Shown: piece by piece, positions 1-64,000 of the stretch
How the letters are laid out: each line of letters opens with the position of its first letter
Numbering within the stretch: the stretch's first letter is position 1
Assembly (NCBI GenBank): GCA_002762985.1
Contig: PCXZ01000030.1
Coordinates: 80,399-144,398 of the forward strand
Source: Candidatus Woesearchaeota archaeon CG10_big_fil_rev_8_21_14_0_10_44_13
Lineage (GTDB): Archaea > Nanobdellota > Nanobdellia > Woesearchaeales > UBA12501
DNA length: 64,000 nucleotides
Direction: 5' to 3'
Notes under the pieces: generated by a model
What the model saw: the letters and a program-made list of their open reading frames with translations, nothing else
What the model was told of the DNA's origin: nothing
Database searches by the model: none
Position numbers and translations under genes: made by a program

Positions 1-836
1 AAGGCAGGACAAAGGCAGTCATGGGATTCGATGATTTCAGGAGAGTGATAGACGAAGTGAAGGATTACCTGTATGAGGTGGACCTTTACAACTGGGGGGA
101 GCCCCTTCTGAACAAGGACATATTCAGGATGATAGAGTATGCCCATAAGTGCGACATAAAGACGAAGATAAGCACAAACCTCAACTATTTCCCGAAGGAT
201 TACGAGAAGAGGATAGTTAGCTCAGGCCTTGATTCGCTGATGATGTCCATTGACGGCGCAAGCCAGGAAACCTACCAGGTCTACAGGAAAGGGGGCGATT
301 TCAGGAAGGTCATCGGGAACATAAGGAAGATCGTCGCAGAGAAAAAAAGGCAGGGAAGCAGGAAACCCCTGCTGATATGGCAGTTCATAGTCATGAAACA
401 TAACGAGCATGAGCTGCCGAAGGTGAAGAGGATGATCAAGGAGCTTGGCGTAGACATACTCAAAGTCGAGGCTGTAAGGAGCGACATGGGGAAGGAGATC
501 TTCGAGAGCGACCAGCAGAAGATCGAGAAGAGCAGGGAATGGCTGCCTAAGGATGAGAAGCTGAGCAGGTTCAACTACAAGAACAGGCAGAAGAAGGTGA
601 GGAAGAGGAGCTGCATATTCCTGTGGAGCATGCCCGTCGTCAATTCGAACGGCTCTGTAAGCCCCTGCTGCTCTGTTTACCCTGAGAAATTCGATTTCGG
701 GAATGCCTTCAGAGACGGCCTTCTAAAGGTATGGAACAACAGGTTCTACACTTCTTCAAGAAGGATAGTATCAGGGAAAGAGATGAAGATGTTCACAGTG
801 TGCGCTTATTGCACAAAGCACGGGTTCATTGAGTGA
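1..836 (+). CDS. Radical SAM / SPASM-domain protein, C-terminal part (5' end outside the window)
   Basis: 'NWGEPLL' GGEP-like motif and a Cys-rich SPASM-type C-terminus (CCSVYPEK...CAYC). The CxxxCxxC core is missing and the reading frame is open back to base 1, so the gene is truncated at the window edge. Confidence 0.55.
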   Translation, partial: GRTKAVMGFDDFRRVIDEVKDYLYEVDLYNWGEPLLNKDIFRMIEYAHKCDIKTKISTNLNYFPKDYEKRIVSSGLDSLMMSIDGASQETYQVYRKGGDFRKVIGNIRKIVAEKKRQGSRKPLLIWQFIVMKHNEHELPKVKRMIKELGVDILKVEAVRSDMGKEIFESDQQKIEKSREWLPKDEKLSRFNYKNRQKKVRKRSCIFLWSMPVVNSNGSVSPCCSVYPEKFDFGNAFRDGLLKVWNNRFYTSSRRIVSGKEMKMFTVCAYCTKHGFIE

Positions 837-1101
837 TGTTCTTTCTTGATAAAACTAAGCCTTAATTTAAGGCAAAAACCGAAATATTTATATATCAGTT
901 GATACCATATCAATTGATATGAGGCTATCCACAATGCGGGAAGCACAAATCAACACTACAACTTATCGACACTTAGTTTTTCAGTTTTAGAAGGAAAGTT
1001 TTGTAGGTAAACGATTCCCGCATTAAAAAGCCTATCCCGAACTTTAGACAGACATTTGACAACCATTTCAGCAACACAAAATAAACCAACAAATACGCAT
1101 T

Positions 1102-1398
1102 GTGGATAAAATGAGCCCAGAAACACTTGAAATTAGGAAAAGGAACTATAGCGAACAAAGAAGCCCTACACTTAACACGGTATTGATGGTAGAAAATACA
1201 ATAATGAAAGTGGGCGAAGTATTGACAATTGGAAAACTCAAGCGGATGCTTCCGAAACAGGTTATGCACCAAACTTTAATGGGAGTCATTGACTATCTTG
1301 AGTATAGTGGTAAAATCATAGTTTATGAAGACAAGGTGTTATGGGCTTTCAAGCCGCAGAGCAAGTTGAAAAAAATAGAGGGGTTGATTGTCCGATGA
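1102..1398 (+). CDS. Hypothetical small protein, possible antitoxin partner
   Basis: 98-aa ORF in an AT-rich inter-island region. Its stop TGA overlaps the ATG of the downstream RelE/ParE-like ORF (ATGA coupling). Confidence 0.3.
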   Translation: MDKMSPETLEIRKRNYSEQRSPTLNTVLMVENTIMKVGEVLTIGKLKRMLPKQVMHQTLMGVIDYLEYSGKIIVYEDKVLWAFKPQSKLKKIEGLIVR

Positions 1399-1787
1399 AA
1401 GTCTACAAGGGAAAAATTAAGAAAAAGATAACTATTAAGTTGATTGGTGATGCAGAAAAAGCTTTTCGTGAGCTGAACAGGATTGTAGGAGAAGAATATA
1501 TAAAAGGAGTCACGAACTCAAAAGAGATCACTCTTCTGGGAGCCATCAGCAGGATTTTTGATATCATATCAATCAATCCTTTTTATGGGGAAAACGCAAA
1601 AAAAGACCTCATTCCCGCCGAGTATAAGCAAAAATATGATGCGAGCAACCTTTTCATTGTTGACCTGCCCGATTACTGGAGGATGGTGTACACATTAGAA
1701 AGTGATGAGATTGAGATCATAGCTTTTGTCCTTGATATCATTGACCATAAGGGGTATAATAAGAAGTTCAGGTTTAGAAAAAGATGA
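1395..1787 (+). CDS. RelE/ParE-fold toxin-like protein
   Basis: The C-terminal segment 'DYWRMVYTLESDEIEIIAFVLDIIDHKGY' matches the RelE/ParE pattern (Y/W-R-h-V-Y ... v-h-hl-v-hH-K-x-Y). The ATG at 1395 overlaps the upstream stop. Confidence 0.4.
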   Translation: MKVYKGKIKKKITIKLIGDAEKAFRELNRIVGEEYIKGVTNSKEITLLGAISRIFDIISINPFYGENAKKDLIPAEYKQKYDASNLFIVDLPDYWRMVYTLESDEIEIIAFVLDIIDHKGYNKKFRFRKR

Positions 1788-1813
1788 TTTAAGGAGTCTC
1801 TTATTCTTCAAGA

Positions 1814-3544
1814 TCACACATCAAAATAAACCATCTGCACAGTCCCTTTCGTAAGCTCATAATCCTTTGTCGAGAACTGGTTCAGCTTCTGCTTCTCCTG
1901 CAGCACGCTGTTGAGCGCAGTCTCATTGAAGCTTCCGCCTTTCTCAAAGATCATGTACAATATCTGCGGGCCCTGCGCTGTCTGCTGGAACGCGATCTGC
2001 TTCAATGAATAAGTGTCCTTGATGTAATCCCATTTGCTTGGGTCGCTCAGTGTCTGCAGGCCCCATTGGTACAGGAAGATCCACCTCACATTGTACTTGT
2101 CCTCGCCGAATCTAGTCACGGTCTCGTTGAAATGGCCCGGGGACCCTTTCCTGTCTGCCTCCCACAAGACACCATAGCTCTGGTGGCCTGAGAAGAACAT
2201 GCGCTCATCGGGCTGGCTGTGTTCCTTTATGTAATCGCCTGCGACATCGAGGCCATAGAACTGCGTGTCGAACTGCCTGTCTTTTGCCTCGAATATGCCG
2301 CCGCCGTATTTCAATACCGGCGGATAGATCAGCAGCAGGAACAGCCCTGCTATGAACAGCCATCTTGTGTGCCTGACATGTATCGTCTTCTCTATGCTGC
2401 CTGCTATCACGACAAAGCAGAAAGCTATCAATATCACGATCAGGGGAGCCAGAGGATACTGGTGATAGCTGTGGCCCGAGAGCTTTGAAGCCATTATCCA
2501 CAGCCAGGGTATCGCACCTGCTATGTAAGCCAGAAGGAATCTATCCCCTATGCTCTTCTTATAGATCATGAAGAACAGTATCAATCCGATGCCTGCGAAA
2601 AGCATGCCTATCAAAGTATAATTGTCAGCAGTATAAGGCTTCACTATGCTCCAGAATTTTGAGCCGAAGAGCGCTGAAAGATTGTAATAGATATCCCCCT
2701 GGGAGGCATTCTGCGCATCAGGGCTCATAGCATATGTCGAAGTTATCCTTATGTTGTTAAGGTACCATAATGGGACCAGTATCACGGGCAGCGCTGCATA
2801 GATGAAAGGCCTGATGTTCCTCTTCAGGTAGTCTTTCTGCAGGACTTTCCTGTAAGGGAATATCGCTGCCATAGGTATCGCAAATAATGCAAAGGAGTAT
2901 TTTGTCAGGAATGACAGGACCATGAACAATGAAGCCATGACGAGATATTTCATTTTTGACCTGTCTTCGGGGTCCTCGACCCAGATTATGTAAAGGTAGA
3001 TGGAAAGCATCCCGAAGAACAATGCGGGATTGTCAAGCTGCACCTGCCTTCCGAAGAAGACAAGCAGCGGATTAGTGGAAGCGATAAGCGCCGCAGTCAG
3101 CGCAAAATCCTCCCTTTTGAACAGCCTCCTTATCACAAGATAGAGGAAGAATATGCCTGCCATGACAAACAAGACAGAGATGAACCTCGCAACGCCCACT
3201 TTTTCGCCGAAGAAAATGAAGCCTATGGCGCTTGCCCATGATGTGACAGGCAAAGTATCCCCATGGGCGCCGTCAGGATTAGTGAATATGTCTGGAGAAT
3301 CCGCCCTTGGAGTGAGCCAGTCTCCATACCTCTCAAAATTCCTTGCCTCAGTGAGATAATGGGTCTCTTTCCAGTTATGGTATCCTATGACAGGATAATC
3401 AAGGTGATAGACCCTTATATAAAAACCGAAGATTATGATCAGCGCAAGGATTATCCAGTTGAGGTTTTTCTTTATAGGATCGAATGAAATCTCCGCTTCC
3501 TCTTTTCCCTGCTTAGCCATGTGCCTAGAGTCTTGTTTAGCCAT
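1814..3544 (-). CDS. GT-C fold membrane glycosyltransferase (PMT/ArnT/GT39-83-like), paralog 1
   Basis: 576 aa with ~11 predicted TM helices at the N-terminus followed by a soluble C-terminal domain. The architecture is that of dolichyl/undecaprenyl-phosphate-sugar-dependent GT-C enzymes. Confidence 0.5.
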   Translation of the reverse strand: MAKQDSRHMAKQGKEEAEISFDPIKKNLNWIILALIIIFGFYIRVYHLDYPVIGYHNWKETHYLTEARNFERYGDWLTPRADSPDIFTNPDGAHGDTLPVTSWASAIGFIFFGEKVGVARFISVLFVMAGIFFLYLVIRRLFKREDFALTAALIASTNPLLVFFGRQVQLDNPALFFGMLSIYLYIIWVEDPEDRSKMKYLVMASLFMVLSFLTKYSFALFAIPMAAIFPYRKVLQKDYLKRNIRPFIYAALPVILVPLWYLNNIRITSTYAMSPDAQNASQGDIYYNLSALFGSKFWSIVKPYTADNYTLIGMLFAGIGLILFFMIYKKSIGDRFLLAYIAGAIPWLWIMASKLSGHSYHQYPLAPLIVILIAFCFVVIAGSIEKTIHVRHTRWLFIAGLFLLLIYPPVLKYGGGIFEAKDRQFDTQFYGLDVAGDYIKEHSQPDERMFFSGHQSYGVLWEADRKGSPGHFNETVTRFGEDKYNVRWIFLYQWGLQTLSDPSKWDYIKDTYSLKQIAFQQTAQGPQILYMIFEKGGSFNETALNSVLQEKQKLNQFSTKDYELTKGTVQMVYFDV

Positions 3545-3608
3545 ACAACCCCTCTCGATAAAAATTCCATAAACTATATAAATATTGCTAAATTAGGCAT
3601 TATTGACC

Positions 3609-4289
3609 ATGACGACCAAAAAGACCTTTATTGTCATACCTGCATATAATGAGGAAAGGAAGATAGCAGGAGTGATAAAAGGGCTTAGGAGAGAGGGCTA
3701 CAGCAGCATAATCGTAGTTGATGACGGCAGCGAAGACGGCACATTCGATGCTGCCAGGAGAACAAATGCCATAATGTACAGGCATGCCCTGAACAGGGGC
3801 CTCGGCGGCGCTCTGGGCACAGGCATAAAGGCGGCGCTGGAAAGGGATGCAGAGATAATCGTGACATTTGACGCTGACGGCCAGCACAATCCGAAAGAGA
3901 TAAAGGATGTTCTCAGGCCAATAATTAAAGATGAGGCGGATTTCGTAGTCGGATCAAGGCTCATCAACCCGAAAGGCATGCCCTTTGTGAGGAGGGCCGG
4001 CAATTGGGGCTTTAATGTGATAACATGGATATTGTTCGGCGTATGGACCACTGATTCCCAATCCGGGCTGAGGGCTATGTCAAGATATGCAGCAGAGAAG
4101 ATCGAGCTGAAGACGAACAGGATGGAAGTGAGCTCTGAATTCTTCACAGAGATAAAGAGGAATGGCCTCAGGTACAGGGAAGTCCCCATAAGGGCCATAT
4201 ACACAAAATATTCCCTTGAAAAAGGCCAGAGCAGCCTCAATGGATTCAAGATACTTTTCAAGCTTGTCCTCAGGAGGGTAATGGATTAG
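3609..4289 (+). CDS. GT2 polyprenol/dolichol-phosphate glycosyltransferase (DPM1/ArnC-like)
   Basis: 'FIVIPAYNEE', 'VVDDGSEDGT' and a 'TFDADGQH' DxD region. The ORF track starts at TTG 3603, but the ATG at 3609 sits 26-35 nt after a TATA-like box. Confidence 0.8.
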   Translation: MTTKKTFIVIPAYNEERKIAGVIKGLRREGYSSIIVVDDGSEDGTFDAARRTNAIMYRHALNRGLGGALGTGIKAALERDAEIIVTFDADGQHNPKEIKDVLRPIIKDEADFVVGSRLINPKGMPFVRRAGNWGFNVITWILFGVWTTDSQSGLRAMSRYAAEKIELKTNRMEVSSEFFTEIKRNGLRYREVPIRAIYTKYSLEKGQSSLNGFKILFKLVLRRVMD

Positions 4290-4403
4290 GATTGCTGCTG
4301 ATCAAAAGGAAAACTAAATAAATAGAGGGAAGATTTAAGGAATCAGAACAGAAGTAATTAAAAACAATCTAAATTAATCAAAAAACAGCTAAAAGGTGAT
4401 AAG

Positions 4404-4745
4404 ATGCTTTTCAAGATAATAGTCGTTTTGTTCGTGCTGTTCGCATGGAGCAGGGTTTTTCTAAGGTTCAGGGACAGGAAGGTCAGCAGGTGGGAATTCG
4501 CTTTCTGGAGCCTGATGTGGATTGGAGCTCTGGTCGTGCTTTTCATGCCTGCGATAACAAGACCGATTGCAAACCTGCTTCAGATAGGCAGAGGCATAGA
4601 TGTAGTCGTCTACCTGAGCATAATACTTCTGTTCTACCTTGTCTTCAGGATATATGTGAAGCTTGAAGAGGTCGAGCAGGAGATAACAAAGGTCGTCAGT
4701 GAAGTCTCATTGAAGAAAGGAAGAGGCAGCAAAGGCAAGAGATAA
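4404..4745 (+). CDS. Small membrane protein, DUF2304-like (GT2-associated)
   Basis: 113 aa with three hydrophobic helices and a basic tail. It lies between two GT2 genes, as DUF2304 proteins typically do. Confidence 0.35.
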   Translation: MLFKIIVVLFVLFAWSRVFLRFRDRKVSRWEFAFWSLMWIGALVVLFMPAITRPIANLLQIGRGIDVVVYLSIILLFYLVFRIYVKLEEVEQEITKVVSEVSLKKGRGSKGKR

Positions 4746-4772
4746 TCAGAGATATGCAAATAGGTTGAATAA

Positions 4773-5516
4773 ATGGCAAAAAAATCACTCCAGGTCGTGA
4801 TACCTGTCTATAATGAAGATAAGGATATTGAGAATTCTGTAGAGAACCTCAGGCACTTCCTCGGCGAATACATGGACAAATACAGATGGCAGGTCGTCAT
4901 AGCCAATAACGCATCTACTGACCGTACATTGGATATCGCAAAAAAACTCAGGAAGAAATACAAGGATGTCTCTTACATCAATCTTGACCAGAAAGGGAGG
5001 GGAAGGGCATTGAGGAAGGCATGGACAGAGACGAAAGCCGATATTGTCAGCTATATGGATGTAGACCTTTCTACGGACTTGGAGGCTTTCCCTGTACTGA
5101 TAGAGGCCCTTGCCTACAGGGGATATGATGTTGCGACAGGCTCAAGGCTCATGTCCGGCTCAAGGACAAAAAGATGCGTGAAGAGGGAGATCCTCTCAAA
5201 GGGATATAACCTCATAGTGAAGCTTATCCTGGGGACGAAGATAACTGATGTGCAGTGCGGGTTCAAGGCTGCAACCGGAAAGGCTGCAAGGGAGCTTGCC
5301 CCATGGGTCAAGGACAATAACTGGTTTTTCGACACGGAGCTCCTGATAGTCGCTGAGAGAAAAGGATATCGTATCTTTGAGACGCCTGTGACATGGGACG
5401 AAGACCTGCACAGCAAGGTGAGGATCTTCAAGACCGTCTATGACTACCTGAGGGATGTCTCAAGGATAAGGTATGAGATGTGGTTCAACAGGGAAAAATA
5501 CAGGAAAGTGAAGTGA
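4773..5516 (+). CDS. GT2 polyprenol-phosphate glycosyltransferase
   Basis: 'VVIPVYNEDKDI', 'IANNASTDRT' and a 'YMDVDLSTD' DxD motif. Confidence 0.8.
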   Translation: MAKKSLQVVIPVYNEDKDIENSVENLRHFLGEYMDKYRWQVVIANNASTDRTLDIAKKLRKKYKDVSYINLDQKGRGRALRKAWTETKADIVSYMDVDLSTDLEAFPVLIEALAYRGYDVATGSRLMSGSRTKRCVKREILSKGYNLIVKLILGTKITDVQCGFKAATGKAARELAPWVKDNNWFFDTELLIVAERKGYRIFETPVTWDEDLHSKVRIFKTVYDYLRDVSRIRYEMWFNREKYRKVK

Positions 5517-5520
5517 TATC

Positions 5521-6492
5521 GTGAGAAAAAGAGACCTTGCAAAAAGACTTCTTCCGTTGTTAGGCATTGCATTGTTCCTGTTCATAATCTCGAAGCTTGA
5601 TATCAATGGCATAATCGGTGTCGCAAAGAACATAAGATGGTGGCTTCTTGTCCTGGGTGTTGTTACCGCTTATCTTGCGGTCTACCTGAAGGCATGGAAA
5701 TGGAAGAAGATAATAGACTACTCGGGCATGAAATACACGCTCTCGAATTCGTTCATTGCGTGGCTTGTCGGATTTGCCGTCGGCATGATAACTCCCGGCC
5801 GCGTAGGTGATTTCTACAGGTCAGTGTATCTTAAGACATCGAACAAGAAGCCCTTGGGCGTCTGCTTCGCGACAGTATTCCTTGACAGGATAGTGGACAT
5901 AATAATCATGCTCATTTTTGCAGGCCTTGGCGTCATTTATCTCATCTTAGGGTACAATGTGCCTTATGGCAGGGAGCTTGCGATAACAGTTGTCGTGCTC
6001 GCTTTGCTAAGCCTCGTGTTCCTGTTCGTTTTCAGGGAGAATGTAGTAAGGAAGCTCGTAAGGCCTCTGTTCTACAGGTTCATACCTGAGAGATACCACA
6101 AGGACATGAAGAAGAACTACAAGAGCTTCTTCAGCCTTTTCAACAGGGTGATGGAAAAACCTTCGATGATTGCCGTGGTTTTCATTATAGGGCTTCTCGG
6201 CTGGCTCATTGCTTTCTTTGAGATGTATCTGCTCGCCCTTGCATTGAATCTTGATGTGAGCTATGTCTTCATCGGCTCGATAGCGCCCATAATAAACATG
6301 ATAGAATTGATACCGATATCATTCTCGGGCATTGGCACGAGGGATGCTGCGATGATATTCTTCATGGGCCTTGTCTCTGTGAACAAGGAGGCTGCAGTCG
6401 CGTTCTCATTGCTGATATTGGTCGTGATATATGTCATAGCGATACCCGGCATAATATATTGGATGAAGCATCCGACGGAATTGCCGAAGTGA
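5521..6492 (+). CDS. Flippase-like membrane protein (UPF0104 / lysyl-PG synthase TM-domain family)
   Basis: GTG start. Multi-TM protein with the 'PGRVGDFYR' motif typical of the TIGR00374 flippase-like family that accompanies GT2 genes. Confidence 0.55.
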   Translation: MRKRDLAKRLLPLLGIALFLFIISKLDINGIIGVAKNIRWWLLVLGVVTAYLAVYLKAWKWKKIIDYSGMKYTLSNSFIAWLVGFAVGMITPGRVGDFYRSVYLKTSNKKPLGVCFATVFLDRIVDIIIMLIFAGLGVIYLILGYNVPYGRELAITVVVLALLSLVFLFVFRENVVRKLVRPLFYRFIPERYHKDMKKNYKSFFSLFNRVMEKPSMIAVVFIIGLLGWLIAFFEMYLLALALNLDVSYVFIGSIAPIINMIELIPISFSGIGTRDAAMIFFMGLVSVNKEAAVAFSLLILVVIYVIAIPGIIYWMKHPTELPK

Positions 6493-6500
6493 ATAAGAAA

Positions 6501-7691
6501 TCATTTCTTCAGCATAGTTTTGTATATGTCAACAATCTTTTCAGCCATCGCCGGGAAAGAGAACTGCTGGACGAACTTGTATCCGTTCTCGCCCATCTGC
6601 CTCGCTTTTTCTGGATTCTCGAGGACTTTCCTTAATTTCTCTGCAATATCCTTCGCATCCATCCTTTTTGCCACAAGACCTGAACCTGATCTCTCGACCA
6701 TCTTCTTAGGCGCAGGTATGTCTGTGACAACAACGGGCTTCTTGACAGACCATGCCTCAAGCAGCACAACACCGAAAGTCTCTGTCAGGTCATTCGTAGG
6801 CAAAGCAAGGACATCCCCTGCATTATAATAATCATTAAGGCCTTCCTGCATCACAGTAGGCACGAACTTTACCCTGCCCTGCATCTTCAGCCTTTTCACC
6901 TGCTCAACAAGGTCTTTCGTGCTCTTCCCGTCTCCGCTGCCCACGATCATCAGGAAAACGTCAGGCATCATATTGACTGCATCAATAAGGTAGTTTATCC
7001 CTTTCCTGGGGTCTATCCTTCCGACGTAAAGCACGACTTTCTTACCTGCAGGGATATTCTCCTTCTTCTTGAACTTATCTATCTGCTCTTTGCCGAGTGG
7101 CCTGAAAGTCGGCGCCAGGGACATTGGGAAGACTTTCGCCTTGTACATGAATCTCTTGAGATAGTATGAGTTCTCCATGTATTCCCTGCTTACGCCCAGG
7201 ATAAGATCGCTCATCTTCAGCTTGATCCAGTACATCCAGCCATAAACTGTCATGACAGGGACAAAATACCATGGCAATCCTTTCCATTTGAATGCGTCAG
7301 AATGGCAGTGCAGCAGGATCTTTTTCCTCATGAATATCTTAGCAAATCCGCCTAGCATCGTTGTAACAAAGACGTTCGGCTCGTGCAGGTGCACGATATC
7401 CGGCTTTTCCCTCATCAGCTTCAGGAACGGAGGGATGACCAGGGGCGTTGAATACTTGTCATTATTGTATAAGGTATTTGCAAGATAGACTTTTGCTGTC
7501 TTCTTTATCCCTTTGTATTTCCACTCCCTGACCTCGAATCTCCTCTTGTACTTGTGGTAGTCCTGAACATTGGCTGCAAAAATCACGATATCAATGCCTC
7601 TTCTGAGCAGTTCAGGGGTCATCCACTTTATCCAGAGCTCCCTGCCACCTATCTTCGGAGGCAGGTATGGCATAACCATTGCAACTTTCAT
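6501..7691 (-). CDS. GT4 (GT-B fold, glycosyl transferase group 1) glycosyltransferase
   Basis: 'VGRIDPRKGINYLIDAV' and 'EAWSVKKPVVVTDI' C-terminal GT4 signature. Confidence 0.8.
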   Translation of the reverse strand: MKVAMVMPYLPPKIGGRELWIKWMTPELLRRGIDIVIFAANVQDYHKYKRRFEVREWKYKGIKKTAKVYLANTLYNNDKYSTPLVIPPFLKLMREKPDIVHLHEPNVFVTTMLGGFAKIFMRKKILLHCHSDAFKWKGLPWYFVPVMTVYGWMYWIKLKMSDLILGVSREYMENSYYLKRFMYKAKVFPMSLAPTFRPLGKEQIDKFKKKENIPAGKKVVLYVGRIDPRKGINYLIDAVNMMPDVFLMIVGSGDGKSTKDLVEQVKRLKMQGRVKFVPTVMQEGLNDYYNAGDVLALPTNDLTETFGVVLLEAWSVKKPVVVTDIPAPKKMVERSGSGLVAKRMDAKDIAEKLRKVLENPEKARQMGENGYKFVQQFSFPAMAEKIVDIYKTMLKK

Positions 7692-7874
7692 AATTGATGG
7701 TTTGGGTTTTAAGGTTTATAAATCTTTTTGATGACTGATTAAGTCAAAACAGATATTGTAAAAGAAGAGCATTATTGCGCCGCGGGCGGCGTGCTTAACA
7801 GGCCTGATTTCAGTATTACAGGATAGTTAAGTATCAGCGATAACTTTAAATAACCTCTTTGTTTGGCCTGTGCT

Positions 7875-9431
7875 ATGGCGAAAAAGGCAGGGAATAAGGC
7901 TGATCTTGGCAAGTATCTTACTGACAGGAACATATTCATCCTGCTGTTCATAGCTTCCCTCGCATTGAGAATCATCTTCGTAAATGAGGGGATACCTCAT
8001 TTTGACTCCATTGCGGACGCAAACAAGGCGCCTTTGACGATAAGCACAGGAAAATTGCAGTATTCCTACGGTTATGGCTCTCCGGGCATAGTCGTCCTGC
8101 TCACAGCAGCCTATTATGTTGATCATCTTGTCAGGGGAGCTACAAATGCTGAATTCGCCTATTTTTTCATAACGCTTGTCACAGCAGCGCTATCGATATC
8201 TGTCCTTTACCTTGTCGCAAAGAAGATAACAGGGGACAGGCTGATAGGCATTTTCTCTGCTGTCCTTTTCTGCGTAACACCCATATACCTGTCTGTGACG
8301 ACATACCCGAAAACGCACGGCCCGGGGGAATTCTTTTCCCTGCTTGCAGGATATTACCTGCTAAGGGCCGCTGACAAAGGCAATGATGAGCTGAAGAACA
8401 TAATAATATCGGGCCTTTTGTTCAGCTTCGCGATAAGCATAAGGGTGTTCAGCTTCTTTTATATAATCCCCTTCCTGATATTCTATGCCAACCCGATGAT
8501 TGTTTCGGGAAAAAAGATTTCATTCAACAAGGGGATCCTTGACAAGAAAAACATATTCTGGTTCTTGTTCTCTGTTCTCATAATTGTTTTCATACTTTTC
8601 ATACCGAGGCTGCTCGAGGTTGGAGCAGGGGGGTTCATCAATATACTTCTCGGGGAGAGGAAGACCGTCGCATGGCAGGGTGCGATGTCGGACAGGCTGT
8701 CATTCGCGCTTTCACAGCTGCACAGATCAGTCACCTGGCTCGGCTGGGCAGCAGGCGCTTTGGGGATCTATTATTTATACAGGAAGAACAAGGTCGCACT
8801 TGCTGCGCTGGCGGTCTGGTTCTTCATGTTCTTCATCTACTTCGGCAATCTGAGGGGCGTTGAGGCGAGATTCCTGACATCCGCCCTGATAGCCATACTC
8901 ATACTTGCGGCATGCGGATGCAAATTATTGTACAACAGCAACAGGATCCTGGGGTTGGCAGTAGTAATAGGCCTTGTCGTCTGGATGTTCACAACAATCT
9001 ACCCTGTACTAGAATACAGGCACAATTATTCAGGCCAGAAGGAGTTCGCATTGTGGGCTGGATCAATGACAGAGCCGAATTCCATCCTGATAAGCACTGA
9101 TGAGGGCTTTTTTTATGAGTTCTATACAGGAAAGAAGTTCATAGGCCATTATTACTCAGGAAGCGATGATGAGATAGCAAATTTCATCGATATACTCCAT
9201 AATTACCTGCAGAAAGGCGTCCCTGTCTACATGGCCCAGTCAGGCATAGGATATGACCCTGACGGAAGATTCACCAAAGAGCTGCTGAAGAATTTCGACG
9301 TCTATGTGGTGGGGTCGAAAACGAACGAGGCTTACAGCCAGAACACCCTCCAGTTGCAGCTTTATGATGAGAAGCTGTTCAAGCTGGTTGAAAAATCCAA
9401 TCCTAATGGCGCAAACCAGCAGATACAATAA
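7875..9431 (+). CDS. GT-C fold membrane glycosyltransferase, paralog 2
   Basis: Multi-TM N-terminal region plus a soluble C-terminal domain. The ORF track uses a TTG at 7863, but the ATG at 7875 (MAKKAG...) is the more likely start. Confidence 0.45.
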   Translation: MAKKAGNKADLGKYLTDRNIFILLFIASLALRIIFVNEGIPHFDSIADANKAPLTISTGKLQYSYGYGSPGIVVLLTAAYYVDHLVRGATNAEFAYFFITLVTAALSISVLYLVAKKITGDRLIGIFSAVLFCVTPIYLSVTTYPKTHGPGEFFSLLAGYYLLRAADKGNDELKNIIISGLLFSFAISIRVFSFFYIIPFLIFYANPMIVSGKKISFNKGILDKKNIFWFLFSVLIIVFILFIPRLLEVGAGGFINILLGERKTVAWQGAMSDRLSFALSQLHRSVTWLGWAAGALGIYYLYRKNKVALAALAVWFFMFFIYFGNLRGVEARFLTSALIAILILAACGCKLLYNSNRILGLAVVIGLVVWMFTTIYPVLEYRHNYSGQKEFALWAGSMTEPNSILISTDEGFFYEFYTGKKFIGHYYSGSDDEIANFIDILHNYLQKGVPVYMAQSGIGYDPDGRFTKELLKNFDVYVVGSKTNEAYSQNTLQLQLYDEKLFKLVEKSNPNGANQQIQ

Positions 9432-9440
9432 TAAAAACTG

Positions 9441-10475
9441 ATGATAATAAAAACAGGTGAACCTAAGAAAATGGCCCATTTTGTCTCAATAATAGTGCCT
9501 GTGAAGAATGAACTGAAGTATATCATCGAGTGTGTCAATTCCCTCCTGAATGTCGATTACCCGAAAAACAGCTACGAGATCATCGTAGTGCTTGATAAGA
9601 ATGCGACAGCTGAAGTCGAGAGGGCATTGTCAACTTTCAGGGGAAGGATAAAGGTCGTGAGATCAAAGAGATCAGGGTCAGCTGCGAACAGGAACCTGGG
9701 AGTGATGAAAGCTGACAAAAGGGCGGCATATTTCGCATTCACGGATGCTGACTGCATAGTCAGCAAGAACTGGCTGGGCAGCCTTGTTCACAGGATAAAT
9801 AATTCAAGCAAGGACATAGGCTGCGTAGGCGGATTGAATCTTGTGCCAGAATCAGACAATCAGTTTGCAAAGCTTATCGGCGCAATAGAACAGACCTTGC
9901 TCGGAGGGGGAGGGTCTGCGCAGTCTGCAGTCACAAAGAGGATGAGAATAGTCCAGTCAATACCGAACTGCAATGCCCTGTACAGGAAAGAGCTGTGGAT
10001 TAAGAACAAGCAGGACGAAAACCTTATAATAGGCCAGGACGGAGAATTCAACTACAGGCTCGGAAAGCAGGGAAATAAGTTCTTGATCATACCTAATGCA
10101 GTCGTATGGCACCACAGGACAAACAGCATAAGGAAGCATGTAAGGAGGATGTACAAGTATGGGGAGGCTGCTGCAAGGGTGTTCAAGCTGCACCCGGGCA
10201 TATTGAAAGCAAGGTGGTATGCCTCTTTGTCCTTGTTCGGGATGGCTCTTGTGATAATACTTTTTGTGATATCATTCTCAAGCATTCTCGCATTATACCT
10301 TCTTGAAGGGCTGGTGATTGCATACCTTGCAATGCTGCTTTTGACTACATTGCAGGTCATAGTAAAGCTGAAAAAACCCATCGCCATATTCACTCCGTTC
10401 ATCCTTGCCCTGCAGCACCTGTTCTACAACATAGGTTTTATGGCTGGGCTTGTGGAAATGGAAACCAGAAAGTGA
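9441..10475 (+). CDS. GT2 glycosyltransferase with C-terminal TM anchor
   Basis: 'VSIIVPVKNE' and 'FTDADCIV' DxD motif, followed by two C-terminal TM helices. An alternative start at 9471 (MAHF) is possible. Confidence 0.7.
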   Translation: MIIKTGEPKKMAHFVSIIVPVKNELKYIIECVNSLLNVDYPKNSYEIIVVLDKNATAEVERALSTFRGRIKVVRSKRSGSAANRNLGVMKADKRAAYFAFTDADCIVSKNWLGSLVHRINNSSKDIGCVGGLNLVPESDNQFAKLIGAIEQTLLGGGGSAQSAVTKRMRIVQSIPNCNALYRKELWIKNKQDENLIIGQDGEFNYRLGKQGNKFLIIPNAVVWHHRTNSIRKHVRRMYKYGEAAARVFKLHPGILKARWYASLSLFGMALVIILFVISFSSILALYLLEGLVIAYLAMLLLTTLQVIVKLKKPIAIFTPFILALQHLFYNIGFMAGLVEMETRK

Positions 10476-10487
10476 TTTATCAGGCCA

Positions 10488-11906
10488 TTATGCCTTCCTG
10501 CAATCAAATATATATGCACTATCTTCCCTGAAGACCTCCCTGCAATATGCGCTTAATCTCTCTGCTGCTTCTTCATTAGGCATCCTGTATATCTCAGGTG
10601 TCTTTGATGTAAGGATCACATAATCTATGCCTAACCTGCCTATATTCCCACTGAGATCGCCGAATATGTCTGCATTGTACTGCATATCAGCCCTGTAATT
10701 GAAAGGCCCCCAGTTGAATGTGGCTACTTTGCCCGGATGCGAGATGATCCACTGGCTCGCATGATACTCGCTGTCTGTCGCTGTCTCCAGCCTGACAAAA
10801 TAGTATGCCGAGAATAAGCCCGCGATGACAGAGCACGCGACCAAGACGGCAGTCATATGGAGGTAGTATCTTTTCAGCCTTATCCTCTCGACAAAATGCC
10901 CCCAGCCGTCAGCTCCGAGTATGGCCAATGGGAACAGCAGGAATGCAAGGTTTCTTGTAGGAGGGAAAGGGGCTATGAACTGGAAGAATGATACAAACAC
11001 AAGGAAAATGACAAATGGATAAATTGTTTTTTTATGCTGCGTTTTCATCCTTGAGAAGAAAGCCAGGAACAATGCGGGCAACCCAACCCTTATTGGTATC
11101 AGATACCAGTAGGAATCTACAACGATCTTTTTTGCTATCCCGAGGCCCGCATTAGGGGGAGGGAATGAGATGTACTTGATCAGCATTGGCATGCTGAGTA
11201 TTGCTGTAGAGGCGGCAAGAAGCGCGATATGCTTTATGAAATCAGACCTTTTCCTTATCAAGACGACAATAAGTAATATGAAGTATGTGAAGCCAAGGTA
11301 AGTGGTATAGCTGTAGAAAAGCAGGACTGAGAATATCAGGGCCAGAATGAAATTCACAGCATAATTCCTGTTCTTCGTGTCTTCGAGCATGCTCAAAAGA
11401 TAGTTGAAGCAGAGCAACGAGAGGATTATGCCTAATATCTGCGGCTGGGCATTGGTCGAGCCCAGGACCATGTATTCAGGGGAAAAGACAGCAAGCGCTG
11501 TAGCAAGCAGGGCCTTCTTTTCATCTAGGAATCTCCTTGCCAGAGGATAGAATGCGAAAACGGCCATTGCCGCAAGCAATGAAGGGAAAAACCTGGCAAA
11601 AAAATCCATCCCGAAATAACTTCCGAACCCCAGGATCACATCGAACAGCGGCGGGTAATTGGGGTAGCTTATGCAGTCCTCAACGCTGATGCTATAGAAT
11701 GCCTTTAAGGGAAACCCCCCGTTCCTGAGGTAACATTCAGCCTTCTGTATGTGCTGCCATGCATCATCGCTTGTAGGGTAAGATGTGTACAAGAAAGGGA
11801 GAAGCATGGCTGCAAATGCCATTAAAAACAGCAGCAGAAGCGTTAAACGGCTTTTGTCTTTAACCATATCTTGGACTATTCCCCTTAAGTTTTTAAATAT
11901 TCCCAT
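10488..11906 (-). CDS. GT-C fold membrane glycosyltransferase, paralog 3
   Basis: 472 aa with ~10 TM helices and a C-terminal soluble domain. Same architecture as the paralogs at 1814-3544, 7875-9431 and 16209-18026. Confidence 0.45.
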   Translation of the reverse strand: MGIFKNLRGIVQDMVKDKSRLTLLLLFLMAFAAMLLPFLYTSYPTSDDAWQHIQKAECYLRNGGFPLKAFYSISVEDCISYPNYPPLFDVILGFGSYFGMDFFARFFPSLLAAMAVFAFYPLARRFLDEKKALLATALAVFSPEYMVLGSTNAQPQILGIILSLLCFNYLLSMLEDTKNRNYAVNFILALIFSVLLFYSYTTYLGFTYFILLIVVLIRKRSDFIKHIALLAASTAILSMPMLIKYISFPPPNAGLGIAKKIVVDSYWYLIPIRVGLPALFLAFFSRMKTQHKKTIYPFVIFLVFVSFFQFIAPFPPTRNLAFLLFPLAILGADGWGHFVERIRLKRYYLHMTAVLVACSVIAGLFSAYYFVRLETATDSEYHASQWIISHPGKVATFNWGPFNYRADMQYNADIFGDLSGNIGRLGIDYVILTSKTPEIYRMPNEEAAERLSAYCREVFREDSAYIFDCRKA

Positions 11907-11912
11907 TAAATC

Positions 11913-12075
11913 GGCTCTGTCCTAAATGAAGGTTAGCATCAATTTGTGAGGCTTCTTCTATATAACAATAAAGACGAGAAGGGGGTTGTCCCTTACGGGG
12001 AATCTCGGCCTTAGGTTAAATAAGCAGAAGCCGAACCGATGCTAACCCGAGTGAAGCGAGATTTAGGACAGAGCC
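11913..12075. mobile_element. MITE-like non-autonomous element (163 bp) with imperfect ~28-bp terminal inverted repeats and a 9-bp target-site duplication
   Basis: The left repeat (GGCTCTGTCCTAAAT-gaa-GGTTAGCATC at 11913-11940) and the right repeat (GATGCTAACC-...-ATTTAGGACAGAGCC at 12038-12075) carry exact reverse-complement blocks of 15 and 10 bp. They are flanked immediately by the direct repeat CATTAAATC at 11904-11912 and 12076-12084. Confidence 0.55.
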
Positions 12076-12202
12076 CATTAAATCAGGATTCTTGCGCACG
12101 CACAGCGACGGGGTGGGACTACATTAATCCGTAAGGATTTATCGATGTTGCTTGAATTAGTCGGAGGGCTAAAGCTTTAGCTTTATGCCCCCCTTAGTGT
12201 TG

Positions 12203-12290
12203 CGCTCGACTTGAAAATCGCGGTTGCGGATTTTCAAGATCTGAAAATGGCTTTGCCATTTTCAGCAGATGCGCGTAACCATCTCGAGCG
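12203..12290. repeat. Three-way hairpin cluster: two near-identical 10-12 bp hairpins enclosed by a 7-bp outer stem
   Basis: Hairpin 1 is cTTGAAAATCGC-ggtt-GCgGATTTTCAAg (12210-12238). Hairpin 2 is CTGAAAATGG-ctttg-CCATTTTCAG (12241-12265). The outer stem is CGCTCGA / TCGAGCG (12203-12209 / 12284-12290). An additional hairpin lies at 12166-12190. Confidence 0.5.
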
Positions 12291-12352
12291 GGACGGTTTT
12301 TGAGGAAAAAATGCCTTTTAAGTTACAACAATACACGAATTTCCCATCGCAA

Positions 12353-12365
12353 CCTTTAAATAACC
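12353..12365 (+). promoter_or_regulatory. TATA-like box (CCTTTAAATAACC) upstream of asnB
   Basis: A/T box 20-32 nt upstream of the ATG at 12385. The same spacing recurs at other genes (3574-3583, 32072-32086, 33251-33263), consistent with archaeal leaderless promoters. Confidence 0.4.
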
Positions 12366-12384
12366 AAGTATAAAATAAAACATT

Positions 12385-14319
12385 ATGTGCGGGATAAACG
12401 GCATAGCTGGGTTCGAGGACAAGGAACTCATAAAGAGGATGAATGATGCAGTCGCCCACAGGGGCCCTGATGATTCAGGATTCTTCTCTGACAGGAATGT
12501 TTGCCTCGGCCACAGGAGATTGAGCATAATCGACCTGAGCAAGAGGGGCCACCAGCCCATGTGCAACGAGAACAAGGATATCTGGATAGTTTTCAATGGC
12601 GAGATATACAACTTCAGGGAGCTGAAGAAAGAGCTTGATGAGAAAGGCCATAGGTTCAGCAGCGATTCTGATACAGAGGCGATAATCCACCTTTATGAGG
12701 AGGAAGGGATTGGCTGCGTCAGGAGGCTCAAGGGCATCTTTGCGTTCGCGATATATGATTCGAAAAAGAAGATCGTCTTCATCGCCCGGGACCAGCTTGG
12801 GGTGAAGCCATTGCATTACGCTTTTGTGGATAATGGCAGCAACATGCTCTTCGCGTCAGAGATAAAATCGATCCTCCAATGCGAAAATGTAAGGAGGGAA
12901 GTGAACCTCAATGGCCTCCATAAATTCATGAACTTCAATTACATATTCGGCGGCGAGACATTGTTCAGGGGCATCTTCAAGCTCAACCCTGGCCATTGCT
13001 TGGTCTATGATATAAAGACGAAAAAGCACAGGATAGGTAAGTACTGGGAATTGAAGATAGAGAAGACAGACCACCCCGAGGATTATTATGTCGGAAGGAT
13101 AAGGGAAGGGCTTTCAGAATCGATAAGGATGCAGCTTGTCTCTGATGTGCCTTTAGGGGTTTTCCTCTCAGGAGGCATTGATTCAAGCTCTATCGTGGCA
13201 TTGATGTCGGAATTCGATGACATTGAAAAGCCGATAAAGACCTATGCAGTAGGGTTCAATGAGCCATGGGATGAACTGCATGATGCAAAAAGGGTCAGCG
13301 ATAAGTTCGGCACTGACCACCATGAGATCTATGTCGAAAGCGATGTCCTTAAGCATTACCCTGAGTTCATATGGCATATGGACACGCCAAAGACCAACAT
13401 AAGCCCGCAATTCTACATCTCGAAGCTTGCAAAAAGGTCTGTGACTGTCGCATTGACGGGCCTCGGAGGAGATGAGCTTTTTGCCGGCTATAGGAGGCAT
13501 AAGTATTATTACCATCAGGAAAAAATAAGCGCGATGATACCTGAATCCCTCGGGAAGCCTTTCTTCAGCGCGATGAGCAGGATAGCATTGTCAAACTACC
13601 TCAAAAGAGGGATGATATACCTTGCAAACATACATGATGAAGAGAAGACCTACACTATCGCTGCGCCGTTGCTTGTCTATGAGGATGAGAGGGACGACCT
13701 TTATGGAGAGGGGATGAAGAAGGCAGGATTGCAGGATTTCAAGGACATGCTCAAGCCTTATCTCTCACAGAAGACCAAGAATGATGATGCTGATTATTAC
13801 AACCAGACGCTGAAGATGGAGATAAAGACATACCTCAATGATGACCTCCTCGAGAGGATGGACAGGATGTCCATGGCCCATGCTGTTGAAGCTAGGGTCC
13901 CGTTCCTCGACCATGATTTTGTAGAGTTCGCATTCTCGATACCAAACAAGTACAGGAGGTTCAAGCTAGGCACAACATCAGGCAAGGACCTTCTGTGCAA
14001 GGCCATGAAGGGCAAGGTCCCTGATTTTGTCTTCAAGAAGAAGAAGGTCGGATTCAACATGAGCCCTTATTACTGGTTCAAGGCCCACCTGAGGGAGCAC
14101 ATAAAGAACATACTGACGAAAGAGGCAGTGTACAGGAGGGGGCTTTTCAGCTACAAGTATGTGGAGAGATTCCTGAACAAGAAGCCGTCTGAAAACCTCT
14201 ATTACCAGTACCAGACATTGTGGAACATGATGGCATTCGAGATATGGCACCAGATGTATATCGATGCTGACAGGAAGCGGATCATGAAGCCGAAGATGGG
14301 GATAGAGGATTATTCATGA
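12385..14319 (+). CDS. asnB: Asparagine synthetase (glutamine-hydrolysing) family amidotransferase
   Basis: N-terminal 'MCGI' catalytic Cys of class II glutamine amidotransferases and the 'SGGIDSS' PP-loop. The length of 644 aa fits the family. Confidence 0.85.
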   Translation: MCGINGIAGFEDKELIKRMNDAVAHRGPDDSGFFSDRNVCLGHRRLSIIDLSKRGHQPMCNENKDIWIVFNGEIYNFRELKKELDEKGHRFSSDSDTEAIIHLYEEEGIGCVRRLKGIFAFAIYDSKKKIVFIARDQLGVKPLHYAFVDNGSNMLFASEIKSILQCENVRREVNLNGLHKFMNFNYIFGGETLFRGIFKLNPGHCLVYDIKTKKHRIGKYWELKIEKTDHPEDYYVGRIREGLSESIRMQLVSDVPLGVFLSGGIDSSSIVALMSEFDDIEKPIKTYAVGFNEPWDELHDAKRVSDKFGTDHHEIYVESDVLKHYPEFIWHMDTPKTNISPQFYISKLAKRSVTVALTGLGGDELFAGYRRHKYYYHQEKISAMIPESLGKPFFSAMSRIALSNYLKRGMIYLANIHDEEKTYTIAAPLLVYEDERDDLYGEGMKKAGLQDFKDMLKPYLSQKTKNDDADYYNQTLKMEIKTYLNDDLLERMDRMSMAHAVEARVPFLDHDFVEFAFSIPNKYRRFKLGTTSGKDLLCKAMKGKVPDFVFKKKKVGFNMSPYYWFKAHLREHIKNILTKEAVYRRGLFSYKYVERFLNKKPSENLYYQYQTLWNMMAFEIWHQMYIDADRKRIMKPKMGIEDYS

Positions 14320-16178
14320 AAAACATGAAAAAGGCAGGCAGGAAGAAAGGGAGAGATGACAAGAAGGTAATGAAAGGCCTGGATGGGGGGAAAGGAGCAA
14401 AGTCAGCAAAAACAAAAGACAGAACAATGAAAACCCTTTTCTTCGATGATGATAATATAATGGTGCATGTAGGCGGCGATTCTGTCAAAAGGAACGCAAA
14501 AGAATACCTCACAAAAGAGGATTATGCCTACATGGACAATGAGACATATAAGTTCTTCATGGATTTCGCAGGGCTTCATCCTGACCTCAGGGATTATTTC
14601 GATTACAACGGCATGAATGTCCTGGATTTTGTCGAGGAAGAATTTTGCTTCAAATCAATATTCTCTTACACCATAAAGGACATAGTGAGGGCTATCGGCA
14701 CTACGATGAAGGTGATAGACGCTGAGCAGCCTTTCAAGGTTATAGTGAAAGATGATGTCTCGATAAAAAACAGATGTGCGTTGATGACGGCAAGGGCGAT
14801 GGGCATGAAAACAGGCATAAGCTCGTTTGGATTGCCAAAAAGGATCAATAAGCTCATAAGATCCGATCTTATGTCATATGGTTATGAGATATACCTCAAA
14901 ATCCAGAAATTCAGGAGAAGATTGGACCAGAGGATGGAAAAGGGCAGGGGAGGGATATTGCTGCTGCCATATTATGCTAACCATGCTGATGTCATGAGCC
15001 CGATCATAAGCCTGCTGAAAAAGAAAAAAGAGGATTTTGATGTCGTATGCGTAGATAATATCTTCAATGTTACGAAAAAAAGGCTTGACAGGTATGGGAT
15101 AGGTTATGAGATATTTGAGCATTATTCCAACAAGAAGGTGATGAGTCTTGTGGATACCAATGAAGAGGAATTCAGGGCAAAATGGAAACAGCTCGATAAG
15201 GATATTGAGGCCCAGAACGAGATCAGGTACAGGAAGATAGGTTTGTGGGATATCCTCAGGCCCAGGCTAAGGTTCCTCTTCCTCAGGAGATTCGCACAGG
15301 TCTCAGAGTACATAGAGACAACAAGGCATATGATCTCTGTAAAGAAGCCTTCAATAATTGTGATAGCGAATGACACATCGACTTATGGTAGGGTCGCTGC
15401 AGCTGTCTCAGGGATGGAATCAGTGCCAAACCTGCTTGTCCAGCACGGCGCAGTCGCAGACGAACCGAAGTACAACAGGATATTTGCAGATGATATGGCT
15501 GTTGAAGGGCCTGAAGTCAGGAGATTCTTTATTGAGAAGGGCCTTCCGGAAAACAAGTTCATGGTTACAGGCCAGCCAAGATATGATGTCCTTGCGAGAA
15601 GGGAAGGGATACCGGGCAGGGATGAGATGTGCAGCAAGCTTGGCATAGACGGCAAAAAGAAGGTGATTGTCCTTGCAACACAGGTCCCAGAATGCAATGA
15701 GAAGGTAGTAAGGGCAGTCTATGATGCAGTAAAAGGCATGCAGGACTGCTTTCTTGTAGTGAAGCTCCATCCTGCTGAAAGGACAGACAGGATGTACCAG
15801 GACCTGAGAAAGGAGACAGGGATAAAGAATATAGTGATAGGGAAGGATATCCACCTCTATGGCCTGTTGAATGCCTGCGAGCTCATGATTACTGTCTTCT
15901 CGACTACTGCATTAGAGGCCATGATGCTTGACAGGCCCGTGATCACGATCAACCTGACAGGAGAGCCTGACATGATGCCATACGCAAGCTCTGGAGCTGC
16001 TCTAGGAGTCTACAAGGCAGATGACCTTAAGGATGCGATTGAAAAGGTCATGCATGACAGGAAGACAAAGGAAGCATTGGATAAGAATAGGGAGAAATTC
16101 GTCTATGGCCTTGTCTATAAGATGGATGGTAAGGCGAGCGAGAGGGTTTATTCCCTTATGAAAAATTTGAGAAGATGA
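14316..16178 (+). CDS. GT-B-like capsule/teichoic-type polysaccharide biosynthesis protein (KpsS/LpsZ / TagF-like family)
   Basis: The C-terminal 'VVKLHPAERTD...VFSTTALEAMMLDRPVITI' resembles the HP motif of Capsule_synth / CDP-glycerol glycerophosphotransferase families. The start overlaps the asnB stop (ATGA). Confidence 0.35.
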   Translation: MKNMKKAGRKKGRDDKKVMKGLDGGKGAKSAKTKDRTMKTLFFDDDNIMVHVGGDSVKRNAKEYLTKEDYAYMDNETYKFFMDFAGLHPDLRDYFDYNGMNVLDFVEEEFCFKSIFSYTIKDIVRAIGTTMKVIDAEQPFKVIVKDDVSIKNRCALMTARAMGMKTGISSFGLPKRINKLIRSDLMSYGYEIYLKIQKFRRRLDQRMEKGRGGILLLPYYANHADVMSPIISLLKKKKEDFDVVCVDNIFNVTKKRLDRYGIGYEIFEHYSNKKVMSLVDTNEEEFRAKWKQLDKDIEAQNEIRYRKIGLWDILRPRLRFLFLRRFAQVSEYIETTRHMISVKKPSIIVIANDTSTYGRVAAAVSGMESVPNLLVQHGAVADEPKYNRIFADDMAVEGPEVRRFFIEKGLPENKFMVTGQPRYDVLARREGIPGRDEMCSKLGIDGKKKVIVLATQVPECNEKVVRAVYDAVKGMQDCFLVVKLHPAERTDRMYQDLRKETGIKNIVIGKDIHLYGLLNACELMITVFSTTALEAMMLDRPVITINLTGEPDMMPYASSGAALGVYKADDLKDAIEKVMHDRKTKEALDKNREKFVYGLVYKMDGKASERVYSLMKNLRR

Positions 16179-16208
16179 TGAAAGGGATGATGGATACATG
16201 GTAAATCC

Positions 16209-18026
16209 TTAACTCCTAGAAATCCTATAGAAGAATATCTGATTTTTTTCGTCATAATATAAAAGAGTCATGTTTAGATTGGAATATGCATTGAGCTGTT
16301 CTTGCAAGGGGATATCTTTAATGGGGATTATCAGCACATAAGAGATATTGTAATAATCAATCTCCTGCTCATCCCTCCTGAGGAACAATGAGGCATTCAC
16401 AAGCCCTTTCTCATCGATTATATAATGGGAGTATTTGCCTAACAGCCCCTCTATCTGCATGAGATAGCTTTGCTCCCTTTTCTCGTCGAGTTTGGCCTGG
16501 TAATAAGGGTCCATCACTGCCCTCATCCTAGTATAATGATAGACCTCCCATGTTGGGGTCATGATCACTCCATGCCTGTCAAGATTTGCAGAAGCCCATC
16601 TGCCCAATCTTTCAAGGCCCTGCTGCTCGCTGAGAAACTGCTGCTGAGGGGATCTTGTATAATCAAGCAGGCTGGAAAGGTCGTAAAATGAGAATGCGAT
16701 TGTTGCTATGATGAATAGGGCTGTCCAAAAAACACGGCTTGGCTTTTTCCTCTTCTTCAATATGGATAGGACATGATTGACTGCGATAGGCGCACCCATC
16801 AAAAAGAAGGGAAAGAAATACCTGTCCCTCCATAAATACCACCCGCCTATTGAAACGAAGTAGGCCATGGAGAATATGATGGATGATACCAAGAATATCT
16901 TCTCATAATCTGAAAGATCATGCTTCAGATGGCATATCAGCTTATCAGCTGCGCTGCCATGGCTGCTACCCCCATTGCGCATGAACCTGCCGGTCGGTTT
17001 GCCAAGGAATCTGTCGATAAATGAGAGTATGAGGAATATGAGGATTAAAGGGGTGAATATCCAAGGCAGACGGAATATCATCTTATATGCTGTGAAAACC
17101 TTCGCATTGATTATGTTGGCAGGCGGCTCGCTCAGATAAGACTGCAGTGTTGGCTGGCTTGTATCATACATGAGCCTGTGCCAGTTAAGCGAATATTTGT
17201 AGAGATTTGTGGCGCTATAGAAAGGTTTTCCAAAATTGTCATAGGTGTATAACCCAAGAGGCACCATGATTATGGCGAAGGCCAGGACCATCATCATGAG
17301 GCCTTTCTTGCTTATGTCCCTCTTCTCGAAGAAAATGAAGAACATGAACAGTAGCATGATTGAGCCGAAAAAAACCAGGCCGAGATAGTTGATATAAGTG
17401 AGTATCGCAAATAGTATTCCCGATGCGATATAATGCTTAGGTTCATTCTTTTTGAACGTGAAGTAGAGGGAAGTTATTGTCAAGACGAAGAAAAAGAAAT
17501 AAACGCTTTCCCTCATTATTATCCCTGCAGAGTATATAGAGGTGGCATTTACTGCAACAATCAACGTCGATATGACCCCCACAGTCCGATTGTATAAGCG
17601 GGACGAGAGCAGATATATTATGACCAGCATAAGGATGTAAAAAAACAATGAAGAGAGTTTTGCTATCGCTATCGAGCTGCCGAAAAGCCAGAATGCCCCT
17701 GCAAGGATATAATGATAGCCAGGAGGGTAGACTGGGCTTGGATAAGGGATTAAAGGGATCCTGAACCAGTATGTCCATACAAAATCCTGCACAGGGCCTT
17801 TCCCATCATGGATGTTCTCTGCAATATTATAATGGTATGCCTCATCACCTCTTTCAAGGAACCTGTCGAATCCGGCAGTAGTCGTTATGAAATATAAGAC
17901 GCAACCTGCGCCTGCAGCAAGGATAAGCATGACCAACAAGAACGGCTTAAGTTCATGTTTCATCCCTGTTGATGCGGATTTACTGGATTTCCTGGTTTTC
18001 CTTGTGTTCCTGGTTTTTTTCGCCAT
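16209..18026 (-). CDS. GT-C fold membrane glycosyltransferase, paralog 4
   Basis: 605 aa with ~12 TM helices, a basic N-terminal tail and a C-terminal soluble domain. Confidence 0.45.
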   Translation of the reverse strand: MAKKTRNTRKTRKSSKSASTGMKHELKPFLLVMLILAAGAGCVLYFITTTAGFDRFLERGDEAYHYNIAENIHDGKGPVQDFVWTYWFRIPLIPYPSPVYPPGYHYILAGAFWLFGSSIAIAKLSSLFFYILMLVIIYLLSSRLYNRTVGVISTLIVAVNATSIYSAGIIMRESVYFFFFVLTITSLYFTFKKNEPKHYIASGILFAILTYINYLGLVFFGSIMLLFMFFIFFEKRDISKKGLMMMVLAFAIIMVPLGLYTYDNFGKPFYSATNLYKYSLNWHRLMYDTSQPTLQSYLSEPPANIINAKVFTAYKMIFRLPWIFTPLILIFLILSFIDRFLGKPTGRFMRNGGSSHGSAADKLICHLKHDLSDYEKIFLVSSIIFSMAYFVSIGGWYLWRDRYFFPFFLMGAPIAVNHVLSILKKRKKPSRVFWTALFIIATIAFSFYDLSSLLDYTRSPQQQFLSEQQGLERLGRWASANLDRHGVIMTPTWEVYHYTRMRAVMDPYYQAKLDEKREQSYLMQIEGLLGKYSHYIIDEKGLVNASLFLRRDEQEIDYYNISYVLIIPIKDIPLQEQLNAYSNLNMTLLYYDEKNQIFFYRISRS

Positions 18027-18151
18027 GTTGTCCTTCTTATCCTTGTAGCCGGATTGATTTATCCTATCTTACCCATCTTATCTTTATCTGATGGCATGAT
18101 ATGCCGATAATGACTGGCTGATAAGGGCATGCTGATCATGATACCCCTATC

Positions 18152-19498
18152 TCATCTGCTGGATTTTTTTGCCGTGTTTGCCATGAATTCCCTGAATGAA
18201 TCTATGACCCAATCAAGCTGCAGGCCATCTATCCCTGGATAAACGCCTATGAAGAAAGAATTCCTTGCGACAGTGTCAGAATTCCCGAGATTGCCTGAGA
18301 TCCTAATATTCGCGTCTTTATATGCCGGCTGTTTTGCGATATTGCCTGCGAAGATCATGCGTGTCTCTATCATCCTGCCGTTCAGCCATTCAAGCAGTTC
18401 CTGTCTCGAGAAAGGCGCATCCTCCCTGACGGACATCGGGAACGCAAACCACGATACATCCGATCTATCCAATGCCCGCGGCAGGACAAGATGATTGTCA
18501 TACGCCGAAAGCGCTTCGAAGAGCCTTGCGAAATTTTCCTTGCGTTTTTTTATGAATCCAGGCAGTTTTTCAAGCTGTGCAAGGCCCATTGCCGCCTGCA
18601 GATCCAGGGGTTTCATATTGTAGCCAATGTTAGTATAAAGATACCTGTGGTCCCATGGCTGGCCGTCAAGCTTGAACTTGAATCTTGAATTGCATGTGCC
18701 ATTTGGGTTTTTCTCGTCCCACTTGCAATAACAGGCGCGACCCCATGACCTCAGTGAGGATGTTATCTTCGCCAGCTCATCATCGTCTGTTGCAACTGCC
18801 CCCCCTTCCCCCATCGTTATGTGGTGGGCAGGATAAAAGCTGAATGTGCTCATATGGCCAAAGGCACCTGCCTGTTTTATGCCATATCTTGAACCTAATG
18901 CATCACAGCAGTCCTCTATGACAAACAAGCCGTGTTTTTCTGACAAGGCCATTATCTCGTCCATATCATTAGGATTGCCCAGGGTGTGGGGCACGAATAT
19001 TGCCTTTGTTTTCCTTGTGATTGCCTTTTTTGCGGCAGATAAGTCCATATTGCAGGTGTCCACCTCAACATCAACAAGGACAGGGATAAGATTGTTCTGC
19101 AATATGGGGTTGAGTGTCGTCGGGAATGTGACTGCGGGGGTTATCACCTCGTCCCGGGGGTTGAGGTGCCTGCTGAAGCTCCTGGAGCATAATGCTGATA
19201 CTGCCAGCAGGTTTGCTGAAGACCCTGAATTCGCCAGCAGCACATGCTTGACATTGAGGAATCTTGCCAGCTTTGATTCGAATTCATCACCATACCTTCC
19301 CAGGGTCAGCCAGAAATCCAGCAATGAGTCCGCCATCGCATTCATCTCTTTATCATCGAACACCCTTCCGCCGTAATGCACCTTTGATTTTCCAGGGATG
19401 AATCTCTTATCGGCGAATTTAAGGGAATGAAACTCTTTTATCTTTGAGAATATCTCTTTCCTGAGTCTTTTTTCATTCAGATCTTTTTTATCATCCAT
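18152..19498 (-). CDS. rfbH: CDP-6-deoxy-D-xylo-4-hexulose-3-dehydrase family (LPS biosynthesis protein RfbH/DdhC, E1)
   Basis: Aligns along its length to RfbH ('GRVFDD', 'NSGSSANLLA', 'SFYPAHHITMGEGGAV', 'IGVYPG'). It has the His-for-Lys 'AHH' hallmark of E1 in the DegT fold. Confidence 0.8.
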   Translation of the reverse strand: MDDKKDLNEKRLRKEIFSKIKEFHSLKFADKRFIPGKSKVHYGGRVFDDKEMNAMADSLLDFWLTLGRYGDEFESKLARFLNVKHVLLANSGSSANLLAVSALCSRSFSRHLNPRDEVITPAVTFPTTLNPILQNNLIPVLVDVEVDTCNMDLSAAKKAITRKTKAIFVPHTLGNPNDMDEIMALSEKHGLFVIEDCCDALGSRYGIKQAGAFGHMSTFSFYPAHHITMGEGGAVATDDDELAKITSSLRSWGRACYCKWDEKNPNGTCNSRFKFKLDGQPWDHRYLYTNIGYNMKPLDLQAAMGLAQLEKLPGFIKKRKENFARLFEALSAYDNHLVLPRALDRSDVSWFAFPMSVREDAPFSRQELLEWLNGRMIETRMIFAGNIAKQPAYKDANIRISGNLGNSDTVARNSFFIGVYPGIDGLQLDWVIDSFREFMANTAKKSSR

Positions 19499-20469
19499 CT
19501 ATGCAGCTCCTTCTTCTTAAGTTTGGATTCATACCATTCTATCGTCTTCCTAAGCCCCTCATCAAGGCCCGTCTTTGGTGCCCAGCCAAGAAGTTTTCGT
19601 GCCTTTCTGTTGTCGCAATAGAAATGCATGGCTTCCCCTTCACGGTAAGGCAAAGCGCCGATGTGCAATTTGACAGGGTTGCCCATGATCGCAAGTATTC
19701 TCTGGACAACATCTTTTATCTTATATTCTTTCCCATTGCCGATGTTTATTATCTCACCGATGGCTTTTTTTGAGAGTGATGCCTTTATGAAGCCGTCTGC
19801 AATGTCCTCAACATAATTGAATTCCCTGGTCTGTTCGCCCGGCGTAGTATGGATCTCCTTGCCATGCAGAGCGTTTATTATTGTGTTTGGAATGAGCATG
19901 CTGTTCTTCTGGTAAGGGCCATAAGTCAGGAATGGCCTTAATGTCACTATAGGGCAACTGAGCACCTTGTTATACATCCTGCAGAATAATGTTGTAGATG
20001 CCTTCGAAGCAGAGTAAGGGGACACAGGATTCATCTGCTGGTCTTCCTTGAACGGCGCCATGTTATCCCCATATTCCTCGCATGTGCCTGTGTTGATGAA
20101 GCAGTCATAATCCGATTTGTCCAGGGCCTGAAGAAGATTCATTGTGCCCATTATGTTGCTCTGGATGATTTTACTTATATTCTCAAATGTCCTGTCAACG
20201 CTTACATATGCTGCAAGATGAAAAACCTTCTGGGGATTGACTTTCTGCACGATCTTGCTGATTTTGGCCGCATTGGTGAGGTCAGCGACCTTTGTTCTTA
20301 TCCTGTCTTCCACACCTTCAAGATTACCTGTGTCTTTTGTCTGTAGGATCACTGTAACTTTCGCGCCTTCTGCTATAAGCCTCCTGACAAGATGTGAACC
20401 TATGAAACCATTCCCTCCAGTCACAAGAACATCTGTGCCATCAAGATCCATCTCGCACCTTCTATCCAT
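19477..20469 (-). CDS. NAD-dependent sugar epimerase/dehydratase (SDR), candidate CDP-dideoxyhexose synthase/epimerase
   Basis: 'VLVTGGNGFIGSHLV' Rossmann motif and 'YSASK' catalytic YxxxK. It sits between rfbH and rfbG. Confidence 0.6.
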   Translation of the reverse strand: MDRRCEMDLDGTDVLVTGGNGFIGSHLVRRLIAEGAKVTVILQTKDTGNLEGVEDRIRTKVADLTNAAKISKIVQKVNPQKVFHLAAYVSVDRTFENISKIIQSNIMGTMNLLQALDKSDYDCFINTGTCEEYGDNMAPFKEDQQMNPVSPYSASKASTTLFCRMYNKVLSCPIVTLRPFLTYGPYQKNSMLIPNTIINALHGKEIHTTPGEQTREFNYVEDIADGFIKASLSKKAIGEIINIGNGKEYKIKDVVQRILAIMGNPVKLHIGALPYREGEAMHFYCDNRKARKLLGWAPKTGLDEGLRKTIEWYESKLKKKELHRWMIKKI

Positions 20470-20551
20470 CTGATTTATGATTTTATTTTATGGGTTTGAT
20501 TTTATGGTTTTAAGCCCATGATATTAAGATTTTAAATGACGGATGAACAGG

Positions 20552-21565
20552 TCATCGCTTATTAAAATATCTCCTGTACCACTCAAGCGACTTCTTTATG
20601 CCTGATTCTATGCTCTCCCTGTGGGACCAGCCGAGGAGCTGCCTTGCCTTTTTTGATGACAGGAACTGCTCTTTTATCTCGTTCCTGGCTTCATTCAGCA
20701 CATTTGGCCTGAGATTGTTCTTTCCTGATATCTTTATTATCTTCAATACTAAATCATATGCACTTATGGGGTTCTCTGTGCCGAAGTTGAATGCCTGGCC
20801 CTTGATGCCCTGCTTGTCCACGTTCTTCCCCAAGGTCAGATAAGCGCTTACAGCATCGGCTATGAACAGGTAATCGCGTATGAATTTTCCATCGCTGCGT
20901 ATTATGGGATTCTCATCATTCAGGACTGACTTGATTGTCCCGGGCACTATCCTGTTGAAATTCAGATCCCCTCCGCCGTAAAAATTGCCGCACCTTGTAA
21001 CACCCACTGGAAGGCCATATGTCTTATGATATGCTTGTGCAATAAGGTCTGTGCAGCTCTTTGATACGTCGTAAGGATGAGAACCATGGAGAGGTGCCTC
21101 TTCAGTATAAGGCAGTTCCTTATGGTGGCCATAAGCCTTGTCGCTTGAAGCCACGACTATCCTCTTAACGATCTCGTTCCTTCTGCATGCCTCAAGCATG
21201 TTCCATGTCCCTTTTATATTGGAATCAAAAGTGGATATAGGCAGCCTGTTCGCTGTGCCCACTATGGCCTGGGCTCCCAGATGAAATACTGTGTCGACCT
21301 CATATTCATTAAGCGCCCTCTCAAGAAGCCAGTAATCCTCAAGCGAACCATTGACGACTGTGGCTTTCTTTATTGTGCCTGATTCCACAAGGTGCGACCT
21401 TGGCACATTATCCCTGATAAGGCATATTACTTCAGCTCCATCGTCGACAAGCTGCTTTGTCAGCCATGATCCCAGGAATCCTGTTGCGCCTGTGACAAAA
21501 ACCCTTTTCCCGCTCCAGTACGAATCTCCTTTGCTTGTATCGCTTCCGGATGTCTTGTTCTTCAT
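20552..21565 (-). CDS. rfbG: CDP-glucose 4,6-dehydratase
   Basis: 'YWSGKRVFVTGATGFLGSWL' is the classic RfbG N-terminus. The start at 21565 (MKNK...) is ATGA-coupled to the rfbF stop, whereas the longest ORF (to 21643) would overlap rfbF by 82 nt. Confidence 0.8.
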   Translation of the reverse strand: MKNKTSGSDTSKGDSYWSGKRVFVTGATGFLGSWLTKQLVDDGAEVICLIRDNVPRSHLVESGTIKKATVVNGSLEDYWLLERALNEYEVDTVFHLGAQAIVGTANRLPISTFDSNIKGTWNMLEACRRNEIVKRIVVASSDKAYGHHKELPYTEEAPLHGSHPYDVSKSCTDLIAQAYHKTYGLPVGVTRCGNFYGGGDLNFNRIVPGTIKSVLNDENPIIRSDGKFIRDYLFIADAVSAYLTLGKNVDKQGIKGQAFNFGTENPISAYDLVLKIIKISGKNNLRPNVLNEARNEIKEQFLSSKKARQLLGWSHRESIESGIKKSLEWYRRYFNKR

Positions 21566-22383
21566 TTCCACACCTTCCATGGCACATTCCCTTTTTTCCA
21601 TAATCCATTGAGATATTCCATATCCTTGAAAGTGTCCATGCAATACCAGAACCCTTTATGCTCATAGACTGCAAGCTTGTTCTCTTTTGCCAGGGCCATG
21701 AGGGGATCCTGCTCAAGCACGCAATTCTCATCCAGATAGTCGAATATCTTCCTGTTGAATACGAAGAAACCGCCGTTTATGACGCCATCAAGCTGCGGTT
21801 TCTCTTTGAAAGATTTTGCAAAACCTTTATTGTCGACCTCTATCACTCCGAATCTGGAGATTGGGTGGATTGCGGACAATGTTGCGGTCGGCTTCAGGGA
21901 ATTATGGTATGCCATCAGCTTGTTTATGTCTATGTCGGCAACTCCGTCGCCATATGTCACAAGGAACATGTCCCCGTCGATGTATTTCTCTATCTTCTTT
22001 ATCCTTCCGCCCGTGTTCGTCTCAAGGCCGGTATTCACAAATGTTATGTTCCAGTCATCAGTGTTGTTAGAGTGTATTATCTTCTCCTTTTTTGATTTGA
22101 GGTTGAGGGTGAAATCATTCGCTTTCCATTCAAAATTGACAAAATACTCCTTGAGCATATCCCCTTTATATCCAAGGCAGAGTATGAAATCCTTGAAACC
22201 GTAGTGGGAATAGGTCTTCATGATGTGCCATAATATCGGCATGCCCCCTATCTCGACAAGCGGCTTTGGCATGAATTCCGTCTGTTCCCTAAGCCTGGTG
22301 CCCATCCCACCGCATAGTATGACTACCTTAGTGTTCTTCTGGTTCTTTTGACTGTTCTGATTCTTCTGCTCGGCCATTCTCAA
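21562..22383 (-). CDS. rfbF: Glucose-1-phosphate cytidylyltransferase
   Basis: 'VVILCGGMGTRLREQTEFMPKPLVEIGGMPILWHIM' is the RfbF signature. It is 273 aa long. Confidence 0.85.
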   Translation of the reverse strand: MRMAEQKNQNSQKNQKNTKVVILCGGMGTRLREQTEFMPKPLVEIGGMPILWHIMKTYSHYGFKDFILCLGYKGDMLKEYFVNFEWKANDFTLNLKSKKEKIIHSNNTDDWNITFVNTGLETNTGGRIKKIEKYIDGDMFLVTYGDGVADIDINKLMAYHNSLKPTATLSAIHPISRFGVIEVDNKGFAKSFKEKPQLDGVINGGFFVFNRKIFDYLDENCVLEQDPLMALAKENKLAVYEHKGFWYCMDTFKDMEYLNGLWKKGNVPWKVWK

Positions 22384-23072
22384 ACCCCCTTAAGCTTATA
22401 ATGCAGCATATTCTTCAGGAACTCGAATGTAGTGGTCCATCTCACATGAGATTGGCCCCCTTCTCTTTTACGGTATTCGACGGGAAGCTCTTTTACCCCG
22501 TAGTTGTTCCTTTTTGCATTTATCATTATCTCGGCATCCACAAACCAGTCCTTCGACTGAGGATTGATTTTTAGGTAGCATTCTTTCTTCATTATCTTAG
22601 GACAGCCATTTATATCTTTTGAATTTACAGAGAACATCATATAAAAAAGCATATTGTAGAATCTTGACTGGATTTTCCTCATAAGGCTGTAATTTCTTGA
22701 TACCCGTGTGATCTTGCACAAATCACAGTTGCCTTTCTTCAGCTCATCATAAAGCATGACAACTGCTCCTGAGCTAATCTCATTGTCGCCCCACATATAC
22801 CCAACATACTTGCCTTTCGCTGATTTCAGCCCTTGAATCACCCCATTGCCATACCCAATGTTCTTTTTGATGGTGACTATCCTCATTCTCTTCCCTTCAG
22901 AGTTCCTGATTGCTTCCAATATCTGCGGCGTCCGGTCATTAGAGCCATTATTGACTGCAATTATCTCGTAATCAACAGATGCATCTTTTAGGCTAGCTGA
23001 TAGGTCAGAAACAACTTTTCCCGCATTCTCCTGTTCATTATAAAAAAGCGCAACTATTGATAATTCAGGCAT
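22380..23072 (-). CDS. GT2 glycosyltransferase (DPM1-like)
   Basis: 'LSIVALFYNEQEN' and 'IAVNNGSNDRT'. The start is coupled to rfbF by a 4-nt overlap. Confidence 0.7.
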   Translation of the reverse strand: MPELSIVALFYNEQENAGKVVSDLSASLKDASVDYEIIAVNNGSNDRTPQILEAIRNSEGKRMRIVTIKKNIGYGNGVIQGLKSAKGKYVGYMWGDNEISSGAVVMLYDELKKGNCDLCKITRVSRNYSLMRKIQSRFYNMLFYMMFSVNSKDINGCPKIMKKECYLKINPQSKDWFVDAEIMINAKRNNYGVKELPVEYRKREGGQSHVRWTTTFEFLKNMLHYKLKGV

Positions 23073-23208
23073 TTTTACCCCCTTTGTCCCATAAAGTTAA
23101 GCCTGTATCTTTTTAAATATTGCTTTTTTATATGTGGTTAAAGGCTGTTAAGAAGCGCTAAAATGCAGGATAAGGCAAAGGTTTTATTGGCTTAAGATGG
23201 ATGTGAAA

Positions 23209-24321
23209 TCAAGAATACTTAAAGAAACCCTGCCCTGATTTCCTTCCCAGCTTCCCTTCCTTGACCATCTTCACCATTATCCCTGCAGGAAGATATTTCC
23301 TGTCATTAGTCTTATTGCGGATATTGTTCATTATCTCGAGCACCACATCCAGGCCTATGAGGTCCATGAGGGCCAGCGGCCCCATTGGGTGATTCAAGCC
23401 GAGCTTTACTGCCTTGTCTATATCCTCTTTTGAAGCAACGCCTTCGCCATATATATGGGCAGCCTCATTCAGATAAGGCACCATTATCCTGTTGACTATG
23501 AAACAAGGGGAATCTTTTGTTATGACTGGTGATTTACCGAGCGTTTCTGCAAATTCCACTGCAAAATTCAGTGTTTTTTCGGATGTATTCTTCCCTTTGA
23601 CAACCTCTACAAGGGCCATCCTCGGCACAGGGTTGAAGAAGTGTATGCCCAGAAACCTTGACGGATCCTTTAAGTTCTCGCCAAGCTCATCAACTGAAAG
23701 GGAAGAGGTGTTTGTGGCTATCACTGCGTTTTTTTTGCATATCTTGTCGAGCTTCCTGAAGTATTCATCCTTTGTCTTCTTGTCTTCAACGACTGACTCT
23801 ATCACAAGATCTACATCCCCCAGGTCTTCTATTCTTGCAGAAGGCCTATACCTGCCCATGGCCTCATTTTTATCCTTTTCAGCCATGAATTTCGCCATGA
23901 ACCTGCTTATCTCTTCACCTGCCTTTTTCAGCCTGTCCTCTGTCCTGCTTATGAGACGGACTTCCATGCCGTGCATAAGCGCAACTTCGGCTATGCCCAA
24001 TCCTGTGACTCCTGTGCCAACAATACCCATCTTAAGGCCATGCAGTGAGCCTTTGTCTTTGCCTTTTCCTGCTGGTTCCAAGGTATGCCCTACATCATAC
24101 CTTACGCCTGATTTGATTATGCCAAGATTGCCCTGATCATCCTCCACAAGGACATCAAAATAAGGCACTTGCTTATGGTCAGAAGAAGGAACAAGAACTT
24201 CAGTGAATGCCTTGACTTTGAGCTTACTGTCCTTTTTCTCAGAGACCTCTGATCTGCAGAATATGCATCTCTTCACGTCATAATAATACACTTTTCCGCA
24301 TTTTTTACAGACGAATACCAT
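23209..24321 (-). CDS. Fusion protein: DUF35 (Zn-ribbon + OB-fold thiolase-associated scaffold) fused to 3-hydroxyacyl-CoA (3-hydroxybutyryl-CoA) dehydrogenase
   Basis: The N-terminus has CKKCG...CIFC (a rubredoxin-like ribbon) followed by an OB-like β-rich segment of ~90 aa. The C-terminus has a 'GIVGTGVTGLGIA' NAD-binding motif and an HBD catalytic region ('ATNTSSLSV', 'HFFNPVP'). Confidence 0.65.
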   Translation of the reverse strand: MVFVCKKCGKVYYYDVKRCIFCRSEVSEKKDSKLKVKAFTEVLVPSSDHKQVPYFDVLVEDDQGNLGIIKSGVRYDVGHTLEPAGKGKDKGSLHGLKMGIVGTGVTGLGIAEVALMHGMEVRLISRTEDRLKKAGEEISRFMAKFMAEKDKNEAMGRYRPSARIEDLGDVDLVIESVVEDKKTKDEYFRKLDKICKKNAVIATNTSSLSVDELGENLKDPSRFLGIHFFNPVPRMALVEVVKGKNTSEKTLNFAVEFAETLGKSPVITKDSPCFIVNRIMVPYLNEAAHIYGEGVASKEDIDKAVKLGLNHPMGPLALMDLIGLDVVLEIMNNIRNKTNDRKYLPAGIMVKMVKEGKLGRKSGQGFFKYS

Positions 24322-24357
24322 TTTATTTTCAGATCATGTCTTCAATCATGTTCCAGA

Positions 24358-25494
24358 TCAATCTTCTTTCTTGAGTATGTGTATGACACATGTCCCTCCG
24401 ACCCCGCCTATGTTCTGCGCAAGCCCGATATTTGCACCTTTGACCTGCCTTTTTCCTGCTTCGCCCCTTAGCTGTGCCACAATCTCGCAGATCTGGGAAG
24501 CGCCAGTTGCGCCTATAGGATGCCCGTTAGCCTTCAATCCGCCGCCAGTGCCTATTGGTATTCTGCCATCGAGCTTTGTCTCCCCTTTCCTTACGAGATC
24601 CTTGCTCTCCCCGGGCTTGCAGAATCCCAAATCCTCCATCGCGACAAGCTCTGATATTGTGAAGCAGTCATGGACCTCGGCTATATCCACATCTTTTGCG
24701 GATATGCCTGCTTCCTTATAGGCCTCTGCTGCTGCAAGCCTTGTCGCCTTGAATGAGGTTATGTCCTTTCTCTGTGCAAGTGATATTGTGTCTGTTTTCA
24801 GGCTGGAAGCCAGGATCTTTATGTCCCTCTTTGATCTCTTTTCCCTTGACACGACAAGAGCAGCAGCTCCGTCACTTATTGGGCTGCAGTCAAAAAGCCT
24901 TAAAGGCGTGCAGACGATTGGTGATCTCTTTATCATATCAAGATCAACTTTTTTGTGGTAGAAATGCGCTTTCTCGTTGAGGTTTGCGTTCTCATGGGAT
25001 TTTAGGGCAACAAGCGCAAGATCATCAGCAGTCGTGCCATATTCTTCCATATGTTTCTTGGCTACGAGGGCGTATGCTGCAGGGAATATTAGGCCGTTGT
25101 TCTGGTCCATGCAACAGTCGCCGGCAGCGCATATGCCTTTTGTGAGCAATGAATTATCGATCCCATTCATCTTCTCTACCCCAAGGACAAGCACATTCTT
25201 GTATCTGCTTAGGGAGATTATCGCCTGATGCAGGGCTGCTCCACTCGATGAGCATGCAGTCTCGATCCTTATTATTGGGATATTAAGGCCAGGAAGAAGG
25301 CTTGATATGAGCGAGTTCATGTGAAGCTGGTTCTGCAAAATGCCGCCCAAGAAGTTCCCAACATATATCGCGTCTATCTCAGTTATGGGTATTCCGCTGT
25401 CTTCTATCGCATCGTACATTGCTTCATAAGCCAGCTCTGGCAGCCCTTTGTCCAGAACGCCGAATTTTGTCTTCCCGATCCCGCTTATATACAT
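24358..25494 (-). CDS. Thiolase (acetyl-CoA C-acetyltransferase, archaeal/SCP-x type)
   Basis: Thiolase-fold condensing enzyme. 'CSSSGAAL' around the active Cys, a C-terminal 'GHPIGATG' and 'GGVGG' are present. The ORF track start is 25515, but the ATG at 25494 (MYISGIGKTKFG) matches family N-termini. Confidence 0.7.
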   Translation of the reverse strand: MYISGIGKTKFGVLDKGLPELAYEAMYDAIEDSGIPITEIDAIYVGNFLGGILQNQLHMNSLISSLLPGLNIPIIRIETACSSSGAALHQAIISLSRYKNVLVLGVEKMNGIDNSLLTKGICAAGDCCMDQNNGLIFPAAYALVAKKHMEEYGTTADDLALVALKSHENANLNEKAHFYHKKVDLDMIKRSPIVCTPLRLFDCSPISDGAAALVVSREKRSKRDIKILASSLKTDTISLAQRKDITSFKATRLAAAEAYKEAGISAKDVDIAEVHDCFTISELVAMEDLGFCKPGESKDLVRKGETKLDGRIPIGTGGGLKANGHPIGATGASQICEIVAQLRGEAGKRQVKGANIGLAQNIGGVGGTCVIHILKKED

Positions 25495-25590
25495 TAAAAT
25501 ACACCTTATGATCATTCTATAATCATTCTATTATTCTTTCTTGCCCTTAATTATAAAAAGTTTTTGCATTGCCGGATTGATTGCAGGATT

Positions 25591-26679
25591 TCAGATCGTG
25601 AAATCAGAATCTCCTGCGGTCACGAACCAATTATCCGGATTTTTGAAAAAACGGATGTCCGGAAGATTTTTGGTGTCATCTATCTTCACTATGAACCTCT
25701 GGCCCATCGTCCTGGAATAGATGAACCCGTTCTTGCTGAACATCTTCCTATGCTGCCTCTTCATACCATAAGCCTGTATGGCGTCACAGCCCTCTTCAAT
25801 AAAATAGTCGTTTATTTTCCATATTAGGGCCTGCATTGTGCCAATGTCATGAGGGCTTGCTACAAACTCCACTACCCTGCCCCAGTTGAAATTCTCGCTT
25901 GATATCTTTGTAATGACGACATATCCATTTATCCTGCCTTTTTTGTCTGCAGCAGCGAATATCCTGAACCCCCTTGTGGGGTTTTTTGTGTATTTCCAGT
26001 CCAGATACTCCTTATCCCTCACTGCAGCAATACCCAAATCATCTGAGACTTCATCCCAGAACACATCGAATCTGCTGTCAAAATTTTTTAATTCATCGAT
26101 CGTGTGATCTGCAAGGTATCTGCCTGGCTTCTTTGCGCTGAAAAACATGGCAAGAATGAGCCCGAGAGGCCTGGAAAGCAGATAGGATAATCTTCCTTTT
26201 TTCATCTTCAGCGAGTATGACAGAAATTTCTCTGGATTGATTATCCTTATCATGGCCTTAGCCATATCCAGATTGGACCATCCCATGCTGCTTTCTATTC
26301 CATAAGCCACGTCCCCGACACCCAATGCAAGGCAGATATTGGCCTCTTCTTTCCATCTCTTCACCATTTCCTTCCCTATACCTTTGCCCCTGTGGCCAGG
26401 ATGGGCCATAAGGCCCCCGCCCCACGCAATCATCACATTCTTGTCGCCCATCTTAATCATGCCCGGATTTAAGTTTATATACCCGATGATCTTGCCTTTA
26501 TTTTCAACAACCCAGCTATCCAGCTTATGGTCCCTCAAGACAGGATTCTCCCTGGAGTACCAATGCCAGTTCTTTTTGAATTTTTCAGCTGTTTTGCTGC
26601 CAAAAACCAGCCTGCATAGGCTTATCACTCCTGCTAGATCAGATTCCCTGAAAGTCCGGGTCTTGTAATCCTTGTCCAT
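25591..26679 (-). CDS. Two-domain GNAT-fold acyltransferase (FemAB/CelD-like, Acetyltransf_6-type)
   Basis: 362 aa. 'MIAWGGGLMAHPGHRGKGIGKEMVKRW' is a GNAT acyl-CoA-binding motif, and a second GNAT-like half follows. It lies directly downstream of the thiolase/HBD pair. Confidence 0.5.
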   Translation of the reverse strand: MDKDYKTRTFRESDLAGVISLCRLVFGSKTAEKFKKNWHWYSRENPVLRDHKLDSWVVENKGKIIGYINLNPGMIKMGDKNVMIAWGGGLMAHPGHRGKGIGKEMVKRWKEEANICLALGVGDVAYGIESSMGWSNLDMAKAMIRIINPEKFLSYSLKMKKGRLSYLLSRPLGLILAMFFSAKKPGRYLADHTIDELKNFDSRFDVFWDEVSDDLGIAAVRDKEYLDWKYTKNPTRGFRIFAAADKKGRINGYVVITKISSENFNWGRVVEFVASPHDIGTMQALIWKINDYFIEEGCDAIQAYGMKRQHRKMFSKNGFIYSRTMGQRFIVKIDDTKNLPDIRFFKNPDNWFVTAGDSDFTI

Positions 26680-26853
26680 TTGGCTCCCTGCGGCCCATTA
26701 TGGCCAGTTGCACCTCCTATTGGATGAAGGGTATAAATAGTTTGTCAGCCGATTCCTGATTGGTTTTCATGCCTTCTTATCATGAGGAAAATATGAAAAA
26801 ATTTATATATACTCTTAAAAAGGCATTAATAAGCCAAATCAGGGGGGTGTAAT

Positions 26854-27393
26854 TTGATAAACATGTTATTGATGACTTGGAAAGTCGTAAGCAGAAATGT
26901 AAAAAGGATGTACCTGTACTTCTTCGGCACATGGGCTGTCCATTGCGAAGTCATCTATGATGATGGGGTGTGGGCAAAGATAAAAAGTCTCTGCAAAACA
27001 AGGAAGCTGATATGGTATTGCATAACACCTGTCAATTACGACCTTATGAGTGCTTCGGGGAACCTGAGAATGGGCAGGGAAGCGTATTCAAGGCTCCTTA
27101 AGAGGAGATACAAGGAAATTGAGGCCATGGGCCAGGAGATCCAATTGCATGTCCACCTTTCCATACTCAAGAACATGGGCAGAGGGCAGCAGATGAAGAT
27201 GATAAGAGATAGCAGGGAATGGATGCTGCAGAATGGTTTTAAGGTCACGAAATTCGTGCCAGGATGGTGGAATTATGACAATGACACCCTGGAAATACTG
27301 GAAGAGCTTGGCCTGAAGATGGTAGGCAAGGACAGGTATTATGAGATACATGATTACGAGCTCGGGGCATTGAATAAGCACCTTGGTGTCTGA
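26854..27393 (+). CDS. Polysaccharide deacetylase-like (CE4/NodB-fold) protein, short form
   Basis: 'VIYDDG' resembles NodB motif 1 (TFDDG) and 'LHVHLS' resembles the His motif. The call is tentative. Confidence 0.3.
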   Translation: MINMLLMTWKVVSRNVKRMYLYFFGTWAVHCEVIYDDGVWAKIKSLCKTRKLIWYCITPVNYDLMSASGNLRMGREAYSRLLKRRYKEIEAMGQEIQLHVHLSILKNMGRGQQMKMIRDSREWMLQNGFKVTKFVPGWWNYDNDTLEILEELGLKMVGKDRYYEIHDYELGALNKHLGV

Positions 27394-27449
27394 GGAAATT
27401 TTAAAGATTGTTTGAATGAATTTTAAGAGGCCGGTGAGGGAAAAGAATT

Positions 27450-29222
27450 ATGAGGATAATAGGGATCCACGATGGGCATAATGCGACAGCGTGCCTGCTT
27501 GAGGATGGAGAACTGAAGGACTGCATAAGTGAAGAGAGATTCACGCAGTTCAAGAACCAGCCTGGATTCCCGAAGAATGCAGCAAGATGGATAATGGAGA
27601 AGAACGGCCTTTCTGCGGATGAAATTGATTTTGTCGCCCTGTCCTCATTCCTCATGAATGATGTGGAACACTACAAAAAATCCCAGACAATGGGCAATCA
27701 ACTCTTTGAAAAAAGGGCCTATATCCTCAAACCAGGCATTCTTAGGAGCGCAATGATAAATTCAGGGGCCTACGGCATCGCAAAGAAGGTTTTTGACAGG
27801 TATTATTACACACCAAAAAGGGATATAATGTATAAAGCCCTCCTTGAGAAAAGAAAGGAGGAGATATGCAGGAACATCGGCATAAACAAGGAGAGGATAA
27901 TAGTCGTTGACCACCATGCCGCCCATGCTTCTGCATCGTATTATGGCTCTTACTTCAATGATGAAGATTCTCTTATATTCACTGCAGACGCTTACGGCGA
28001 TTATGCCTCTGCAACAGTCTCCATAGGCAGCAAGGGCAGGATAAGGAAGGTATCATCAACAACAGACATGTCTTTGGGGGATTTCTATTCCGCAGTCACG
28101 AGGTTCCTCGGCCTCAAGGTATGGGAGCACGAGTACAAGGTCATGGGCCTTGCAGCATACTGTAAGGACAAGGATGTCATGGAGATTTATGGCATTCTCA
28201 GAGGGATGATCGAACTGTCAAAAAAAGACCTGAAATTCCGCAAAAAAGTGGTGGATTCCTATTACACCCATATGAAAAATGTCCTTGTAGGTTATAGGTT
28301 CGACTGGATAGCAGGCGCTGCACAGAAGCTTACAGAAGACCTTGTGACTGAATGGGTCAGGGAAGCCATAAAGAGGTACAAGATAAGGAATGTCTGCGGC
28401 GGTGGCGGATGTTTCATGAATGTCAAGGTGAACAAGAAGATAATCGAGATGCCTGAAGTAAAGAAATTTTTTGCGATACCCAGCTCAGGAGATGAATCCA
28501 CATGCATAGGCGCGGTATATTTCGTCCATGCAGAAAAAGACAAGTTGGGGGTGAAGCCTTTCTTCTCGCCTTATCTTGGAATTTCTTATGACAAGGATTA
28601 CATAAAGAGAGTAATAGAAAAGAAGAACCTGAAAAAGAGATTCAGGATCACATTTGAGGAGGATATGGAGAAGAAGGTCGCAAGCCTGCTTGCGAAAGGG
28701 AATGTTGTCGCGAGATTCAGGGGGAGATGCGAATACGGCGCCAGGGCCCTTGGAAACAGGAGCATACTTGCAGACGCCTCGAACTTTGCAGTGATCCCGG
28801 AGATAAACAAGATGATAAAGATGAGGGATTTCTGGATGCCCTTTGCATGCTCGATCATGGCTGAGAGGGCAAGCAAGTACCTCATAAACCCGAAGAATGT
28901 GCCTTTATCATACATGGTGATAGCCTGCGACACTGTGAATAAGAACAGGAACGACATACTTGCCGGAACCCACCAGTTCGACAAGACAGCAAGGCCTCAG
29001 GTGGTCTCCAAAGAGATGAACGAGAGCTACCACAGGCTGATAGCCGAGTTTGAGAAACTCACAGGAAGAGGCGGTGTCCTTAACACATCATTCAATATCC
29101 ATGGCAAGCCCCTTGTATGCTCTCCTGAAGATGCAATAAATACGATGGAGAACTCCGGCCTGGATTACCTTGCGATGGAAGATTACCTTTTCGAGAAGAT
29201 CAACAAAGACAAGGAAGAATGA
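27450..29222 (+). CDS. Carbamoyltransferase, NodU/CmcH family
   Basis: 590 aa with an 'MRIIGIHDGHNATACLLEDGEL' N-terminus (Carbam_trans_N) and a conserved C-terminal domain. This is an O-carbamoylation enzyme family. Confidence 0.75.
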   Translation: MRIIGIHDGHNATACLLEDGELKDCISEERFTQFKNQPGFPKNAARWIMEKNGLSADEIDFVALSSFLMNDVEHYKKSQTMGNQLFEKRAYILKPGILRSAMINSGAYGIAKKVFDRYYYTPKRDIMYKALLEKRKEEICRNIGINKERIIVVDHHAAHASASYYGSYFNDEDSLIFTADAYGDYASATVSIGSKGRIRKVSSTTDMSLGDFYSAVTRFLGLKVWEHEYKVMGLAAYCKDKDVMEIYGILRGMIELSKKDLKFRKKVVDSYYTHMKNVLVGYRFDWIAGAAQKLTEDLVTEWVREAIKRYKIRNVCGGGGCFMNVKVNKKIIEMPEVKKFFAIPSSGDESTCIGAVYFVHAEKDKLGVKPFFSPYLGISYDKDYIKRVIEKKNLKKRFRITFEEDMEKKVASLLAKGNVVARFRGRCEYGARALGNRSILADASNFAVIPEINKMIKMRDFWMPFACSIMAERASKYLINPKNVPLSYMVIACDTVNKNRNDILAGTHQFDKTARPQVVSKEMNESYHRLIAEFEKLTGRGGVLNTSFNIHGKPLVCSPEDAINTMENSGLDYLAMEDYLFEKINKDKEE

Positions 29223-29255
29223 TGCGCCCAATGAAGGGTTATTTATGTTAGTTTT

Positions 29256-30479
29256 GTGTTGCTGAGAGGTGCAAAAATCACAACAGTGGATGATGTCCGT
29301 TATTTCATAGATAAGAGGAAGTGGGAAAATCATAGAGGGCCGCCTCCTGGCCATCCCTGCGCTGATCCTAAGCTGAAAAACACCGCAAAGTGCAGGAGGA
29401 CCATTGAACTCTTTAATTCTGCCGTGACATATGACATAAAGAAGAATGTGGACAGGAAAGAGAGCGTAAGATGCCTGACAGGCATGCAGAAGGCAGACCT
29501 TAAGAGGAAAGACAAGCTTAAGATACTACATATCGGCACAGGCACATTGATCCAGAATGTCTACAGGGACCTGCAGCAGAAAGACGGGAATGTGAGCCAT
29601 GTCATGGTGCATACGACGACTGCAAAAAAAGGGGGCTATGACATGAACCTGAGCATGAGCCCTTATGAGTTCGGGTGGGGCCATAACATAAAGTCTATAT
29701 TGGCGAACACATTCAACGGCAACTTCAGGGATCTGTTAAGGTATGATGTATACCACATACATCATGATGCATTCTTATTGCCCAGCAAGAAGGATATAGC
29801 GTGGCTTAAATACAAGTTCAAGAAAAAGGTCCTTCTCGACTGGAGGGGTCAGGGAGTGAGGGTCTGGGGCTTCAACTGCATCCCCTGGCTAAGCAAGATA
29901 AGGCAGATATGCTCCAGCCCTGACCTGCTTGATTTCCAGGAGTATGAGGGGCAATTCGAATGGCTTCCTTTCGGCATTGACATTGGCTATTTTAACAGGA
30001 TAAAAACAACGAGCGACGAGGATAATCCGCTGATAATGCACGCTACTGCGAACTGGAAGATAAAAGGCACGGATCATGTGCTGAAAGCTGTTGATGAGCT
30101 CAAGAAGGAAGGTTATAAGTTCAGGTTCCTGCTCAATGACAAGGTGCCTTATGAGACGACTGTAAAGAATTACGCAAAGAGTGATATAGTCGTTGATTGG
30201 ATAAATCCGATCTATGGGATATATGGGACTGTATCCATAGAGAGCATGGCCCTCGGCAAGGCATGCTGCGCATCGCTCAACCCTAAATATGACAGGTATC
30301 TGCCTGGCTGCCCTGTTGTCAACTGCAGCCCAAAAGATTTAAAAGAAAAGCTCATTTATCTCATAGAAAACCCTTCTGAAAGGAAAAGGATAGGAAAAGA
30401 GGGGAAAGAATATGTAAGGAAGATGCATGATATAAAAAAGATAAAAGACAAGTTATATGATATATATGACGAATGCTGA
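29256..30479 (+). CDS. GT-B fold glycosyltransferase-like protein (GT4-like C-terminus)
   Basis: 'LIMHATANWKIKGTDHVLKAV...ESMALGKACCAS' resembles the GT4 C-terminal domain. The real start may be the ATG at 29484 (MQKADLK...). Confidence 0.4.
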   Translation: MLLRGAKITTVDDVRYFIDKRKWENHRGPPPGHPCADPKLKNTAKCRRTIELFNSAVTYDIKKNVDRKESVRCLTGMQKADLKRKDKLKILHIGTGTLIQNVYRDLQQKDGNVSHVMVHTTTAKKGGYDMNLSMSPYEFGWGHNIKSILANTFNGNFRDLLRYDVYHIHHDAFLLPSKKDIAWLKYKFKKKVLLDWRGQGVRVWGFNCIPWLSKIRQICSSPDLLDFQEYEGQFEWLPFGIDIGYFNRIKTTSDEDNPLIMHATANWKIKGTDHVLKAVDELKKEGYKFRFLLNDKVPYETTVKNYAKSDIVVDWINPIYGIYGTVSIESMALGKACCASLNPKYDRYLPGCPVVNCSPKDLKEKLIYLIENPSERKRIGKEGKEYVRKMHDIKKIKDKLYDIYDEC

Positions 30480-30901
30480 ATGATATTGCAGCTAAGGTGT
30501 TACCCATGGAAGAAAGATTCAAAAAATGGAAAAAACCGGCCATAAAAGACGGAAAACCGACAAAATGGAACTGGATAGTGAGGCACCCTGACGGTCTTGT
30601 CCTTGGGAAAAAGACAGACATAGGCGCATTCACATACATAAATGCTGCATATGGCGTTGAAATAGGGAATGATGTGCAGATAGGCTCGCACTGCTCAATA
30701 TACTCGATTAGCACTATTGACGATAAAAAAGGGAAGGTTGTACTGAAAAAAAATTGCAGGATAGGGTCCCACAGCGTGATTATGCCTGGTGTCACAATAG
30801 GCGAGAATTCAGTCATAGGCGCTTTCAGTTTTGTGAATAAAGATGTGCCTCCCGGTTGTGTCGCTTTCGGCATCCCTGCAAAAGTGAAGGGGAAAAGATG
30901 A
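30473..30901 (+). CDS. Hexapeptide-repeat (LβH) sugar acetyltransferase
   Basis: Repeated [LIV]-G-x-x-x-x-I hexapeptides: 'IGNDVQIGSHCSI', 'IGSHSVIMPGVTIGENSVIGAFSFV'. An alternative start is at 30506. Confidence 0.7.
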   Translation: MLNDIAAKVLPMEERFKKWKKPAIKDGKPTKWNWIVRHPDGLVLGKKTDIGAFTYINAAYGVEIGNDVQIGSHCSIYSISTIDDKKGKVVLKKNCRIGSHSVIMPGVTIGENSVIGAFSFVNKDVPPGCVAFGIPAKVKGKR

Positions 30902-30961
30902 AGCCTGTGATGGATGAAGCGCAAATGATACCAACATATTCAAGAATGGTGAAAAGAAAAG

Positions 30962-31684
30962 GTGAGCGTCATGGATAAGATGAAGATAGTATCTATAATC
31001 CCTGCAAGGGGCGGCTCAAAAGGGATACCGAGGAAGAACATAAAGCTGCTGGCAGGAAAACCGCTGATTGCGCATACGATTGAGCAGTCTGTGAATTCAA
31101 AGCTTGTCTCGAGGACGATTGTCTCGACAGACGATAAGGAGATAGCAGACATCTCAAAAAAATACGGCGCTGAAGTGGTAATCAGGCCCGCAGAGCTCGC
31201 TGTCGACACTGCGCCTTCAGAGCCGACGATAATCCATGTCCTTGACACGCTGAAAGAGAAGGAAGGGTGGGTGCCTGATTTCGTCGTCTTCCTACAATGC
31301 ACATCCCCCCTGAGGAAGAAAAAAGACATAGACAATGCCATACAGAAGCTCATTGATGAGAAAGCCGATTCGCTGCTGAGCGTCTGCAACAATCATGCAT
31401 TCATATGGAAATTCGACAAGAATAAAGGTACTGCGGTCTCTGTCAATTATGATTATAAGCACAGGCCCAGAAGGCAGGATCGCGAGCCTGAGTACAAGGA
31501 GAACGGCTCGATATATGTGACAAGGCCTGAGATATGGAGAAAGGAGAACAACAGGCTCGGAAGGAAGATAGCCCTGCATGTCATGGAAGTTGATGACTCA
31601 TGGGAGATAGACGACCCTTTCGATTTCTGGCTGATAGAACAGGTGATCAACCACAGGAAAAAATCAGGGAATCCGGAGTATTGA
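30962..31684 (+). CDS. Acylneuraminate (nonulosonic acid) cytidylyltransferase, NeuA/LegF/PseF family
   Basis: 'IIPARGGSKGIPRKNIKLLAGKPLI' is the CMP-NeuAc synthetase signature. Confidence 0.8.
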   Translation: MSVMDKMKIVSIIPARGGSKGIPRKNIKLLAGKPLIAHTIEQSVNSKLVSRTIVSTDDKEIADISKKYGAEVVIRPAELAVDTAPSEPTIIHVLDTLKEKEGWVPDFVVFLQCTSPLRKKKDIDNAIQKLIDEKADSLLSVCNNHAFIWKFDKNKGTAVSVNYDYKHRPRRQDREPEYKENGSIYVTRPEIWRKENNRLGRKIALHVMEVDDSWEIDDPFDFWLIEQVINHRKKSGNPEY

Positions 31685-31699
31685 GGAGGTTCATCCAGA

Positions 31700-32020
31700 A
31701 TGGTGATCGTAGGCAAGGCAAAAACCAAAAAGTATGAAATAATTGAAGTAGGGATTAAGGATAAGAAGAACAGAGCAGAGATGCATGAGAAGGCAGATGA
31801 CATCTATTTTGTCCTTGGCGGTAGCGCAAGGCTTACGCTTGGCGGAAGGATTGTGAAAAAAATCAGGAAAAGCGCCGGCGAGTACCGCGGTGATAGGATA
31901 GCAGGCGGCAAGACAAGGCTGTTAAAGAAAGGTGAGATCATCTCCATCCCAAGGAGAACACCTCATATGATGGACGCCAGGAAACGCAAGATAGGGTATG
32001 TCGTTGTGAAGGTGCATTGA
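31700..32020 (+). CDS. Cupin-domain small protein
   Basis: 106 aa. A β-rich segment ('DIYFVLGGSARLTLGG...GEIISIPRRTPH') has a cupin-like pattern. Confidence 0.35.
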   Translation: MVIVGKAKTKKYEIIEVGIKDKKNRAEMHEKADDIYFVLGGSARLTLGGRIVKKIRKSAGEYRGDRIAGGKTRLLKKGEIISIPRRTPHMMDARKRKIGYVVVKVH

Positions 32021-32107
32021 GGCTGTTTAAGGCAGGCAATCATAAACTCCCACTTAGTAGTCAATAACACAAAATTTATATATTTATTCTTTCGGCAAAT
32101 ATACAGG

Positions 32108-33244
32108 ATGACTCAAATAAATCTTTGGCAGCCCAATGATCACAGCATCTGGAGGGTAGGGTATGATCCTTTAAGTAATGATAATCCTGAGTCCAAAACA
32201 GTGGAAGATGTTGTCAACAAACATTATTCTGGGCATATATTCAAGCCTATTGAAGTGGAAAGGCTTATGGGCAAGGAAGGTGGCAGCAGCATCAATTACA
32301 AGGTCAAAGGAAAAGATGGGCCAGTCATCCACCTGAAAAACTTCCTGAGATTCAAATGCGATCCTGACCGGCTTAACAGGGAGATTGAGACACTGGATAG
32401 AGTGATAGCAGTGGCAGACCATCTCGTCGGAAGGGGCATAAAAACTTTCACATTCATAGAGGCAAAAGATGGTAGGAGATATGTACGTGAAGGCGATTCC
32501 CAATGGATGGCATCTATATTCATAGAAGGCGACCATTACAAGGGGACACTCCCTCAGCTGCAGCAGTTTGCAAAAGAGCTTGGAAGAATAGATAAAAGTA
32601 TGCAAAGTTTTCAGAATGCGATTGACAGCGAATATGTTGAAATCCCTTTCAAACCTGAAATCCTGAGGGAGCTTAAAGACCTGAATAAAAAAGCCATGTC
32701 CGAAAATCCAAGCGAGATGGATCATCTTGCGCAGACGGTCATAAATGAGATACTTGAACCCATGCTGCAGGGGATTGTTGAAGGAGTAAAAAGGTATTCA
32801 TTTGAACCGGGAATTACTGTCGGAAACATCCATCCTCATCATACTCTATATGAAGGCGATGACCTCAAAGCAGTCTCAGATCCTGAAAAAGCAAGCTTTG
32901 GTTATCCCGTTATTGAACAGATAAGTTTCAGTGCGCACAGGTTCATAAGGCAGGCGATTGTCTATATGTTCACCTGCCATGGCGTTGAACCAAACAAAGA
33001 AGAGATAAAAAGGCTTATGGACGGCTTCATTAAAGGTTATATCAAGGAGAATAATCTGTCAGCCAAAGAGATTGAAGCGATCCCATTGATGATAGCAAAA
33101 ACAAATGCCCACAAGGCATTGAGGATTCTCCAGTATCATTATGGCCTTGAAATAGACACAATGGGGAGGCCCGTGGAAAAGCTGCAGTCTGAGCTTTACA
33201 AATTCGCTACCCATATCCGTGAAGCAGAACATTTTAAGGTCTAA
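32108..33244 (+). CDS. Hypothetical protein, possibly a kinase-like (APH/ChoK-fold) phosphotransferase
   Basis: 378 aa. 'GNIHPHHTLYEGDDL...DPE' weakly resembles the APH catalytic loop and DxE motif. It lies inside the nonulosonic-acid module. Confidence 0.2.
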   Translation: MTQINLWQPNDHSIWRVGYDPLSNDNPESKTVEDVVNKHYSGHIFKPIEVERLMGKEGGSSINYKVKGKDGPVIHLKNFLRFKCDPDRLNREIETLDRVIAVADHLVGRGIKTFTFIEAKDGRRYVREGDSQWMASIFIEGDHYKGTLPQLQQFAKELGRIDKSMQSFQNAIDSEYVEIPFKPEILRELKDLNKKAMSENPSEMDHLAQTVINEILEPMLQGIVEGVKRYSFEPGITVGNIHPHHTLYEGDDLKAVSDPEKASFGYPVIEQISFSAHRFIRQAIVYMFTCHGVEPNKEEIKRLMDGFIKGYIKENNLSAKEIEAIPLMIAKTNAHKALRILQYHYGLEIDTMGRPVEKLQSELYKFATHIREAEHFKV

Positions 33245-33284
33245 AAAACAAACTTTATAAACATCAAGATTGTCGAGTTTTCTT

Positions 33285-34334
33285 ATGACGCATAAAACCA
33301 TTAAAATAGGGGGTAAGCTTGTAGGAGAAGGCCAGCCTGTATTCATAATAGGGGATATAGGCATAAACCACCAGGGAGACATAAAGATAGCGAAGAAGCT
33401 CATAGATGTGGCATGCCTTGCAGAGATAGACTGCGTCAAGTTCCAGAAGAGGAATGCAAAGAAGATGCTAACCAGGGCAGGCCTTGAAAAGCCTTATGAA
33501 GGCCCTCATTCTTTCGGAAAGATTTATGGCGAGCATAGGGATGCCCTTGAGCTGAGCGAAAATGATTACAAGGAGCTCAAGAGATACTGCGATGAGAAAG
33601 GGATCATGATGTCTGCAAGCGTCTGGGATGAGGACAGCGCTGAATTCATAAACAGCCTTGGCGTCCCGTGCGTGAAGATAGGGTCAGGCGACATGACTAA
33701 CCTGCCTATGCTTGAGAAGGTCGCAAAATTCGGCAAACCCATATTCTTATCGACAGGCATGGCGACAATGGAGGAGATTGAAGAATCAGTGAGGCACATA
33801 GAGAAATGGAACAAGCAGATAATACTCCTGCACTGCGTATCGACATATCCTTCAAAATTCGAAGAACTTAATCTGAGAGCCATGGAATCCCTGAAAAAGT
33901 TCGGATATCCTGTAGGCTACTCGGGCCATGAATTGGGCATAGCGATAAGCCTTGCTGTTGCAGTGATGGGTGCATGCGTCGTCGAGAGGCACTTCACGCT
34001 TGACAGGACCATGAAAGGAGGGGACCATGCTGCAAGCCTTGAGCCTGAAGGCCTTAGGAAGCTTGTGAGGGACATACGGGCATGGGAAAAATCCCTCGGC
34101 TCGGGAAAGAAGGCTGTGCTCGACTCAGAAAAACCTATCGCTCTGAAGCTCAGGAAGAGCATTGCCTCGACAAGGGCCATAAAGAAAGGGACTGTGATAA
34201 CGAAAGAGATGCTCACAACAAAAAGCCCAGGTGACGGCCTTGCGCCGAAATATTACTACACCCTACCGGGAAAGAAGGCAGCAAGAGACATTCCTGAAGA
34301 TGTGACCATCAAGAAAGAAGATATAGAATGGTGA
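33285..34334 (+). CDS. neuB: N-acetylneuraminate / legionaminic / pseudaminic acid synthase family (NeuB-like) with C-terminal SAF domain
   Basis: The NeuB TIM-barrel ('VKFQK', 'VKIGSGD', 'HCVSTYP', 'GYSGHELG') is followed by an SAF/antifreeze-like domain. The ORF track TTG is at 33270, but the ATG at 33285 follows a TATA box. Confidence 0.85.
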   Translation: MTHKTIKIGGKLVGEGQPVFIIGDIGINHQGDIKIAKKLIDVACLAEIDCVKFQKRNAKKMLTRAGLEKPYEGPHSFGKIYGEHRDALELSENDYKELKRYCDEKGIMMSASVWDEDSAEFINSLGVPCVKIGSGDMTNLPMLEKVAKFGKPIFLSTGMATMEEIEESVRHIEKWNKQIILLHCVSTYPSKFEELNLRAMESLKKFGYPVGYSGHELGIAISLAVAVMGACVVERHFTLDRTMKGGDHAASLEPEGLRKLVRDIRAWEKSLGSGKKAVLDSEKPIALKLRKSIASTRAIKKGTVITKEMLTTKSPGDGLAPKYYYTLPGKKAARDIPEDVTIKKEDIEW

Positions 34335-34414
34335 GCATTGGATAGATTAAGTTATTCTTAAACATTAAAAATGTATATTAAATATTTTTCTTGAACTTAT
34401 AAGATATTACATTG

Positions 34415-35911
34415 TCATAATGATGATTTGATGAGGTCTTTAATCTCTTTTATATCTACTATCCTGAAAAGAAGCACGGTTATTATATAGAATATGCCTG
34501 CTGCAATAGAGCATATGAAGAACTCAGCCATGTCGCTGTAAGAGAGGTTTCTTTTGATAACCCAAACTGCTGCAATGAAGCTCATCCCTGCGATAAAGCT
34601 CTTCGCCCATGCCCAATATGGGATTTTTACGTCGATAAAATGCCTTATTTTCGCTGAAGACCAGATGAGGATTATGAGGTAGCTGAATAATGTCGTTGAT
34701 GCTGCTGCTATGATCCCGAATTTAGGTATGAATAGTATGTTAAGGACCAGATTGACCAAAGAAGCTACGATGATAATCTTTGTGCTCTCCCTGGGCTTGC
34801 CTATCCCTGAAAGGATATTGTTGTTTATGAAGCCGACATTGTAAAGGACCATTCCTATCGACAGGATCTGCAATGCTATGCTTCCGTTCACATAAGCCTG
34901 CCCGAAAAAGAATTTTATGATGAGCTTTGGGAAGGATATCATCACCATTGCCAGAGGCATTATCATCACAAAAGAGTATTTATGAAGGAGGGTTATCCCT
35001 ATCTTCAGCTTGTCTATCCTTCTCTTGGCCCAGAGCTCTGAGCTCAATGGCAGAAGGACTATCGCAAGGGAATTGGTGAAGTAGAGCAATAGCTTTGATG
35101 TTGGTATGGCTACATTATACCATCCTACCTCCTCGAGAGGCCTGAAATATGTCAGCACTAATGTATCTGTATAAGACAGTATGTACAGGCCAAAGAGACC
35201 CACAGTGAAGGAAAGCCCGAAATGCAAAAGTTTTTTCGAGAGATCAAAAGTGATCCTTGTTTTTGTCTTCAGGAACAATGGCCATGCCTTCAAAAAGAGA
35301 GGGATATATATCACGAAGAGGATGGCCTGTGAAAATAAGTAGGCTATCGAAGGCGATGCTGCTGTCTTGTCATAGATGAAAAGCACGTAAGTGGCAGAGA
35401 TTATCAATAACATCCTCAAAAACTCGTCGAGGGACAGGTAAACCATCTTCTGGAAGCCCTGTAGGGAGTAGATAAGGACCCGTTCCAGGGGCATTATGAA
35501 GAACATGAGCGCGAATATCCTTATGAAAAGGGAAGCAGAAGGCTCTTTGAAAAAGTTTATTGCGAGATAATCTGAAAGCAGGAATAGGATTGAGGAGATT
35601 ATGAAGGAACATACGAGCTGGAATCCCATCACAAAAACTATCGAACTCTTTATCTGCTGGTATTTCTTCTTTACATTGAACTCAGCTATATGTTTCACAA
35701 GAGCAGAACCGAGGCCGAAATCCCTGAATATGGCCATGAAACCGAATAATGAGAAGATTGAATAGAAAAGCCCGTATTCTGCGGGCGTAAGATTCCTTGC
35801 GAGCAATAGGCGCAGCAGATAGGCCAAAAAGGCGGCCAGCATGGACATTATGAATATGATCGCGCTTGAACGCACTGCCTTCTTCGTGTAGTGTGTTTTT
35901 TCCTTTCTCAT
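34415..35911 (-). CDS. wzx: Wzx-type oligosaccharide flippase (MOP/polysaccharide biosynthesis protein family)
   Basis: 498 aa with ~12-14 TM helices and a basic N-terminus. This is the typical 'polysaccharide biosynthesis protein' topology. Confidence 0.65.
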   Translation of the reverse strand: MRKEKTHYTKKAVRSSAIIFIMSMLAAFLAYLLRLLLARNLTPAEYGLFYSIFSLFGFMAIFRDFGLGSALVKHIAEFNVKKKYQQIKSSIVFVMGFQLVCSFIISSILFLLSDYLAINFFKEPSASLFIRIFALMFFIMPLERVLIYSLQGFQKMVYLSLDEFLRMLLIISATYVLFIYDKTAASPSIAYLFSQAILFVIYIPLFLKAWPLFLKTKTRITFDLSKKLLHFGLSFTVGLFGLYILSYTDTLVLTYFRPLEEVGWYNVAIPTSKLLLYFTNSLAIVLLPLSSELWAKRRIDKLKIGITLLHKYSFVMIMPLAMVMISFPKLIIKFFFGQAYVNGSIALQILSIGMVLYNVGFINNNILSGIGKPRESTKIIIVASLVNLVLNILFIPKFGIIAAASTTLFSYLIILIWSSAKIRHFIDVKIPYWAWAKSFIAGMSFIAAVWVIKRNLSYSDMAEFFICSIAAGIFYIITVLLFRIVDIKEIKDLIKSSL

Positions 35912-35956
35912 TTCATGGCTCCAGACAGATGATAAGATATCATAAAAAGATAAATT

Positions 35957-37144
35957 TCACTTTATGACCTTCCTTATCTCTGATGCATTCTCATGTATGC
36001 TTCTTACGCATGCTGAGACTTTCTTCACATCCTCGACGCTTAGATGGGAATATAGAGGAAGGCTCAAGACTTTTCTTGATACGTCGTTTGTCACAGGCAG
36101 CTTCGCATTGTAATGCCTGAACATGCCCCCATAACAAGGCTGCTCATGCAGAGGGGGATAGAAATATTTCCTTGCGATTATGTTCTCCTTTGCCAGCGCC
36201 TCAGCCAGCCTGTCCCTGTCAAGGCCGAACTCTTTTTCATCGATATATATCGAGAAATCCTTGAATGTGCTCCTCACTCCTTCCCTTATCTTCTGGTATT
36301 TTATGCCGGGGGTTCCCTTAAGCTCTTTCTTATAGATGTCTGCTAGCTTATTCCTGTTCAGGACATTCTTCTCTACCATCTGCAATGTCCTCAGGCCCAA
36401 AAGCCCGTTTATCTCGCTCATCCTTGCGCTCAATCCCCCATATTCGCATACAAGGGTGCCATTGTCGCCGTAAGTCCTGCCCAGCTTCATGAGCCTGGCT
36501 GTCTCATCATCATTTGTAGTTACCATACCTCCTTCTGCTGCAGTCACAAGCTTTGTAGGGCTCAGGCTGAAGCTTTCTGCATCGCCGAAATTGCCAACAT
36601 ACTCCTTTCCGACTTTTGAGCCGAATGCGTGGGCAGCGTCATAGATAAGCCTGAGATTATTGTCCCTTGCAATCTCACCAAGGGCTTTCACATCGCAAGG
36701 ATGCCCGAACAAGTGCACTCCGAGTATAAGGGAAGTTTTATCTGTGATTGCCTCATTGACAAGTTCAGGGTCAATCAGATAGCTTTCCGGGTCGACATCG
36801 ACGAACACTGGCTTTAGATTATTCCATATGACTGAATGGCCTGTGGCAGAGAATGTAAAGCTTGGGAGTATGACCTCACCTTTCAGCTTCATGGCTTTCA
36901 TCAGGAGCATCAGGCCTGAGGTGCATGAAGACAGCGCAACTGCATTTTTCACGCCTAAGACTGATCTTGTCTCTTTCTCGAATTCTGCGACATAAGTGCT
37001 GTTTGTTATCATTCCGCTTTCGAGTATCTTCCTTATACCCACAATGAGCCTGCTGAACTCAGGCATTGTCGGTTTTGTTATAGGCAGGATCTCGCTGAAT
37101 GCTGCCTTGCCGCCAAGAATCGCAGGTTTTTGTCCTTTAGCCAT
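35957..37144 (-). CDS. DegT/DnrJ/EryC1/StrS family PLP-dependent sugar aminotransferase
   Basis: 'FSLSPTKLVTAAEGGMV' is the PLP-Lys motif. It is 395 aa long. Confidence 0.8.
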   Translation of the reverse strand: MAKGQKPAILGGKAAFSEILPITKPTMPEFSRLIVGIRKILESGMITNSTYVAEFEKETRSVLGVKNAVALSSCTSGLMLLMKAMKLKGEVILPSFTFSATGHSVIWNNLKPVFVDVDPESYLIDPELVNEAITDKTSLILGVHLFGHPCDVKALGEIARDNNLRLIYDAAHAFGSKVGKEYVGNFGDAESFSLSPTKLVTAAEGGMVTTNDDETARLMKLGRTYGDNGTLVCEYGGLSARMSEINGLLGLRTLQMVEKNVLNRNKLADIYKKELKGTPGIKYQKIREGVRSTFKDFSIYIDEKEFGLDRDRLAEALAKENIIARKYFYPPLHEQPCYGGMFRHYNAKLPVTNDVSRKVLSLPLYSHLSVEDVKKVSACVRSIHENASEIRKVIK

Positions 37145-37229
37145 TGTTTTCCCCTCAGTTTTTGTTTTTTGGATTTTTCTGTTTTTGGATTTTCTTGAAA
37201 TTTGGTATGATCCGACATCTGATTGATAC

Positions 37230-38243
37230 CTAATCCGGCCTGTAATTGTAATATCTCCTCTGGTTTATGTCACCGAATCTGTTGTTCTTGACAGCATCCA
37301 TTATCTCTTTTATGCCGTCTTTTGCGCTTTTTGTTGTCTTGAAGCCCAAGGCAGCGATCTTGTCAAAGACGACATTATATGTCCTTTTGTCTTTTATCTC
37401 CTCAATATATGTCACCTTTACGTCGGGGACCATCTTCTCAAACATCGCACCCAGGTCCTTAAGCCTGTAGTTCTCCCTGTCAGAACCGACATTGAATGTC
37501 TGTCCGCATACATTGTCTTCGGGCTGTTCAATCATGAATCTGAATGCATTCGCGACATCAGAGACATGCACCAATGGCCTCCACTGGTCTCCTCCGAAAA
37601 TATTTATGTTCTTTTCCAGTACGGCCCTCTGGGACAGGTAATTAACGACAAGGTCAAACCTCATCCTTGGCGAAAGCCCATAGATTGTTGCCAGCCTGAG
37701 TATGACAGGGCAGAAGTTCTTGTCCTTGTTCTCAAGCATGAATCTCTCAGAATCTATCTTTGTCTCAGCATATACTGAGACAGGATTGAGCTCTGAAGTC
37801 TCGTCCAGCTTTCCTGTAGGGCTTGAGCCATACACTGAACAGCTTGATGCGAAGACGAGCCTCTTCACGCCTGATTTTTTGCATAGCTCCACAATCTTCT
37901 TTGTCGCAAGATAATTCGTCCCTACAGCACGGTTTATATCAACCGAACAAGCCGGATCGCCTACAATTGCTGCAAGATGCACTACTGCTGCAACATCATC
38001 CTTTATGGCTTTTTTCAGGTCATCATCAGACCTTATGTCTCCTTCGATTATATCCAGCCCCGGGTTGCCCCTGACCTCATCAAGGGTTTCCCTGTTGAAC
38101 AGGAATTTATCAATGACCCTGACTTTATATCCTGATTTCAATAATATCCTCACAAGGATAGAGCCTATATAACCTGCGCCGCCTGTGACAAGGACGAACT
38201 TGTTTTTGTATTTAGTCTTATCTTTATTGTCCATTTTTGCCAC
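37230..38243 (-). CDS. NAD-dependent nucleotide-sugar epimerase/dehydratase (SDR)
   Basis: 'VLVTGGAGYIGSILV' and a 'YAETK' YxxxK motif. Confidence 0.65.
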   Translation of the reverse strand: MAKMDNKDKTKYKNKFVLVTGGAGYIGSILVRILLKSGYKVRVIDKFLFNRETLDEVRGNPGLDIIEGDIRSDDDLKKAIKDDVAAVVHLAAIVGDPACSVDINRAVGTNYLATKKIVELCKKSGVKRLVFASSCSVYGSSPTGKLDETSELNPVSVYAETKIDSERFMLENKDKNFCPVILRLATIYGLSPRMRFDLVVNYLSQRAVLEKNINIFGGDQWRPLVHVSDVANAFRFMIEQPEDNVCGQTFNVGSDRENYRLKDLGAMFEKMVPDVKVTYIEEIKDKRTYNVVFDKIAALGFKTTKSAKDGIKEIMDAVKNNRFGDINQRRYYNYRPD

Positions 38244-39198
38244 CCATATTTTTGCCGCCTATGGCAGAATTGAACCATTCTGCTGTCTTTTTTATGCCTT
38301 CTGACAGCACCACCCCGGGCTTCCAACCGAGTTCTTTCTTCGCAAGGCCAGCATAGAGGTAAATCCTGTAGACCTCACCTGGTATCGCCTGGCCATGTCT
38401 TGCGTCGATGCCGGATTTTGTCGCCTTCTTTATCTCAGAGTATATCTGATTGACTGATGTTTCCTTTCCGAAACCTATGTTGAATATCCTGCTTTTAGTG
38501 CTTTTCTCAAGCGCGAGAAGATTTGCTCTTGCGACATCGCCTACATAGACGAAATCCCTTGTTTGCCTGCCATCCCCGTTTATTACAGGGACCTGCCCTT
38601 TTGATATCCTGTCCAGGAATATGGAGATCACGCCTGCTTCGCCCTTGGGATCCTGCCTCGGGCCGTAGACATTCGCATACCTCAATATTGTGTAATCTAT
38701 CCTGTAAAGGAAATTGTAAAGGAAAAAATACTGCTCTGCAGCATATTTAGAGGCCCCGTAAGGGCATATCGGGTGGACAGGATGCTTTTCGTCGCATGGC
38801 ATATACTCCGGCTCCCCATAACAGGCTCCGCCTGAGCTTGAATACAATATCTTTTTTACGCCTGATCTTCTGCAGCATTCAAGGACATTTATTGTGCCTA
38901 TCACATTCGAGTTCGCATCGAACATCGGGTCTTCTACTGATTTCCTGACATTTATCTGAGCTGCCTCATGTATCACAAAATCGGGCTTCTCTTTCTCAAA
39001 GACATCCTTAAGCCCCTGGCCCGTTATATCGACATCGTAGAATTTCGCCTTCTTGCTTATGTTCTCTTTGTTCCCTGTCACAAGATTATCTACAATGACG
39101 ACATCATATCCTTTTTCGATCAGCAGATCCACTATGTTGCTGCCTATGAAGCCTGCGCCGCCTGTGACAAGCACTTTCCCTTTGGTTTTTGCCATCAT
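38224..39198 (-). CDS. UDP-glucose 4-epimerase family (short GalE-like)
   Basis: '[15 protein letters not shown]', 'YGASK' and 'NVYGPRQ' motifs. Confidence 0.7.
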   Translation of the reverse strand: MMAKTKGKVLVTGGAGFIGSNIVDLLIEKGYDVVIVDNLVTGNKENISKKAKFYDVDITGQGLKDVFEKEKPDFVIHEAAQINVRKSVEDPMFDANSNVIGTINVLECCRRSGVKKILYSSSGGACYGEPEYMPCDEKHPVHPICPYGASKYAAEQYFFLYNFLYRIDYTILRYANVYGPRQDPKGEAGVISIFLDRISKGQVPVINGDGRQTRDFVYVGDVARANLLALEKSTKSRIFNIGFGKETSVNQIYSEIKKATKSGIDARHGQAIPGEVYRIYLYAGLAKKELGWKPGVVLSEGIKKTAEWFNSAIGGKNMGGKNGQ

Positions 39199-39213
39199 CT
39201 CATCCCCTTGGAA

Positions 39214-40197
39214 TCATTTTTTTGGATTATTCTTGAAATATTCTATTGTTTTCCCGAGCCCTTCGTCAAGGCCTATCTTGGGCTCCCAGCCGAGCTCTTT
39301 TCTCGCCTTTGTTATGTCCGGCTGCCTTATCTTTGGGTCATCAACAGGCAATGGCTTGAATGTTATCCTGCTTCTTGAGCCTGTGATACTGACTATCTTC
39401 TCCGCAAAATCGATCACCTTCATCTCGTTAGGGTTGCCTATGTTCACTGGATCGTTTATCTTTGACAGAGCGAGCCTGTAAATGCCATCTACAAGGTCAG
39501 TGACATAGCAGAATGACCTTGTCTGGGAGCCGTCGCCAAAAACCGTCAATGGCTTCCCTGCCAAGGCCTGCGTAATGAATGCAGGTACAACACGCCCGTC
39601 ATCAAGCCTCATCCTCGGGCCATAAGTATTGAATATCCTGACTATCTTCGTATCAAGCCTGTAAAACCTGTGGTAAGCCATTGTCAATGCCTCTGAAAAA
39701 CGTTTGGCCTCGTCATAACAGCCCCTCGGGCCAACAGGATTGACATTGCCCCAGTATGTCTCAGGCTGAGGATGCACCAAAGGATCACCATAGACCTCTG
39801 ATGTGCTTGCAAGAAGGAAAACCGCTTTTTTCTTTTTTGCCAGTTCCAATACATTATAAGTGCCAAAAGACCCTATCTCTAGGATTTTTATCGGCATCTT
39901 GACAAAATCAATGGGCGAAGGAGGGCATGCAAGATGCAATACATAGTCTATCTTCTCGTCAATATCAAAAGGCTTGACTACATCCTGCTCAATGAACCTG
40001 AAATCTTTGTTTTTCTTCAGGTGCCCTATGTTCTTCGGGCTGCTTGTGAGGAAATTATCCACGCATATGACCCTGTTGCCCTTGTCGAGAAGGAATTCGC
40101 AGAAATGACTGCCTATGAAGCCTGCGCCGCCAGTTATCAAGAATGTTTTCATGTTATCGTCGCCCGTCATCCTTCTTTTTTTACCTTCCGACACCAT
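39214..40197 (-). CDS. uxs: UDP-glucuronate decarboxylase (UDP-xylose synthase)
   Basis: 'CYDEAKR' and '[10 protein letters not shown]' are UXS hallmarks. An alternative start is at 40152 (MKTFLITGG). Confidence 0.75.
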
Positions 40198-41479
40198 GAT
40201 AGATAAAGCCGAGCTTTCTCATCTCCTTCGGCTCGTATATGTTCCTTCCGTCGAAGACTATCGGCCTCTTGAGCATGGATTTTACCTTATTCAGGTCAAG
40301 ATTCCTGAACTCGTCCCATTCTGTCACAATGACCAGCGCATCGCATCCTTTAAGCGTTTCATAAGGGTCCTTAGTATAATCAATGTTTTTGAGTATGTGC
40401 TTTGCCGTGTGTTCTGCCTCCGGATCGAACGCAGTGATCTTTGCGCCTTCTTTCTGAAGCTCATTTATGATCGTTATCGAAGGCGCTTCCCTCATATCAT
40501 CTGTCTTAGGCTTGAAGGCCAGGCCCCAGATCGCTATCCTCTTGTTCTTCAGGTCTCCCAGCTCTTTCTTTATCTTAGGGATCATCCATCTTTTCTGCTC
40601 TTCATTGACCTCTTCTACGGCTGTGACTATCTTCATGTCGATGCCATAATCTTTTGCGGTCGAGATAAGTCCCTTCACATCCTTCGGGAAGCAGCTTCCG
40701 CCGTAGCCTACCCCTGCCTGCAGGAACCTCGGCCCTATCCTTGTGTCCAGGCCCATGCCTTTAGCCACCATCTTTATGTCTGCTCCTGCCTTCTCGCACA
40801 GCCTTGCCAGTTCGTTCATGAATGATATCCTTGTCGCCAGCATCGCATTGCTTGCGTATTTTATCATCTCGGCTGTCTTGACATCTGTTACTAGCACTGG
40901 TTTTCCTGTCCTTTCTATGCCTTTGTATATCTCAAGCATCATCTCCCTTGCTTTTGCGTTCTCTACTCCTATGACGACCCTGTCAGGGTTCATGAAATCC
41001 TTTATCGCCTCCCCTTCCCTCAGGAATTCAGGGTTTGACACAAGGTCGAAATCATGCTTCTCCTTCTGGTTCTTCCTTATTATATCTTTAACCTTGTCTG
41101 CTGTCCCTACAGGCACTGTGCTCTTGTCGACAATCACCTTATAGCAGTTCATGTGTCTCCCTATGTCTGCTGCAGCTGAATCAATATATCTCATATCGAC
41201 TGAACCGTCATCATTCGAGGGCGTGCCTACCGCTATGAATATGACATCAGAGCCCTGGATTGCCTTCCTTGAATCTGTCGTGAATGTGAGCCTTTTTTCC
41301 CTCACATTCCTCTTCACATGATCGCTCAGGCCTGGTTCGTATATCGGGATTATGCCTTTTGAGAATTTCTCTATCTTCTCCTTGTCCACATCAAGGCATA
41401 TGACCTCATTGCCCAGGTCTGCAAGGCAGGCGCCTGTCACGCTCCCCACATATCCTGTCCCTATGATTGTTATTTTCAT
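40181..41479 (-). CDS. ugd: UDP-glucose 6-dehydrogenase
   Basis: '[20 protein letters not shown]', 'GGSCFPKD' around the catalytic Cys, and a length of 432 aa. Confidence 0.85.
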
Positions 41480-43047
41480 TTTGTCACCTTCTGTTTATCC
41501 TCGCCCGTGTATGGCGGCATCTTTTGATCATATTCACCAACACCATCAAATTTAGACAACAACCCCTGGATCGCCTGGATTATGTCATACATCTCTTTCC
41601 TTGTATTGAAGGATTCTGCAGTAATCACGAGAACGGGCTGGTTTGATGATGCCCTTATCAGGCCCCAGCTTCCATTATCAAAGATAAAACGGACACCATT
41701 GATCGTCACGAGCTCTTTTATCCTCTTTCCTGCAAAATTTTCACCATTTTTCTTCATTTTCCTGAATATTTCCGTGACTTCATCAACAATATCATATTTA
41801 ACAGAATCATTTGTCGTTGAAGGCTCCAATGTCGGGCTCTGATATGACTTTGGCTGCTGCGACATGATTTCTGACAATGGAGCGTCATTATTGGACAGTA
41901 TTGTGACAAACCACGCTGCTGACATGCATGCATCATCATATCCTTTGCCAAACTTCTGCCTTAGGAAGAAATGGCCGCTTTTCTCAAAACCTGCCAATGC
42001 GCCTATCTCGTCAGATTTGGCCTTTACATAGCTATGCCCTGTCTTGCTGAAAACAATCCTGCTCTTGTATTTATTCAGTATTGTGTCGATTGAATAAGCG
42101 CCGGTTGATTTGACATCAATAACTATGTTCTGCGCAGGAGGCATCTTCTGCACGAGGAACCTTGCGATGAAAAGCCCGACCCTGTCTGAAAATATGATAT
42201 TTCCCTTCTCGTCTACTACTCCCAAACGATCCCCGTCACCATCCACGACAACGCCTATGTCCGCCCCCTGTTTCCTTACGAATTCCCCTATGGCATTCAC
42301 AAACTTCATGTCCTCTGGATTGGGATTGAACTTGGGGAAATCCCAGTCCAGATCGCATTCGAATTCGATTACATCAAAACCGAGGCTTTTTATCAGTCTA
42401 GGGATGAAGTAACTTCCGCCCCCGTTAGCCCCTGAAACAATTACCTTGAGCTTTCTCTTTTTAAGATAAGGCTTCACTGTTTTTTGGATATCTGCCAGGT
42501 ATAACCTGTCCATGCCTTCAAATTTTGAATAATGGCCGGCGCCTTTCATGAATTTTTCAGAATAAACAAGCTTCTTGAATCCTACTATGTCCTCAGGCCC
42601 AAAAGTCTTTGAATATCCTTTTGCAAGTTTCAGGCCGGTCCATCCATTATCATTATGGCTTGCTGTGATCATTGCGGCACTTATCAGTTTCAGGTGATAC
42701 TGGCTGAAATAGAGCATCGGCGTTATTACAACACCAATATCGATTACATCCACTCCTGTTGAGAGCACGCCCGTGATAAAAGCATATGTGTTGCCTTTTG
42801 AATAAGACCTGTAATCGCAGCCTACGCTCATCTTTTTCTTCTTAAGGACCTTTCGTACATATGTGCCATAAGCCTGGCCAAGGACAAAAAAACCTTCTGT
42901 GTTTATTGCGGGCTCAATCTGCTTGCCGCCTTTAGTTAGGGGTATAAGTGGGTTCCTTAGGTCATACTCGCGGAAGAGGTTTTCCCCTATGACGGGGTTA
43001 TCTGCCCACCCATAGCTCTTGAATTTGGCTTTTTTAAGAATTCTCAT
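41476..43047 (-). CDS. α-D-phosphohexomutase (phosphoglucomutase/phosphomannomutase) family
   Basis: 'TASHNDNGW' phosphoserine loop and 'VVDGDGDRLGVVD' metal-binding loop. Confidence 0.75.
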   Translation of the reverse strand: MRILKKAKFKSYGWADNPVIGENLFREYDLRNPLIPLTKGGKQIEPAINTEGFFVLGQAYGTYVRKVLKKKKMSVGCDYRSYSKGNTYAFITGVLSTGVDVIDIGVVITPMLYFSQYHLKLISAAMITASHNDNGWTGLKLAKGYSKTFGPEDIVGFKKLVYSEKFMKGAGHYSKFEGMDRLYLADIQKTVKPYLKKRKLKVIVSGANGGGSYFIPRLIKSLGFDVIEFECDLDWDFPKFNPNPEDMKFVNAIGEFVRKQGADIGVVVDGDGDRLGVVDEKGNIIFSDRVGLFIARFLVQKMPPAQNIVIDVKSTGAYSIDTILNKYKSRIVFSKTGHSYVKAKSDEIGALAGFEKSGHFFLRQKFGKGYDDACMSAAWFVTILSNNDAPLSEIMSQQPKSYQSPTLEPSTTNDSVKYDIVDEVTEIFRKMKKNGENFAGKRIKELVTINGVRFIFDNGSWGLIRASSNQPVLVITAESFNTRKEMYDIIQAIQGLLSKFDGVGEYDQKMPPYTGEDKQKVTK

Positions 43048-43308
43048 TATGCATCCCTAAAAACTGCCTGTTTTTTGGTTACCATAGGCTAATATGTTAT
43101 GGGAGCCATATTTAAATTTTGTTAAAATTCCCCCTATTCTGCAAAAAAGGCCACATAAGCCAATATTGGCCAATAAGGGCTTTTTTTGGCAGATAAGCCC
43201 TTCTTATAACGAAAGCTTTAAATATTAATATATGTTTTTATACATTAATTTTGCAGGAGTAGCAAAATCATGTTAGAATAGCAGAATAAACCAAAAAGGT
43301 GATGTTTT

Positions 43309-43578
43309 ATGTTAAAAATGCAGAAGATATCTGAAACTTATGAACTAAAGGTCTTCACAGACACAGGCGAATATTTCGGCGATGTCGAGGAATCGATCCT
43401 GACAAAGACGAAGGTTTTCGGCTGGAGGGTCAAGGCAACAAAGAATTCTTATCTTGCGAAAGTCCTTGGATCCGCAAAAGGTGTCATTGTCCCGCATCAG
43501 CTTGTGAAGTCCATAGGTGATGTGATGATAATATCGAAAGCTGCGATCCCAAGCTATTCTGGCGAAGGCGAAGCTTAA
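43309..43578 (+). CDS. PRC-barrel domain small protein
   Basis: 89-aa archaeal-type PRC β-barrel ('VFGWRVKAT...GVIVPHQLVKSIGDVMI'). Confidence 0.55.
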   Translation: MLKMQKISETYELKVFTDTGEYFGDVEESILTKTKVFGWRVKATKNSYLAKVLGSAKGVIVPHQLVKSIGDVMIISKAAIPSYSGEGEA

Positions 43579-43681
43579 ATTTTTTTATTAATCTTATTAA
43601 TCTATAATTGATATATGATCTATCTTCATCTGTTTAGATAATTCATATCCAGATATCTCTTCAGATTTATCCTTAATTATT

Positions 43682-45073
43682 TCAGAAAACCATCTCAAAC
43701 TGCCTGCTTTTCTCTGCATCGCGTTTTGCTTCTGTTATGAGTCTCCTGTAGACGGCCTTCATCTTCCCCGACATATCCAGTGTCTCAGGTATGAAAACAG
43801 TCTGCATGCATCTCCTTCTTGTGCAGTCATCTATGACATTCTCCCGGCAGTTGGAATTATCTATATTTCCTTCCCTGACGGACATGTTCAGGAAGGGATT
43901 GTGGTCATAAGGCTCTGGCGTGCTGTGGAAATTGACATCCCCCTGCAGGGTCTTTTTTATCACAATGGGCGCATGCTCAAATGAGCAGGCCAATTCTATT
44001 GATTCGCTGCCTTTCTCATACCTTTCTGCCACCATCTCGTAAGGGCTGTCCTTGAAAACAATCGTGTAGTAGGGCATCTTGGTATAGCCCATCTCAGTTA
44101 TCTTTTCCCTTATCTTCCTCACCCACCTGTTCTCGTTCATCTGGTATGAGCTGCTCCTTCCGAAATCTTTTGTCTTCTGCCTCATGACTGCAAATCTTGC
44201 CAATCCTACATCTCCTGTCCTGTTCAGCGCTGCGCTGTAATGCTCGAATATTTCTGTCAGTCTCCTGTTTATGCTGTAAAGCGTTTCGCCTTTGACATAA
44301 TGCGCTATCAGGACATCGACTTCAAGGCTTGAGAGGAAAGGATTGCTGACAAAATCAAATGCGAGAGTAGGGTTTATCCTCCTTGTGTTCCTCTTCCCAT
44401 AATCGATCGAGAAATCCCTACCTAACCTGAGCTGCATGAATTGTGCTGTCTCAAGGGCAGCTGGATGGGAACCCATCACTCTTAGGTTCTTCTGGCTTTC
44501 AAAATCGCCATCAGGAGCAGAGCTGTATATGTCTTCATACTGTATGAGCCCGGAATCAGTGACAAATGGGTTGTTTATGTGGACGCTGTTGAATCCCTTG
44601 CTCTTTGATTTTATCATTCCTTCGAGGGACCTGCCGTAGATCCTTGGGTTTTCTATTGCGCTCATGCCTCCCTCGACCCAGAGATTCTTTGATCCCTCTT
44701 TCTTCTGTATGCGATCCACAAGTATCCTTTCAAGGTCTTCGATAGGGCATTGCAGCAATCCCTCTTTGCCATTGATCGGGAACTTGGGGCTGTAAGATAG
44801 GGTGCCTTCCTGCATCTTCTGCGTCTCATCCTTTTTGAATGCCTGCCATCTCTCAAGCCATTTTATAAGCTGGGGCTGGGTCGTTATTATGGTGTGGCCG
44901 ATTATATACCTTGCAGGATCACAGAATAAGGTGTTTGACCCCGATCTTATGGCTACCCCGTAATTCCTGGGGAGGATTATGTTCGTTTCTGGGATGTTAG
45001 TTTCAAGAATATCCGCCCCGGAGTCATTTTCCTGCCCTGTTCCCTTGCCTGTATGCCCTGTATCCTGCGCCAT
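43682..45073 (-). CDS. Hypothetical protein (463 aa) with low-complexity N-terminus and C-terminal 4-Cys cluster
   Basis: No recognisable family. The C-terminus has C...C-x7-C-x4-C, and the gene is flanked by AT-rich intergenic DNA on both sides. Confidence 0.3.
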   Translation of the reverse strand: MAQDTGHTGKGTGQENDSGADILETNIPETNIILPRNYGVAIRSGSNTLFCDPARYIIGHTIITTQPQLIKWLERWQAFKKDETQKMQEGTLSYSPKFPINGKEGLLQCPIEDLERILVDRIQKKEGSKNLWVEGGMSAIENPRIYGRSLEGMIKSKSKGFNSVHINNPFVTDSGLIQYEDIYSSAPDGDFESQKNLRVMGSHPAALETAQFMQLRLGRDFSIDYGKRNTRRINPTLAFDFVSNPFLSSLEVDVLIAHYVKGETLYSINRRLTEIFEHYSAALNRTGDVGLARFAVMRQKTKDFGRSSSYQMNENRWVRKIREKITEMGYTKMPYYTIVFKDSPYEMVAERYEKGSESIELACSFEHAPIVIKKTLQGDVNFHSTPEPYDHNPFLNMSVREGNIDNSNCRENVIDDCTRRRCMQTVFIPETLDMSGKMKAVYRRLITEAKRDAEKSRQFEMVF

Positions 45074-45147
45074 ATGAGGGAGAGTGCATCAGGAGTATAA
45101 ATAAGATTGCGGTGATAAACATCACCACAAAATTTATATAGTGATAA

Positions 45148-45882
45148 ATGAGGGGTTTTCCAATGGACATAAAAGTGCTTGAGGATGCAGGATTAACGAA
45201 CACAGAAGCCAGGATCTACACTATGCTGCTGAGGTCAGGCAGTGCTATGGCCGGGAAGATATCAAGGGATACAGGCATCCACAGGAGATCGGTCTATGAT
45301 GCCATAGAGAGACTTGTTGAGAAAGGCCTTGTGTCCTACATAAAGACGAATAACAGGAACTATTTCCAGGCAGAGGATCCAAAGAGGTTCATTGAGCTGC
45401 TCAAGGAGAAGGAAGAGGGCATAAAAGCCGTGCTGCCTGAGCTTGAGGGCCTGAAAAAGATGGCTCCAGAGACAAAGGAGACTACATTCTACAGGGGTAA
45501 GCTGGCAATAAGGTCGATTTTTGACGACCAGATAAACGAAGGGGGTGAGATACTTGTCCTTGGGGGCTCTGAGAATGTCAATGAGATAATGGGCTACTAT
45601 TTCATACATTATGATAAGGAAAGGAAGAAAAAGAGGATAAATGTGAAGATAATATTCAGGGAATCCGCCAAGAAGGGAGATTATGTCAAAAACATACCTT
45701 TGGCAGACATAAGATACATACCTGACAAGAACTCATCCCCTCTGGCAATAAATATCTATGGCAACAAGGTTGCCATAATCCTATGGACAAATGAGCCCAT
45801 AGGCATATTAATAAAAGAGAAGGCCATTGCAGACGGATATACTAAATATTTCGATATGGTATGGGAAAGCGCAAAAAGATGA
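45148..45882 (+). CDS. trmB: TrmB-family transcriptional regulator (sugar-responsive)
   Basis: N-terminal wHTH 'LEDAGLTNTEARIYTMLLRSGSAMAGKISRDTGIHRRSVYDAIERLVEKGLV' plus a C-terminal sensor domain. The likely start is 45163. Confidence 0.7.
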   Translation: MRGFPMDIKVLEDAGLTNTEARIYTMLLRSGSAMAGKISRDTGIHRRSVYDAIERLVEKGLVSYIKTNNRNYFQAEDPKRFIELLKEKEEGIKAVLPELEGLKKMAPETKETTFYRGKLAIRSIFDDQINEGGEILVLGGSENVNEIMGYYFIHYDKERKKKRINVKIIFRESAKKGDYVKNIPLADIRYIPDKNSSPLAINIYGNKVAIILWTNEPIGILIKEKAIADGYTKYFDMVWESAKR

Positions 45883-45924
45883 GAGATCCGGAAAGATGAA
45901 AACCAAAAAGATTAAAAAAGAAGA

Positions 45925-46812
45925 ATGAAAATCCTGATCATAGCGAATCCGAAATCGGGGAAGGGCGCTGCAAAAAAAGTGATGCCCAGGCTGAAGAATT
46001 TCTTTGAAAAAAATTATGCTGAGCTGGATGTATACTTAACAAAAAAACAGAATGATGCGACTGCTAAAGCTAAGGGCGCTGCAAGATCAGGGAGATATGA
46101 CATCATTGCGGCCTGCGGCGGTGATGGTACAGTGAATGAGGTGCTTAATGGGATGGTCATGGCAGGGAAAAAAGGAAAAAAAGTGAGATTTGGGGTCATA
46201 CCGCTGGGAACAGAGAATGTCCTGGCCCAGGAGACAGGGATCCCTTTTGACACATTAAGCGCTGCAAGGGTCATATTGGAAGGGAAAACCATAAACATCG
46301 ACCTTGGCAATGCAAACGGAAGATACTTCGTCCTTATGGCAGGCATAGGATTTGATGCGCATGTGGCTTCAAAGCTTAAGCCTTTTGTCAAGAAGATAAT
46401 AGGGAGGGCTGTATATCCAATTACAGCCTGGAACGAGCTTCTGAAGTATAAACATTCTGAGCTCGATATAACCATTGACAGGAAGATAAAGACTAAAGGG
46501 ACCTACATAGTCGTAGGCAACATAAAGAATTATGGGGCCGGGCTTAAGATCACGCCCAAGGCAAGCATAAGCGACGGTTTTGTCGATGCCTGCATATTCA
46601 AAGGCAAAGACGTCTTCAGTTTCCTGGAATTTATCGGGGGCACTTTCACCAAGAAGCATATGGATCTCTCAACAATAGAATACCACAAGGCAAAAGAGGT
46701 CGTTGTAAGGTCAAAGGATAAAGTGTTGTGCCATGTCGACTGCGAGGTCATAGGCACTACTCCTGTGAGGATAAAGGCATGCCCCGGCATTGTGAAGATG
46801 ATAGTACCTTAA
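45925..46812 (+). CDS. Diacylglycerol-kinase-catalytic-domain lipid kinase (YegS/BmrU family)
   Basis: 'IIAACGGDGTVNEVLNG' and 'IPLGTENVLA' are DAGK_cat motifs. Confidence 0.75.
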   Translation: MKILIIANPKSGKGAAKKVMPRLKNFFEKNYAELDVYLTKKQNDATAKAKGAARSGRYDIIAACGGDGTVNEVLNGMVMAGKKGKKVRFGVIPLGTENVLAQETGIPFDTLSAARVILEGKTINIDLGNANGRYFVLMAGIGFDAHVASKLKPFVKKIIGRAVYPITAWNELLKYKHSELDITIDRKIKTKGTYIVVGNIKNYGAGLKITPKASISDGFVDACIFKGKDVFSFLEFIGGTFTKKHMDLSTIEYHKAKEVVVRSKDKVLCHVDCEVIGTTPVRIKACPGIVKMIVP

Positions 46813-46888
46813 AAGAATTATTAAGATGTTTTTACCTTTGATTTTATCTTCTTTTACCTCCACTCCAAGTGAGCCTACTCTCTCGGCC

Positions 46889-47374
46889 TTATTTATCGTC
46901 CTTCAATACCCTCTCAATCTCCTCTTTTGTTGTTGAATCGACGGTTGAGAACAGAGACAATAATCCTGCCTTCAATCCTGCCCCTTCTGTCACAAGGTCA
47001 TGCGTCATGGGGTACAATGTCCATCTCTTCTCCGTCTTTGAGAAAGGATTTATGAAATAGATGCTGAAATGCCTCTTGAATTTTGCAAGTTTTTCCCAGC
47101 TCTTTATAACTGCGTCAAATGCTTCCTTGGTGTTGTAGACTGCAAGCGAGCAGTTATCATGGCCCTTGAGCCTGTCAAGAGATGATATGAGATTAGAATT
47201 GTCAAGGAACGGCTCGATAAGGTATATGTGCTCTTTTCCGTCCTTAAGCTTTGCTATGACAATCTCCTCTTTCTGGCTGATCTCAAGGATATTCTTCACT
47301 ATGAGATCCTTGTTCTTCACAAACCTCGCAACCCATTCTGCAAGATAATCCCGCGGATTTGCTATCCTGATCAC
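46889..47374 (-). CDS. Hypothetical cytosolic protein co-transcribed with the VSD-like membrane protein
   Basis: 161 aa with no recognised motifs. Its start overlaps the upstream gene's stop by 4 nt. Confidence 0.3.
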   Translation of the reverse strand: MIRIANPRDYLAEWVARFVKNKDLIVKNILEISQKEEIVIAKLKDGKEHIYLIEPFLDNSNLISSLDRLKGHDNCSLAVYNTKEAFDAVIKSWEKLAKFKRHFSIYFINPFSKTEKRWTLYPMTHDLVTEGAGLKAGLLSLFSTVDSTTKEEIERVLKDDK

Positions 47375-48039
47375 CTGTTTTTTTGTTTTGATTGCCCTGA
47401 TTTCTCTTTGCTTATGTCTTCTATCACGTTATGGTGCTCTTTTGTAGGTTTCTCGAAATAAGGCAGTATCTTCAAGAGCCTTGGAATCCTCTGTATCGGC
47501 CTTATCAGCCTGACAATCAACCTTGTGCGGCTCAGCTTCTCTGTTCTTTCTGCTGTCTTCATGAGCCTCAACCCTTCCCTCTCGAGCACTATGCCCTCAT
47601 GCAGTATTGTCGGAGGCTCCATAAAGAGCTGCGGCAGGTTTGATATGAGGTATATCTGCTCAAAAAGCCTGAAAACAAGGAAAAATGGGAAGACTGCAAT
47701 TATATCCAACCAGTGTTTTTTGAGAAACTCAGGTATTTTCCTGACTTTGATGTATTTGAACACAAGATCTATGCAAAAAACCGCCAGTATGAAGTAATCG
47801 AGCACTGAAACATAAAATTCATACGGGCTTATCAGCTCTTCGAACGCAAGGTCAACTACTATCAGGACAAGCAATAAGATGACAAGATAAGGGATGCTCT
47901 TATCTATCACATATTCGATTTTATGGAGTATGTCATGGATCTTCTCTTTTTTTACCATGAAGACCGAGATAAGGTTTTTATTTATTAATGTTTCTGATGG
48001 ATTTGTTGATTGGGGGGCATGGCTGATTGAGAGAGACAA
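47371..48039 (-). CDS. Putative voltage-sensor-domain (S1-S4)-like membrane protein without a pore domain
   Basis: Three hydrophobic helices carry conserved acidic residues ('DYFILAVFCID', 'LDIIAVF'). They are followed by the arginine-periodic segment 'RTRLIVRLIRPIQRIPRLLK' (R every third position), which looks like S4. Confidence 0.3.
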   Translation of the reverse strand: MSLSISHAPQSTNPSETLINKNLISVFMVKKEKIHDILHKIEYVIDKSIPYLVILLLVLIVVDLAFEELISPYEFYVSVLDYFILAVFCIDLVFKYIKVRKIPEFLKKHWLDIIAVFPFFLVFRLFEQIYLISNLPQLFMEPPTILHEGIVLEREGLRLMKTAERTEKLSRTRLIVRLIRPIQRIPRLLKILPYFEKPTKEHHNVIEDISKEKSGQSKQKNR

Positions 48040-48080
48040 AGATTAATAAATGGATTCTGCGCATGATATGCCTGATATTC

Positions 48081-48734
48081 ATGGACGATTCAAACATCGG
48101 CAAGGTCATCTCGATCCTGAAGAAAGAGACGAAAGGATATGTCATCCCAATAGTCACAGAAGTGGCCGGCAGAGATGATCCTTTCCTTGTGCTCATCTCC
48201 TGCCTTATAAGCCTCAGGACAAAGGACCAGGTGACGGCAAAAGCGTCTGCAAGACTGTTCAGGCTGGCAAAAACTCCTGCAAAGATGATGAAACTGAGTG
48301 TGAAGCAGATTGAGGATGCGATCTATCCTGCGGGATTCTACAAGACAAAGGCGGGAAGGATAAAGGATATATCAAAAGTTTTGGCTGAAGATCATGGTAG
48401 CAGAGTCCCTGATGAGATTGATGAATTGCTGAAATTAAAAGGAGTAGGAAGGAAGACCGCAAACCTGGTCGTCACTCTTGGCTATGGCAAGCCTGGAATC
48501 TGTGTTGACACGCATGTGTATAGGATATCCAACAGATTAGGATATGTAAAGACAAGGAACCCGTTTGAGACTGAGATGGCACTGAGGAAAAAACTTCCTA
48601 AAAGATACTGGCTCATCTACAACGACCTCCTTGTCGCATGGGGGCAGAATGTCTGCGTCCCCATAAGCCCGTTCTGCAGCAGATGCACTATTGCGAAGTA
48701 CTGCAAGAGAGTTGGTGTCGGGAAAAGCAGATAA
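48081..48734 (+). CDS. nth: Endonuclease III (HhH-GPD DNA glycosylase with [4Fe-4S] cluster)
   Basis: 'LKGVGRKTANLVV' HhH-GPD motif and a C-terminal C-x6-C-x2-C-x5-C. The ORF track start at 48027 is probably too long. Confidence 0.8.
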   Translation: MDDSNIGKVISILKKETKGYVIPIVTEVAGRDDPFLVLISCLISLRTKDQVTAKASARLFRLAKTPAKMMKLSVKQIEDAIYPAGFYKTKAGRIKDISKVLAEDHGSRVPDEIDELLKLKGVGRKTANLVVTLGYGKPGICVDTHVYRISNRLGYVKTRNPFETEMALRKKLPKRYWLIYNDLLVAWGQNVCVPISPFCSRCTIAKYCKRVGVGKSR

Positions 48735-48743
48735 GGCATAAAC

Positions 48744-49145
48744 TCATGTTTGATATGCCTTACATCTGCTTAATATCTCTTCTGCCCTGCTTACAGTCAA
48801 CGAGGTGTCTTCCCTAATAACAACATAAACTATCTTCTCAAGCGCTTCTAAGTCCAAGGATGTGCCAATCTCTGCTGCTGGCGCGAGCTCATTCAACCCG
48901 ACGCCTATCGCGCCTATGCGCCTTCCATGATTATCAGGCAAACTGTGCCTTTCTTTCTCTACGATCTCGAACAGCCTGTTTATCGCCCGGACAGCCTCTT
49001 TCCTGTTGCCGTTATATCCCTCTAGCAGGCAACTTATTGTGCCAGGATAGTGTTTTGCATACTGCTTGAATTGTTCGTTCATGCCGTCAGTTTTCATTTT
49101 TCTCGCTCCATTGCTTTTCATACTATTGACCGGATCCGAAAGCAA
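48744..49145 (-). CDS. Hypothetical protein
   Basis: 133-aa ORF with no recognisable motif. Confidence 0.25.
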   Translation of the reverse strand: MLSDPVNSMKSNGARKMKTDGMNEQFKQYAKHYPGTISCLLEGYNGNRKEAVRAINRLFEIVEKERHSLPDNHGRRIGAIGVGLNELAPAAEIGTSLDLEALEKIVYVVIREDTSLTVSRAEEILSRCKAYQT

Positions 49146-49391
49146 GACTTAGCAGTTTACCAAGAAGAAACGATGAAGGCTCTTACCCAGCTAATGCTAA
49201 GCAAGGCTTTTACCAAAAGTAAAAGAATCCGGTCTTCTGACTGGCAAAATCTCCTTTGTCTGATTTTGCTGTCATTCCGATCATTAGCATGGTGACGCAT
49301 AGGGTATATTTAAAACTTTCTATAAAATAGGCTGTTTCCAACTGGACATGGGCAGGCAAATTATTTAAACAAACGCTTAAACCCATTTTCC

Positions 49392-50174
49392 ATGATCAGG
49401 AACAGCTTCATCTTCCTCGACAGGATAAGCAAGAACGCTGAAAAGAGGATATGGCAGCAGGGCATAGACAGCTGGGATTCTTTCATTGAAGCGAAGAGGA
49501 TTGACGGCATTTCCGGGCTGAGGAAAGGCCATTATGACAGGCAGATAGACGAGGCAAGAAGGCATCTTTATTCCATGAACTCAGCATATTTCACGAATAT
49601 GCTCACAAGAGGTGAGACATGGAGATTATATCCCTTCTTCAAAGAGGATGCCGTTTTCCTTGACATAGAGACGACAGGCTATTACGGCAATATAACTGTG
49701 ATAGGGCTTTATGACGGCATTGACACAAAGATGATGATAAAGGGAGTAAACCTGGACAAGGAGATAATAAAGAAAGAGCTGTCAAAATATAAATTGATTG
49801 TGACATTCAACGGCTCTTCATTCGACCTTCCTGTCATTGAGAGATATTTCCAGGGCGTTGTCCCTTATATACCACATATTGACCTGAGGCATGTCTGCTC
49901 AAAGATAGGCCTGACAGGCGGCCTCAAATCCATAGAGAGACAGTTGAACATAAAAAGGCTGCCTGAACTGGATAATGTCACAGGAGAGGATGCAGCAAAG
50001 CTGTGGAGGGTATTCAGGGCGACAGGTGATGAATATTACCTCAATCTCCTGCTGAAATACAATGAGGAGGATATAATAAACCTCAAGACTATCGCAGATT
50101 TCGCTGTGAAGGGATTATGGAGGAAGACGAGATACGGTGAAAATGTTGACGAAAAACGGAATGATGGAAAATAA
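49392..50174 (+). CDS. RNase H-like 3'-5' exonuclease family protein (YprB-like)
   Basis: An 'FLDIETTG' exo motif sits inside an RNase-H-like fold, with an N-terminal HhH-like region. Confidence 0.55.
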   Translation: MIRNSFIFLDRISKNAEKRIWQQGIDSWDSFIEAKRIDGISGLRKGHYDRQIDEARRHLYSMNSAYFTNMLTRGETWRLYPFFKEDAVFLDIETTGYYGNITVIGLYDGIDTKMMIKGVNLDKEIIKKELSKYKLIVTFNGSSFDLPVIERYFQGVVPYIPHIDLRHVCSKIGLTGGLKSIERQLNIKRLPELDNVTGEDAAKLWRVFRATGDEYYLNLLLKYNEEDIINLKTIADFAVKGLWRKTRYGENVDEKRNDGK

Positions 50175-50194
50175 TGGAAAAAGAGGCTGAATGA

Positions 50195-50692
50195 ATGGAC
50201 TTTTTCGCGCATATCGCATGGGCTTATATAATATTCAACAAGCTAAAAAAAAGGGAATTCTGTCTTGCCCTGCTTTTTGCTGCTTTGCCCGATATTATAG
50301 GTTGGGGGGGATTTATGTTCTATAACCTTTTCAATGGAAGATTCGGTCAGCCAGACCTTACAAAAATACCAAGCTGGACATGGATGTTGTATGATATTTC
50401 CCACAGCCTTGTTGTATTTGGTGTTATTCTGTTGGTAGTCTGGCTCATATACAAAAAAATACCCTTATTCATGCTTGCATACCCCATTGAGATATTGATG
50501 GACATCCCCACTCATTCAAGGGAATTCCTGCCGACACCGTTCCTCTGGCCCGTCTCAAACTGGCATTTTCCTGGGTTCTCATGGGGGCAGGGATGGTTCA
50601 TGATATTGAACTGGTCGCTTATATTGGGTGGGATTGTTTATGTGAGTAGGGAGAGGATAAGAGGGCTTTGGCGTGCAAAAAGGAGCAGATAA
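50195..50692 (+). CDS. Membrane-bound metal-dependent hydrolase-like protein (YdjM/DUF457-type)
   Basis: Small polytopic membrane protein with an N-terminal 'MDFFAHIAW' and conserved His/Asp positions. Confidence 0.3.
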   Translation: MDFFAHIAWAYIIFNKLKKREFCLALLFAALPDIIGWGGFMFYNLFNGRFGQPDLTKIPSWTWMLYDISHSLVVFGVILLVVWLIYKKIPLFMLAYPIEILMDIPTHSREFLPTPFLWPVSNWHFPGFSWGQGWFMILNWSLILGGIVYVSRERIRGLWRAKRSR

Positions 50693-50727
50693 GTTTATAT
50701 ATAATCTTCTATCTTAATAACATTATG

Positions 50728-51210
50728 AAACATATTGGTTGGTGTTTGGATAAGATACAGATTGTGATGGCAGACATACCCAGAGAGGTGATTTCTCAGC
50801 AAGATAAAGACAAGGCAAATAAGATACTTGACGAAGTCCAAGAATATGCGGATACTTTAGCTAAACTGGTGCTCAATCCCAGATTCAAGGAATACCTGAA
50901 TAAGCTAGAAAGATCTTCGATCGAGGGGATCATGCTGCAGGCGCATGAGATCGAAGAATTGTTCAAGGATCTTGAGCATATGCTGCATTTGCTGGACCTA
51001 TACATCAAAAATCTGAGGGATATAATCCTAAATCATCCTGAACAGTGGGGTGGAAAGGCAGACCAACTGGTCCTTACGATCCACCAAAAGTTCGGCGGTG
51101 AGAGGGGGGAATTGCGCAAGGTATTCCAAATTGCCATTCATGCAAGGGAAGAATTGGAACAGATCGTAGATTCTGAAAAACATTTGGCGGAATTTCTTGA
51201 GATAAGATGA
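50728..51210 (+). CDS. Hypothetical α-helical protein
   Basis: ORF 50668-51210. The likely start is the ATG at 50728. Confidence 0.3.
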   Translation, partial: KHIGWCLDKIQIVMADIPREVISQQDKDKANKILDEVQEYADTLAKLVLNPRFKEYLNKLERSSIEGIMLQAHEIEELFKDLEHMLHLLDLYIKNLRDIILNHPEQWGGKADQLVLTIHQKFGGERGELRKVFQIAIHAREELEQIVDSEKHLAEFLEIR

Positions 51211-51227
51211 ATATGATTATTATGTAT

Positions 51228-51884
51228 TCACTTGAATACTTCCCCAGTCTCCATGCTCCAGAAAACAAGGTCAAGCTCGTCGATATTTATCCTGTGTTCT
51301 TCGCAGAAGGCCTCAAGCTCCTTCTCAAGACCCAGATACTCTTTCCTTGACAGGGTCTTTGGCAGCTTATGGACAGCGCCATGCCTCAGCATATTCTTCA
51401 GTATGTGCCTGTCCAGTATCGCAAGGCCCCTGAATCCTATGTTCCTGAGGAAATGGCTGGCCTCTTTGTAGCTTATCCCTTTCACGTTCCTGACAAGGAA
51501 CTCGCGTAATTCTTTTGGATCTGCTTTTTTCTTCTTAGCTTCCTTCACTTTTTCCAGGACCATATTGATCTTTCCCTTGAGCTCCACAAGGTACTTCGCC
51601 TTGTTGTTGTGGAACCTAACATTGCCTATGAGGTATCTTGAAGGGTTGAAATCATTGTGCAGGAAATCCTTGTCCTTTAGGATGGAGACTGAGATGTCGC
51701 ACCTTCTTGCTTTTGACTGGGGGGTGCATAGGCAGAAACATAGCTCATAGAACCAGTCCTTTTCAGGCACTTTTGAGAAATCCGCCAGCCTTCCCTTTAT
51801 CTCAGGCTTGTTTTTCCAATAAAAATCAAGAAGTTCCCTTATTTCTTCTTTTTTGGTTTTCCGCAGTGCCCGCATGACATCCAC
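51228..51884 (-). CDS. ogg: N-glycosylase/DNA lyase (Ogg2-type 8-oxoguanine DNA glycosylase)
   Basis: The 'GISYKEASHFLRNIGFRGLAILDRHILK' HhH-GPD region is typical of archaeal Ogg2. It is 218 aa long. Confidence 0.7.
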   Translation of the reverse strand: MDVMRALRKTKKEEIRELLDFYWKNKPEIKGRLADFSKVPEKDWFYELCFCLCTPQSKARRCDISVSILKDKDFLHNDFNPSRYLIGNVRFHNNKAKYLVELKGKINMVLEKVKEAKKKKADPKELREFLVRNVKGISYKEASHFLRNIGFRGLAILDRHILKNMLRHGAVHKLPKTLSRKEYLGLEKELEAFCEEHRINIDELDLVFWSMETGEVFK

Positions 51885-52032
51885 ACCCCTCTTGGGGTTT
51901 TATATTTTATGGAAAATATTTTATGAAAGATGATTTATTGAAATAAGATCATTTCTTTTTCTTCTTTTTCGGCTTTTCACAGCAGCAACATCCCATGATT
52001 GCACCTCCTTTTTATTAGTTCATCGAATCAAT

Positions 52033-52617
52033 CTAATTGCAGCACTTGTCATTGTTCGTTTTGACTTCATGGTATTTCGCATCATGGACGTCCATATCAT
52101 CTATCATATCCTTCTGCTGCCAGTCCTTGACCCATTGGCCCACTTCAAATATCTTTATCTTATTGTCTTTCGTGTTGCATATTACCCTGTTTATTCCTGC
52201 ATTGAGTATCATCTTCTTGCATATGAAGCAGGGCGATATGTCTATAAGGGTATTATCCCCGCCATATATCCTCTTGCCGAATATATACATGTCCGCCCCT
52301 TCTATGTTTGTCCCTGCCCTTGATGCGTTTATTATTGCGTTCTGCTCAGCATGGACGCTCCTGCACAGCTCATACCTGTGCCCTGAAGGGATATTCAGCT
52401 CCCGCCTCAGGCAGTTGCCCCTCTCCCAGCAGTCCTTTGTCTTCCTTGGGGCTCCGACATATCCAGTAGAGATTATCCTCTTATCCTTAACTATCAACGC
52501 GCCTATCCTTGCGCTCATGCAGGTGCCCCTTTCAGCGACATCCCTCGTTATAGCAAGGAAATACTCGTCCCATGAAGGCCTTTTTGAATGATCTTGCTGT
52601 TCTTGGTCTTTTGGCAT
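52033..52617 (-). CDS. dCMP deaminase (cytidine/deoxycytidylate deaminase zinc-binding family)
   Basis: 'HAEQNAI' and 'PCFICKKMI' zinc-ligand motifs. Confidence 0.8.
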   Translation of the reverse strand: MPKDQEQQDHSKRPSWDEYFLAITRDVAERGTCMSARIGALIVKDKRIISTGYVGAPRKTKDCWERGNCLRRELNIPSGHRYELCRSVHAEQNAIINASRAGTNIEGADMYIFGKRIYGGDNTLIDISPCFICKKMILNAGINRVICNTKDNKIKIFEVGQWVKDWQQKDMIDDMDVHDAKYHEVKTNNDKCCN

Positions 52618-52644
52618 TGTATCCCTTTTATATCTTATTGTTCA

Positions 52645-53205
52645 TTATTTATCCTTCTTTTTTAACAGATCATCGACATTTTTTCTCAGCTTTTCAAGTG
52701 AACCATCATTGATCATGGTTAAATCGGCCATGCCCATGCAGTTAAGCAATTGCTGGCCTGTCTTGCCCCCCTTGAGCTGGACTTCCTCCTGCCCCCTGAA
52801 TTTCTCGAAGCTGACAGAGTCCGAGGCCCTTTTCCTCAGCTTTATCCTGTCGTATCTCAGCTCTATCGGGGCATCGACTGCGATCAATATAAATCTTTTG
52901 TTTTTCTTCAATTCCTCTATTTCGGCAGGATTCCTTATGCTGTCCACTATGAAATCCTTATTTCCGTGCATTTCGCCTTCCTTTATCCTCTTGAGGACCC
53001 TCTTGCTCAATGTAGCAGGGCCTTCCTTTGCCCTCAGTTCGTTGCCTACTGTAATAAGGTTGTCAAGGCCCTCGTCAAGGCCTCTTTTTTTTACCTCTGC
53101 CCTTATTTCGTCAGACAATGAAGTGTATTCGAAGCCTTTCTCTTTCAGCATCTCTGCTACTGTGCCTTTGCCTGCGCCGTTTGTGCCGGTTAAACCTATT
53201 ATCAT
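52645..53205 (-). CDS. P-loop nucleotide/nucleoside monophosphate kinase family protein
   Basis: 'IIGLTGTNGAGKGT' Walker A in a ~185-aa NMP-kinase-sized protein. Context suggests a dNMP kinase, but the substrate is unknown. Confidence 0.4.
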   Translation of the reverse strand: MIIGLTGTNGAGKGTVAEMLKEKGFEYTSLSDEIRAEVKKRGLDEGLDNLITVGNELRAKEGPATLSKRVLKRIKEGEMHGNKDFIVDSIRNPAEIEELKKNKRFILIAVDAPIELRYDRIKLRKRASDSVSFEKFRGQEEVQLKGGKTGQQLLNCMGMADLTMINDGSLEKLRKNVDDLLKKKDK

Positions 53206-53247
53206 ATTGTCGCCTGTGTTTTATCGAATGATGTCAAATAGTTGATA

Positions 53248-53886
53248 TCAATATTCTATCCCTCTTCTCGCCGAAACCCCCTTGTCGAAATAATGTTTCA
53301 CAAGCTTCATCTCTGTGACAAGATCAGCCTTCTCTATTATCTCCTGCGGGGCGCCTCTGCCTGTGAGCACAAGCTCTGTGTTCTTCGCTTTGTTCCTCAT
53401 CAGCGCAAGTACGGCCTCAGAGCTTATTATGTTCTTCCTCAGGGCATTATTTATCTCGTCCAATATCACAAGATCATATTCTCCTGAGACGGTTGCCTCT
53501 TTCGCATGCTCCATCGCTTCAAATGCCAATGCCTTCTCTTCCTGATCCTGCAGGAAGCAGTTCCTGCATTCCCCGCATTGTATATCTTCCCTTATGAAAT
53601 CGACAGGAAAACTGTCTTTCTCTCCGTCAAACCCTGAAAGCTTTAGCTGCCTCTGCTCCTTCACGCAGGGTTTGCCATACTGGTAGATCTTTATGTTTGG
53701 AAGATAATTTTTTATCGCTATATACTCGCCAGTATAAGCGCCGCCTTTGAGGAACTGGACTATGCAGACCTTGAGATTCTGGCCTGCAGCCCTCAACGCA
53801 ATCCCCATTGAGGTGGTGGTCTTGCCCTTATTATCCCCAGTATACACATGGACCATTCCCAGATTTTCCTTTCCCATCAAAACCAC
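53248..53886 (-). CDS. cobA: ATP:cob(I)alamin adenosyltransferase, CobA/CobO/BtuR type, with a Cys-rich insertion
   Basis: 'VYTGDNKGKTTTSMG' P-loop and 'VQFLKGG...ILDEIN...HYFDKGV' CobA core. A 4-Cys insert (C-x22-C-x2-C-x2-C) lies in the middle. Confidence 0.7.
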   Translation of the reverse strand: MVLMGKENLGMVHVYTGDNKGKTTTSMGIALRAAGQNLKVCIVQFLKGGAYTGEYIAIKNYLPNIKIYQYGKPCVKEQRQLKLSGFDGEKDSFPVDFIREDIQCGECRNCFLQDQEEKALAFEAMEHAKEATVSGEYDLVILDEINNALRKNIISSEAVLALMRNKAKNTELVLTGRGAPQEIIEKADLVTEMKLVKHYFDKGVSARRGIEY

Positions 53887-53923
53887 ATTCCGTCATTTAT
53901 CCTTATCATGCTGCCAAAATCAT

Positions 53924-56110
53924 TCAAGAGCAGTAAGAGTAGCCGCACGAAGGGCATGTGGCGCAGCCGCTCTCGAACTTGAGCTTGCTGCCGCACTCAG
54001 GGCATATCTCATCCCTCTGCTCTTCCTTCTTCTCCTCTTTTTTCTTGGCTTTTTTCTCCTCAGCATCTGTGACATCTATGTTCAATACCTGCTCGCCCCT
54101 GCTCCTGTCCCTGTAGACCGTAACGCCTTTGCATTTAAGCTTGTAAGCCTGCATATACACGTTCTCGACGTCCCTTGTTGTGGCGCTGTGGGGGAAATTC
54201 ACTGTCTTTGACACTGCATTGTTCGTGTATTTCTGGAATGCGGCCTGCATCCTGACATGCCATTCAGGCGTCACATCATGCGCAGTCACATAGACCTTCT
54301 TCACGGACTTTGGTATCTCATCGAAGCTGTGCAGTGATCCCTTGTTCGCTATCTTCTTCAGCAGATCTTCAGAATAGAACCCTTTTTCCCTGGATATGAT
54401 CTCAAAATACTTGTTTGTGTACAGGAGATCCTGGCCGTCCATGACCCTTTTTATGAAAGATATGGCGAACAATGGCTCTACGCCGCTGGCTACATCCGCT
54501 ATCATGCTTATCGTGCCCGTTGGAGCGATAGTAGTCCTTGTCGCATTCCTTACCCTATCCTCTTTCTTGCCAGTGTCATAGATGCTGCCCTTGAAAGCAG
54601 GGAAAACTCCCCTTTCTTTCGCCAGCTCTGCTGATTTTGCCATGGCCTCATCATCTATGAACTTCATGACCTTCTCTGCGAGCTTCAGGGCTTCTTCAGA
54701 ATCATATGCCAGGTCAAGCTGGAACAGCATGTCAGCCCACCCCATCACACCTAATCCTATCTTCCTTGTCTTCAGGGTCTGCTCTTTTATCTTATCTATC
54801 GGATAAGAGTTCATGTCTATGACATTGTCAAGGAAATGCACGGCCTGATGTATGATCTTCCTCAGCTTCTCGTAATCGACTTCCCCATCCCTGACAAAAT
54901 TCGCCAGGTTTATTGAGCCTAGATTGCACGACTCGTAAGGGAGCAACGGCTGTTCTCCGCAGGGATTTGTGCTCTCGATCTCGCCTAAGTTCGGAGTCGG
55001 GTTGTATTTGTTTATCTCGTCTATGAAAACTATGCCCGGATCCCCGTTCTTCCATGCCATCATCACTATGAGATCGAATATGCCCCTTGCAGGGACTTTC
55101 CTGATGGCCTCTTTCGTCCTGGGGTTCAAGAACTCGAATTCCTTGTCCTTCTCGAGCGCCTTCATGAACTTTTCTGTCAAAGCCACTGAGAAGTTGAAGT
55201 TGTTGAATACATTGTCCTTCTCTTTTGCGACTATGAAATCCATTACGTCAGGATGGTCGACCCTCAGGATGCCCATGTTCGCCCCTCTTCTCTTCCCGCC
55301 CTGTTTTATCACGTCAGTGGCCGCATCAAAGACCTTCATGAAAGACAATGGCCCTGATGATACCCCTTTCGTCGATTTCACCCTGTCGCTCTTCGGCCTC
55401 AGCCTTGAGAATGAGAATCCTGTGCCTCCGCCGCTCTTGTGGATCAATGCGGTGTTCTTTATGGCATCGAATATCTCCTCCATAGAATCGCCAACGGGCA
55501 ATACGAAGCATGCTGAAAGCTGCTGTATCTCATTGCCTGCGTTCATCAAGGTGGGGGAATTCGGCAGGAAATCAAGGTTCGCCATCATCTCATAGAAAGA
55601 CTGCTCTACTTCCCTCGCTTCATCTTCTTTTGCGCCGTGCTTCCTGTCAGCCGAGGCTATGTTCCTGGCCACTCTCCTGAAAAGCTGGTTAGGCGTCTCT
55701 ATGATGTTCCCGTCGTTGTCCTTCCTGAGGTATCTTTCGCTCAGCACTTTAAGCGCATTCACGCTGAGCTTTGTCTCGACAAGCCTTCCCATCACTGCTG
55801 TCTTCTCTGCCCTCAGCTCGCTCCTCTTCTGCCTGTAGAGTATGTATTCCTTCGCTGTCTTCGCGTGGCCTGTCTTCATGAGAACCTTTTCGACAGTGTC
55901 CTGGACTTCCTCGACTGTAGGTATCTTTTTTCCGTCAAAGATGGCGTTCAGCTCGTCAGCGACCATGGCAGAAAGCTCCTCTGCAATCTTCCTGTCCTTT
56001 CCGCCCACTGACTCTGCTGCCTTGAATATGACATCTGTTATCTTCTCTTTATCGAAATCGACTATCCTTCCGTCCCTCTTCTTTATCTTCTTAACATCTG
56101 TGTCTGCCAT
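53924..56110 (-). CDS. nrdJ: Adenosylcobalamin-dependent ribonucleotide reductase (class II, NrdJ) with N-terminal ATP-cone and C-terminal zinc ribbon
   Basis: N-terminal ATP-cone ('VKKIKKRDGRIVDFDKEKI'), an RNR 10-stranded-barrel core, and a C-terminal 'CPECG...CATCPSCG' ribbon. Confidence 0.85.
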   Translation of the reverse strand: MADTDVKKIKKRDGRIVDFDKEKITDVIFKAAESVGGKDRKIAEELSAMVADELNAIFDGKKIPTVEEVQDTVEKVLMKTGHAKTAKEYILYRQKRSELRAEKTAVMGRLVETKLSVNALKVLSERYLRKDNDGNIIETPNQLFRRVARNIASADRKHGAKEDEAREVEQSFYEMMANLDFLPNSPTLMNAGNEIQQLSACFVLPVGDSMEEIFDAIKNTALIHKSGGGTGFSFSRLRPKSDRVKSTKGVSSGPLSFMKVFDAATDVIKQGGKRRGANMGILRVDHPDVMDFIVAKEKDNVFNNFNFSVALTEKFMKALEKDKEFEFLNPRTKEAIRKVPARGIFDLIVMMAWKNGDPGIVFIDEINKYNPTPNLGEIESTNPCGEQPLLPYESCNLGSINLANFVRDGEVDYEKLRKIIHQAVHFLDNVIDMNSYPIDKIKEQTLKTRKIGLGVMGWADMLFQLDLAYDSEEALKLAEKVMKFIDDEAMAKSAELAKERGVFPAFKGSIYDTGKKEDRVRNATRTTIAPTGTISMIADVASGVEPLFAISFIKRVMDGQDLLYTNKYFEIISREKGFYSEDLLKKIANKGSLHSFDEIPKSVKKVYVTAHDVTPEWHVRMQAAFQKYTNNAVSKTVNFPHSATTRDVENVYMQAYKLKCKGVTVYRDRSRGEQVLNIDVTDAEEKKAKKKEEKKEEQRDEICPECGSKLKFESGCATCPSCGYSYCS

Positions 56111-56219
56111 CTTATGCCTCCTCTTTTTTACTGAATCATTGTTTTTTCTTTGTTTTTATCGGTTTTTAGTTTTTTTACCGGCTTAACTTTTATTTTCCTT
56201 CATTTTATCACGTTGAGAT

Positions 56220-56666
56220 TCATTTCTTCAGCTTTCCGAGCTCCTCTTCAAAGGATTTCGGATCATTAAACTCCTTATAGACAGAAGCGAACCTCAGATA
56301 AGCCACATCATCAGTCTTTTTCAGCTTTTTCATGACTATGTCTCCTATAGACCTTGCAGGGATCTCCTTCTTTCCCTTGTTGAGTATATCAGATTCTATG
56401 TCATCGACCATCCCTGCCAGCATCTCATCGCTTATGGGCCTTTTCTCGCATGCTTTCCTCATGCCCAGAAGTATCTTCTCGCGGTCAAACTCCTGTTTTG
56501 AGCCGTCTTTCTTTATCACTGAAAGGGAAATCTGGAAATTCTCGTATGTCGTGAAGCGTTTGCTGCACTTGAGGCATTCCCTTCTGCGCTTTATAGAACT
56601 AGAATCAGGGCTATCCCGCTTGTCCATCACCTTGCTTTCAGCATGGGAGCAGTATGGGCACCTCAT
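56220..56666 (-). CDS. nrdR: Transcriptional repressor NrdR (zinc ribbon + ATP-cone)
   Basis: 'MRCPYCSHAESKVMDKR...RRRECLKCSKRFTTYE' zinc ribbon, followed by an ATP-cone with a 'VAYLRFASVYKEF' end. The ATG at 56666 is preceded by GAGGAG, and the longer track ORF (to 56792) is an N-terminal over-extension. Confidence 0.8.
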   Translation of the reverse strand: MRCPYCSHAESKVMDKRDSPDSSSIKRRRECLKCSKRFTTYENFQISLSVIKKDGSKQEFDREKILLGMRKACEKRPISDEMLAGMVDDIESDILNKGKKEIPARSIGDIVMKKLKKTDDVAYLRFASVYKEFNDPKSFEEELGKLKK

Positions 56667-56722
56667 TTTTACACTCCTCTGAATAACCTCTTTTTTGACG
56701 TTTGTTACTTCAAGATAAAGAA

Positions 56723-56769
56723 ACACAATATCTTGTGTTTTCCAAGATAAAAACCACAATATCTTGTAT
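56723..56769. promoter_or_regulatory. Tandem NrdR boxes (two 16-bp palindromic operators, centre-to-centre 31 bp) upstream of nrdR-nrdJ
   Basis: ACACAATATCTTGTGT (56723-56738) and CCACAATATCTTGTAT (56754-56769) match the NrdR-box consensus acaCwAtATaTwGtgt. Each sits inside a ~31-bp direct repeat (CAAGATAAA...). Confidence 0.65.
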
Positions 56770-56925
56770 CTGTAAGGAAATCTGTTGAGCATTATAAATA
56801 TTCTTATTGTGTGGAATATATTTTTAGTAGATTGTATTTGGTAGGTTGTTTTTTAGGACAACTTAGCTGTTTTTTTGATATTTTTGAAAAAAATAGAGAA
56901 AAGTAAAAGAAAAAAATAATAAAAA

Positions 56926-57381
56926 TCACGCCTTATACACTATATCCCCTTCCCTGACCTTGTCGATGACCTTCATGCCTATCTCCTGGCCTTTCTTGGC
57001 CTCTGTGACCTTGTCATGGTCTATCTGCATCGATTCGACCTTCTGCTTCAGGTTGGTGGTCGCTCCTTCTATGGATATCACATCGCCGGCCTTGAGGCTG
57101 TTTTCAATCTTCACTACTGCGACGCTTATGTGCGAATAGAAATGGGTGACTTCGCCTATCTTTGTCCTCTGCACAAGCTTTGCGGCCGGTTTCACTGCCC
57201 GTTTCAGTGAGGATTTCTTTGCCGCTGCCTTCTTTGCGGGCTTTGCTGCCTTTCTCATCACTTTTTTCTTAACGGCTTTCTTTGCAGCTTTCGCTCTCTT
57301 GAATTTGGGTTTCTTTGATGCCTTTGACTTAGAAGCCTTTTTTGGCTTGGATTTTGCCTTCTTTTTTGCCATATATTTCAC
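56926..57381 (-). CDS. Lysine/alanine-rich (histone H1-like tail) DNA-binding protein with C-terminal β-barrel domain
   Basis: The N-terminal ~75 aa are AKK/PAKK repeats, and a C-terminal ~75-aa β-rich domain follows. A TATA box and a GGAGG-like SD lie upstream. Confidence 0.45.
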   Translation of the reverse strand: MKYMAKKKAKSKPKKASKSKASKKPKFKRAKAAKKAVKKKVMRKAAKPAKKAAAKKSSLKRAVKPAAKLVQRTKIGEVTHFYSHISVAVVKIENSLKAGDVISIEGATTNLKQKVESMQIDHDKVTEAKKGQEIGMKVIDKVREGDIVYKA

Positions 57382-57587
57382 CCCTCCTTTGGCTCGTTAA
57401 GGCAAGGAGGTATTTAAATTTAATGAATGGTCTATCAAAACCATGAAATCCCCTGCTCAAAACCTTTTATAACGACACCAAAAGCCTTATAAATATCCTT
57501 CCAACTGACTTATAAAGATATATACGCGAGTATATACGACAGAAACCCCCAAACAGCCCCATAGTTTCTCCGGCAAGGTGATTTCTA

Positions 57588-60494
57588 ATGATAATTTACA
57601 AAGAGAAGCAGGACAGCGAAGAGAAATTGCTGAATATACTGAACCCTACAGTCAGGAAGTGGTTCTTCAGCAGGTTCAAGGAATTCTCACTCCCTCAGCT
57701 TTTCGGCGTGACAGAGATACATTCCAGGAAGAATATACTTGTGTCTGCCCCTACTGGAGCTACAAAGACGCTGACTGCATTCCTCTCTGTGCTTAACGAG
57801 CTTGTCGATTCTGCTGAAAAAGGCATATTGGAGAACAAGATCTACTGCGTTTATATTTCTCCACTCAAGGCGCTGAACAATGACATAGAAAAAAATCTTG
57901 TAGAGCCATTGAAGCAGATTGAGGATATCGCCGGCAAAAAACTCGGCATAAGGGTCGCTGTAAGGACAGGAGACACTACAACGACCGAGAAATCCGCGAT
58001 GCTGAGAAATCCGCCGCACATATTGATAACGACGCCTGAAAGCCTTGCCATAATCCTGGCCTCAATAAAGTTCGTCGATCATCTGAAGGCAGTCGACTGG
58101 GTGATAATAGATGAGATACATGCGCTTGCAGAGAACAAGAGGGGGGTGCATCTTTCATTGAGCGTCGAAAGGCTGCAGAGGCTCAGCAGGTACACTGCAA
58201 GAGTGGGGCTTAGCGCCACTATCGCCCCATTGGAAGAGATAGCCAAATTCCTTGTCGGGTCTGAAACAAGAGACAAGGATAGAGGGGACAAGGAGAGAGA
58301 CTGCATAATCGTTGATGTCCAGTTCCTGAAGAAGATGGACCTCAAGGTGCTGAGCCCTGTCCCGAACCTGATAGAGACCGAGCACAACATAATGCACAAT
58401 GAGATGTATGTGCTGATGGACAGGCTCATACAGGAGCACAAGACTACATTGATATTCACGAACACGAGGTCTGCGACAGAACGTGTTGTACATCATCTCA
58501 AGGAGAAATTCCCTAAGAATTACACTGAGAACATCGGGGCCCATCATGGGAGCCTGAGCAAAGAGCTGAGGTTTGAGATAGAAGAAAAGCTTAGGAAAGG
58601 TGAACTTAAGGTCGTTGTGAGCTCGACAAGCCTTGAATTGGGGATTGATATAGGCTATATAGACCTGGTCATCCTCCTTGGCAGCCCGAAAAGCGTTGCG
58701 AGGGCCCTGCAGAGGATAGGCAGGAGCGGCCACAGGCTGCATGAGACCACAAAAGGCAGGATCATAGTCCTTGACAGGGATGACCTTGTCGAATGCTCTG
58801 TCCTCCTCAAGGCGGCAATCGAGAAGAAGATAGACAAGATCCACATCCCTAAGAACTCCCTTGATGTCCTTGCACAGCACGTCCATGGGATTGCGCTCGA
58901 AGGGCAGATACATTTTGATGAGATGTTCGATATCGTCAGAGGCTCATACTGCTATGAAAACCTGAAAAGATCCGAGCTGAAGGAGATCGTCGAATATCTT
59001 GCAGGCAAATTCATCTCGCTTGAGGACAGGAACATCTACGCAAAGATATGGTATGATGAAAAGACAGGCATGATGGGCAAAAGAGGGAGATTGAGCAGGG
59101 TCATACACATGACGAACATCGGCACGATACCTGATGAGACTGGAGTCAAAGTAAAGCTCGGTGACAGGATAATAGGTGTCATAGAGGAGGCTTTCCTGGA
59201 AAGGCTCAGCAGAGGGGACATCTTTGTCCTGGGCGGTGAAGTCTATGAATTCCTTCATGCGAGAGGGATGTCCATACAGGTGAGGGCATCGCCGCAGAGG
59301 CCCCCCAATGTCCCATCATGGTTCTCTGAGATGCTTCCATTGAGCTTTGACCTCGCATTGGAGATAGGGAGATTCAGGAGGCTGTTGGGGGAGAAGATAG
59401 AGGCAGGGAAGACAAAAGATGCGGCCATAGAGTTCATACTGTCCTACCTTTATGTTGATCAAAATGGCGCAAACTCCATCTATGAATATTTCAGGGAACA
59501 GTTCGATTATGTCGCAGAGATCCCTGAGGATAAGAAGATACTTATAGAGAATTACAGGGATGAGGGGGGGAGGAACAATGCGGTCTTCCATACCTTGTAT
59601 GGCCGGAGGGTTAATGACTGCCTCAGCAGGGCTGTTGCTTTTGCAATAGGGAGGACCCAGCATAAGGATGTCGAGCTCGGCATAAGCGACAATGGCTTCT
59701 ATGTGGCGTCTGCTTCCAAGATAAACGCCCTTGCGGCATTCAGGCTCCTGAAAGCCAAGGATTTCGACAAGGTGCTCTCGAATGCTATAGAGAAGACAGA
59801 GATCCTCAAGAGAAGGTTCAGACACTGCGCAACAAGGGCATTGATGATATTGAGGAGCTATGGGGGGAGGACAAAGAACGTCGGAAGGCAGCAGGTAAGT
59901 TCCATGATACTGATGAATACTGTGAAAAGGATAAACCCTGATTTTTTCATAATCAAGGAGGCCAAGAGGGAAGTCCTTGAGGACCTCATGGATATAGAGA
60001 ATGCAAAGAGGATACTGACAAGGGTTGAGAATGAGGACATAGCGATAAAAGAGATAGTGACTGTGATACCTAGCCCTTTCGCCTTCAGCCTGGTCCTGCA
60101 AGGCAAAGTCGATGTGATGAGGATAGAGGACAAAGTCGAGTTCCTGAGGAGGATGCATAAGAATGTCCTTGCAAAGATCTCCCTGAAGCAGGGTAAAAAG
60201 CTGTCAGCCAAAGAGGAGAAGGAGATCGATTATGAGGAAGTATGGAAAAATGCTGAAGAGAGGAAGCTCACGAAGGAAGAGGAAGAGAAGAAAGAGCTTA
60301 AGATCATGGTGTGGAACCTGAAAAGAGCCCCTTTATTTGCAAAACAGGAGATCATTGACATAATCGACGGCAAAAAAGAGACGGACATAAGCGAGGAATT
60401 CATATCTGCATTGAGGAAATACAGGAAAGAGATCGAGAAGACCTGGCCAAAGGAGCTCAGGAAGCTCGTTTTTGACAGGGTAAGATTAAGCTGA
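57588..60494 (+). CDS. lhr: Lhr-family (Lhr-core) ATP-dependent DNA helicase
   Basis: 968 aa. 'VSAPTGATKT' Walker A, 'DEIH' box and an Lhr-type winged-helix C-terminal extension. Confidence 0.75.
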   Translation: MIIYKEKQDSEEKLLNILNPTVRKWFFSRFKEFSLPQLFGVTEIHSRKNILVSAPTGATKTLTAFLSVLNELVDSAEKGILENKIYCVYISPLKALNNDIEKNLVEPLKQIEDIAGKKLGIRVAVRTGDTTTTEKSAMLRNPPHILITTPESLAIILASIKFVDHLKAVDWVIIDEIHALAENKRGVHLSLSVERLQRLSRYTARVGLSATIAPLEEIAKFLVGSETRDKDRGDKERDCIIVDVQFLKKMDLKVLSPVPNLIETEHNIMHNEMYVLMDRLIQEHKTTLIFTNTRSATERVVHHLKEKFPKNYTENIGAHHGSLSKELRFEIEEKLRKGELKVVVSSTSLELGIDIGYIDLVILLGSPKSVARALQRIGRSGHRLHETTKGRIIVLDRDDLVECSVLLKAAIEKKIDKIHIPKNSLDVLAQHVHGIALEGQIHFDEMFDIVRGSYCYENLKRSELKEIVEYLAGKFISLEDRNIYAKIWYDEKTGMMGKRGRLSRVIHMTNIGTIPDETGVKVKLGDRIIGVIEEAFLERLSRGDIFVLGGEVYEFLHARGMSIQVRASPQRPPNVPSWFSEMLPLSFDLALEIGRFRRLLGEKIEAGKTKDAAIEFILSYLYVDQNGANSIYEYFREQFDYVAEIPEDKKILIENYRDEGGRNNAVFHTLYGRRVNDCLSRAVAFAIGRTQHKDVELGISDNGFYVASASKINALAAFRLLKAKDFDKVLSNAIEKTEILKRRFRHCATRALMILRSYGGRTKNVGRQQVSSMILMNTVKRINPDFFIIKEAKREVLEDLMDIENAKRILTRVENEDIAIKEIVTVIPSPFAFSLVLQGKVDVMRIEDKVEFLRRMHKNVLAKISLKQGKKLSAKEEKEIDYEEVWKNAEERKLTKEEEEKKELKIMVWNLKRAPLFAKQEIIDIIDGKKETDISEEFISALRKYRKEIEKTWPKELRKLVFDRVRLS

Positions 60495-60537
60495 AAAACA
60501 AAAAAATATTTAAATCAGCAGCAGGGGTTGTAGGGTT

Positions 60538-61065
60538 ATGGGGGGAAAGATAGTCGTTGTTGACGAGAAGGATAACTTCCTGAGGGAAGAGGAAAAATCG
60601 AGATGCCATGAGGGAGAAGGGATGCTCCATAGGGCATTCTCTGCGTTCATATTCAATGATAAGAACGAGCTTCTTATCCAGAAGAGGAGCAGGTTCAAGG
60701 TATTATGGCCCATGCACTGGAGCAATAGCTGCTGCAGCCACCCAATAAAAGGCGAAACCTATGAAGGGGCGGCAGAAAGGAGGATAAGAGAGGAGCTCGG
60801 CATCAGCTGCAAGATGAGGCTGCTTTTCAAATTCCAGTACAGCGCAAAATATGGCGATATCGGCTCTGAGAATGAGCTTTGCGCTGTCCTCGCAGGGAGA
60901 TGCGGCAGTAAAATAAAGATTGGCCCTGACCCAAAGGAGATAGCAGAATTCAAATTTGTTGATGTCAAAGAACTGAAAAAGGACATTGAAAAAAATCCTG
61001 ATGTATACACTCCATGGTTCAAGATGGAGCTTGGAAGGGTATTGAAAGAGATGATGATGGGATAG
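60538..61065 (+). CDS. idi: Isopentenyl-diphosphate Δ-isomerase, type 1 (Nudix)
   Basis: 'HRAFSAFIFN', 'WSNSCCSHP' (catalytic Cys) and a Nudix 'GAAERRIREELGI' box. Confidence 0.75.
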   Translation: MGGKIVVVDEKDNFLREEEKSRCHEGEGMLHRAFSAFIFNDKNELLIQKRSRFKVLWPMHWSNSCCSHPIKGETYEGAAERRIREELGISCKMRLLFKFQYSAKYGDIGSENELCAVLAGRCGSKIKIGPDPKEIAEFKFVDVKELKKDIEKNPDVYTPWFKMELGRVLKEMMMG

Positions 61066-61078
61066 AGAATATGCGAAG

Positions 61079-61930
61079 GTGGTCAAAATCGAAGTGATGC
61101 TTGCTGAACATATGGGTATGTGCAATGGGATGAGGAAGGCAGTGAAACTTGCTGAAGAGACGGCTGAAATGTACAGAGGCAACGGCGGGGTCTATATGCT
61201 CGGCCCGATCGCCCATAACCCCCATGTCATGGCCTATTTCAAGGAGAAAGGAGTGGTGAAAGTTGATTCTATCGACGAGATAAGGGCAGAAGCAGGGACA
61301 GTGATAATAAGGGCGCATGGCGTTCCTGACAGCGTCAAGAAGAGTGCTGCAGAAAGGGGGATGAATGTAGTTGATGCTACATGCAATCTTGTCCTTAGAT
61401 CGAAAGATATCGCAAAGATGCTTGAAAATGAGAAATACAAAGTTGTTATCTATGGCGAAAAAAAACATCCTGAGATAATTGGCATAGCAGGGAATCTTGC
61501 TGACCCATTGATTATTGAAGATCTTGACCAGGCAAGAAGCCTCAGTTTATACAAAACAATGGGCCTGATAGCACAGACTACAAGCATGCCTGAAAAATAT
61601 GCTGAGATACAGAAAGAGCTCAGGGCCCATTGTGAATGCCTCAGGATTGAGGATACGATATGCATGGCGACGCAGAACAGGCAGGACTCAGGAAGAAAAA
61701 CAGCCGAAAGGGCAGAATTGATGCTTGTCGTAGGCGATGCAAGCTCATCAAACAGCATGAACTTACTCAAGGCATGCAAGGAGGTCAATGAGTATACTTT
61801 CATGGTCAGCGATGCATCTGGCCTGAAGCCAAACTATTTCAAGGGGATAAAGAAGATCGGCCTTACTGCGAGCGCATCTTCTCCTGAATGGGTCATAAAT
61901 GGCATCGTCAATGCATTAAGGGGCATGTAG
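61079..61930 (+). CDS. ispH: 4-hydroxy-3-methylbut-2-enyl diphosphate reductase (IspH/LytB)
   Basis: IspH blocks 'GMCNGMRKAV', 'GPIAHN', 'RAHGV', 'DATCNLV', 'GEKKHPEIIG', 'QTTS', 'ICMATQNRQ', 'LVVGDASSSNS' and 'GLTASASSPE', plus three cluster Cys. Alternative starts at 61097 or 61112 are possible. Confidence 0.8.
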   Translation: MVKIEVMLAEHMGMCNGMRKAVKLAEETAEMYRGNGGVYMLGPIAHNPHVMAYFKEKGVVKVDSIDEIRAEAGTVIIRAHGVPDSVKKSAAERGMNVVDATCNLVLRSKDIAKMLENEKYKVVIYGEKKHPEIIGIAGNLADPLIIEDLDQARSLSLYKTMGLIAQTTSMPEKYAEIQKELRAHCECLRIEDTICMATQNRQDSGRKTAERAELMLVVGDASSSNSMNLLKACKEVNEYTFMVSDASGLKPNYFKGIKKIGLTASASSPEWVINGIVNALRGM

Positions 61931-61989
61931 CAGAAAGGAGTTTAGCAATGCCCAATATATTTTTATAACCTTCTTCTTATCTTTTACAA

Positions 61990-62727
61990 ATGGATATATC
62001 AAAGAATATCAAAATAGTCGATTTGGGGCTGAAGATAGGCAAAACCCTCATCCTGGCAGACCTCCATATAGGCTATGAAGAGGCATTGAACAAGCAGGGA
62101 CTGATGGTGCCCAGATTTCAGTTCAAAGACCTTCAGGAAAGGCTTGAGAAAATCCTGAAAAAAGCAAATCCTGACGTGATTGTCGTGAACGGCGACATAA
62201 AGCATGAGTTCGGCAGGATCTCAGGGCAGGAATGGAGGGAAACACTGAAGATACTGGATCTTCTGGCTAGGAATTCAAAGAGGGTTATACTTGTCAGGGG
62301 CAATCATGATAAAAAACTCGGGCCGATAGCGAAGAAGAGGGATATTGAGGTAGTTGATGAGTATGAGATTGGGGGAGATGATATAAAAGGAAGGGAGGGT
62401 AAGATCCTTGTCGTCCATGGCGACAAAGAGACAAGGCTGCCGAAAAACACAAGAACGATAATCATCGGCCACGAGCATCCTGCTGTCTCGATAAGAGAAG
62501 GGCAGAGAACAGAGACATTCAAGTGCTTTCTGAAGGGAAAATACAGAGGCAAAGAGCTTATTGTAATGCCGTCGTGCAACCTCGTGACAGAGGGCAGCGA
62601 TATCACAAAAGAGGGTGTTCTGAGCCCGTTCCTGAAGCAGAGACTTGATGATTTCGAGGTTTTTGTGGTAGAAGATGCTGAGAGTGATAAGATATACCGG
62701 TTTGGAAAGCTGAAGAATATAAGATAG
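61990..62727 (+). CDS. Calcineurin-like metallophosphoesterase (MPE-type phosphoesterase/nuclease family)
   Basis: 'ILADLHIG', 'VVNGDIKHEFG', 'VRGNHD' and 'GHEHP' are metallophosphoesterase motifs I-V. Confidence 0.65.
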   Translation: MDISKNIKIVDLGLKIGKTLILADLHIGYEEALNKQGLMVPRFQFKDLQERLEKILKKANPDVIVVNGDIKHEFGRISGQEWRETLKILDLLARNSKRVILVRGNHDKKLGPIAKKRDIEVVDEYEIGGDDIKGREGKILVVHGDKETRLPKNTRTIIIGHEHPAVSIREGQRTETFKCFLKGKYRGKELIVMPSCNLVTEGSDITKEGVLSPFLKQRLDDFEVFVVEDAESDKIYRFGKLKNIR

Positions 62728-62772
62728 AAATCAGAGAGAATCTAAACAGAATCCTTAAGTCAGATCAACAAA

Positions 62773-63147
62773 TCATTTCAAGGCCACGCACTTGTCCCCT
62801 CTGTAAAGGCACCCCGTCACACCATATTCAGCCCTGCAGTTCATACCGCAAGTCACTTTCCTTGCTGTCAAAGGGACATTCTTTACCTGATAGCAATTGC
62901 AGTCGCAGGGGCTTAGGAAGCAGTTTGGATCGCCGGAAGGTGTTATCTCTTTGGATTTCAGATCATCCACATTGACATTCTCCAATGGCTGTGTCTGGGG
63001 CTTGTATTCCTCCTGGGCCTGTGTTGAAGGGTCTGCTGTTGTCTTGATCTCCTGTTTTCCGGAGCAGCCTGCTAAAGAGAACGCGATAAGGCATATCAGG
63101 CTTAATGCCATTGCCATTAAGATTGTTCTTTTTTTCATTTTTTCCAT
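62773..63147 (-). CDS. Secreted lipoprotein with Cys-rich C-terminal domain
   Basis: Signal peptide plus a lipobox ('LAGC'). The mature part contains 8 Cys. Confidence 0.5.
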   Translation of the reverse strand: MEKMKKRTILMAMALSLICLIAFSLAGCSGKQEIKTTADPSTQAQEEYKPQTQPLENVNVDDLKSKEITPSGDPNCFLSPCDCNCYQVKNVPLTARKVTCGMNCRAEYGVTGCLYRGDKCVALK

Positions 63148-63182
63148 ATAAGCCTCAAAACCATGTCTGTTTAAATTTTTTG

Positions 63183-63368
63183 CTATTTTTTATGTTTTTC
63201 TTTGTTTGCCATGCTCTTCCTTAATCTCGGCAGTACAAAATAGGCCAAAATCGCAGCGATTACTATCACGCTCCAGAAAAAGGCCTCGTTTACAAGTTTC
63301 AGTGCAAAAAGAACAAGATTAGCTATAAGGAGAGCTACAAGCAGGATGGCAATTGCCTTCAGGTTCAT
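63183..63368 (-). CDS. Small two-helix membrane protein
   Basis: 61 aa, translationally coupled (ATGA) to the upstream zinc-ribbon ORF. Confidence 0.35.
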   Translation of the reverse strand: MNLKAIAILLVALLIANLVLFALKLVNEAFFWSVIVIAAILAYFVLPRLRKSMANKEKHKK

Positions 63369-63514
63369 TTAGCTTTTCCTACTATCCTGCATACTTTAGT
63401 TCCGCATTTGGGGCAGACACCTCTTATGCATTTGAGGTTGTTCTTCAAGACCGCTTCTTTTGGGTCTTTTATATCAACCTGTTTTCTGCACCTCATGCAT
63501 CTTGCTTGTGGCAT
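63365..63514 (-). CDS. Small zinc-ribbon protein (49 aa, below the ORF-track cutoff)
   Basis: Hand translation gives MPQARCMRCRKQVDIKDPKEAVLKNNLKCIRGVCPKCGTKVCRIVGKAK, with C-x2-C ... C-x2-C plus extra Cys. Its stop overlaps the next start. Confidence 0.35.
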   Translation of the reverse strand: MPQARCMRCRKQVDIKDPKEAVLKNNLKCIRGVCPKCGTKVCRIVGKAK

Positions 63515-63719
63515 TTAGGCACCTCTGTTTTAAAGATTTATCCTATTTATCGTGTTTATGAGGGAGATATAGCTACTTTAGTATATAAATATATTGTATA
63601 AAAACTAAAAAATCATATATGGGCAATATATGAAAATAAGTTATATATGAAAATAATTAAAGATCCTGAAAAAATGAAGAAAATTGAAAATAACACAGAA
63701 GATCGTCTGATTGAAGGAC

Positions 63720-63944
63720 TCATCTCTGGAATATGCCTGCAAACCTGTTCTTCTTCTGCTCCGCTTCCGCATCCTTCCTTATCTGGTCCAGTTGAATCCT
63801 CTGCACATACTCGCCTACCTGGCCTGAGCAATCCGTGCAGTATGCTTTTTTTCCGTTTGTCTTGGCTATGCATTCCCTGCACAAGAGCTTTCCGCACCAT
63901 TGGCATGTCGCTATCGACTGCTTCTGGTGCTTGCTGCATTTCAT
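63720..63944 (-). CDS. Small zinc-finger protein (CxxC-x9-CxxC-x8-CxxC)
   Basis: 74 aa: 'CQWCGKLLCRECIAKTNGKKAYCTDC'. It is preferred over the overlapping 108-aa frame, which lacks motifs. Confidence 0.35.
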   Translation of the reverse strand: MKCSKHQKQSIATCQWCGKLLCRECIAKTNGKKAYCTDCSGQVGEYVQRIQLDQIRKDAEAEQKKNRFAGIFQR

Positions 63945-64000
63945 TTTATTCGTTCTCCACCCTTGGAGCCAGTATGAAGCTCAGGCTCACCTTGTCAAGG

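Follow-up and report, generated by a model that had tools for sequence, protein, structure and literature searches.

The intergenic spacer between asnB and a divergent glycosyltransferase gene, located in a 64-kb stretch of DNA (the window), holds a mobile element of 163 bp. Most copies of this element, which we assign to a family named F1, lie exactly 15 nt upstream of a TATA box, a precise promoter targeting that would be new for archaea and that we could not find described. Literature searches returned nothing about the end sequence, Woesearchaeota MITE families, MITEs next to archaeal TATA boxes or a fixed distance between a MITE and a promoter element, and the F1 family thus appears to be undescribed so far. 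We are highly confident in the explanation as a whole, namely that the element is a MITE, a non-autonomous DNA transposon of Woesearchaeota/Nanoarchaeota-type (DPANN) archaea, which inserts next to promoters. As a MITE it is of an ordinary kind; what is unusual is its placement, with a 9-bp duplication and a 6-nt BRE preceding the TATA box, in front of any gene and in either orientation.

The element spans positions 11913-12075 and is written here on the plus strand, with its short-spacer end on the left. It is bounded by perfect 15-bp terminal inverted repeats, GGCTCTGTCCTAAAT on the left (11913-11927; nearly invariant across copies) and its exact reverse complement ATTTAGGACAGAGCC on the right (12061-12075). 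This terminal repeat is presumed to be the end that a transposase recognizes and cleaves. Three nucleotides inside the left repeat lies a 10-bp inner box, GGTTAGCATC (11931-11940), likewise nearly invariant, whose exact reverse complement GATGCTAACC (12038-12047) is separated from the right repeat by a spacer of 13 nt, CGAGTGAAGCGAG (12048-12060), that forms a small hairpin and measures 13-25 nt in other copies. With inner-box spacers of 13 nt and 3 nt, the right end is longer than the left by about one helical turn. The target-site duplication CATTAAATC flanks the element perfectly on both sides (11904-11912 and 12076-12084; 9 bp); because the right terminal repeat ends in CC, the direct repeat around the element is actually 11 nt long (CCCATTAAATC). 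Sequence inspection, a repeat search and a position check thus confirm the anatomy proposed by an earlier, sequence-only reading of this DNA, a 163-bp element with reverse-complement blocks of 15 bp and 10 bp and a perfect 9-bp duplication. At seed 11, the window contains six inverted-repeat pairs, and the element's pair alone has a flanking direct repeat. Two other inverted repeats, at 926-1108 and 63118-63321, were considered as F1 members and rejected, as they do not resemble the family. Pattern search and BLAST found no second copy within the 64-kb window, and the ORF listing contains no frame of 60 aa or more inside the element, leaving it without coding capacity.

Our copy set comprises 19 members, the window's own and others from 18 further loci, with partial copies in two more loci. 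All sources are metagenome assemblies: MAGs of Nanoarchaeota/Woesearchaeota, MAGs labeled Methanosarcinales (three loci, with the label as given) and metagenomes. Element ends were found at 12 loci in species-representative genomes and at 8 in metagenomes, and a single Woesearchaeota MAG contributes five contigs with such ends. The viral (IMG/VR), plasmid and phage collections contained no copies. The window's own genome holds at least two, the second of which lies about 264 nt to the left of the window start. Assemblies break inside element copies, and these copies explain the breaks of short-read assemblies at such spacers.

Several observations show that the element is mobile. Each copy occupies a different site and all flanks differ; the DNA common to different loci is the MITE alone. 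The internal region is 70-93% identical between copies and the ends are nearly invariant. The duplication has a constant length of 9 bp and a different sequence at each of 13 of the 19 copies: eight match at 9/9 positions (the window, L005, L006, L011, L012, L014, L021 and L022) and five at 8/9 (L007, L009, L010, L018 and L020). A clear duplication is absent from L003 and L015, and only decayed ones are visible in L013, L019 and L004. Recent activity is indicated by L019, whose backbone is 100% identical to that of the window copy although it lies at another locus, by the second copy in the window's genome and by the assembly breaks inside copies.

In agreement with the sequence-only reading, the element is flanked by asnB and a divergent GT-C gene. 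The latter encodes a GT-C/PMT_2 family glycosyltransferase of 459 aa (10488-11867, minus strand); its true start lies at 11867 rather than 11906, placing the start codon 45 nt beyond the MITE end. In its promoter (11890-11903, minus strand), a BRE-like GGAATA (11898-11903) precedes the TATA box TTTAAAAA (11890-11897). Exactly 15 nt separate the start of this box from the left MITE end, and the ATG comes 22 nt after the box. On the other side, asnB (12385-14319, plus strand; ATG at 12385) is preceded by its own promoter (12348-12361, plus strand), with a BRE-like CGCAAC (12348-12353) and the TATA box CTTTAAAT (12354-12361). The start of this second TATA box is likewise separated by 15 nt from an extra, hairpin-rich block of about 260 bp, block X, measured from the block's right edge. 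Block X occupies 12085-12338 together with 11907-11912, is bounded by TATTCCCAT (11898-11906) and ATTTCCCAT (12339-12347), and is absent from relatives. The MITE is located 6 nt inside the left edge of block X, which is probably an older insertion. We rejected block X as a classical MITE, as it has neither terminal inverted repeats, nor another copy, nor a single long hairpin. Small hairpin modules recur in long MITE variants, in block X and in locus L027.

Two relatives, L024 and L026, carry the same divergent asnB/GT-C pair with both TATA boxes and no element, on a spacer of 73-77 bp compared with 517 bp in the window; the GT-C promoter of the window is thus also present at MITE-less orthologous loci. 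These orthologous sites, together with the unrelated loci that bear their own duplications, bear out the proposal of a MITE-like insertion. That the region was recently remodeled, as also claimed, agrees with the perfect duplication, the identical backbone elsewhere and the growth of the spacer from about 75 bp. The suggested search for an empty site thus also came out in favor of a MITE. No site with a single exact CATTAAATC was seen, because these relatives have diverged (66-69% amino-acid identity in GT-C), and the exact empty site ATATTCCCATTAAATCAGGATTC was not found in metagenomes. In our reconstruction, the spacer would originally have measured about 75 bp and contained two back-to-back promoters, and the older 260-bp insert would already have been there when the MITE inserted on the upstream side of the GT-C promoter. 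Even in very compact genomes, spacers close to promoters can thus enlarge repeatedly with neither promoter destroyed, because the duplication restores the upstream bases.

The comparison of loci also bears on the idea that the sequence is a fixed, non-mobile regulatory or RNA element conserved in the glycan locus, a scenario in which its strong fold and conserved internal structure would find a ready explanation. Yet flanks differ from copy to copy and nearly every copy has its own duplication, the neighboring genes are unrelated, and the orthologous spacers of the two relatives do without the element. This reading is already refuted, and we give it next to no weight. The sequence-only reading had named a conserved structured element as the alternative to an insertion; that scenario holds in part, though not as foreseen, in that the element is mobile and its internal helices covary as well.

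The spacing to the promoter is sharply defined. With a strict TATA box taken as a match of at least 7/8 to TTTAWAWA at offset 15, 11 of the 19 copies have one exactly 15 nt from one element end, against a background of 0.8% of all positions (P = 7e-19) or 2.4% in intergenic DNA (P = 9e-14). In a histogram of offsets from 0 to 59, 11 flanks fall at 15 and 0-3 at every other offset, and a scan blind to family membership also peaks at 15. The resulting layout reads element end, 9-bp duplication, 6-nt BRE, TATA, about 22 nt, ATG; in line with it, a real ORF start lies 44-46 nt beyond one end in 10/19 copies, and 42 nt beyond it in one more. Only one flank is constrained, to R-N-A-A-N-N followed by TTTAWAAA, and the other is patternless; the target logo is the same as the consensus of promoters in general in these genomes. 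Either end can face the promoter, with no bias in orientation (about 8 versus 10). The genes downstream of the targeted promoters are unrelated and share no common function, and tRNA genes, considered as possible targets, are absent from all the loci and from the window. The 15-nt spacing also appears to hold for at least two other MITE-like elements, one of them in L009, where its duplication and that of the adjacent F1 copy are offset by 1 nt. Exceptions are L004, which has no TATA at 15, the second copy in the window's genome, with a TATA 26 nt from its visible end, and a related element in L010, which lies 11-13 nt from its TATA.

Selection could in principle mimic targeting, if the transposase merely preferred AT-rich DNA and only those insertions just upstream of the BRE survived in compact genomes. 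Intergenic spacers are indeed very short, with about 75 bp at the orthologous sites, intergenic DNA is where MITEs generally collect (PMC11602168), and IS903-type enzymes favor AT-rich flanks (PMC2577343). However, the duplication keeps every base between element and TATA, so that the genome should tolerate any offset from about 7 nt upward, whereas the histogram peaks at 15, a result that holds against the intergenic-only background. Moreover, the target positions of the two different elements in L009 lie 1 nt apart. We consider selection an improbable source of the spacing, and favor targeting. If the rule holds, F1 provides a natural and abundant read-out of promoter positions in uncultivated DPANN genomes, a tractable system in which a transposase chooses its target through either the core promoter sequence or the TBP/TFB-DNA complex, and a mechanistic parallel to promoter-tethered integration in eukaryotes.

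We propose that a transposase encoded elsewhere recognizes both MITE ends, each consisting of the 15-bp repeat and the 10-bp inner box 3 nt (left) or about 13 nt (right) inside it, and inserts the element through cuts staggered by 9 bp, which would generate the 9-bp duplication. Insertion is not random. Rather, the staggered cut would be made directly before the BRE in an archaeal promoter; a cut at this point sets the element end 9 nt (duplication) plus 6 nt (BRE) away from the TATA box, and about 45 nt ahead of the start codon in a leaderless gene. We infer that the enzyme is a DDE transposase, and that its target choice relies either on the BRE/TATA sequence itself or on DNA that TBP/TFB has bound and bent; the sequence data are compatible alike with recognition of the DNA and of a protein-DNA complex. 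A bolder version, which we put forward tentatively and think rather doubtful, holds that a group of DPANN-archaeal MITEs uses the TBP/TFB-bound (or TBP-bent) BRE/TATA as a landmark and is cut in at the upstream edge of the BRE, with the 9-bp stagger positioned there and the element, as its conserved fold and hairpin modules would then imply, recognized as a structured single strand. If true, prokaryotes would have, in a DNA transposon, their own counterpart of Ty3/TFIIIB-type promoter tethering; the inserted ends would occupy the usual sites of archaeal activators, and the elements could be portable upstream regulatory sites.

Folding of the element region yields one long interrupted hairpin, with -66 kcal/mol (z -5.8) on the plus strand and -73.9 kcal/mol (z -7.7) on the minus strand; none of 200 shuffles was as stable. 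Its outer helices vary little: of the 14 pairs in helix 1 (terminal repeats), 9 never vary and none changes on both sides, and 8 of the 10 pairs in helix 2 (inner boxes) never vary. The inner helices behave differently. Variable helix 3 pairs GGCTTCT (11950-11956) with AGAAGCC (12026-12032) in the window, and other copies have different but complementary arm sequences. All 6 pairs of a further helix, GACGAG (11973-11978) with CTCGGC (12004-12009), change on both sides, as do 2 of 4 pairs in the tip hairpin; this covarying helix (11973-12009) encloses the conserved tip AGGGGG..CCCT-TAC-GGGG (11980-12000). Across helices 3 and 4 and the tip hairpin, 10 pairs changed on both sides, 96.8% of cells are paired compared with 28-42% for slid partners, and the covariation score reaches 0.256 compared with 0.02-0.05. 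Folds of the individual copies share a single architecture. Thus, the internal helices covary and the fold is conserved, from which we infer that the hairpin matters for transposition. In the long variants L019 and L029, the right inner box is interrupted between GATG and CTAACC by a two-hairpin module of about 65 nt, and helix 2 can still pair. In the diverged variant L003, the terminal repeat and the inner box have each changed in both arms together. The covarying helices and the module-split right inner box exceed the needs of a plain cut-and-paste MITE.

This conservation invites the view that the element works in a folded, single-stranded form (RNA or ssDNA), either moving by a non-DDE route or serving as a mobile carrier of a functional structured RNA. 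The two-sided pair changes, the architecture common to all copies, the still pairable helix 2 of the long variants and the joint changes in both arms of L003 all argue for it. Against it, the plus strand gives the more stable fold for 10 of 18 copies, and the energies of the two strands differ on average by -2.3 +/- 6.2 kcal/mol; the strands thus fold equally well and indicate no single transcribed strand, and the 18 copies show no consistent strand bias in folding energy of the kind a putative RNA might have. The window has no Rfam match at gathering score and gives chance-level hits only at E up to 10, the copies are oriented randomly to neighboring genes, and they contain no conserved internal promoter. 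Moreover, terminal inverted repeats combined with a 9-bp duplication of constant length are the signature of a staggered double-strand cut, and templated repair can keep the arms of a palindrome matched without selection on structure. A folded-strand agent would therefore surprise us, and cut-and-paste of double-stranded DNA by a DDE enzyme remains our preferred account.

The active transposase elsewhere in the genome that the sequence-only reading had further implied is putative. The proposed search for further copies favored a MITE, as they exist at many unrelated loci; a scan of 185,579 representative genomes, the JGI metagenomes and the IMG/VR, plasmid and phage collections yielded no full-length IS carrying these ends. 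The examined loci hold no partner IS near any copy, and no transposase ORFs lie beside the single-ended or near-repeat matches in L008, L020 and L021. A phmmer search with the IS903 transposase against all ORFs of the examined loci gave no match, and a homologue search with the same protein retrieved bacterial proteins only, mostly enterobacterial. IS elements are often missing from short-read MAGs, and for this reason the absence of a partner is weak evidence. Our leading guess, one that we would expect to fail more often than to hold, is an IS5-family enzyme of the IS903 type, which would carry DDE_Tnp_1/PF13737 domains. The resemblance of the repeat to IS903 ends may serve only as a lead: GGCTCTGT--CCTAAAT of the MITE end aligns with GGCTTTGTTGAATAAAT, and 64 of 5000 shuffles score as well (p ~0.013), a weak match.

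Of the known systems, IS903, the IS903 group of the IS5 family and their derived MITEs share with F1 a target duplication of 9 bp. The IS903 terminal repeat GGCTTTGTTGAATAAATC weakly resembles the F1 start GGCT..TGT....TAAAT, and both favor AT-rich sequence beside the duplication. IS903 makes 9-bp duplications with a preference for AT-rich flanks, summarized as WTTYA-N9-TRAAW (PMC2577343). F1 targets do not follow this palindromic motif; by contrast, their preference is one-sided and reaches a full BRE and TATA, the latter 6 nt past the duplication. F1 also differs from IS903 in its two-part ends (repeat plus inner box) with unequal spacers, in its hosts, which are archaea and not enterobacteria, and in that no transposase was found for it in our searches. 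Other prokaryotic MITEs, among them the Correia/NEMIS elements of Neisseria and the SM MITEs of Sulfolobus, resemble F1 in being small, geneless, multicopy and intergenic, with terminal inverted repeats, a target duplication and a long-hairpin fold. A Woesearchaea genome with 105 MITEs per Mb is on record (PMC11602168). Bacterial REP/BIME sequences are dispersed extragenic palindromes reminiscent of the hairpin modules in F1 variants, block X and L027; their sequences are unrelated, however, we saw no RAYT-type enzyme, and the F1 modules are also nested at fixed MITE positions. An IS200/IS605-type palindrome-associated element (PATE/REP) is ruled out by the terminal inverted repeats and the 9-bp duplication. 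The closest parallel in placement comes from eukaryotes, where Ty3 integrates at Pol III start sites through TFIIIB and TRE5-A inserts about 48 bp upstream of tRNA genes. Both are retrotransposons for which experiments have demonstrated tethering to transcription factors, whereas F1 is an archaeal DNA transposon for which it is the geometry alone that suggests a role of TBP/TFB. Like F1, they insert at a constant distance from a core promoter to which TBP and a TFIIB-family factor bind, leaving the gene intact and irrespective of its function.

The element between asnB and the GT-C/PMT_2 glycosyltransferase gene (10488-11867, minus strand) ends in a 15-bp terminal repeat (GGCTCTGTCCTAAAT, 11913-11927; exact reverse complement at 12061-12075) and a 10-bp inner box (GGTTAGCATC, 11931-11940; exact reverse complement at 12038-12047). 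The 9-bp direct repeat CATTAAATC abuts both ends (11904-11912 and 12076-12084). All of these parts match, base for base, what the sequence-only reading had described as a MITE-like insertion between two glycan genes, and that interpretation is supported by further copies elsewhere, by duplications of their own, and by relatives' spacers that lack the element. The GT-C gene starts at 11867 on the recorded gene call, not at an ATG within the duplication.

No second copy lies inside the 64-kb window. Elsewhere, the pattern of terminal repeat plus inner box matches 12 loci in species-representative genomes, all from Nanoarchaeota/Woesearchaeota MAGs (including five contigs of one MAG) apart from three contigs labelled Methanosarcinales, and eight loci in JGI metagenomes. 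The copies of this family, F1, are 163-276 bp long with an internal identity of only 70-93% and nearly invariant ends, and their flanks differ at every copy. The 9 bp adjoining both ends form a direct repeat that varies from copy to copy and is therefore a true target-site duplication: it matches at 9/9 positions in eight copies (window, L005, L006, L011, L012, L014, L021 and L022) and at 8/9 in five (L007, L009, L010, L018 and L020), and is decayed or absent in the remainder. The MAGs labelled Methanosarcinales (L007, L010 and L013; CAYWPA01, CAYRMP01; 36-39% GC) carry the same family as the DPANN MAGs, which could reflect mis-binning or symbiont-host transfer. In a degenerate variant (L003 419-620), the terminal repeat (GCTCTGTAGAAAAT) and the inner box (GGCAGCGTC) have each changed in concert on both arms, with no clear duplication visible.

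Homologues of the GT-C protein, the closest named of which come from Woesearchaeota and Nanoarchaeia MAGs, revealed the same gene pair, divergent asnB and GT-C, at two other loci (L024, 69% identity; L026, 66%). Their spacers measure 73-77 bp, compared to 517 bp in the window, lack the MITE, and read CAT-22 nt-TTTTTAAA-TATTTCC-(5-9 nt)-CTTTAAAT-22 nt-ATG. There are three signs of recent activity: the L019 copy, at a different locus, shares an identical backbone with the window copy; a second, long-form copy lies in the same genome (L029 12237-12459), about 264 nt outside the left end of the window; and in JGI sample 3300004210 contigs break within both same-genome copies. JGI contig Ga0066639_10004121 both starts and ends within MITE copies, so these repeats break assembly.

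Outward from one F1 end there almost always follow the 9-bp duplication, 6 nt of purine/A-rich, BRE-like sequence, a TATA box and, after about 22 nt, an ATG. In the window, the GT-C TATA box (TTTAAAAA, 11890-11897, minus strand) and its BRE (11898-11903) precede the ATG at 11867 in this way. A TATA box (at least 7/8 to TTTAWAWA) begins exactly 15 nt from an element end in 11 of the 19 copies, and most of the remaining copies have looser matches at 14-16 nt. Across offsets 0-59, 11 flanks fall at 15 and 0-3 at each other offset; as a background, 0.8% of positions overall (P = 7e-19) and 2.4% of intergenic ones (P = 9e-14) carry such a TATA match. Independently of TATA scoring, a real ORF start lies 44-46 nt past one end in 10 copies and 42 nt past it in one more. 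The exceptions are L004, with no TATA at 15 nt; the second same-genome copy, where the TATA on the visible side is 26 nt away; and a related element in L010, whose distance to a TATA is 11-13 nt.

The logo of the target sites is the same as the consensus of promoters in general in these genomes, C-R-A-A-A-N-N-TTTAWAWA, and the leaderless TATA-22 nt-ATG layout recurs at many other genes in the window. The far flank and the first seven duplication bases show no constraint, the element occurs in either orientation towards the promoter (about 8 versus 10), and the genes behind the targeted promoters are unrelated (GT-C, SET, DUF2061, ABC ATPase, glutaredoxin, GlmS, PPIase). The spike at 15 nt is not accounted for by selection alone, because the duplication restores all bases between element and TATA and any offset past the BRE should be tolerated.

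Further elements besides F1 appear to obey the same spacing. In a family-blind scan of exact 9-mer direct repeats against TATA-like sites, the peak again fell at 15 (44 matches, with 10-20 at most other offsets). A 138-bp hairpin element without evident sequence similarity to F1 lies between two divergent genes (L010 1519-1656), with a perfect 9-bp duplication (TTTTGTGGG) and TATA boxes, read by eye, 15 nt from both ends. A shorter F1 relative without the outer repeat (L009 2654-2786; ends CATGTGCATAGCATC) sits between an F1 copy and the TATA box. The duplication flanking this relative, TTTAACCAG, and the one flanking the F1 copy are offset by one base.

Once the MITE is removed, the window's spacer retains about 260 extra, hairpin-rich base pairs (block X; 11907-11912 plus 12085-12338) that are missing from the orthologous spacers in L024 and L026. 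The boundaries of block X are TATTCCCAT (11898-11906) and ATTTCCCAT (12339-12347), which match at 7/9 positions, and on the right it ends 15 nt from the TATA box of asnB (12354-12361). The probable history is that block X was inserted first and that the MITE entered it later, 6 nt inside it and 15 nt from the TATA box of the GT-C gene; with no terminal inverted repeats in block X and no further copy of it among the locus sequences compared, this reading is tentative. Elsewhere in the window, a perfect 13-bp inverted repeat unrelated to the MITE family (TATCCACAATGCG, 926-938; CGCATTGTGGATA, 1096-1108; 157 nt between arms) adjoins a TATA-like site in a long spacer. The 43047-43682 spacer holds an AT-rich palindrome (AAAAAAGGCC..CCAATATTGG..GGGCTTTTTT, 43143-43186), near which 43295-43594 shares 77% identity with L014 6962-7266.

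The two ends of F1 differ. The left inner box lies 3 nt from its terminal repeat (2 nt in two copies); the right-hand spacer forms a small hairpin (CGAGYGAAGCGAG) and measures 13-16 nt in nearly all copies and 25 nt in one, a difference of about one helical turn. The 183-nt MITE region folds as a single long interrupted hairpin, whose stability far exceeds that of shuffled sequence on both strands (z -5.8 and -7.7), and matches no Rfam family. Among 15 copies, terminal repeat and inner box hardly vary, and the inner helices vary in sequence and keep their pairing, with two-sided changes in 10 pairs; 96.8% of alignment cells are paired, compared to 28-42% with partners slid, and the covariation score is 0.256 versus 0.02-0.05. 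The long variants L019 and L029 carry two modules of two hairpins each, one at the element tip and one splitting the right inner box, and L015 has a different two-hairpin insert at almost the same position as the latter. These inserts suggest that the conserved property is the capacity of the two arms for pairing. Such pairing may serve a folded single-stranded DNA or RNA, or templated repair from one arm to the other may maintain it. The two strands fold equally well, so no single transcribed strand is singled out.

Small hairpin modules (GATAATCCC..GGGATTATC, CTGAAAAT..ATTTTCAG, TTGTCAAG..CTTGACAA; loops CGAGC-N-GCGAG) recur in the window genome and its relatives (L019 736-783 and 837-901; L029 12314-12360 and 12417-12459; L027 14464-14585; window 12211-12265), either free-standing or nested at two fixed positions inside the long (276-bp) MITE variants, and resemble a family of tiny, REP-like repeats. 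Past the window's right end, a tRNA-like sequence (gtgcggggg...cccccgca; L027 ~14330-14440) adjoins them.

The inverted ends, together with a duplication of constant 9-bp length, suggest that a DDE transposase moves F1. The sequence-only reading had proposed matching the terminal repeats to a full-length IS; none with F1 ends turned up in any collection scanned or near any copy, which is weak evidence because short-read MAGs commonly lose IS elements. The F1 end resembles the IS903 repeat, taken from a plasmid record (64 of 5000 shuffles align as well), a lead rather than a sign of membership, and a search for IS903 transposase homologues yielded nothing useful toward the F1 enzyme. Insertion of IS903 likewise duplicates 9 bp, with a preference for AT-rich flanks (PMC2577343); unlike it, F1 has a one-sided target preference.

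As a MITE, F1 is a known kind of element, and MITE-rich Woesearchaea genomes have been noted in a census (PMC11602168). We found no description in the literature of this family or its end sequence, nor of an archaeal transposon at a fixed distance from BRE/TATA. What sets F1 beyond a routine MITE is its precise placement upstream of promoters together with a conserved fold that hosts nested hairpin modules. The landmark may be the promoter DNA sequence or the TBP/TFB complex. In its behavior F1 most resembles the promoter-tethered integration of the eukaryotic retrotransposons Ty3 and TRE5-A.

What the first reader, a model, noticed from the sequence alone, without database searches (positions are those of the whole stretch)
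23209..26679. Thiolase + DUF35::3-hydroxyacyl-CoA dehydrogenase fusion + two-domain GNAT: a candidate 3-hydroxybutyryl-donor / N-acylation module inside the glycan island
In archaea the DUF35 Zn-ribbon/OB protein scaffolds the thiolase with HMG-CoA synthase, so the unfavourable acetoacetyl-CoA condensation is pulled forward by channeling. Here the DUF35 module is fused to a 3-hydroxyacyl-CoA dehydrogenase instead, and it sits next to the thiolase. That suggests an analogous channeling complex producing 3-hydroxybutyryl-CoA. A FemAB/CelD-like two-domain GNAT acyltransferase lies immediately downstream. The whole trio is embedded between sugar-nucleotide and glycosyltransferase genes. 3-hydroxybutanoyl N-acyl groups are known decorations of amino sugars and nonulosonic acids. 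This points to a dedicated acyl-donor supply plus transfer system for glycan modification, not central metabolism.
Basis: partly seen in the sequence, partly recalled or inferred. Interest (0 to 1): 0.75.

Follow-up and report, generated by a model that had tools for sequence, protein, structure and literature searches.

The report
Thiolase–reductase acyl-donor module for glycan acylation
A small symbiotic archaeon keeps, inside its surface-sugar gene island, a three-gene set that most likely makes 3-hydroxybutyryl-CoA on a tethered two-enzyme complex and attaches that group to a surface sugar; this is a new variant of known thiolase scaffolding systems.

Summary
The three genes are real, lie at the stated coordinates on the minus strand, and are transcribed GNAT, then thiolase, then fusion. 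The sequence is 100% identical to a Candidatus Woesearchaeota (DPANN) genome.

The fusion's first ~85 residues fail the Pfam DUF35 thresholds. Its predicted structure nevertheless matches essentially only DUF35 proteins in the PDB. An exhaustive profile search shows this mini-domain is always N-terminal and is fused to three partners: 3-hydroxyacyl-CoA dehydrogenase (HBD), SDR ketoreductase or DUF362. In 14 of 14 distinct locus arrangements (16 fetched loci plus the window) an archaeal-type thiolase gene lies just upstream. That supports a thiolase-docking role.

These pairs sit repeatedly in glycan clusters beside N-acyltransferases of three different folds, and often beside deacetylases. The GNAT is a tandem GNAT of the Eis/N-myristoyltransferase/glucosamine-N-acetyltransferase type, not Fem/CelD-like. 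Its distant homologs sit beside acyl-CoA carboxylases instead.

The adjacent CDP-sugar genes make a 3,6-dideoxyhexose, not an amino sugar, so the acceptor is unknown. All function is inferred. Verdict: new variant of a known kind, interest about 0.6.

The parts
25591..26679 (-). Tandem-GNAT acyl-CoA N-acyltransferase, 362 aa, first gene of the trio
24358..25515 (-). Archaeal/SCP2-type acetoacetyl-CoA thiolase, 385 aa
   Evidence: Thiolase_C_1 E=5.6e-48. PRK06064 scores 435.8 bits, above the 420 cut-off. The best PDB match is 6esq_A, the thiolase of the thiolase/HMG-CoA synthase/DUF35 complex, E=4.1e-78. The aligned active-site Cys (ETACSSSG), VHDCF and GHPIGATG motifs are kept.
24070..24321 (-). 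Mini DUF35-like domain (Zn ribbon plus OB fold), residues 1-84 of the fusion, proposed thiolase-docking module
24034..24069 (-). Lys/Glu/Gly-rich linker, residues 85-96
   Evidence: Low pLDDT (30-47) for residues 81-92. Length and sequence vary among homologs.
23209..24033 (-). 3-hydroxyacyl-CoA dehydrogenase domain (residues 97-370) plus stop codon
   Evidence: 3HCDH_N E=1.6e-54 and 3HCDH E=4.8e-34. Best PDB matches are 3-hydroxybutyryl-CoA dehydrogenases 9fbd and 4kue, E about 1e-70. The NTSS, HFFNP, E239 and VNR motifs are invariant in the family. The Asp that specifies NAD in 9fbd and 4kue is replaced by an invariant Ser125-Arg126.
26854..27393 (+). Conserved 179-aa ORF divergent from the GNAT, possibly a reduced CE4/NodB-like deacetylase (low confidence)
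   Evidence: Orthologs lie in the same divergent position next to the GNAT in L002, L015-L017 and L032. They are 44-49% identical. The best profile-versus-PDB hits are chitin deacetylases 7y51 (E=0.0074) and 7fbw (E=0.016), aligned on the HxxH and F(R/V)P motifs. Pfam DUF2334 gives E=0.0013, below its cut-off.

Best explanation
The trio is a self-contained acyl-donor and transfer module for surface-glycan decoration in a DPANN archaeon.

1. The thiolase condenses two acetyl-CoA into acetoacetyl-CoA. This step is thermodynamically unfavourable.
2. The next gene's product carries a minimal DUF35-like Zn-ribbon/OB domain that docks it onto the thiolase. Its fused 3-hydroxyacyl-CoA dehydrogenase domain therefore reduces acetoacetyl-CoA at once, probably to the (S) isomer and possibly with NADPH. 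This pulls the condensation forward, as HMG-CoA synthase does in the archaeal thiolase/HMGCS/DUF35 complex.
3. The tandem GNAT then transfers the 3-hydroxybutyryl group from CoA to an amino group of a sugar or glycan intermediate. That amine may be freed by a deacetylase such as the adjacent 179-aa protein.

Shown: gene content, domain architecture, predicted folds, conserved catalytic motifs and conserved synteny.
Inferred: complex formation, channelling, product identity and stereochemistry, cofactor, the GNAT's donor and its acceptor.
For: - The thiolase's nearest solved relative is the DUF35-bound thiolase 6esq_A, with catalytic motifs intact.
- A profile search of 1.84 billion representatives finds 119 proteins with this domain. 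Their matches lie at the N-terminus, apart from a few very long proteins with internal repeated matches. Partners are HBD (29), DUF362 (33) and SDR (4).
- A Thiolase_C_1 thiolase gene lies directly upstream, or one or two genes upstream, in 14 of 14 distinct arrangements: the window, L001, L002, L021-L025, L026, L027, L028/L031, L029/L030 and L032.
- Acyltransferases of three folds accompany the pair. Tandem GNAT: window, L002, L022, L026, L032. Hexapeptide LbH: L001, L021, L029. Antibiotic_NAT: L027.
- CE4 deacetylases accompany it in L001, L021, L026 and L029. Sugar dehydratase and aminotransferase genes sit directly upstream in L024.
- Distant members of the same GNAT family sit directly after an acyl-CoA carboxylase set in three loci (L018, L019/L020, L033). 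The family is therefore repeatedly coupled to an acyl-CoA-making module.
- The window itself is a glycan island.
- The invariant Ser-Arg in place of the NAD-specifying Asp fits a biosynthetic, reductive direction. The link from that substitution to cofactor preference rests on the general Rossmann-fold rule, from my own knowledge.
- N-(3-hydroxybutanoyl) amino sugars and their transferases (FdhC, QdhC, Pse5Ac7(R3Hb)) are established in bacteria (PMC4869667, PMC3726653).
Against: - No complex model or experiment exists.
- The operon-adjacent CDP-sugar pathway uses an E1-type 3-dehydrase with His, not Lys, so it gives no amine.
- The nonulosonic-acid gene set has its own LbH acyltransferase candidate at 30473-30901. 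The acceptor therefore remains unidentified.
- One GNAT homolog (41% identical, L015-L017) has no acyl-CoA module beside it.
- An AT-rich 136-bp gap follows the fusion gene, so co-transcription with the downstream sugar genes is not assured.
- Some DUF362-type relatives (L028, L031) sit in fatty-acid-synthase-like clusters, not glycan clusters.
Confidence: 0.55

Rival explanations
1. Central or fermentative C4 metabolism. The thiolase and HBD are the first two steps of butyrate fermentation, reverse beta-oxidation or polyhydroxybutyrate metabolism, and merely happen to lie in the glycan island.
For: The enzymes belong to the same families as clostridial Thl and Hbd. The best PDB matches are butyrate-pathway HBDs. 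NCBI names the protein 3-hydroxybutyryl-CoA dehydrogenase.
Against: No crotonase, butyryl-CoA dehydrogenase/Etf, PHA synthase or phosphotransbutyrylase was found in the parts of the window annotated. The pair recurs in glycan clusters of different composition, always with an N-acyltransferase. The NAD-specifying Asp is replaced by Ser-Arg.
Confidence: 0.1
2. Start of an ACP-independent, archaeal-type fatty-acyl synthesis. The thiolase plus ketoreductase would make longer 3-hydroxyacyl-CoA for a lipid anchor or lipoglycan, with the GNAT as an N-acyltransferase for a longer chain, as N-myristoyltransferase is.
Against: No dehydratase or enoyl reductase lies in or near the trio, either in the window or in the other HBD-type loci. 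Without them the chain cannot grow beyond C4.
Confidence: 0.12
3. The donor module is real but the acceptor is not a sugar. The tandem GNAT 3-hydroxybutyrylates a protein (an N-terminus or lysine of an S-layer or pilin protein) or a small molecule. Alternatively it uses plain acetyl-CoA, and its linkage to the thiolase pair is only positional.
For: The closest structures, Eis and N-myristoyltransferase, acylate proteins and aminoglycosides. No amine-bearing sugar pathway is directly adjacent. A GNAT homolog occurs without any acyl-CoA module.
Against: All GNAT-family loci examined lie within glycan gene clusters. Glucosamine N-acetyltransferases and MshD are also strong structural matches. CE4-type deacetylases recur next to the module. 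The GNAT-thiolase-fusion order is conserved in the window and four other loci.
Confidence: 0.15
4. The N-terminal Zn-ribbon/OB domain is not a thiolase-docking module. It would be a nucleic-acid-binding or regulatory domain like the DUF35-fold protein Trf, and the HBD would work independently of the thiolase.
Against: Synteny with a thiolase gene holds in 14 of 14 arrangements across three different fusion partners, often with overlapping stop and start codons. All other structural matches are thiolase-bound DUF35 subunits.
Confidence: 0.05

Closest known systems
[quoted passage not shown] 2018, cited in PMC12960953)
   Same: The thiolase is of the same type: 6esq_A is its best PDB match at E=4e-78. 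A Zn-ribbon/OB partner of DUF35 fold is present. The proposed logic is the same: an exergonic second enzyme held on the thiolase pulls the unfavourable condensation forward.
   Different: The second enzyme is a 3-hydroxyacyl-CoA dehydrogenase, not HMG-CoA synthase. It is covalently fused to the DUF35-like domain rather than bound by a free scaffold. The domain lacks the roughly 18 N-terminal residues of canonical DUF35 (alignment) and escapes the Pfam models. The context is glycan decoration, not the mevalonate pathway.
DUF35 domains fused to the enzyme that partners a thiolase-fold protein: ChsH2(DUF35)-Ltp2 (6ok1), Shy(DUF35)-Sal (9myr) and the HMGS-DUF35 fusion of Pseudomonas fluorescens (PMC11321319, PMC12329534, PMC12960953)
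   Different: In those systems the DUF35 is C-terminal to a MaoC hydratase or to HMGS, and the systems are catabolic (steroid side chain) or of unknown role. Here the domain is N-terminal, minimal, fused to HBD, SDR or DUF362, and found mainly in DPANN-type archaeal contigs.
Bacterial sugar N-(3-hydroxybutanoyl)transferases FdhC and QdhC, and Pse5Ac7(R3Hb) biosynthesis (PMC4869667, PMC3726653)
   Same: The proposed end result is the same: a 3-hydroxybutanoyl amide on an amino sugar within a surface-polysaccharide gene cluster.
   Different: As described in those papers, the clusters carry the transferase and no thiolase or dehydrogenase is reported. The donor presumably comes from general metabolism, which is my inference. 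Here a dedicated donor-making pair is encoded with the transferase. I did not compare the sequences of FdhC or QdhC. The bacterial groups cited are the (R) isomer, whereas the 3HCDH family typically yields (S); that last point is from my own knowledge.
Tandem-GNAT acyltransferases: Eis, N-myristoyltransferase, MshD, glucosamine N-acetyltransferases
   Different: Only 11-15% identical. It lacks the C-terminal SCP2-like domain of Eis: 362 aa against about 400, with 286-306 residues aligned. Substrates are unknown.

Membership tests
DUF35 (Pfam PF12172 zf-ChsH2 + PF01796 OB_ChsH2_C) | Scores above the Pfam gathering thresholds | tested here: not met
   PF12172 gives 16.2 bits against a cut-off of 23.2, E=0.0094. 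PF01796 gives no hit. Of 108 family members only 7 touch PF12172, best E=0.0025, and PF01796 is not among the families listed.
DUF35 (Pfam PF12172 zf-ChsH2 + PF01796 OB_ChsH2_C) | Four-Cys rubredoxin-like Zn ribbon followed by an OB fold | tested here: met
DUF35 (Pfam PF12172 zf-ChsH2 + PF01796 OB_ChsH2_C) | Encoded next to, and bound to, an SCP2/archaeal-type thiolase-fold protein | tested here: met
   The genomic part is met: a thiolase gene lies upstream in 14 of 14 distinct arrangements. Physical binding cannot be tested with these tools.
DUF35 (Pfam PF12172 zf-ChsH2 + PF01796 OB_ChsH2_C) | Canonical length of about 120-145 aa with an N-terminal segment before the Zn ribbon | tested here: not met
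   The domain starts at residue 1-5 and ends near residue 84. In the alignment to 6esq_E, query residue 4 pairs with chain residue 19. PDB DUF35 chains are 118-146 aa.
3-hydroxyacyl-CoA dehydrogenase (Pfam 3HCDH_N + 3HCDH) | Both Pfam domains above threshold, with the catalytic Ser/His/Glu/Asn positions kept | tested here: met
   185 and 117 bits against cut-offs of 22. NTSS, HFFNP, E239 and VNR are invariant and aligned to 9fbd and 4kue. The NCBIfam subfamily PRK05808 scores 304 bits, below its 408 cut-off, so it is not an exact named subfamily.
Archaeal acetyl-CoA acetyltransferase (thiolase of the DUF35 complexes) | NCBIfam thiolase model above cut-off, with the catalytic Cys, HDxF and GHx motifs | tested here: met
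   PRK06064 scores 435.8 bits, above 420. The equivalog AcCoTHIOL_METTL scores 387.6 bits, below 600, so that one is not met. The motifs align to 6esq_A.
Tandem GNAT, Eis-like (Pfam Acetyltransf_9) | PF13527 above threshold and a two-GNAT-domain fold | tested here: met
Sugar N-(3-hydroxybutanoyl)transferase (FdhC/QdhC type) | Sequence relationship to FdhC or QdhC, and transfer of 3-hydroxybutanoyl to an NDP-amino sugar | not tested
   No reference sequences were compared and the activity cannot be tested here. The resemblance is functional only and is inferred.

The most novel reading that the evidence does not exclude
DPANN archaea, and perhaps some CPR bacteria, may carry a modular and so far unrecognised family of thiolase complexes. 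In these, a minimal N-terminal DUF35-like tag fused to interchangeable beta-keto-processing enzymes (HBD, SDR ketoreductase, DUF362) docks them onto a dedicated thiolase. The result would be a private, channelled supply of short hydroxyacyl-CoA donors used only to N-acylate surface glycans. A sister arrangement would pair the same tandem-GNAT family with an acyl-CoA carboxylase, giving a malonyl-type donor. If so, organisms with almost no central metabolism would be paying for surface-glycan acyl diversity with self-contained donor cassettes, and DUF362 would gain its first pathway context.
Probability: 0.45. Interest if true: 0.72.

Novelty: new variant of a known kind. Interest (0 to 1): 0.62.

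Why it matters
- It would extend the thiolase/DUF35 channelling principle to a reductive branch that makes 3-hydroxybutyryl-CoA. So far the principle is known for mevalonate synthesis, steroid side-chain cleavage, benzylsuccinate degradation and Friedel-Crafts acylases.
- It would show the DUF35 fold acting as a portable docking tag on at least three enzyme families. Pfam does not recognise this subfamily, so current annotation calls the protein a plain 3-hydroxybutyryl-CoA dehydrogenase. That label invites wrong metabolic reconstructions of DPANN genomes as butyrate fermenters.
- It gives a testable prediction about the surface chemistry of uncultivated, host-dependent archaea: N-3-hydroxybutanoyl sugars.
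- It gives a compact two-protein device for pulling acetyl-CoA into C4 hydroxyacyl-CoA, which may be useful in engineering.
- It provides a first genomic handle on DUF362.

Tried and rejected
- The genome-contig scan with the whole fusion returned only unfused HBDs, with matches starting at residue 91 or later. It gave no information on the fusion.
- The search for homologous proteins with the whole fusion was swamped by double-HBD actinobacterial proteins. Only 8 true fusions appeared in the list.
- The profile of the N-domain against PDB sequences placed DUF35 entries second and third, but at E=0.29 and 0.62, which is not significant.
- hhalign of the N-domain profile against the one canonical DUF35 I held (L031 14901-15212) gave probability 0.25. 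Only the 'PY' segment aligned.
- BLASTP of the 179-aa ORF family against the CE4 deacetylases of related loci found nothing significant. Only the profile-versus-PDB search (E=0.007) and Pfam DUF2334 (E=0.0013) hint at a CE4-like fold.
- I considered that the RfbH-like gene at 18152-19498 might be a true aminotransferase supplying the acceptor. I rejected this because it has His at the E1 position (sfypaHHitmgegg, as in wild-type 3bcx), where the H220K mutant 3bb8 has Lys.
- I considered the GNAT as the missing PseH/LegH of the nonulosonic-acid set. This is weakened by an LbH acyltransferase ORF at 30473-30901.
- Literature searches combining DUF35 with 3-hydroxybutyryl-CoA dehydrogenase, and 3-hydroxybutanoyl with N-acyltransferase and gene cluster, returned nothing. 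Searches on Woesearchaeota plus hydroxybutyryl-CoA returned no title or abstract pointing to this module; those papers were not opened.
- No multimer prediction of thiolase plus fusion was possible with the tools and caps.


Full report
**1. What is in the sequence**

Coordinates 23209-26679 are filled by three minus-strand ORFs separated by gaps of 75 and 36 bp.
- The first is a 362-aa GNAT at 26679..25591.
- The second is a 385-aa thiolase at 25515..24358.
- The third is a 370-aa protein at 24321..23209. Its residues 98-369 form a complete 3-hydroxyacyl-CoA dehydrogenase (3HCDH_N E=1.6e-54, 3HCDH E=4.8e-34), preceded by about 95 extra residues with two CxxC pairs.

The fusion protein is 100% identical to an NCBI protein of 'Candidatus Woesearchaeota archaeon CG10_big_fil_rev_8_21_14...', a DPANN archaeon, on a 153-kb contig.

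**2. Surroundings**

Roughly the first 43 kb of the window is a surface-glycan island.
- On the same strand, after the trio, come a GT2 (AglJ/Dpm-like), glucose-1-phosphate cytidylyltransferase (TIGR02623, 329 bits, above its cut-off), a CDP-glucose 4,6-dehydratase-like SDR, another SDR, an RfbH-like PLP/PMP enzyme and a PMT_2 glycosyltransferase.
- On the other strand, from 26854, come a conserved 179-aa ORF, a NodU-like carbamoyltransferase and a GT1.
- Further on come a hexapeptide-repeat ORF (30473-30901), a PseF-like cytidylyltransferase, a NeuB-like synthase, a flippase, a DegT aminotransferase, three SDRs, UDP-glucose dehydrogenase and a phosphohexomutase.
- Upstream (1-16 kb) are more GT2, GT1 and PMT_2 genes and an AsnB-type amidotransferase.

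The RfbH-like protein aligns end to end with E1 dehydrase (3bcx, E=3e-130). It carries His where aminotransferases have Lys: 'sfypaHHitmgegg', identical to wild-type E1, whereas the H220K mutant 3bb8 has K. The adjacent CDP pathway therefore makes a 3,6-dideoxyhexose and supplies no amine.

A 136-bp AT-rich gap separates the fusion gene from the GT2. The trio may therefore be its own transcription unit.

**3. Is the N-terminal piece DUF35?**

By sequence, no.
- PF12172 scores 16.2 bits (cut-off 23.2) and PF01796 does not hit.
- Among 108 family members only 7 touch PF12172 weakly.
- A profile of eight homologs against all PDB sequences ranks the DUF35 of the thiolase/HMGCS complex (6esq_E) and the DUF35-fold protein Trf second and third. 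The alignments are in register, but E is only 0.29 and 0.62.
- hhalign against one canonical DUF35 is not significant.

By predicted fold, yes.
- The AF2 model of residues 1-92 has pLDDT 79.5 and is ordered to about residue 84.
- Foldseek's top 16 PDB hits are all DUF35 proteins, probability 0.82-1.0.

The scores are modest and rest on a model. The domain is also shorter than canonical DUF35, because it lacks the segment before the Zn ribbon. I therefore call it a minimal DUF35-like domain, not a member of the Pfam families.

**4. The test that carries most weight: distribution and synteny**

An exhaustive HMMER search of 1.84 billion representatives with the N-domain profile found 119 proteins (86 at E<=1e-10). 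The domain lies at the N-terminus, apart from a few very long proteins with internal repeated matches. The partners are 3HCDH (29 members), DUF362 (33) and adh_short SDR (4). Most of the rest are short fragments, plus about 20 longer proteins with no recognised partner.

I then looked at the gene neighbourhoods of all three types.
- HBD type: the window, L001, L002, L021-L025 and L032.
- DUF362 type: L026, L027, L028 and L031.
- SDR type: L029/L030.

In every one a Thiolase_C_1-type thiolase gene lies directly upstream, often with overlapping stop and start codons, or one or two genes upstream. That is 14 of 14 distinct arrangements. The HBD-type thiolases are 64-71% identical to the window's.

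The window thiolase's nearest solved relative is the DUF35-bound thiolase 6esq_A (E=4e-78), with the catalytic Cys, HDCF and GHP motifs retained. Other DUF35-partnered thiolase-fold proteins (BbsB, PhlC, Ltp2, Sal, MucB) are also in the hit list.

A domain that moves between three enzyme families yet never leaves a thiolase is best explained as the thiolase-docking element. All three partners are plausibly enzymes acting on the beta-keto product: two are ketoreductase families and DUF362 is of unknown function.

**5. Link to glycans and to acyl transfer**

L001 and L021:
- They read CE4 deacetylase, thiolase, double SDR, fusion, hexapeptide acyltransferase.
- In L001, WbpG-like, HisH/HisF-like, PIG-L, WbqC and AsnB genes follow.

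L024:
- It reads GT1, a GDP-mannose-dehydratase-like SDR, DegT aminotransferase, thiolase, fusion.

GNAT-containing loci:
- L002, L022 and L032 repeat the window's order of GNAT, thiolase, fusion.
- L022's GNAT is assigned by its N-terminal sequence only.
- L002 and L032 also carry the divergent 180-aa ORF.

L026:
- It reads thiolase, N-domain::DUF362, Acetyltransf_9 GNAT, CE4 deacetylase.
- It sits among GT2 and PMT_2 genes.

L027:
- It reads thiolase, fusion, Antibiotic_NAT-family acetyltransferase.
- A flippase and a GT2 are present.

L029:
- It reads GT4, thiolase, N-domain::SDR.
- A hexapeptide acyltransferase, a UDP-sugar dehydrogenase, a 2-epimerase, a CE4 deacetylase, AsnB and a flippase surround it.

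So N-acyltransferases of three unrelated folds, and frequently a deacetylase, accompany the thiolase pair inside glycan clusters of differing sugar content. That is the pattern expected for a donor-supply cassette serving an N-acylation step. In several cases the amine may be freed by removal of an acetyl group.

**6. The GNAT**

It belongs to a small family, with 31 clusters at E<=1e-5 in 5.8 billion proteins. The AF2 model has pLDDT 90.3 and shows two GNAT-like halves.

Distant family members (28-31% identical) in three independent loci sit directly after a complete acyl-CoA carboxylase set. That set comprises BioY, BCCP, biotin carboxylase, BirA and carboxyltransferase. A CE4 deacetylase lies upstream and GT, DUF2206 and pyruvyl-transferase genes lie around it (L018, L019/L020, L033). 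The same acyltransferase family is thus coupled alternately to two different acyl-CoA-making modules. This argues that its donor is the neighbour's product rather than bulk acetyl-CoA.

One homolog (41% identical, L015-L017) has no such module. The coupling is therefore not universal.

**7. Further inferences**

The HBD domain keeps the catalytic positions. The acidic residue that specifies NAD in 9fbd ('LVD') and 4kue ('VRD') is replaced by Ser125-Arg126, invariant in the eight full-length fusions. By the usual Rossmann-fold rule (my own knowledge) this suggests NADPH use, which fits a biosynthetic direction. The 3HCDH family normally gives (S)-3-hydroxyacyl-CoA. The SDR-type variants may give the (R) isomer.

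The 179-aa ORF divergent from the GNAT is conserved in position in L002, L015-L017 and L032. It has weak CE4/NodB-like signals: chitin deacetylase 7y51 at E=0.007 and Pfam DUF2334 at E=0.0013. I treat a deacetylase role as a low-confidence hint.

**8. What remains open**

The acceptor is unknown. The neighbouring CDP pathway gives no amine, and the nonulosonic-acid set has its own LbH acyltransferase candidate. Complex formation, channelling, product, cofactor and the GNAT's donor are all inferred. The DUF362-type relatives in L028 and L031 lie in fatty-acid-synthase-like clusters with FabA, extra thiolases, a CoA-transferase, an SDR, a canonical DUF35 and MaoC. The docking tag is therefore not restricted to glycan chemistry.

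**9. Comparison with known systems and novelty**

The principle is established: DUF35 holds a thiolase-fold enzyme together with the next enzyme, and is sometimes fused to that enzyme. Examples are the thiolase/HMGCS/DUF35 complex, ChsH2-DUF35/Ltp2, Shy/Sal, BbsAB, PhlABC, MucABC and an HMGS-DUF35 fusion (PMC12960953, PMC12329534, PMC11321319).

N-3-hydroxybutanoyl sugars and their transferases are known in bacteria (PMC4869667, PMC3726653). As described in those papers, the clusters are not reported to carry donor-making genes.

I found no description of a DUF35-type domain fused to a 3-hydroxyacyl-CoA dehydrogenase or SDR, or of a thiolase/HBD donor cassette in a glycan cluster. The library searched is incomplete.

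My verdict is a new variant of a known kind. Interest is 0.62: a specialist in thiolase complexes or archaeal glycobiology would find it notable and directly testable, but it is not a new category of system.

Noticed in passing
L026 7001-8392; L027 858-2255; L028 7001-8455; L031 7001-8455: The same mini DUF35-like N-domain is fused to DUF362 (PF04015, function unknown) in at least 33 representative proteins, each directly after a thiolase gene. This gives DUF362 a pathway context, acting on or near a thiolase product, that I have not seen described.
   Followed up: partly
L018 6446-9110; L019 3237-9077; L020 249-2925; L033 3415-9110: Distant homologs of the window's tandem GNAT (28-31% identical) sit directly after an acyl-CoA carboxylase set. 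L019 and L033 show the full set of BioY, BCCP, biotin carboxylase, BirA and carboxyltransferase; L018 and L020 show the carboxyltransferase. The loci lie in glycan clusters, and L018, L019 and L033 also carry a CE4 deacetylase. One is in Ca. Argoarchaeum ethanivorans. This suggests a malonyl-type acyl decoration.
   Followed up: partly
L031 5380-15455 and L028 5382-12466: A fatty-acid-synthase-like cluster. L028 is a Woesearchaeota record; L031 is an unassigned metagenome contig. The shared core reads FabA-like dehydratase, thiolase, N-domain::DUF362, second thiolase, family III CoA-transferase, methyltransferase, SDR. L031 continues with a KASIII-like protein, a third thiolase, a canonical DUF35 (PF01796) and MaoC. 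A biotin carboxylase, BirA and a 4HBT thioesterase lie upstream.
   Followed up: no
L029/L030 5875-7996: A third fusion type, N-domain::SDR (adh_short, KR), lies directly after a thiolase in a groundwater-metagenome glycan cluster. A hexapeptide acyltransferase, a faint FemAB-like ORF, a UDP-sugar dehydrogenase, a 2-epimerase and a CE4 deacetylase are nearby.
   Followed up: partly
window 18152-19498 (-): The RfbH-like protein is an E1-type PMP-dependent 3-dehydrase, with His at the Lys position and a conserved Cys cluster 'CYCKWDEKNPNGTC'. This implies CDP-3,6-dideoxyhexose synthesis in a DPANN archaeon. No E3-type reductase was seen next to it.
   Followed up: partly
window 30473-30901 (+): A 142-aa hexapeptide-repeat (LbH) acyltransferase-like ORF lies just upstream of the PseF-like cytidylyltransferase. 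It was recognised by eye from its repeat pattern and was not scanned against Pfam.
   Followed up: no
window 26854-27393 (+); L002 473-1015; L015 9359-9901; L032 2500-3042: A conserved ~180-aa protein is always divergent from the tandem GNAT. Its invariant motifs include WxVHxE, ITPVN, LHVHLS, FVPGWW and IHDY. It shows only weak CE4/NodB-like signals, so it may be a reduced deacetylase.
   Followed up: partly
window 23947-23952 (fusion residues 124-125; Ser125-Arg126 is 23944-23949): The NAD-specifying acidic residue of HBDs is replaced by Ser-Arg, invariant in all eight full-length fusions. This suggests NADPH preference.
   Followed up: partly
window 23073-23208: The 136-bp AT-rich intergenic gap between the fusion gene and the GT2 contains TATA-like runs ('ATATAAAAAAGCAATATTTAAAAAG' on the coding strand). 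It may be an internal archaeal promoter separating the trio from the CDP-sugar genes.
   Followed up: no
window 27450-29222 (+): A NodU/CmcH-type carbamoyltransferase lies in the island, pointing to carbamoylation as a further glycan decoration.
   Followed up: no
window 32108-33244 (+) and 43682-45073 (-): Two long ORFs (378 and 463 aa) have no Pfam hit; the first also has no NCBIfam hit. The first lies between the cytidylyltransferase and the NeuB-like synthase.
   Followed up: no
L001 8413-10011; L021 3962-5705; L023 3769-4572: In several HBD-type loci an extra SDR (single or double adh_short) is inserted between the thiolase and the fusion. Two ketoreductase families of opposite usual stereospecificity are thus present together, and the reason is unknown.
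   Followed up: no

Follow-up and report, generated by a model that had tools for sequence, protein, structure and literature searches.

The window, by which we mean the whole 64-kb stretch of DNA that was analysed, carries on its minus strand a gene for the repressor NrdR, followed by nrdJ, which encodes a class II RNR, and by genes for a corrinoid adenosyltransferase, a nucleotide kinase-like protein and a deaminase. Two NrdR boxes lie upstream of nrdR, and a TATA-like element lies upstream of the boxes. The coordinates of all these features, with the evidence on which each was assigned, are given in Table 1.

Table 1. Features of the nrdR locus, in window positions. L016 is a Woesearchaeota MAG and L017 and L018 are metagenome contigs; boxes and spacer are given in the minus-strand reading.
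Feature	Position	Strand	Evidence
dCMP/cytidine deaminase family, likely fifth and last gene	52033-52617	minus	profiles; order kept in L016
P-loop nucleotide kinase-like (AAA_17/AAA_18), likely fourth gene	52645-53205	minus	profiles; order kept in L016-L018
cobA/btuR, ATP:corrinoid adenosyltransferase, likely third operon gene	53248-53877	minus	PF02572, 194.9 bits
nrdJ, adenosylcobalamin-dependent class II RNR with N-terminal ATP-cone	53924-56110	minus	profile matches
nrdR-nrdJ gap, 109 nt, coding strand A-rich	56111-56219	minus	GAGGAGG before nrdJ ATG
nrdR, Zn-ribbon + ATP-cone repressor, 148 aa	56220-56666	minus	profile matches, full-length structure alignment
Shine-Dalgarno-like GAGGAG, 8 nt before nrdR ATG	56674-56679	minus	sequence
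Proximal NrdR box ACACAAGATATTGTGT	56723-56738		1 mismatch to ACACWATATWTWGTGT, 6/6 key positions
15-bp spacer between boxes TTTTTATCTTGGAAA	56739-56753		sequence
Distal NrdR box ATACAAGATATTGTGG	56754-56769		3 mismatches to ACACWATATWTWGTGT, 6/6 key positions
TATA-like TTTATAAT, candidate archaeal nrdR promoter	56791-56798	minus	aligns with invariant ATATTTAAATA of three relatives
T-rich tract (T5-T7 runs), likely archaeal oligo-T terminator	56886-56925	minus	directly after upstream gene stop

An earlier note on this DNA had described an intact nrdR ahead of nrdJ on the same strand, and the profile searches bear this out. The nrdR product passes the NrdR equivalog TIGR00244 with 184.5 bits (cut-off 124.65) over residues 1-146 of 148. 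Both domains are present, the zinc ribbon at residues 1-42 (PF22811, Zn_ribbon_NrdR; 68.9 bits) and the ATP-cone at residues 49-135 (PF03477; 82.6 bits), as are both CxxC pairs, C3/C6 and C31/C34. The protein aligns end to end with the E. coli NrdR structures (9gex/9fxk; E ~1e-38 to 4e-38) and with that of S. coelicolor (7p37; E 1e-34). NrdR contacts DNA through D15, R17 and an RRRR motif (PMC9110341); D15 and R17 are kept in the window protein and the motif reads K26-R27-R28-R29. The inner and outer nucleotide sites of S. coelicolor NrdR are formed by V48, K50, R51, E56, F58, K62, K69, Q72, F124, V127 and Y128 (PMC9110341). In the alignment to 7p37, eight of these 11 residues are identical (V48, K50, F58, K62, K69, F124, V127 and Y128), and the three that differ do so conservatively (R51K, E56Q and Q72E). 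Judged from its sequence, the window protein appears to have all the residues needed for NrdR function. Translation from the ATG at 56666 gives the N-terminus MRCPYCSHAESKVMDKRD..., and all homologues begin with M[RK]CPYC. A longer ORF of 190 aa (56220-56792), in which this ATG lies in frame, was rejected as an artefact that runs on upstream through the operator; the 190-aa version is found in some public gene calls (P0241).

We defined an operator as a pair of 16-bp boxes, each in part palindromic, that lie 15-16 bp (or 25-26 bp) apart and precede an RNR operon. The canonical spacer between NrdR boxes is 15-16 bp (PMC13584703, PMC12051234), and the critical positions within a box are C4, A6, A8, T9, T11 and G13 (PMC13584703), all of which are kept in both boxes of the window. 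Two canonical boxes in 31-bp phasing, 57-103 nt upstream of nrdR, had been reported previously, and these positions proved exact. The boxes are 31 bp apart from start to start and occupy -57 to -72 (proximal) and -88 to -103 (distal) relative to the nrdR ATG. On the minus strand, the order is ...AATATTTATAATGCTCAACAGATTTCCTTACAG-ATACAAGATATTGTGG-TTTTTATCTTGGAAA-ACACAAGATATTGTGT-TTCTTTATCTTGAAG...(41 nt)...ATG. None of 300 first-order Markov simulations of the window held a box pair at 30-33 bp, and therefore the pair is real and far beyond chance. Even a single site with at most one mismatch turned up in just 0.7% of the 300 simulated windows. The earlier note had raised the possibility that box matches occur at random frequency; in the 64-kb window, just one other site with at most three mismatches was found, at 4201 and intragenic. 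A third box, one 31-nt step further upstream than the distal one, was looked for and not found. The boxes and their flanks were also considered as a 31-bp tandem repeat, a reading that was rejected, with an ungapped identity of 22/31 and no such repeat reported by TRF. When the upstream regions of four Woesearchaeota loci were aligned (alignment A1), the TATA element and both boxes stood out as conserved islands in diverged DNA. The proximal box is the best-conserved of these islands, and the position of the distal box is common to L016-L018.

The enzyme encoded downstream was identified at 1025.5 bits by NF006417 (cut-off 961) and at 754.6 bits by TIGR02504 (cut-off 399.95). NrdJ consists of an ATP-cone (residues 8-98), an all-alpha domain and the RNR barrel (PF02867, PF00317), so the statement that it has its own ATP-cone was correct. 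The cobA product makes the NrdJ cofactor. From nrdR to the deaminase gene, the gaps measure 109, 46, 42 and 27 nt (at other archaeal loci, nrdR lies 4-14 nt from nrdJ or nrdD). None of the four gaps, including those between nrdR and nrdJ and between nrdJ and cobA, contains a coding-strand run of five or more Ts or a TATA with at most one mismatch. The nrdR-nrdJ gap was also searched for NrdR boxes and none was found, and a scan for intrinsic terminators detected no minus-strand terminator within the operon. The placement of cobA after nrdJ is conserved in L016-L018. A five-gene transcript, nrdR-nrdJ-cobA-kinase-dCMP deaminase, is the likely arrangement. The autoregulated nrdR-nrdJ operon proposed earlier is likewise likely, from the boxes upstream of nrdR, the gaps without T-runs and the conserved gene order.

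Another explanation, which we consider unlikely, is that NrdR autoregulates only itself and that nrdJ and the genes downstream are transcribed from an NrdR-independent promoter in the 109-nt gap. For an operon junction this gap is long, with room for an internal promoter; it is A/T-rich and contains AAAATAAAAG, and nrdJ has a strong Shine-Dalgarno (SD) sequence of its own, but no TTTAWATA with at most one mismatch occurs at a distance of up to 100 nt from the nrdJ ATG, and the coding strand of the gap has no T-run terminator. The distance from nrdR to the RNR gene behind it is 4-57 nt in seven other archaeal loci, and no NrdR target beyond RNR operons was found in the literature searched.

The candidate nrdR promoter, TTTATAAT, sits within AATATTTATAATG (56790-56802). 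It has two mismatches to TTTAWATA and is weaker than the TATA elements of the relatives, and the ATATTTAAATA with which it aligns is invariant in the upstream regions of L016-L018 in alignment A1. Its start is 29 nt upstream of the distal box, compared to 16-19 nt in most relatives, and this distance is due to a 13-nt insertion. TTTATAAT may well serve as the nrdR promoter. A spacing of 28-33 nt between TATA and ATG is the signature of archaeal leaderless transcripts, and the TATA elements of the leaderless genes in the window start 28-33 nt before the start codon. If the same spacing governs the start of nrdR transcription, the predicted start would fall inside the 47-bp operator in archaeal loci; more precisely, it would meet the distal box at its upstream edge in the window and lie within that box in the relatives. 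The earlier note had credited most neighbouring genes with a TATA box near the ATG. This applies to 11 of the 59 predicted genes, which have TTTAWATA with at most one mismatch at -28 to -33 from the ATG.

We consider it improbable that the TATA element lies instead inside the operator, as the spacer motif TTTTTATC or as the TTCTTTATC that follows the proximal box, with NrdR competing with TBP/TFB and not covering the start site. A TATA-like TTTATCTTG does occur 2-3 nt after each box in the window, but the spacer motifs are absent from L016-L018, where the upstream ATATTTAAATA is invariant, and about a dozen archaeal loci again have their TATA ahead of the distal box.

On the other side of this promoter, a gene on the same strand (56926-57372) is followed right after its stop by the 40-nt T-rich tract. 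Between 51900 and 57000, the coding strand has no other cluster of runs of five or more Ts, besides one T5 in the operator spacer, and the tract likely separates the upstream gene from the nrdR promoter. A sigma-70 scan found no promoter at the boxes, and an Rfam scan of the window found no B12 or other riboswitch in the nrdR leader. The GGAGG-like SD that had been noticed before nrdR is present as GAGGAG. It had been taken as a sign of foreign origin, a reading that does not hold, since an SD is also found at other genes of the window, leadered or internal (GAGGAGG precedes nrdJ), and the leader of ~100 nt that houses the operator explains the SD of nrdR.

It is probable, in our judgement, that the locus of this Woesearchaeota (DPANN) archaeon is a functional operon for dNTP supply, controlled by NrdR and autoregulated. 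The genes, the boxes with their significance and conservation, the placement of TATA and operator across archaeal loci and the archaeal origin of the contig were observed directly, while the start site, the co-transcription of the five genes, the nucleotide-dependent binding and the repression are inferred. Transcription would proceed from the archaeal TATA promoter at ~56791-56798 and begin ~100 nt ahead of the nrdR ATG, where the distal box has its upstream edge. NrdR of S. coelicolor and E. coli forms an oligomer that does not bind when it carries only ATP; with dATP together with ATP (or ADP), it sits as a tetramer on both boxes (PMC9110341, PMC12176259). By analogy with these solved bacterial proteins, the ATP-cone of the window NrdR would sense nucleotides. 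When dATP rises relative to ATP, NrdR carrying dATP and ATP (or ADP) would form a tetramer, and the two Zn-ribbon pairs of the tetramer would bind the boxes 31 bp apart, kinking the DNA. The bound tetramer would hinder the recruitment or escape of RNA polymerase and leave the TATA accessible. Since the 47-bp operator would cover approximately +1 to +47, the block is expected at RNA polymerase and not at TBP binding. With ATP alone, NrdR would assemble into an oligomer that does not bind, leaving the operon expressed. The enzyme's own ATP-cone may provide additional tuning of NrdJ activity.

There is only a slight chance that the boxes are a decaying relic, or that this NrdR lacks nucleotide-dependent DNA binding. 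The three nucleotide-site residues that differ from S. coelicolor could be read in this way. Set against them are the six critical positions kept in both boxes, the full-length NrdR with its DNA-contact residues intact, and the conservation of the boxes among relatives despite diverged flanks. The circuit had been called still functional, and from the kept residues and boxes this is very probably so.

The contig is archaeal and belongs to a Woesearchaeota MAG (DPANN), in keeping with the archaeal-looking genome described in the earlier note. The exact NrdR protein is NCBI PIN86320.1, which carries a Woesearchaeota label and lies on a 153-kb contig. Besides the 11 genes with a leaderless-type TATA and the archaeal relatives of NrdJ, four archaeal families score above their cut-offs: TIGR00024 (SbcD_rel_arch), PRK01229 (N-glycosylase/DNA lyase), PRK13767 (helicase) and PRK06064 (thiolase). 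The gene order helicase/EF-Tu-D2-like/nrdR/nrdJ/cobA/kinase/deaminase/ogg is also found in the Woesearchaeota MAG L016 and in the metagenome contigs L017 and L018, the NrdJ proteins of which are 76-79% identical to that of the window. No tRNA, rRNA/Rfam or ribosomal protein genes were found in the window. That the contig is bacterial (e.g., CPR/Patescibacteria) and misbinned, so that the locus would be an ordinary bacterial nrdR-nrdJ operon, is barely conceivable: CPR NrdRs are about as similar to the window NrdR as archaeal ones (46-55% identity) and the window holds bacterial-looking ispH and idi type 1 genes, but the 11 TATA octamers at -28 to -33 follow leaderless archaeal promoter grammar, the boxes are without a sigma-70-like promoter, the four families above pass their cut-offs, the relatives of NrdJ are archaeal, the synteny is common to NCBI Woesearchaeota MAGs, and NCBI labels PIN86320.1 as Woesearchaeota.

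The view that NrdR is essentially bacterial, expressed in the earlier note, is out of date. Cassettes of nrdR-nrdAB were published in Halobacteriales (Lundin et al. 2010, PMC3019208), NrdR has been described as present in 'some archaea' (PMC9110341), and according to a 2026 paper it occurs in 22% of genomes from archaea and in 77% of those from bacteria (PMC13584703). NrdR continues to be described as missing from archaea in some papers (bioRxiv 2025.03.28.645925). Many of the best matches to the window NrdR are archaeal; among the best 120, 12 of the 16 named proteins belong to Woese-, Aenigm-, Micr- or Nanoarchaeota or to an unclassified 'archaeon'. In the literature searched, we found no mention of NrdR together with DPANN or its phyla, and apparently no archaeal NrdR that has been studied biochemically.

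Archaea (Woese-, Alti-, Micr-, Bathy-, Odin-, Aenigm- and Promethearchaeota) make up the overwhelming majority of the best 120 relatives of NrdJ, alongside a few Patescibacteria. NrdJ is therefore not a bacterial import, and the bacterial-type parts of the system, as far as sequence comparison can tell, are only NrdR and its operator. In GC and GC3, nrdR is close to the window average (z = -0.03 and 0.34, respectively), and its position is common to the relatives. Therefore, any transfer would be old. The idea of a horizontally acquired bacterial circuit stands for NrdR and its operator, which are of bacterial type, and fails for NrdJ, which is archaeal; nor would the acquisition be recent, given the native GC and the shared synteny. 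Phylogeny had been suggested as a way to the donor lineage. In a neighbour-joining tree of 27 labelled NrdRs, only shallow clades reached at least 80% bootstrap and archaeal monophyly was not supported. With its backbone unresolved, no donor lineage can be named for NrdR; for NrdJ, the relatives are archaeal.

Archaeal nrdR loci were gathered by exact-protein look-ups, a genome scan and a metagenome scan, and the single-protein scan of genome contigs provided seven loci, none of them from the window's own genome. Where nrdR is directly before nrdJ, a box pair with a 15-16 bp spacer is found upstream, as seen in the window, L009, L013, L014 and L016-L018. A pair with this spacing is also found at L012, where nrdR precedes nrdD-nrdG, and the upstream sequence of L003 is identical. 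L004 has the same kind of box pair upstream of nrdR. At L011 and L015, archaeal loci where nrdR does not adjoin an RNR gene, there are no boxes upstream, and therefore autoregulation is not universal. TTTAWATA with at most one mismatch was located 16-33 nt upstream of the distal box in L004, L009, L012, L013, L014, L016-L018, L071, L074 and L080, all of which have a pair of boxes spaced by 15-16 bp ahead of nrdR; across about a dozen archaeal loci, the distance from TATA to distal box spans this same range and is most commonly 16-19 nt.

The promoter type goes along with a single residue of NrdR. Of the 12 archaeal-labelled matches, 10 have K at residue 16, which lies between the DNA-reading D15 and R17; all four bacterial-labelled ones have S there. 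Loci of the S16 type, which is bacterial-like, have box pairs with TTGACA-like hexamers and mostly no TATA. Among loci with a good operator, TATA was present at nine and absent at two with K16, and present at one and absent at 11 with S16 (Fisher p = 6e-4). The K16 count leaves out L009, which has both K and a TATA; with L009 included, the K row becomes 10 versus 2. The sole S16 locus with a TATA, L013, is labelled 'archaeon'. Archaeal NrdR itself was already known, and the window locus adds another case. The one modestly new point concerns DPANN archaea: the conserved placement of the operator relative to the TATA, with K16 as a signature.

The closest known counterpart is nrdRJ of S. coelicolor (7P37, 7P3F, 7P3Q), in which NrdR autoregulates a class II RNR (PMC9110341). 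Both systems have the order nrdR-nrdJ and two 16-bp boxes with a 15-16 bp spacer upstream of nrdR, and both repressors combine a Zn-ribbon with an ATP-cone and share D15, R17 and most nucleotide-site residues. Unlike those of S. coelicolor, the window boxes lie downstream of a TATA in an archaeal host and not over a -35/-10 promoter, NrdJ is of archaeal lineage, and the operon extends to cobA, the kinase gene and the dCMP deaminase gene. The window NrdR also has K16 in place of S and is without the long C-terminal tail (148 versus 195 aa). The nrdR-nrdAB and nrdR-nrdBA arrangements of Halobacteriales are similar in that an archaeal nrdR lies directly upstream of RNR genes (PMC3019208). There, the whole class I cassette, regulator and enzyme, is a bacterial import (PMC3019208), whereas in the DPANN loci NrdR goes with class II enzymes of archaeal type and, in Aenigmarchaeota L012, with class III enzymes. 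The CPR loci L007 (Woesebacteria) and L008 (Paceibacterota) resemble the window in NrdR (46% identity) and in having paired boxes just ahead of nrdR, theirs with a 16-bp spacer, but they have a TTGACA-type -35 upstream in place of a TATA octamer, and their residue 16 is S.

Archaeal repressors such as MDR1, LrpA and Phr have their binding sites at the transcription start or downstream of it and keep RNA polymerase from being recruited. The window operator is placed in a similar way, just downstream of the TATA and overlapping the predicted start. These repressors belong to families unrelated to NrdR, for which the effector is the dATP/ATP pair and the bound form is a tetramer across two boxes.

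NrdR is pursued as a bacteria-specific antibacterial target and is a model of an ATP-cone-driven switch. A sizeable archaeal lineage with the same repressor and operator on TBP/TFB-type promoters is worth knowing of. The archaeal loci also offer a natural test of whether repression by NrdR depends on the basal transcription machinery, and a simple, well-defined circuit for DPANN, in which gene regulation is little understood. What the window locus itself yields is mainly annotation: the operator, the promoter, the extent of the operon and a corrected start codon for nrdR.

The broader reading of these loci, to which we give an even chance, is that DPANN archaea (Woese-, Aenigm-, Nano- and some Micrarchaeota) own an old lineage of NrdR, recognisable by K16 in the D-x-R triad that reads DNA. 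Its operator would have been re-wired onto archaeal promoters, it would repress RNA polymerase at the start of transcription, and it would control native class II or class III RNRs together with cobA and dCMP/dCTP deaminase; exchange with CPR bacteria of the same groundwater habitats is possible. Within such a lineage the operator would hold a fixed position, with 16-19 nt as the usual distance from the start of the TATA to that of the distal box.

The 9-mer TTTATCTTG was found 2-3 nt after each of the two NrdR boxes that precede nrdR, and this repetition is confined to the lineage of the window. Compared to three related Woesearchaeota loci with the same gene order (L016-L018), the window also carries a 13-nt insertion in the interval between the TATA-like element and the distal box. 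The repeated 9-mer and the insertion suggest that a recent local duplication or conversion remodelled the operator. Upstream of the nrdR TATA-like element, an (A/C)TATATT(C/A)C block was kept in all four Woesearchaeota loci (the window and L016-L018). It is adjoined by a 14-bp direct repeat, TTTAGTAGATTGTA, present in 2.2 copies. The block and the repeat could represent a second promoter element or the site of another regulator. The coordinates of these and the other features are listed in the table.

Among the public gene calls, those of JGI, ENA and Logan contain a 190-aa version of NrdR (database protein P0241), which begins at an upstream ATG and runs across both NrdR boxes. The correct call is the 148-aa protein of NCBI. 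Within this protein, residue 16 was compared with its database matches and with other nrdR loci. Nearly all archaeal-labelled NrdRs have lysine at this position and bacterial-labelled ones have serine; among the 120 best NrdR matches, 52 carried DKR and 63 carried DSR. In the nrdR loci compared, K16 goes together with a TATA box ahead of the operator.

The gene directly upstream of nrdR is conserved in position among related Woesearchaeota. The N-terminal half of its product is very rich in lysine and alanine, resembling a histone H1 tail, and the C-terminal part is a beta-barrel like domain 2 of EF-Tu, as seen from weak matches to PF16325 and EF-1alpha.

At the downstream end of the probable dNTP operon, the kinase-like and deaminase genes gave weak partial matches to separate halves of NF041025, a model of a fused "anti-phage dCTP deaminase". 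The scores were 58 and 54 bits against a cut-off of 400, and the two genes are split in the window as opposed to fused in the model. The pair is most likely a housekeeping dNMP kinase and dCMP deaminase within the dNTP operon. Between the dCMP deaminase gene and ogg lies a 15-codon micro-ORF (MGCCCCEKPKKKKKK*) with GGAGGTG ahead of it. In L016 the deaminase gene and ogg are 5 nt apart, and the micro-ORF is not conserved there.

Inteins with LAGLIDADG homing endonuclease domains occur in many of the archaeal NrdJ genes that follow nrdR, and for one such gene (locus L009) the gene call is broken into two. An Aenigmarchaeota locus (L012, GCA_012974965.1) has the order nrdR-nrdD-(small NRDD fragment)-nrdG-cobA-dcd. 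The corrinoid adenosyltransferase gene is therefore in one operon with the genes of a class III RNR, a B12-independent enzyme. rpoN lies on this contig as well.

Elsewhere in the window, the gene for a type 1 isopentenyl-diphosphate isomerase adjoins ispH/lytB, which encodes the final enzyme of the bacterial MEP pathway. In this DPANN archaeon, ispH looks like a bacterial-type gene. The isomerase gene and ispH share the archaeal contig with an archaeal-type thiolase gene. The thiolase gene adjoins a gene in which about 95 aa of Zn-ribbon/OB (DUF35-like) sequence are fused to the N-terminus of a 3-hydroxybutyryl-CoA dehydrogenase, which is an unusual partner for a DUF35 module. A large gene cluster takes up about two thirds of the window. 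It encodes glycosyltransferases and sugar-nucleotide epimerases/dehydratases, and it also contains genes for large membrane proteins, for asparagine synthase-like proteins and for sialic-acid-type synthesis. Judging from N-terminal sequences alone, this cluster looks like a cell-surface glycan island.

Coordinates of features in the window and in the loci compared
Feature	Location	Strand	Matches or counterparts
Putative glycan island	window 1-43000		
DUF35-like/3-hydroxybutyryl-CoA dehydrogenase fusion	window 23209-24321	-	
Archaeal-type thiolase	window 24358-25515		
Micro-ORF	window 51949-51996	-	
Kinase-like and deaminase genes	window 52033-53205	-	
190-aa NrdR call	window 56220-56792	-	P0241
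Codon of NrdR residue 16	window 56619-56621		compared over top matches P0001-P0120 and loci L002-L098
NrdR boxes with repeated 9-mer	window 56708-56769		
(A/C)TATATT(C/A)C block	window 56813-56821	minus-strand reading	
14-bp direct repeat	window 56823-56853	minus-strand reading	
Gene directly upstream of nrdR	window 56926-57372	-	L016 1766-2029; L017 1730-2203
Type 1 isopentenyl-diphosphate isomerase	window 60538-61065	+	NF002995, 154 bits
ispH/lytB	window 61097-61930	+	TIGR00216, 242 bits
Intein-bearing NrdJ examples	L009 2968-6962; L014 4467-7937		P0125, P0128, P0131 and others
Aenigmarchaeota nrdR locus	L012 4001-8410
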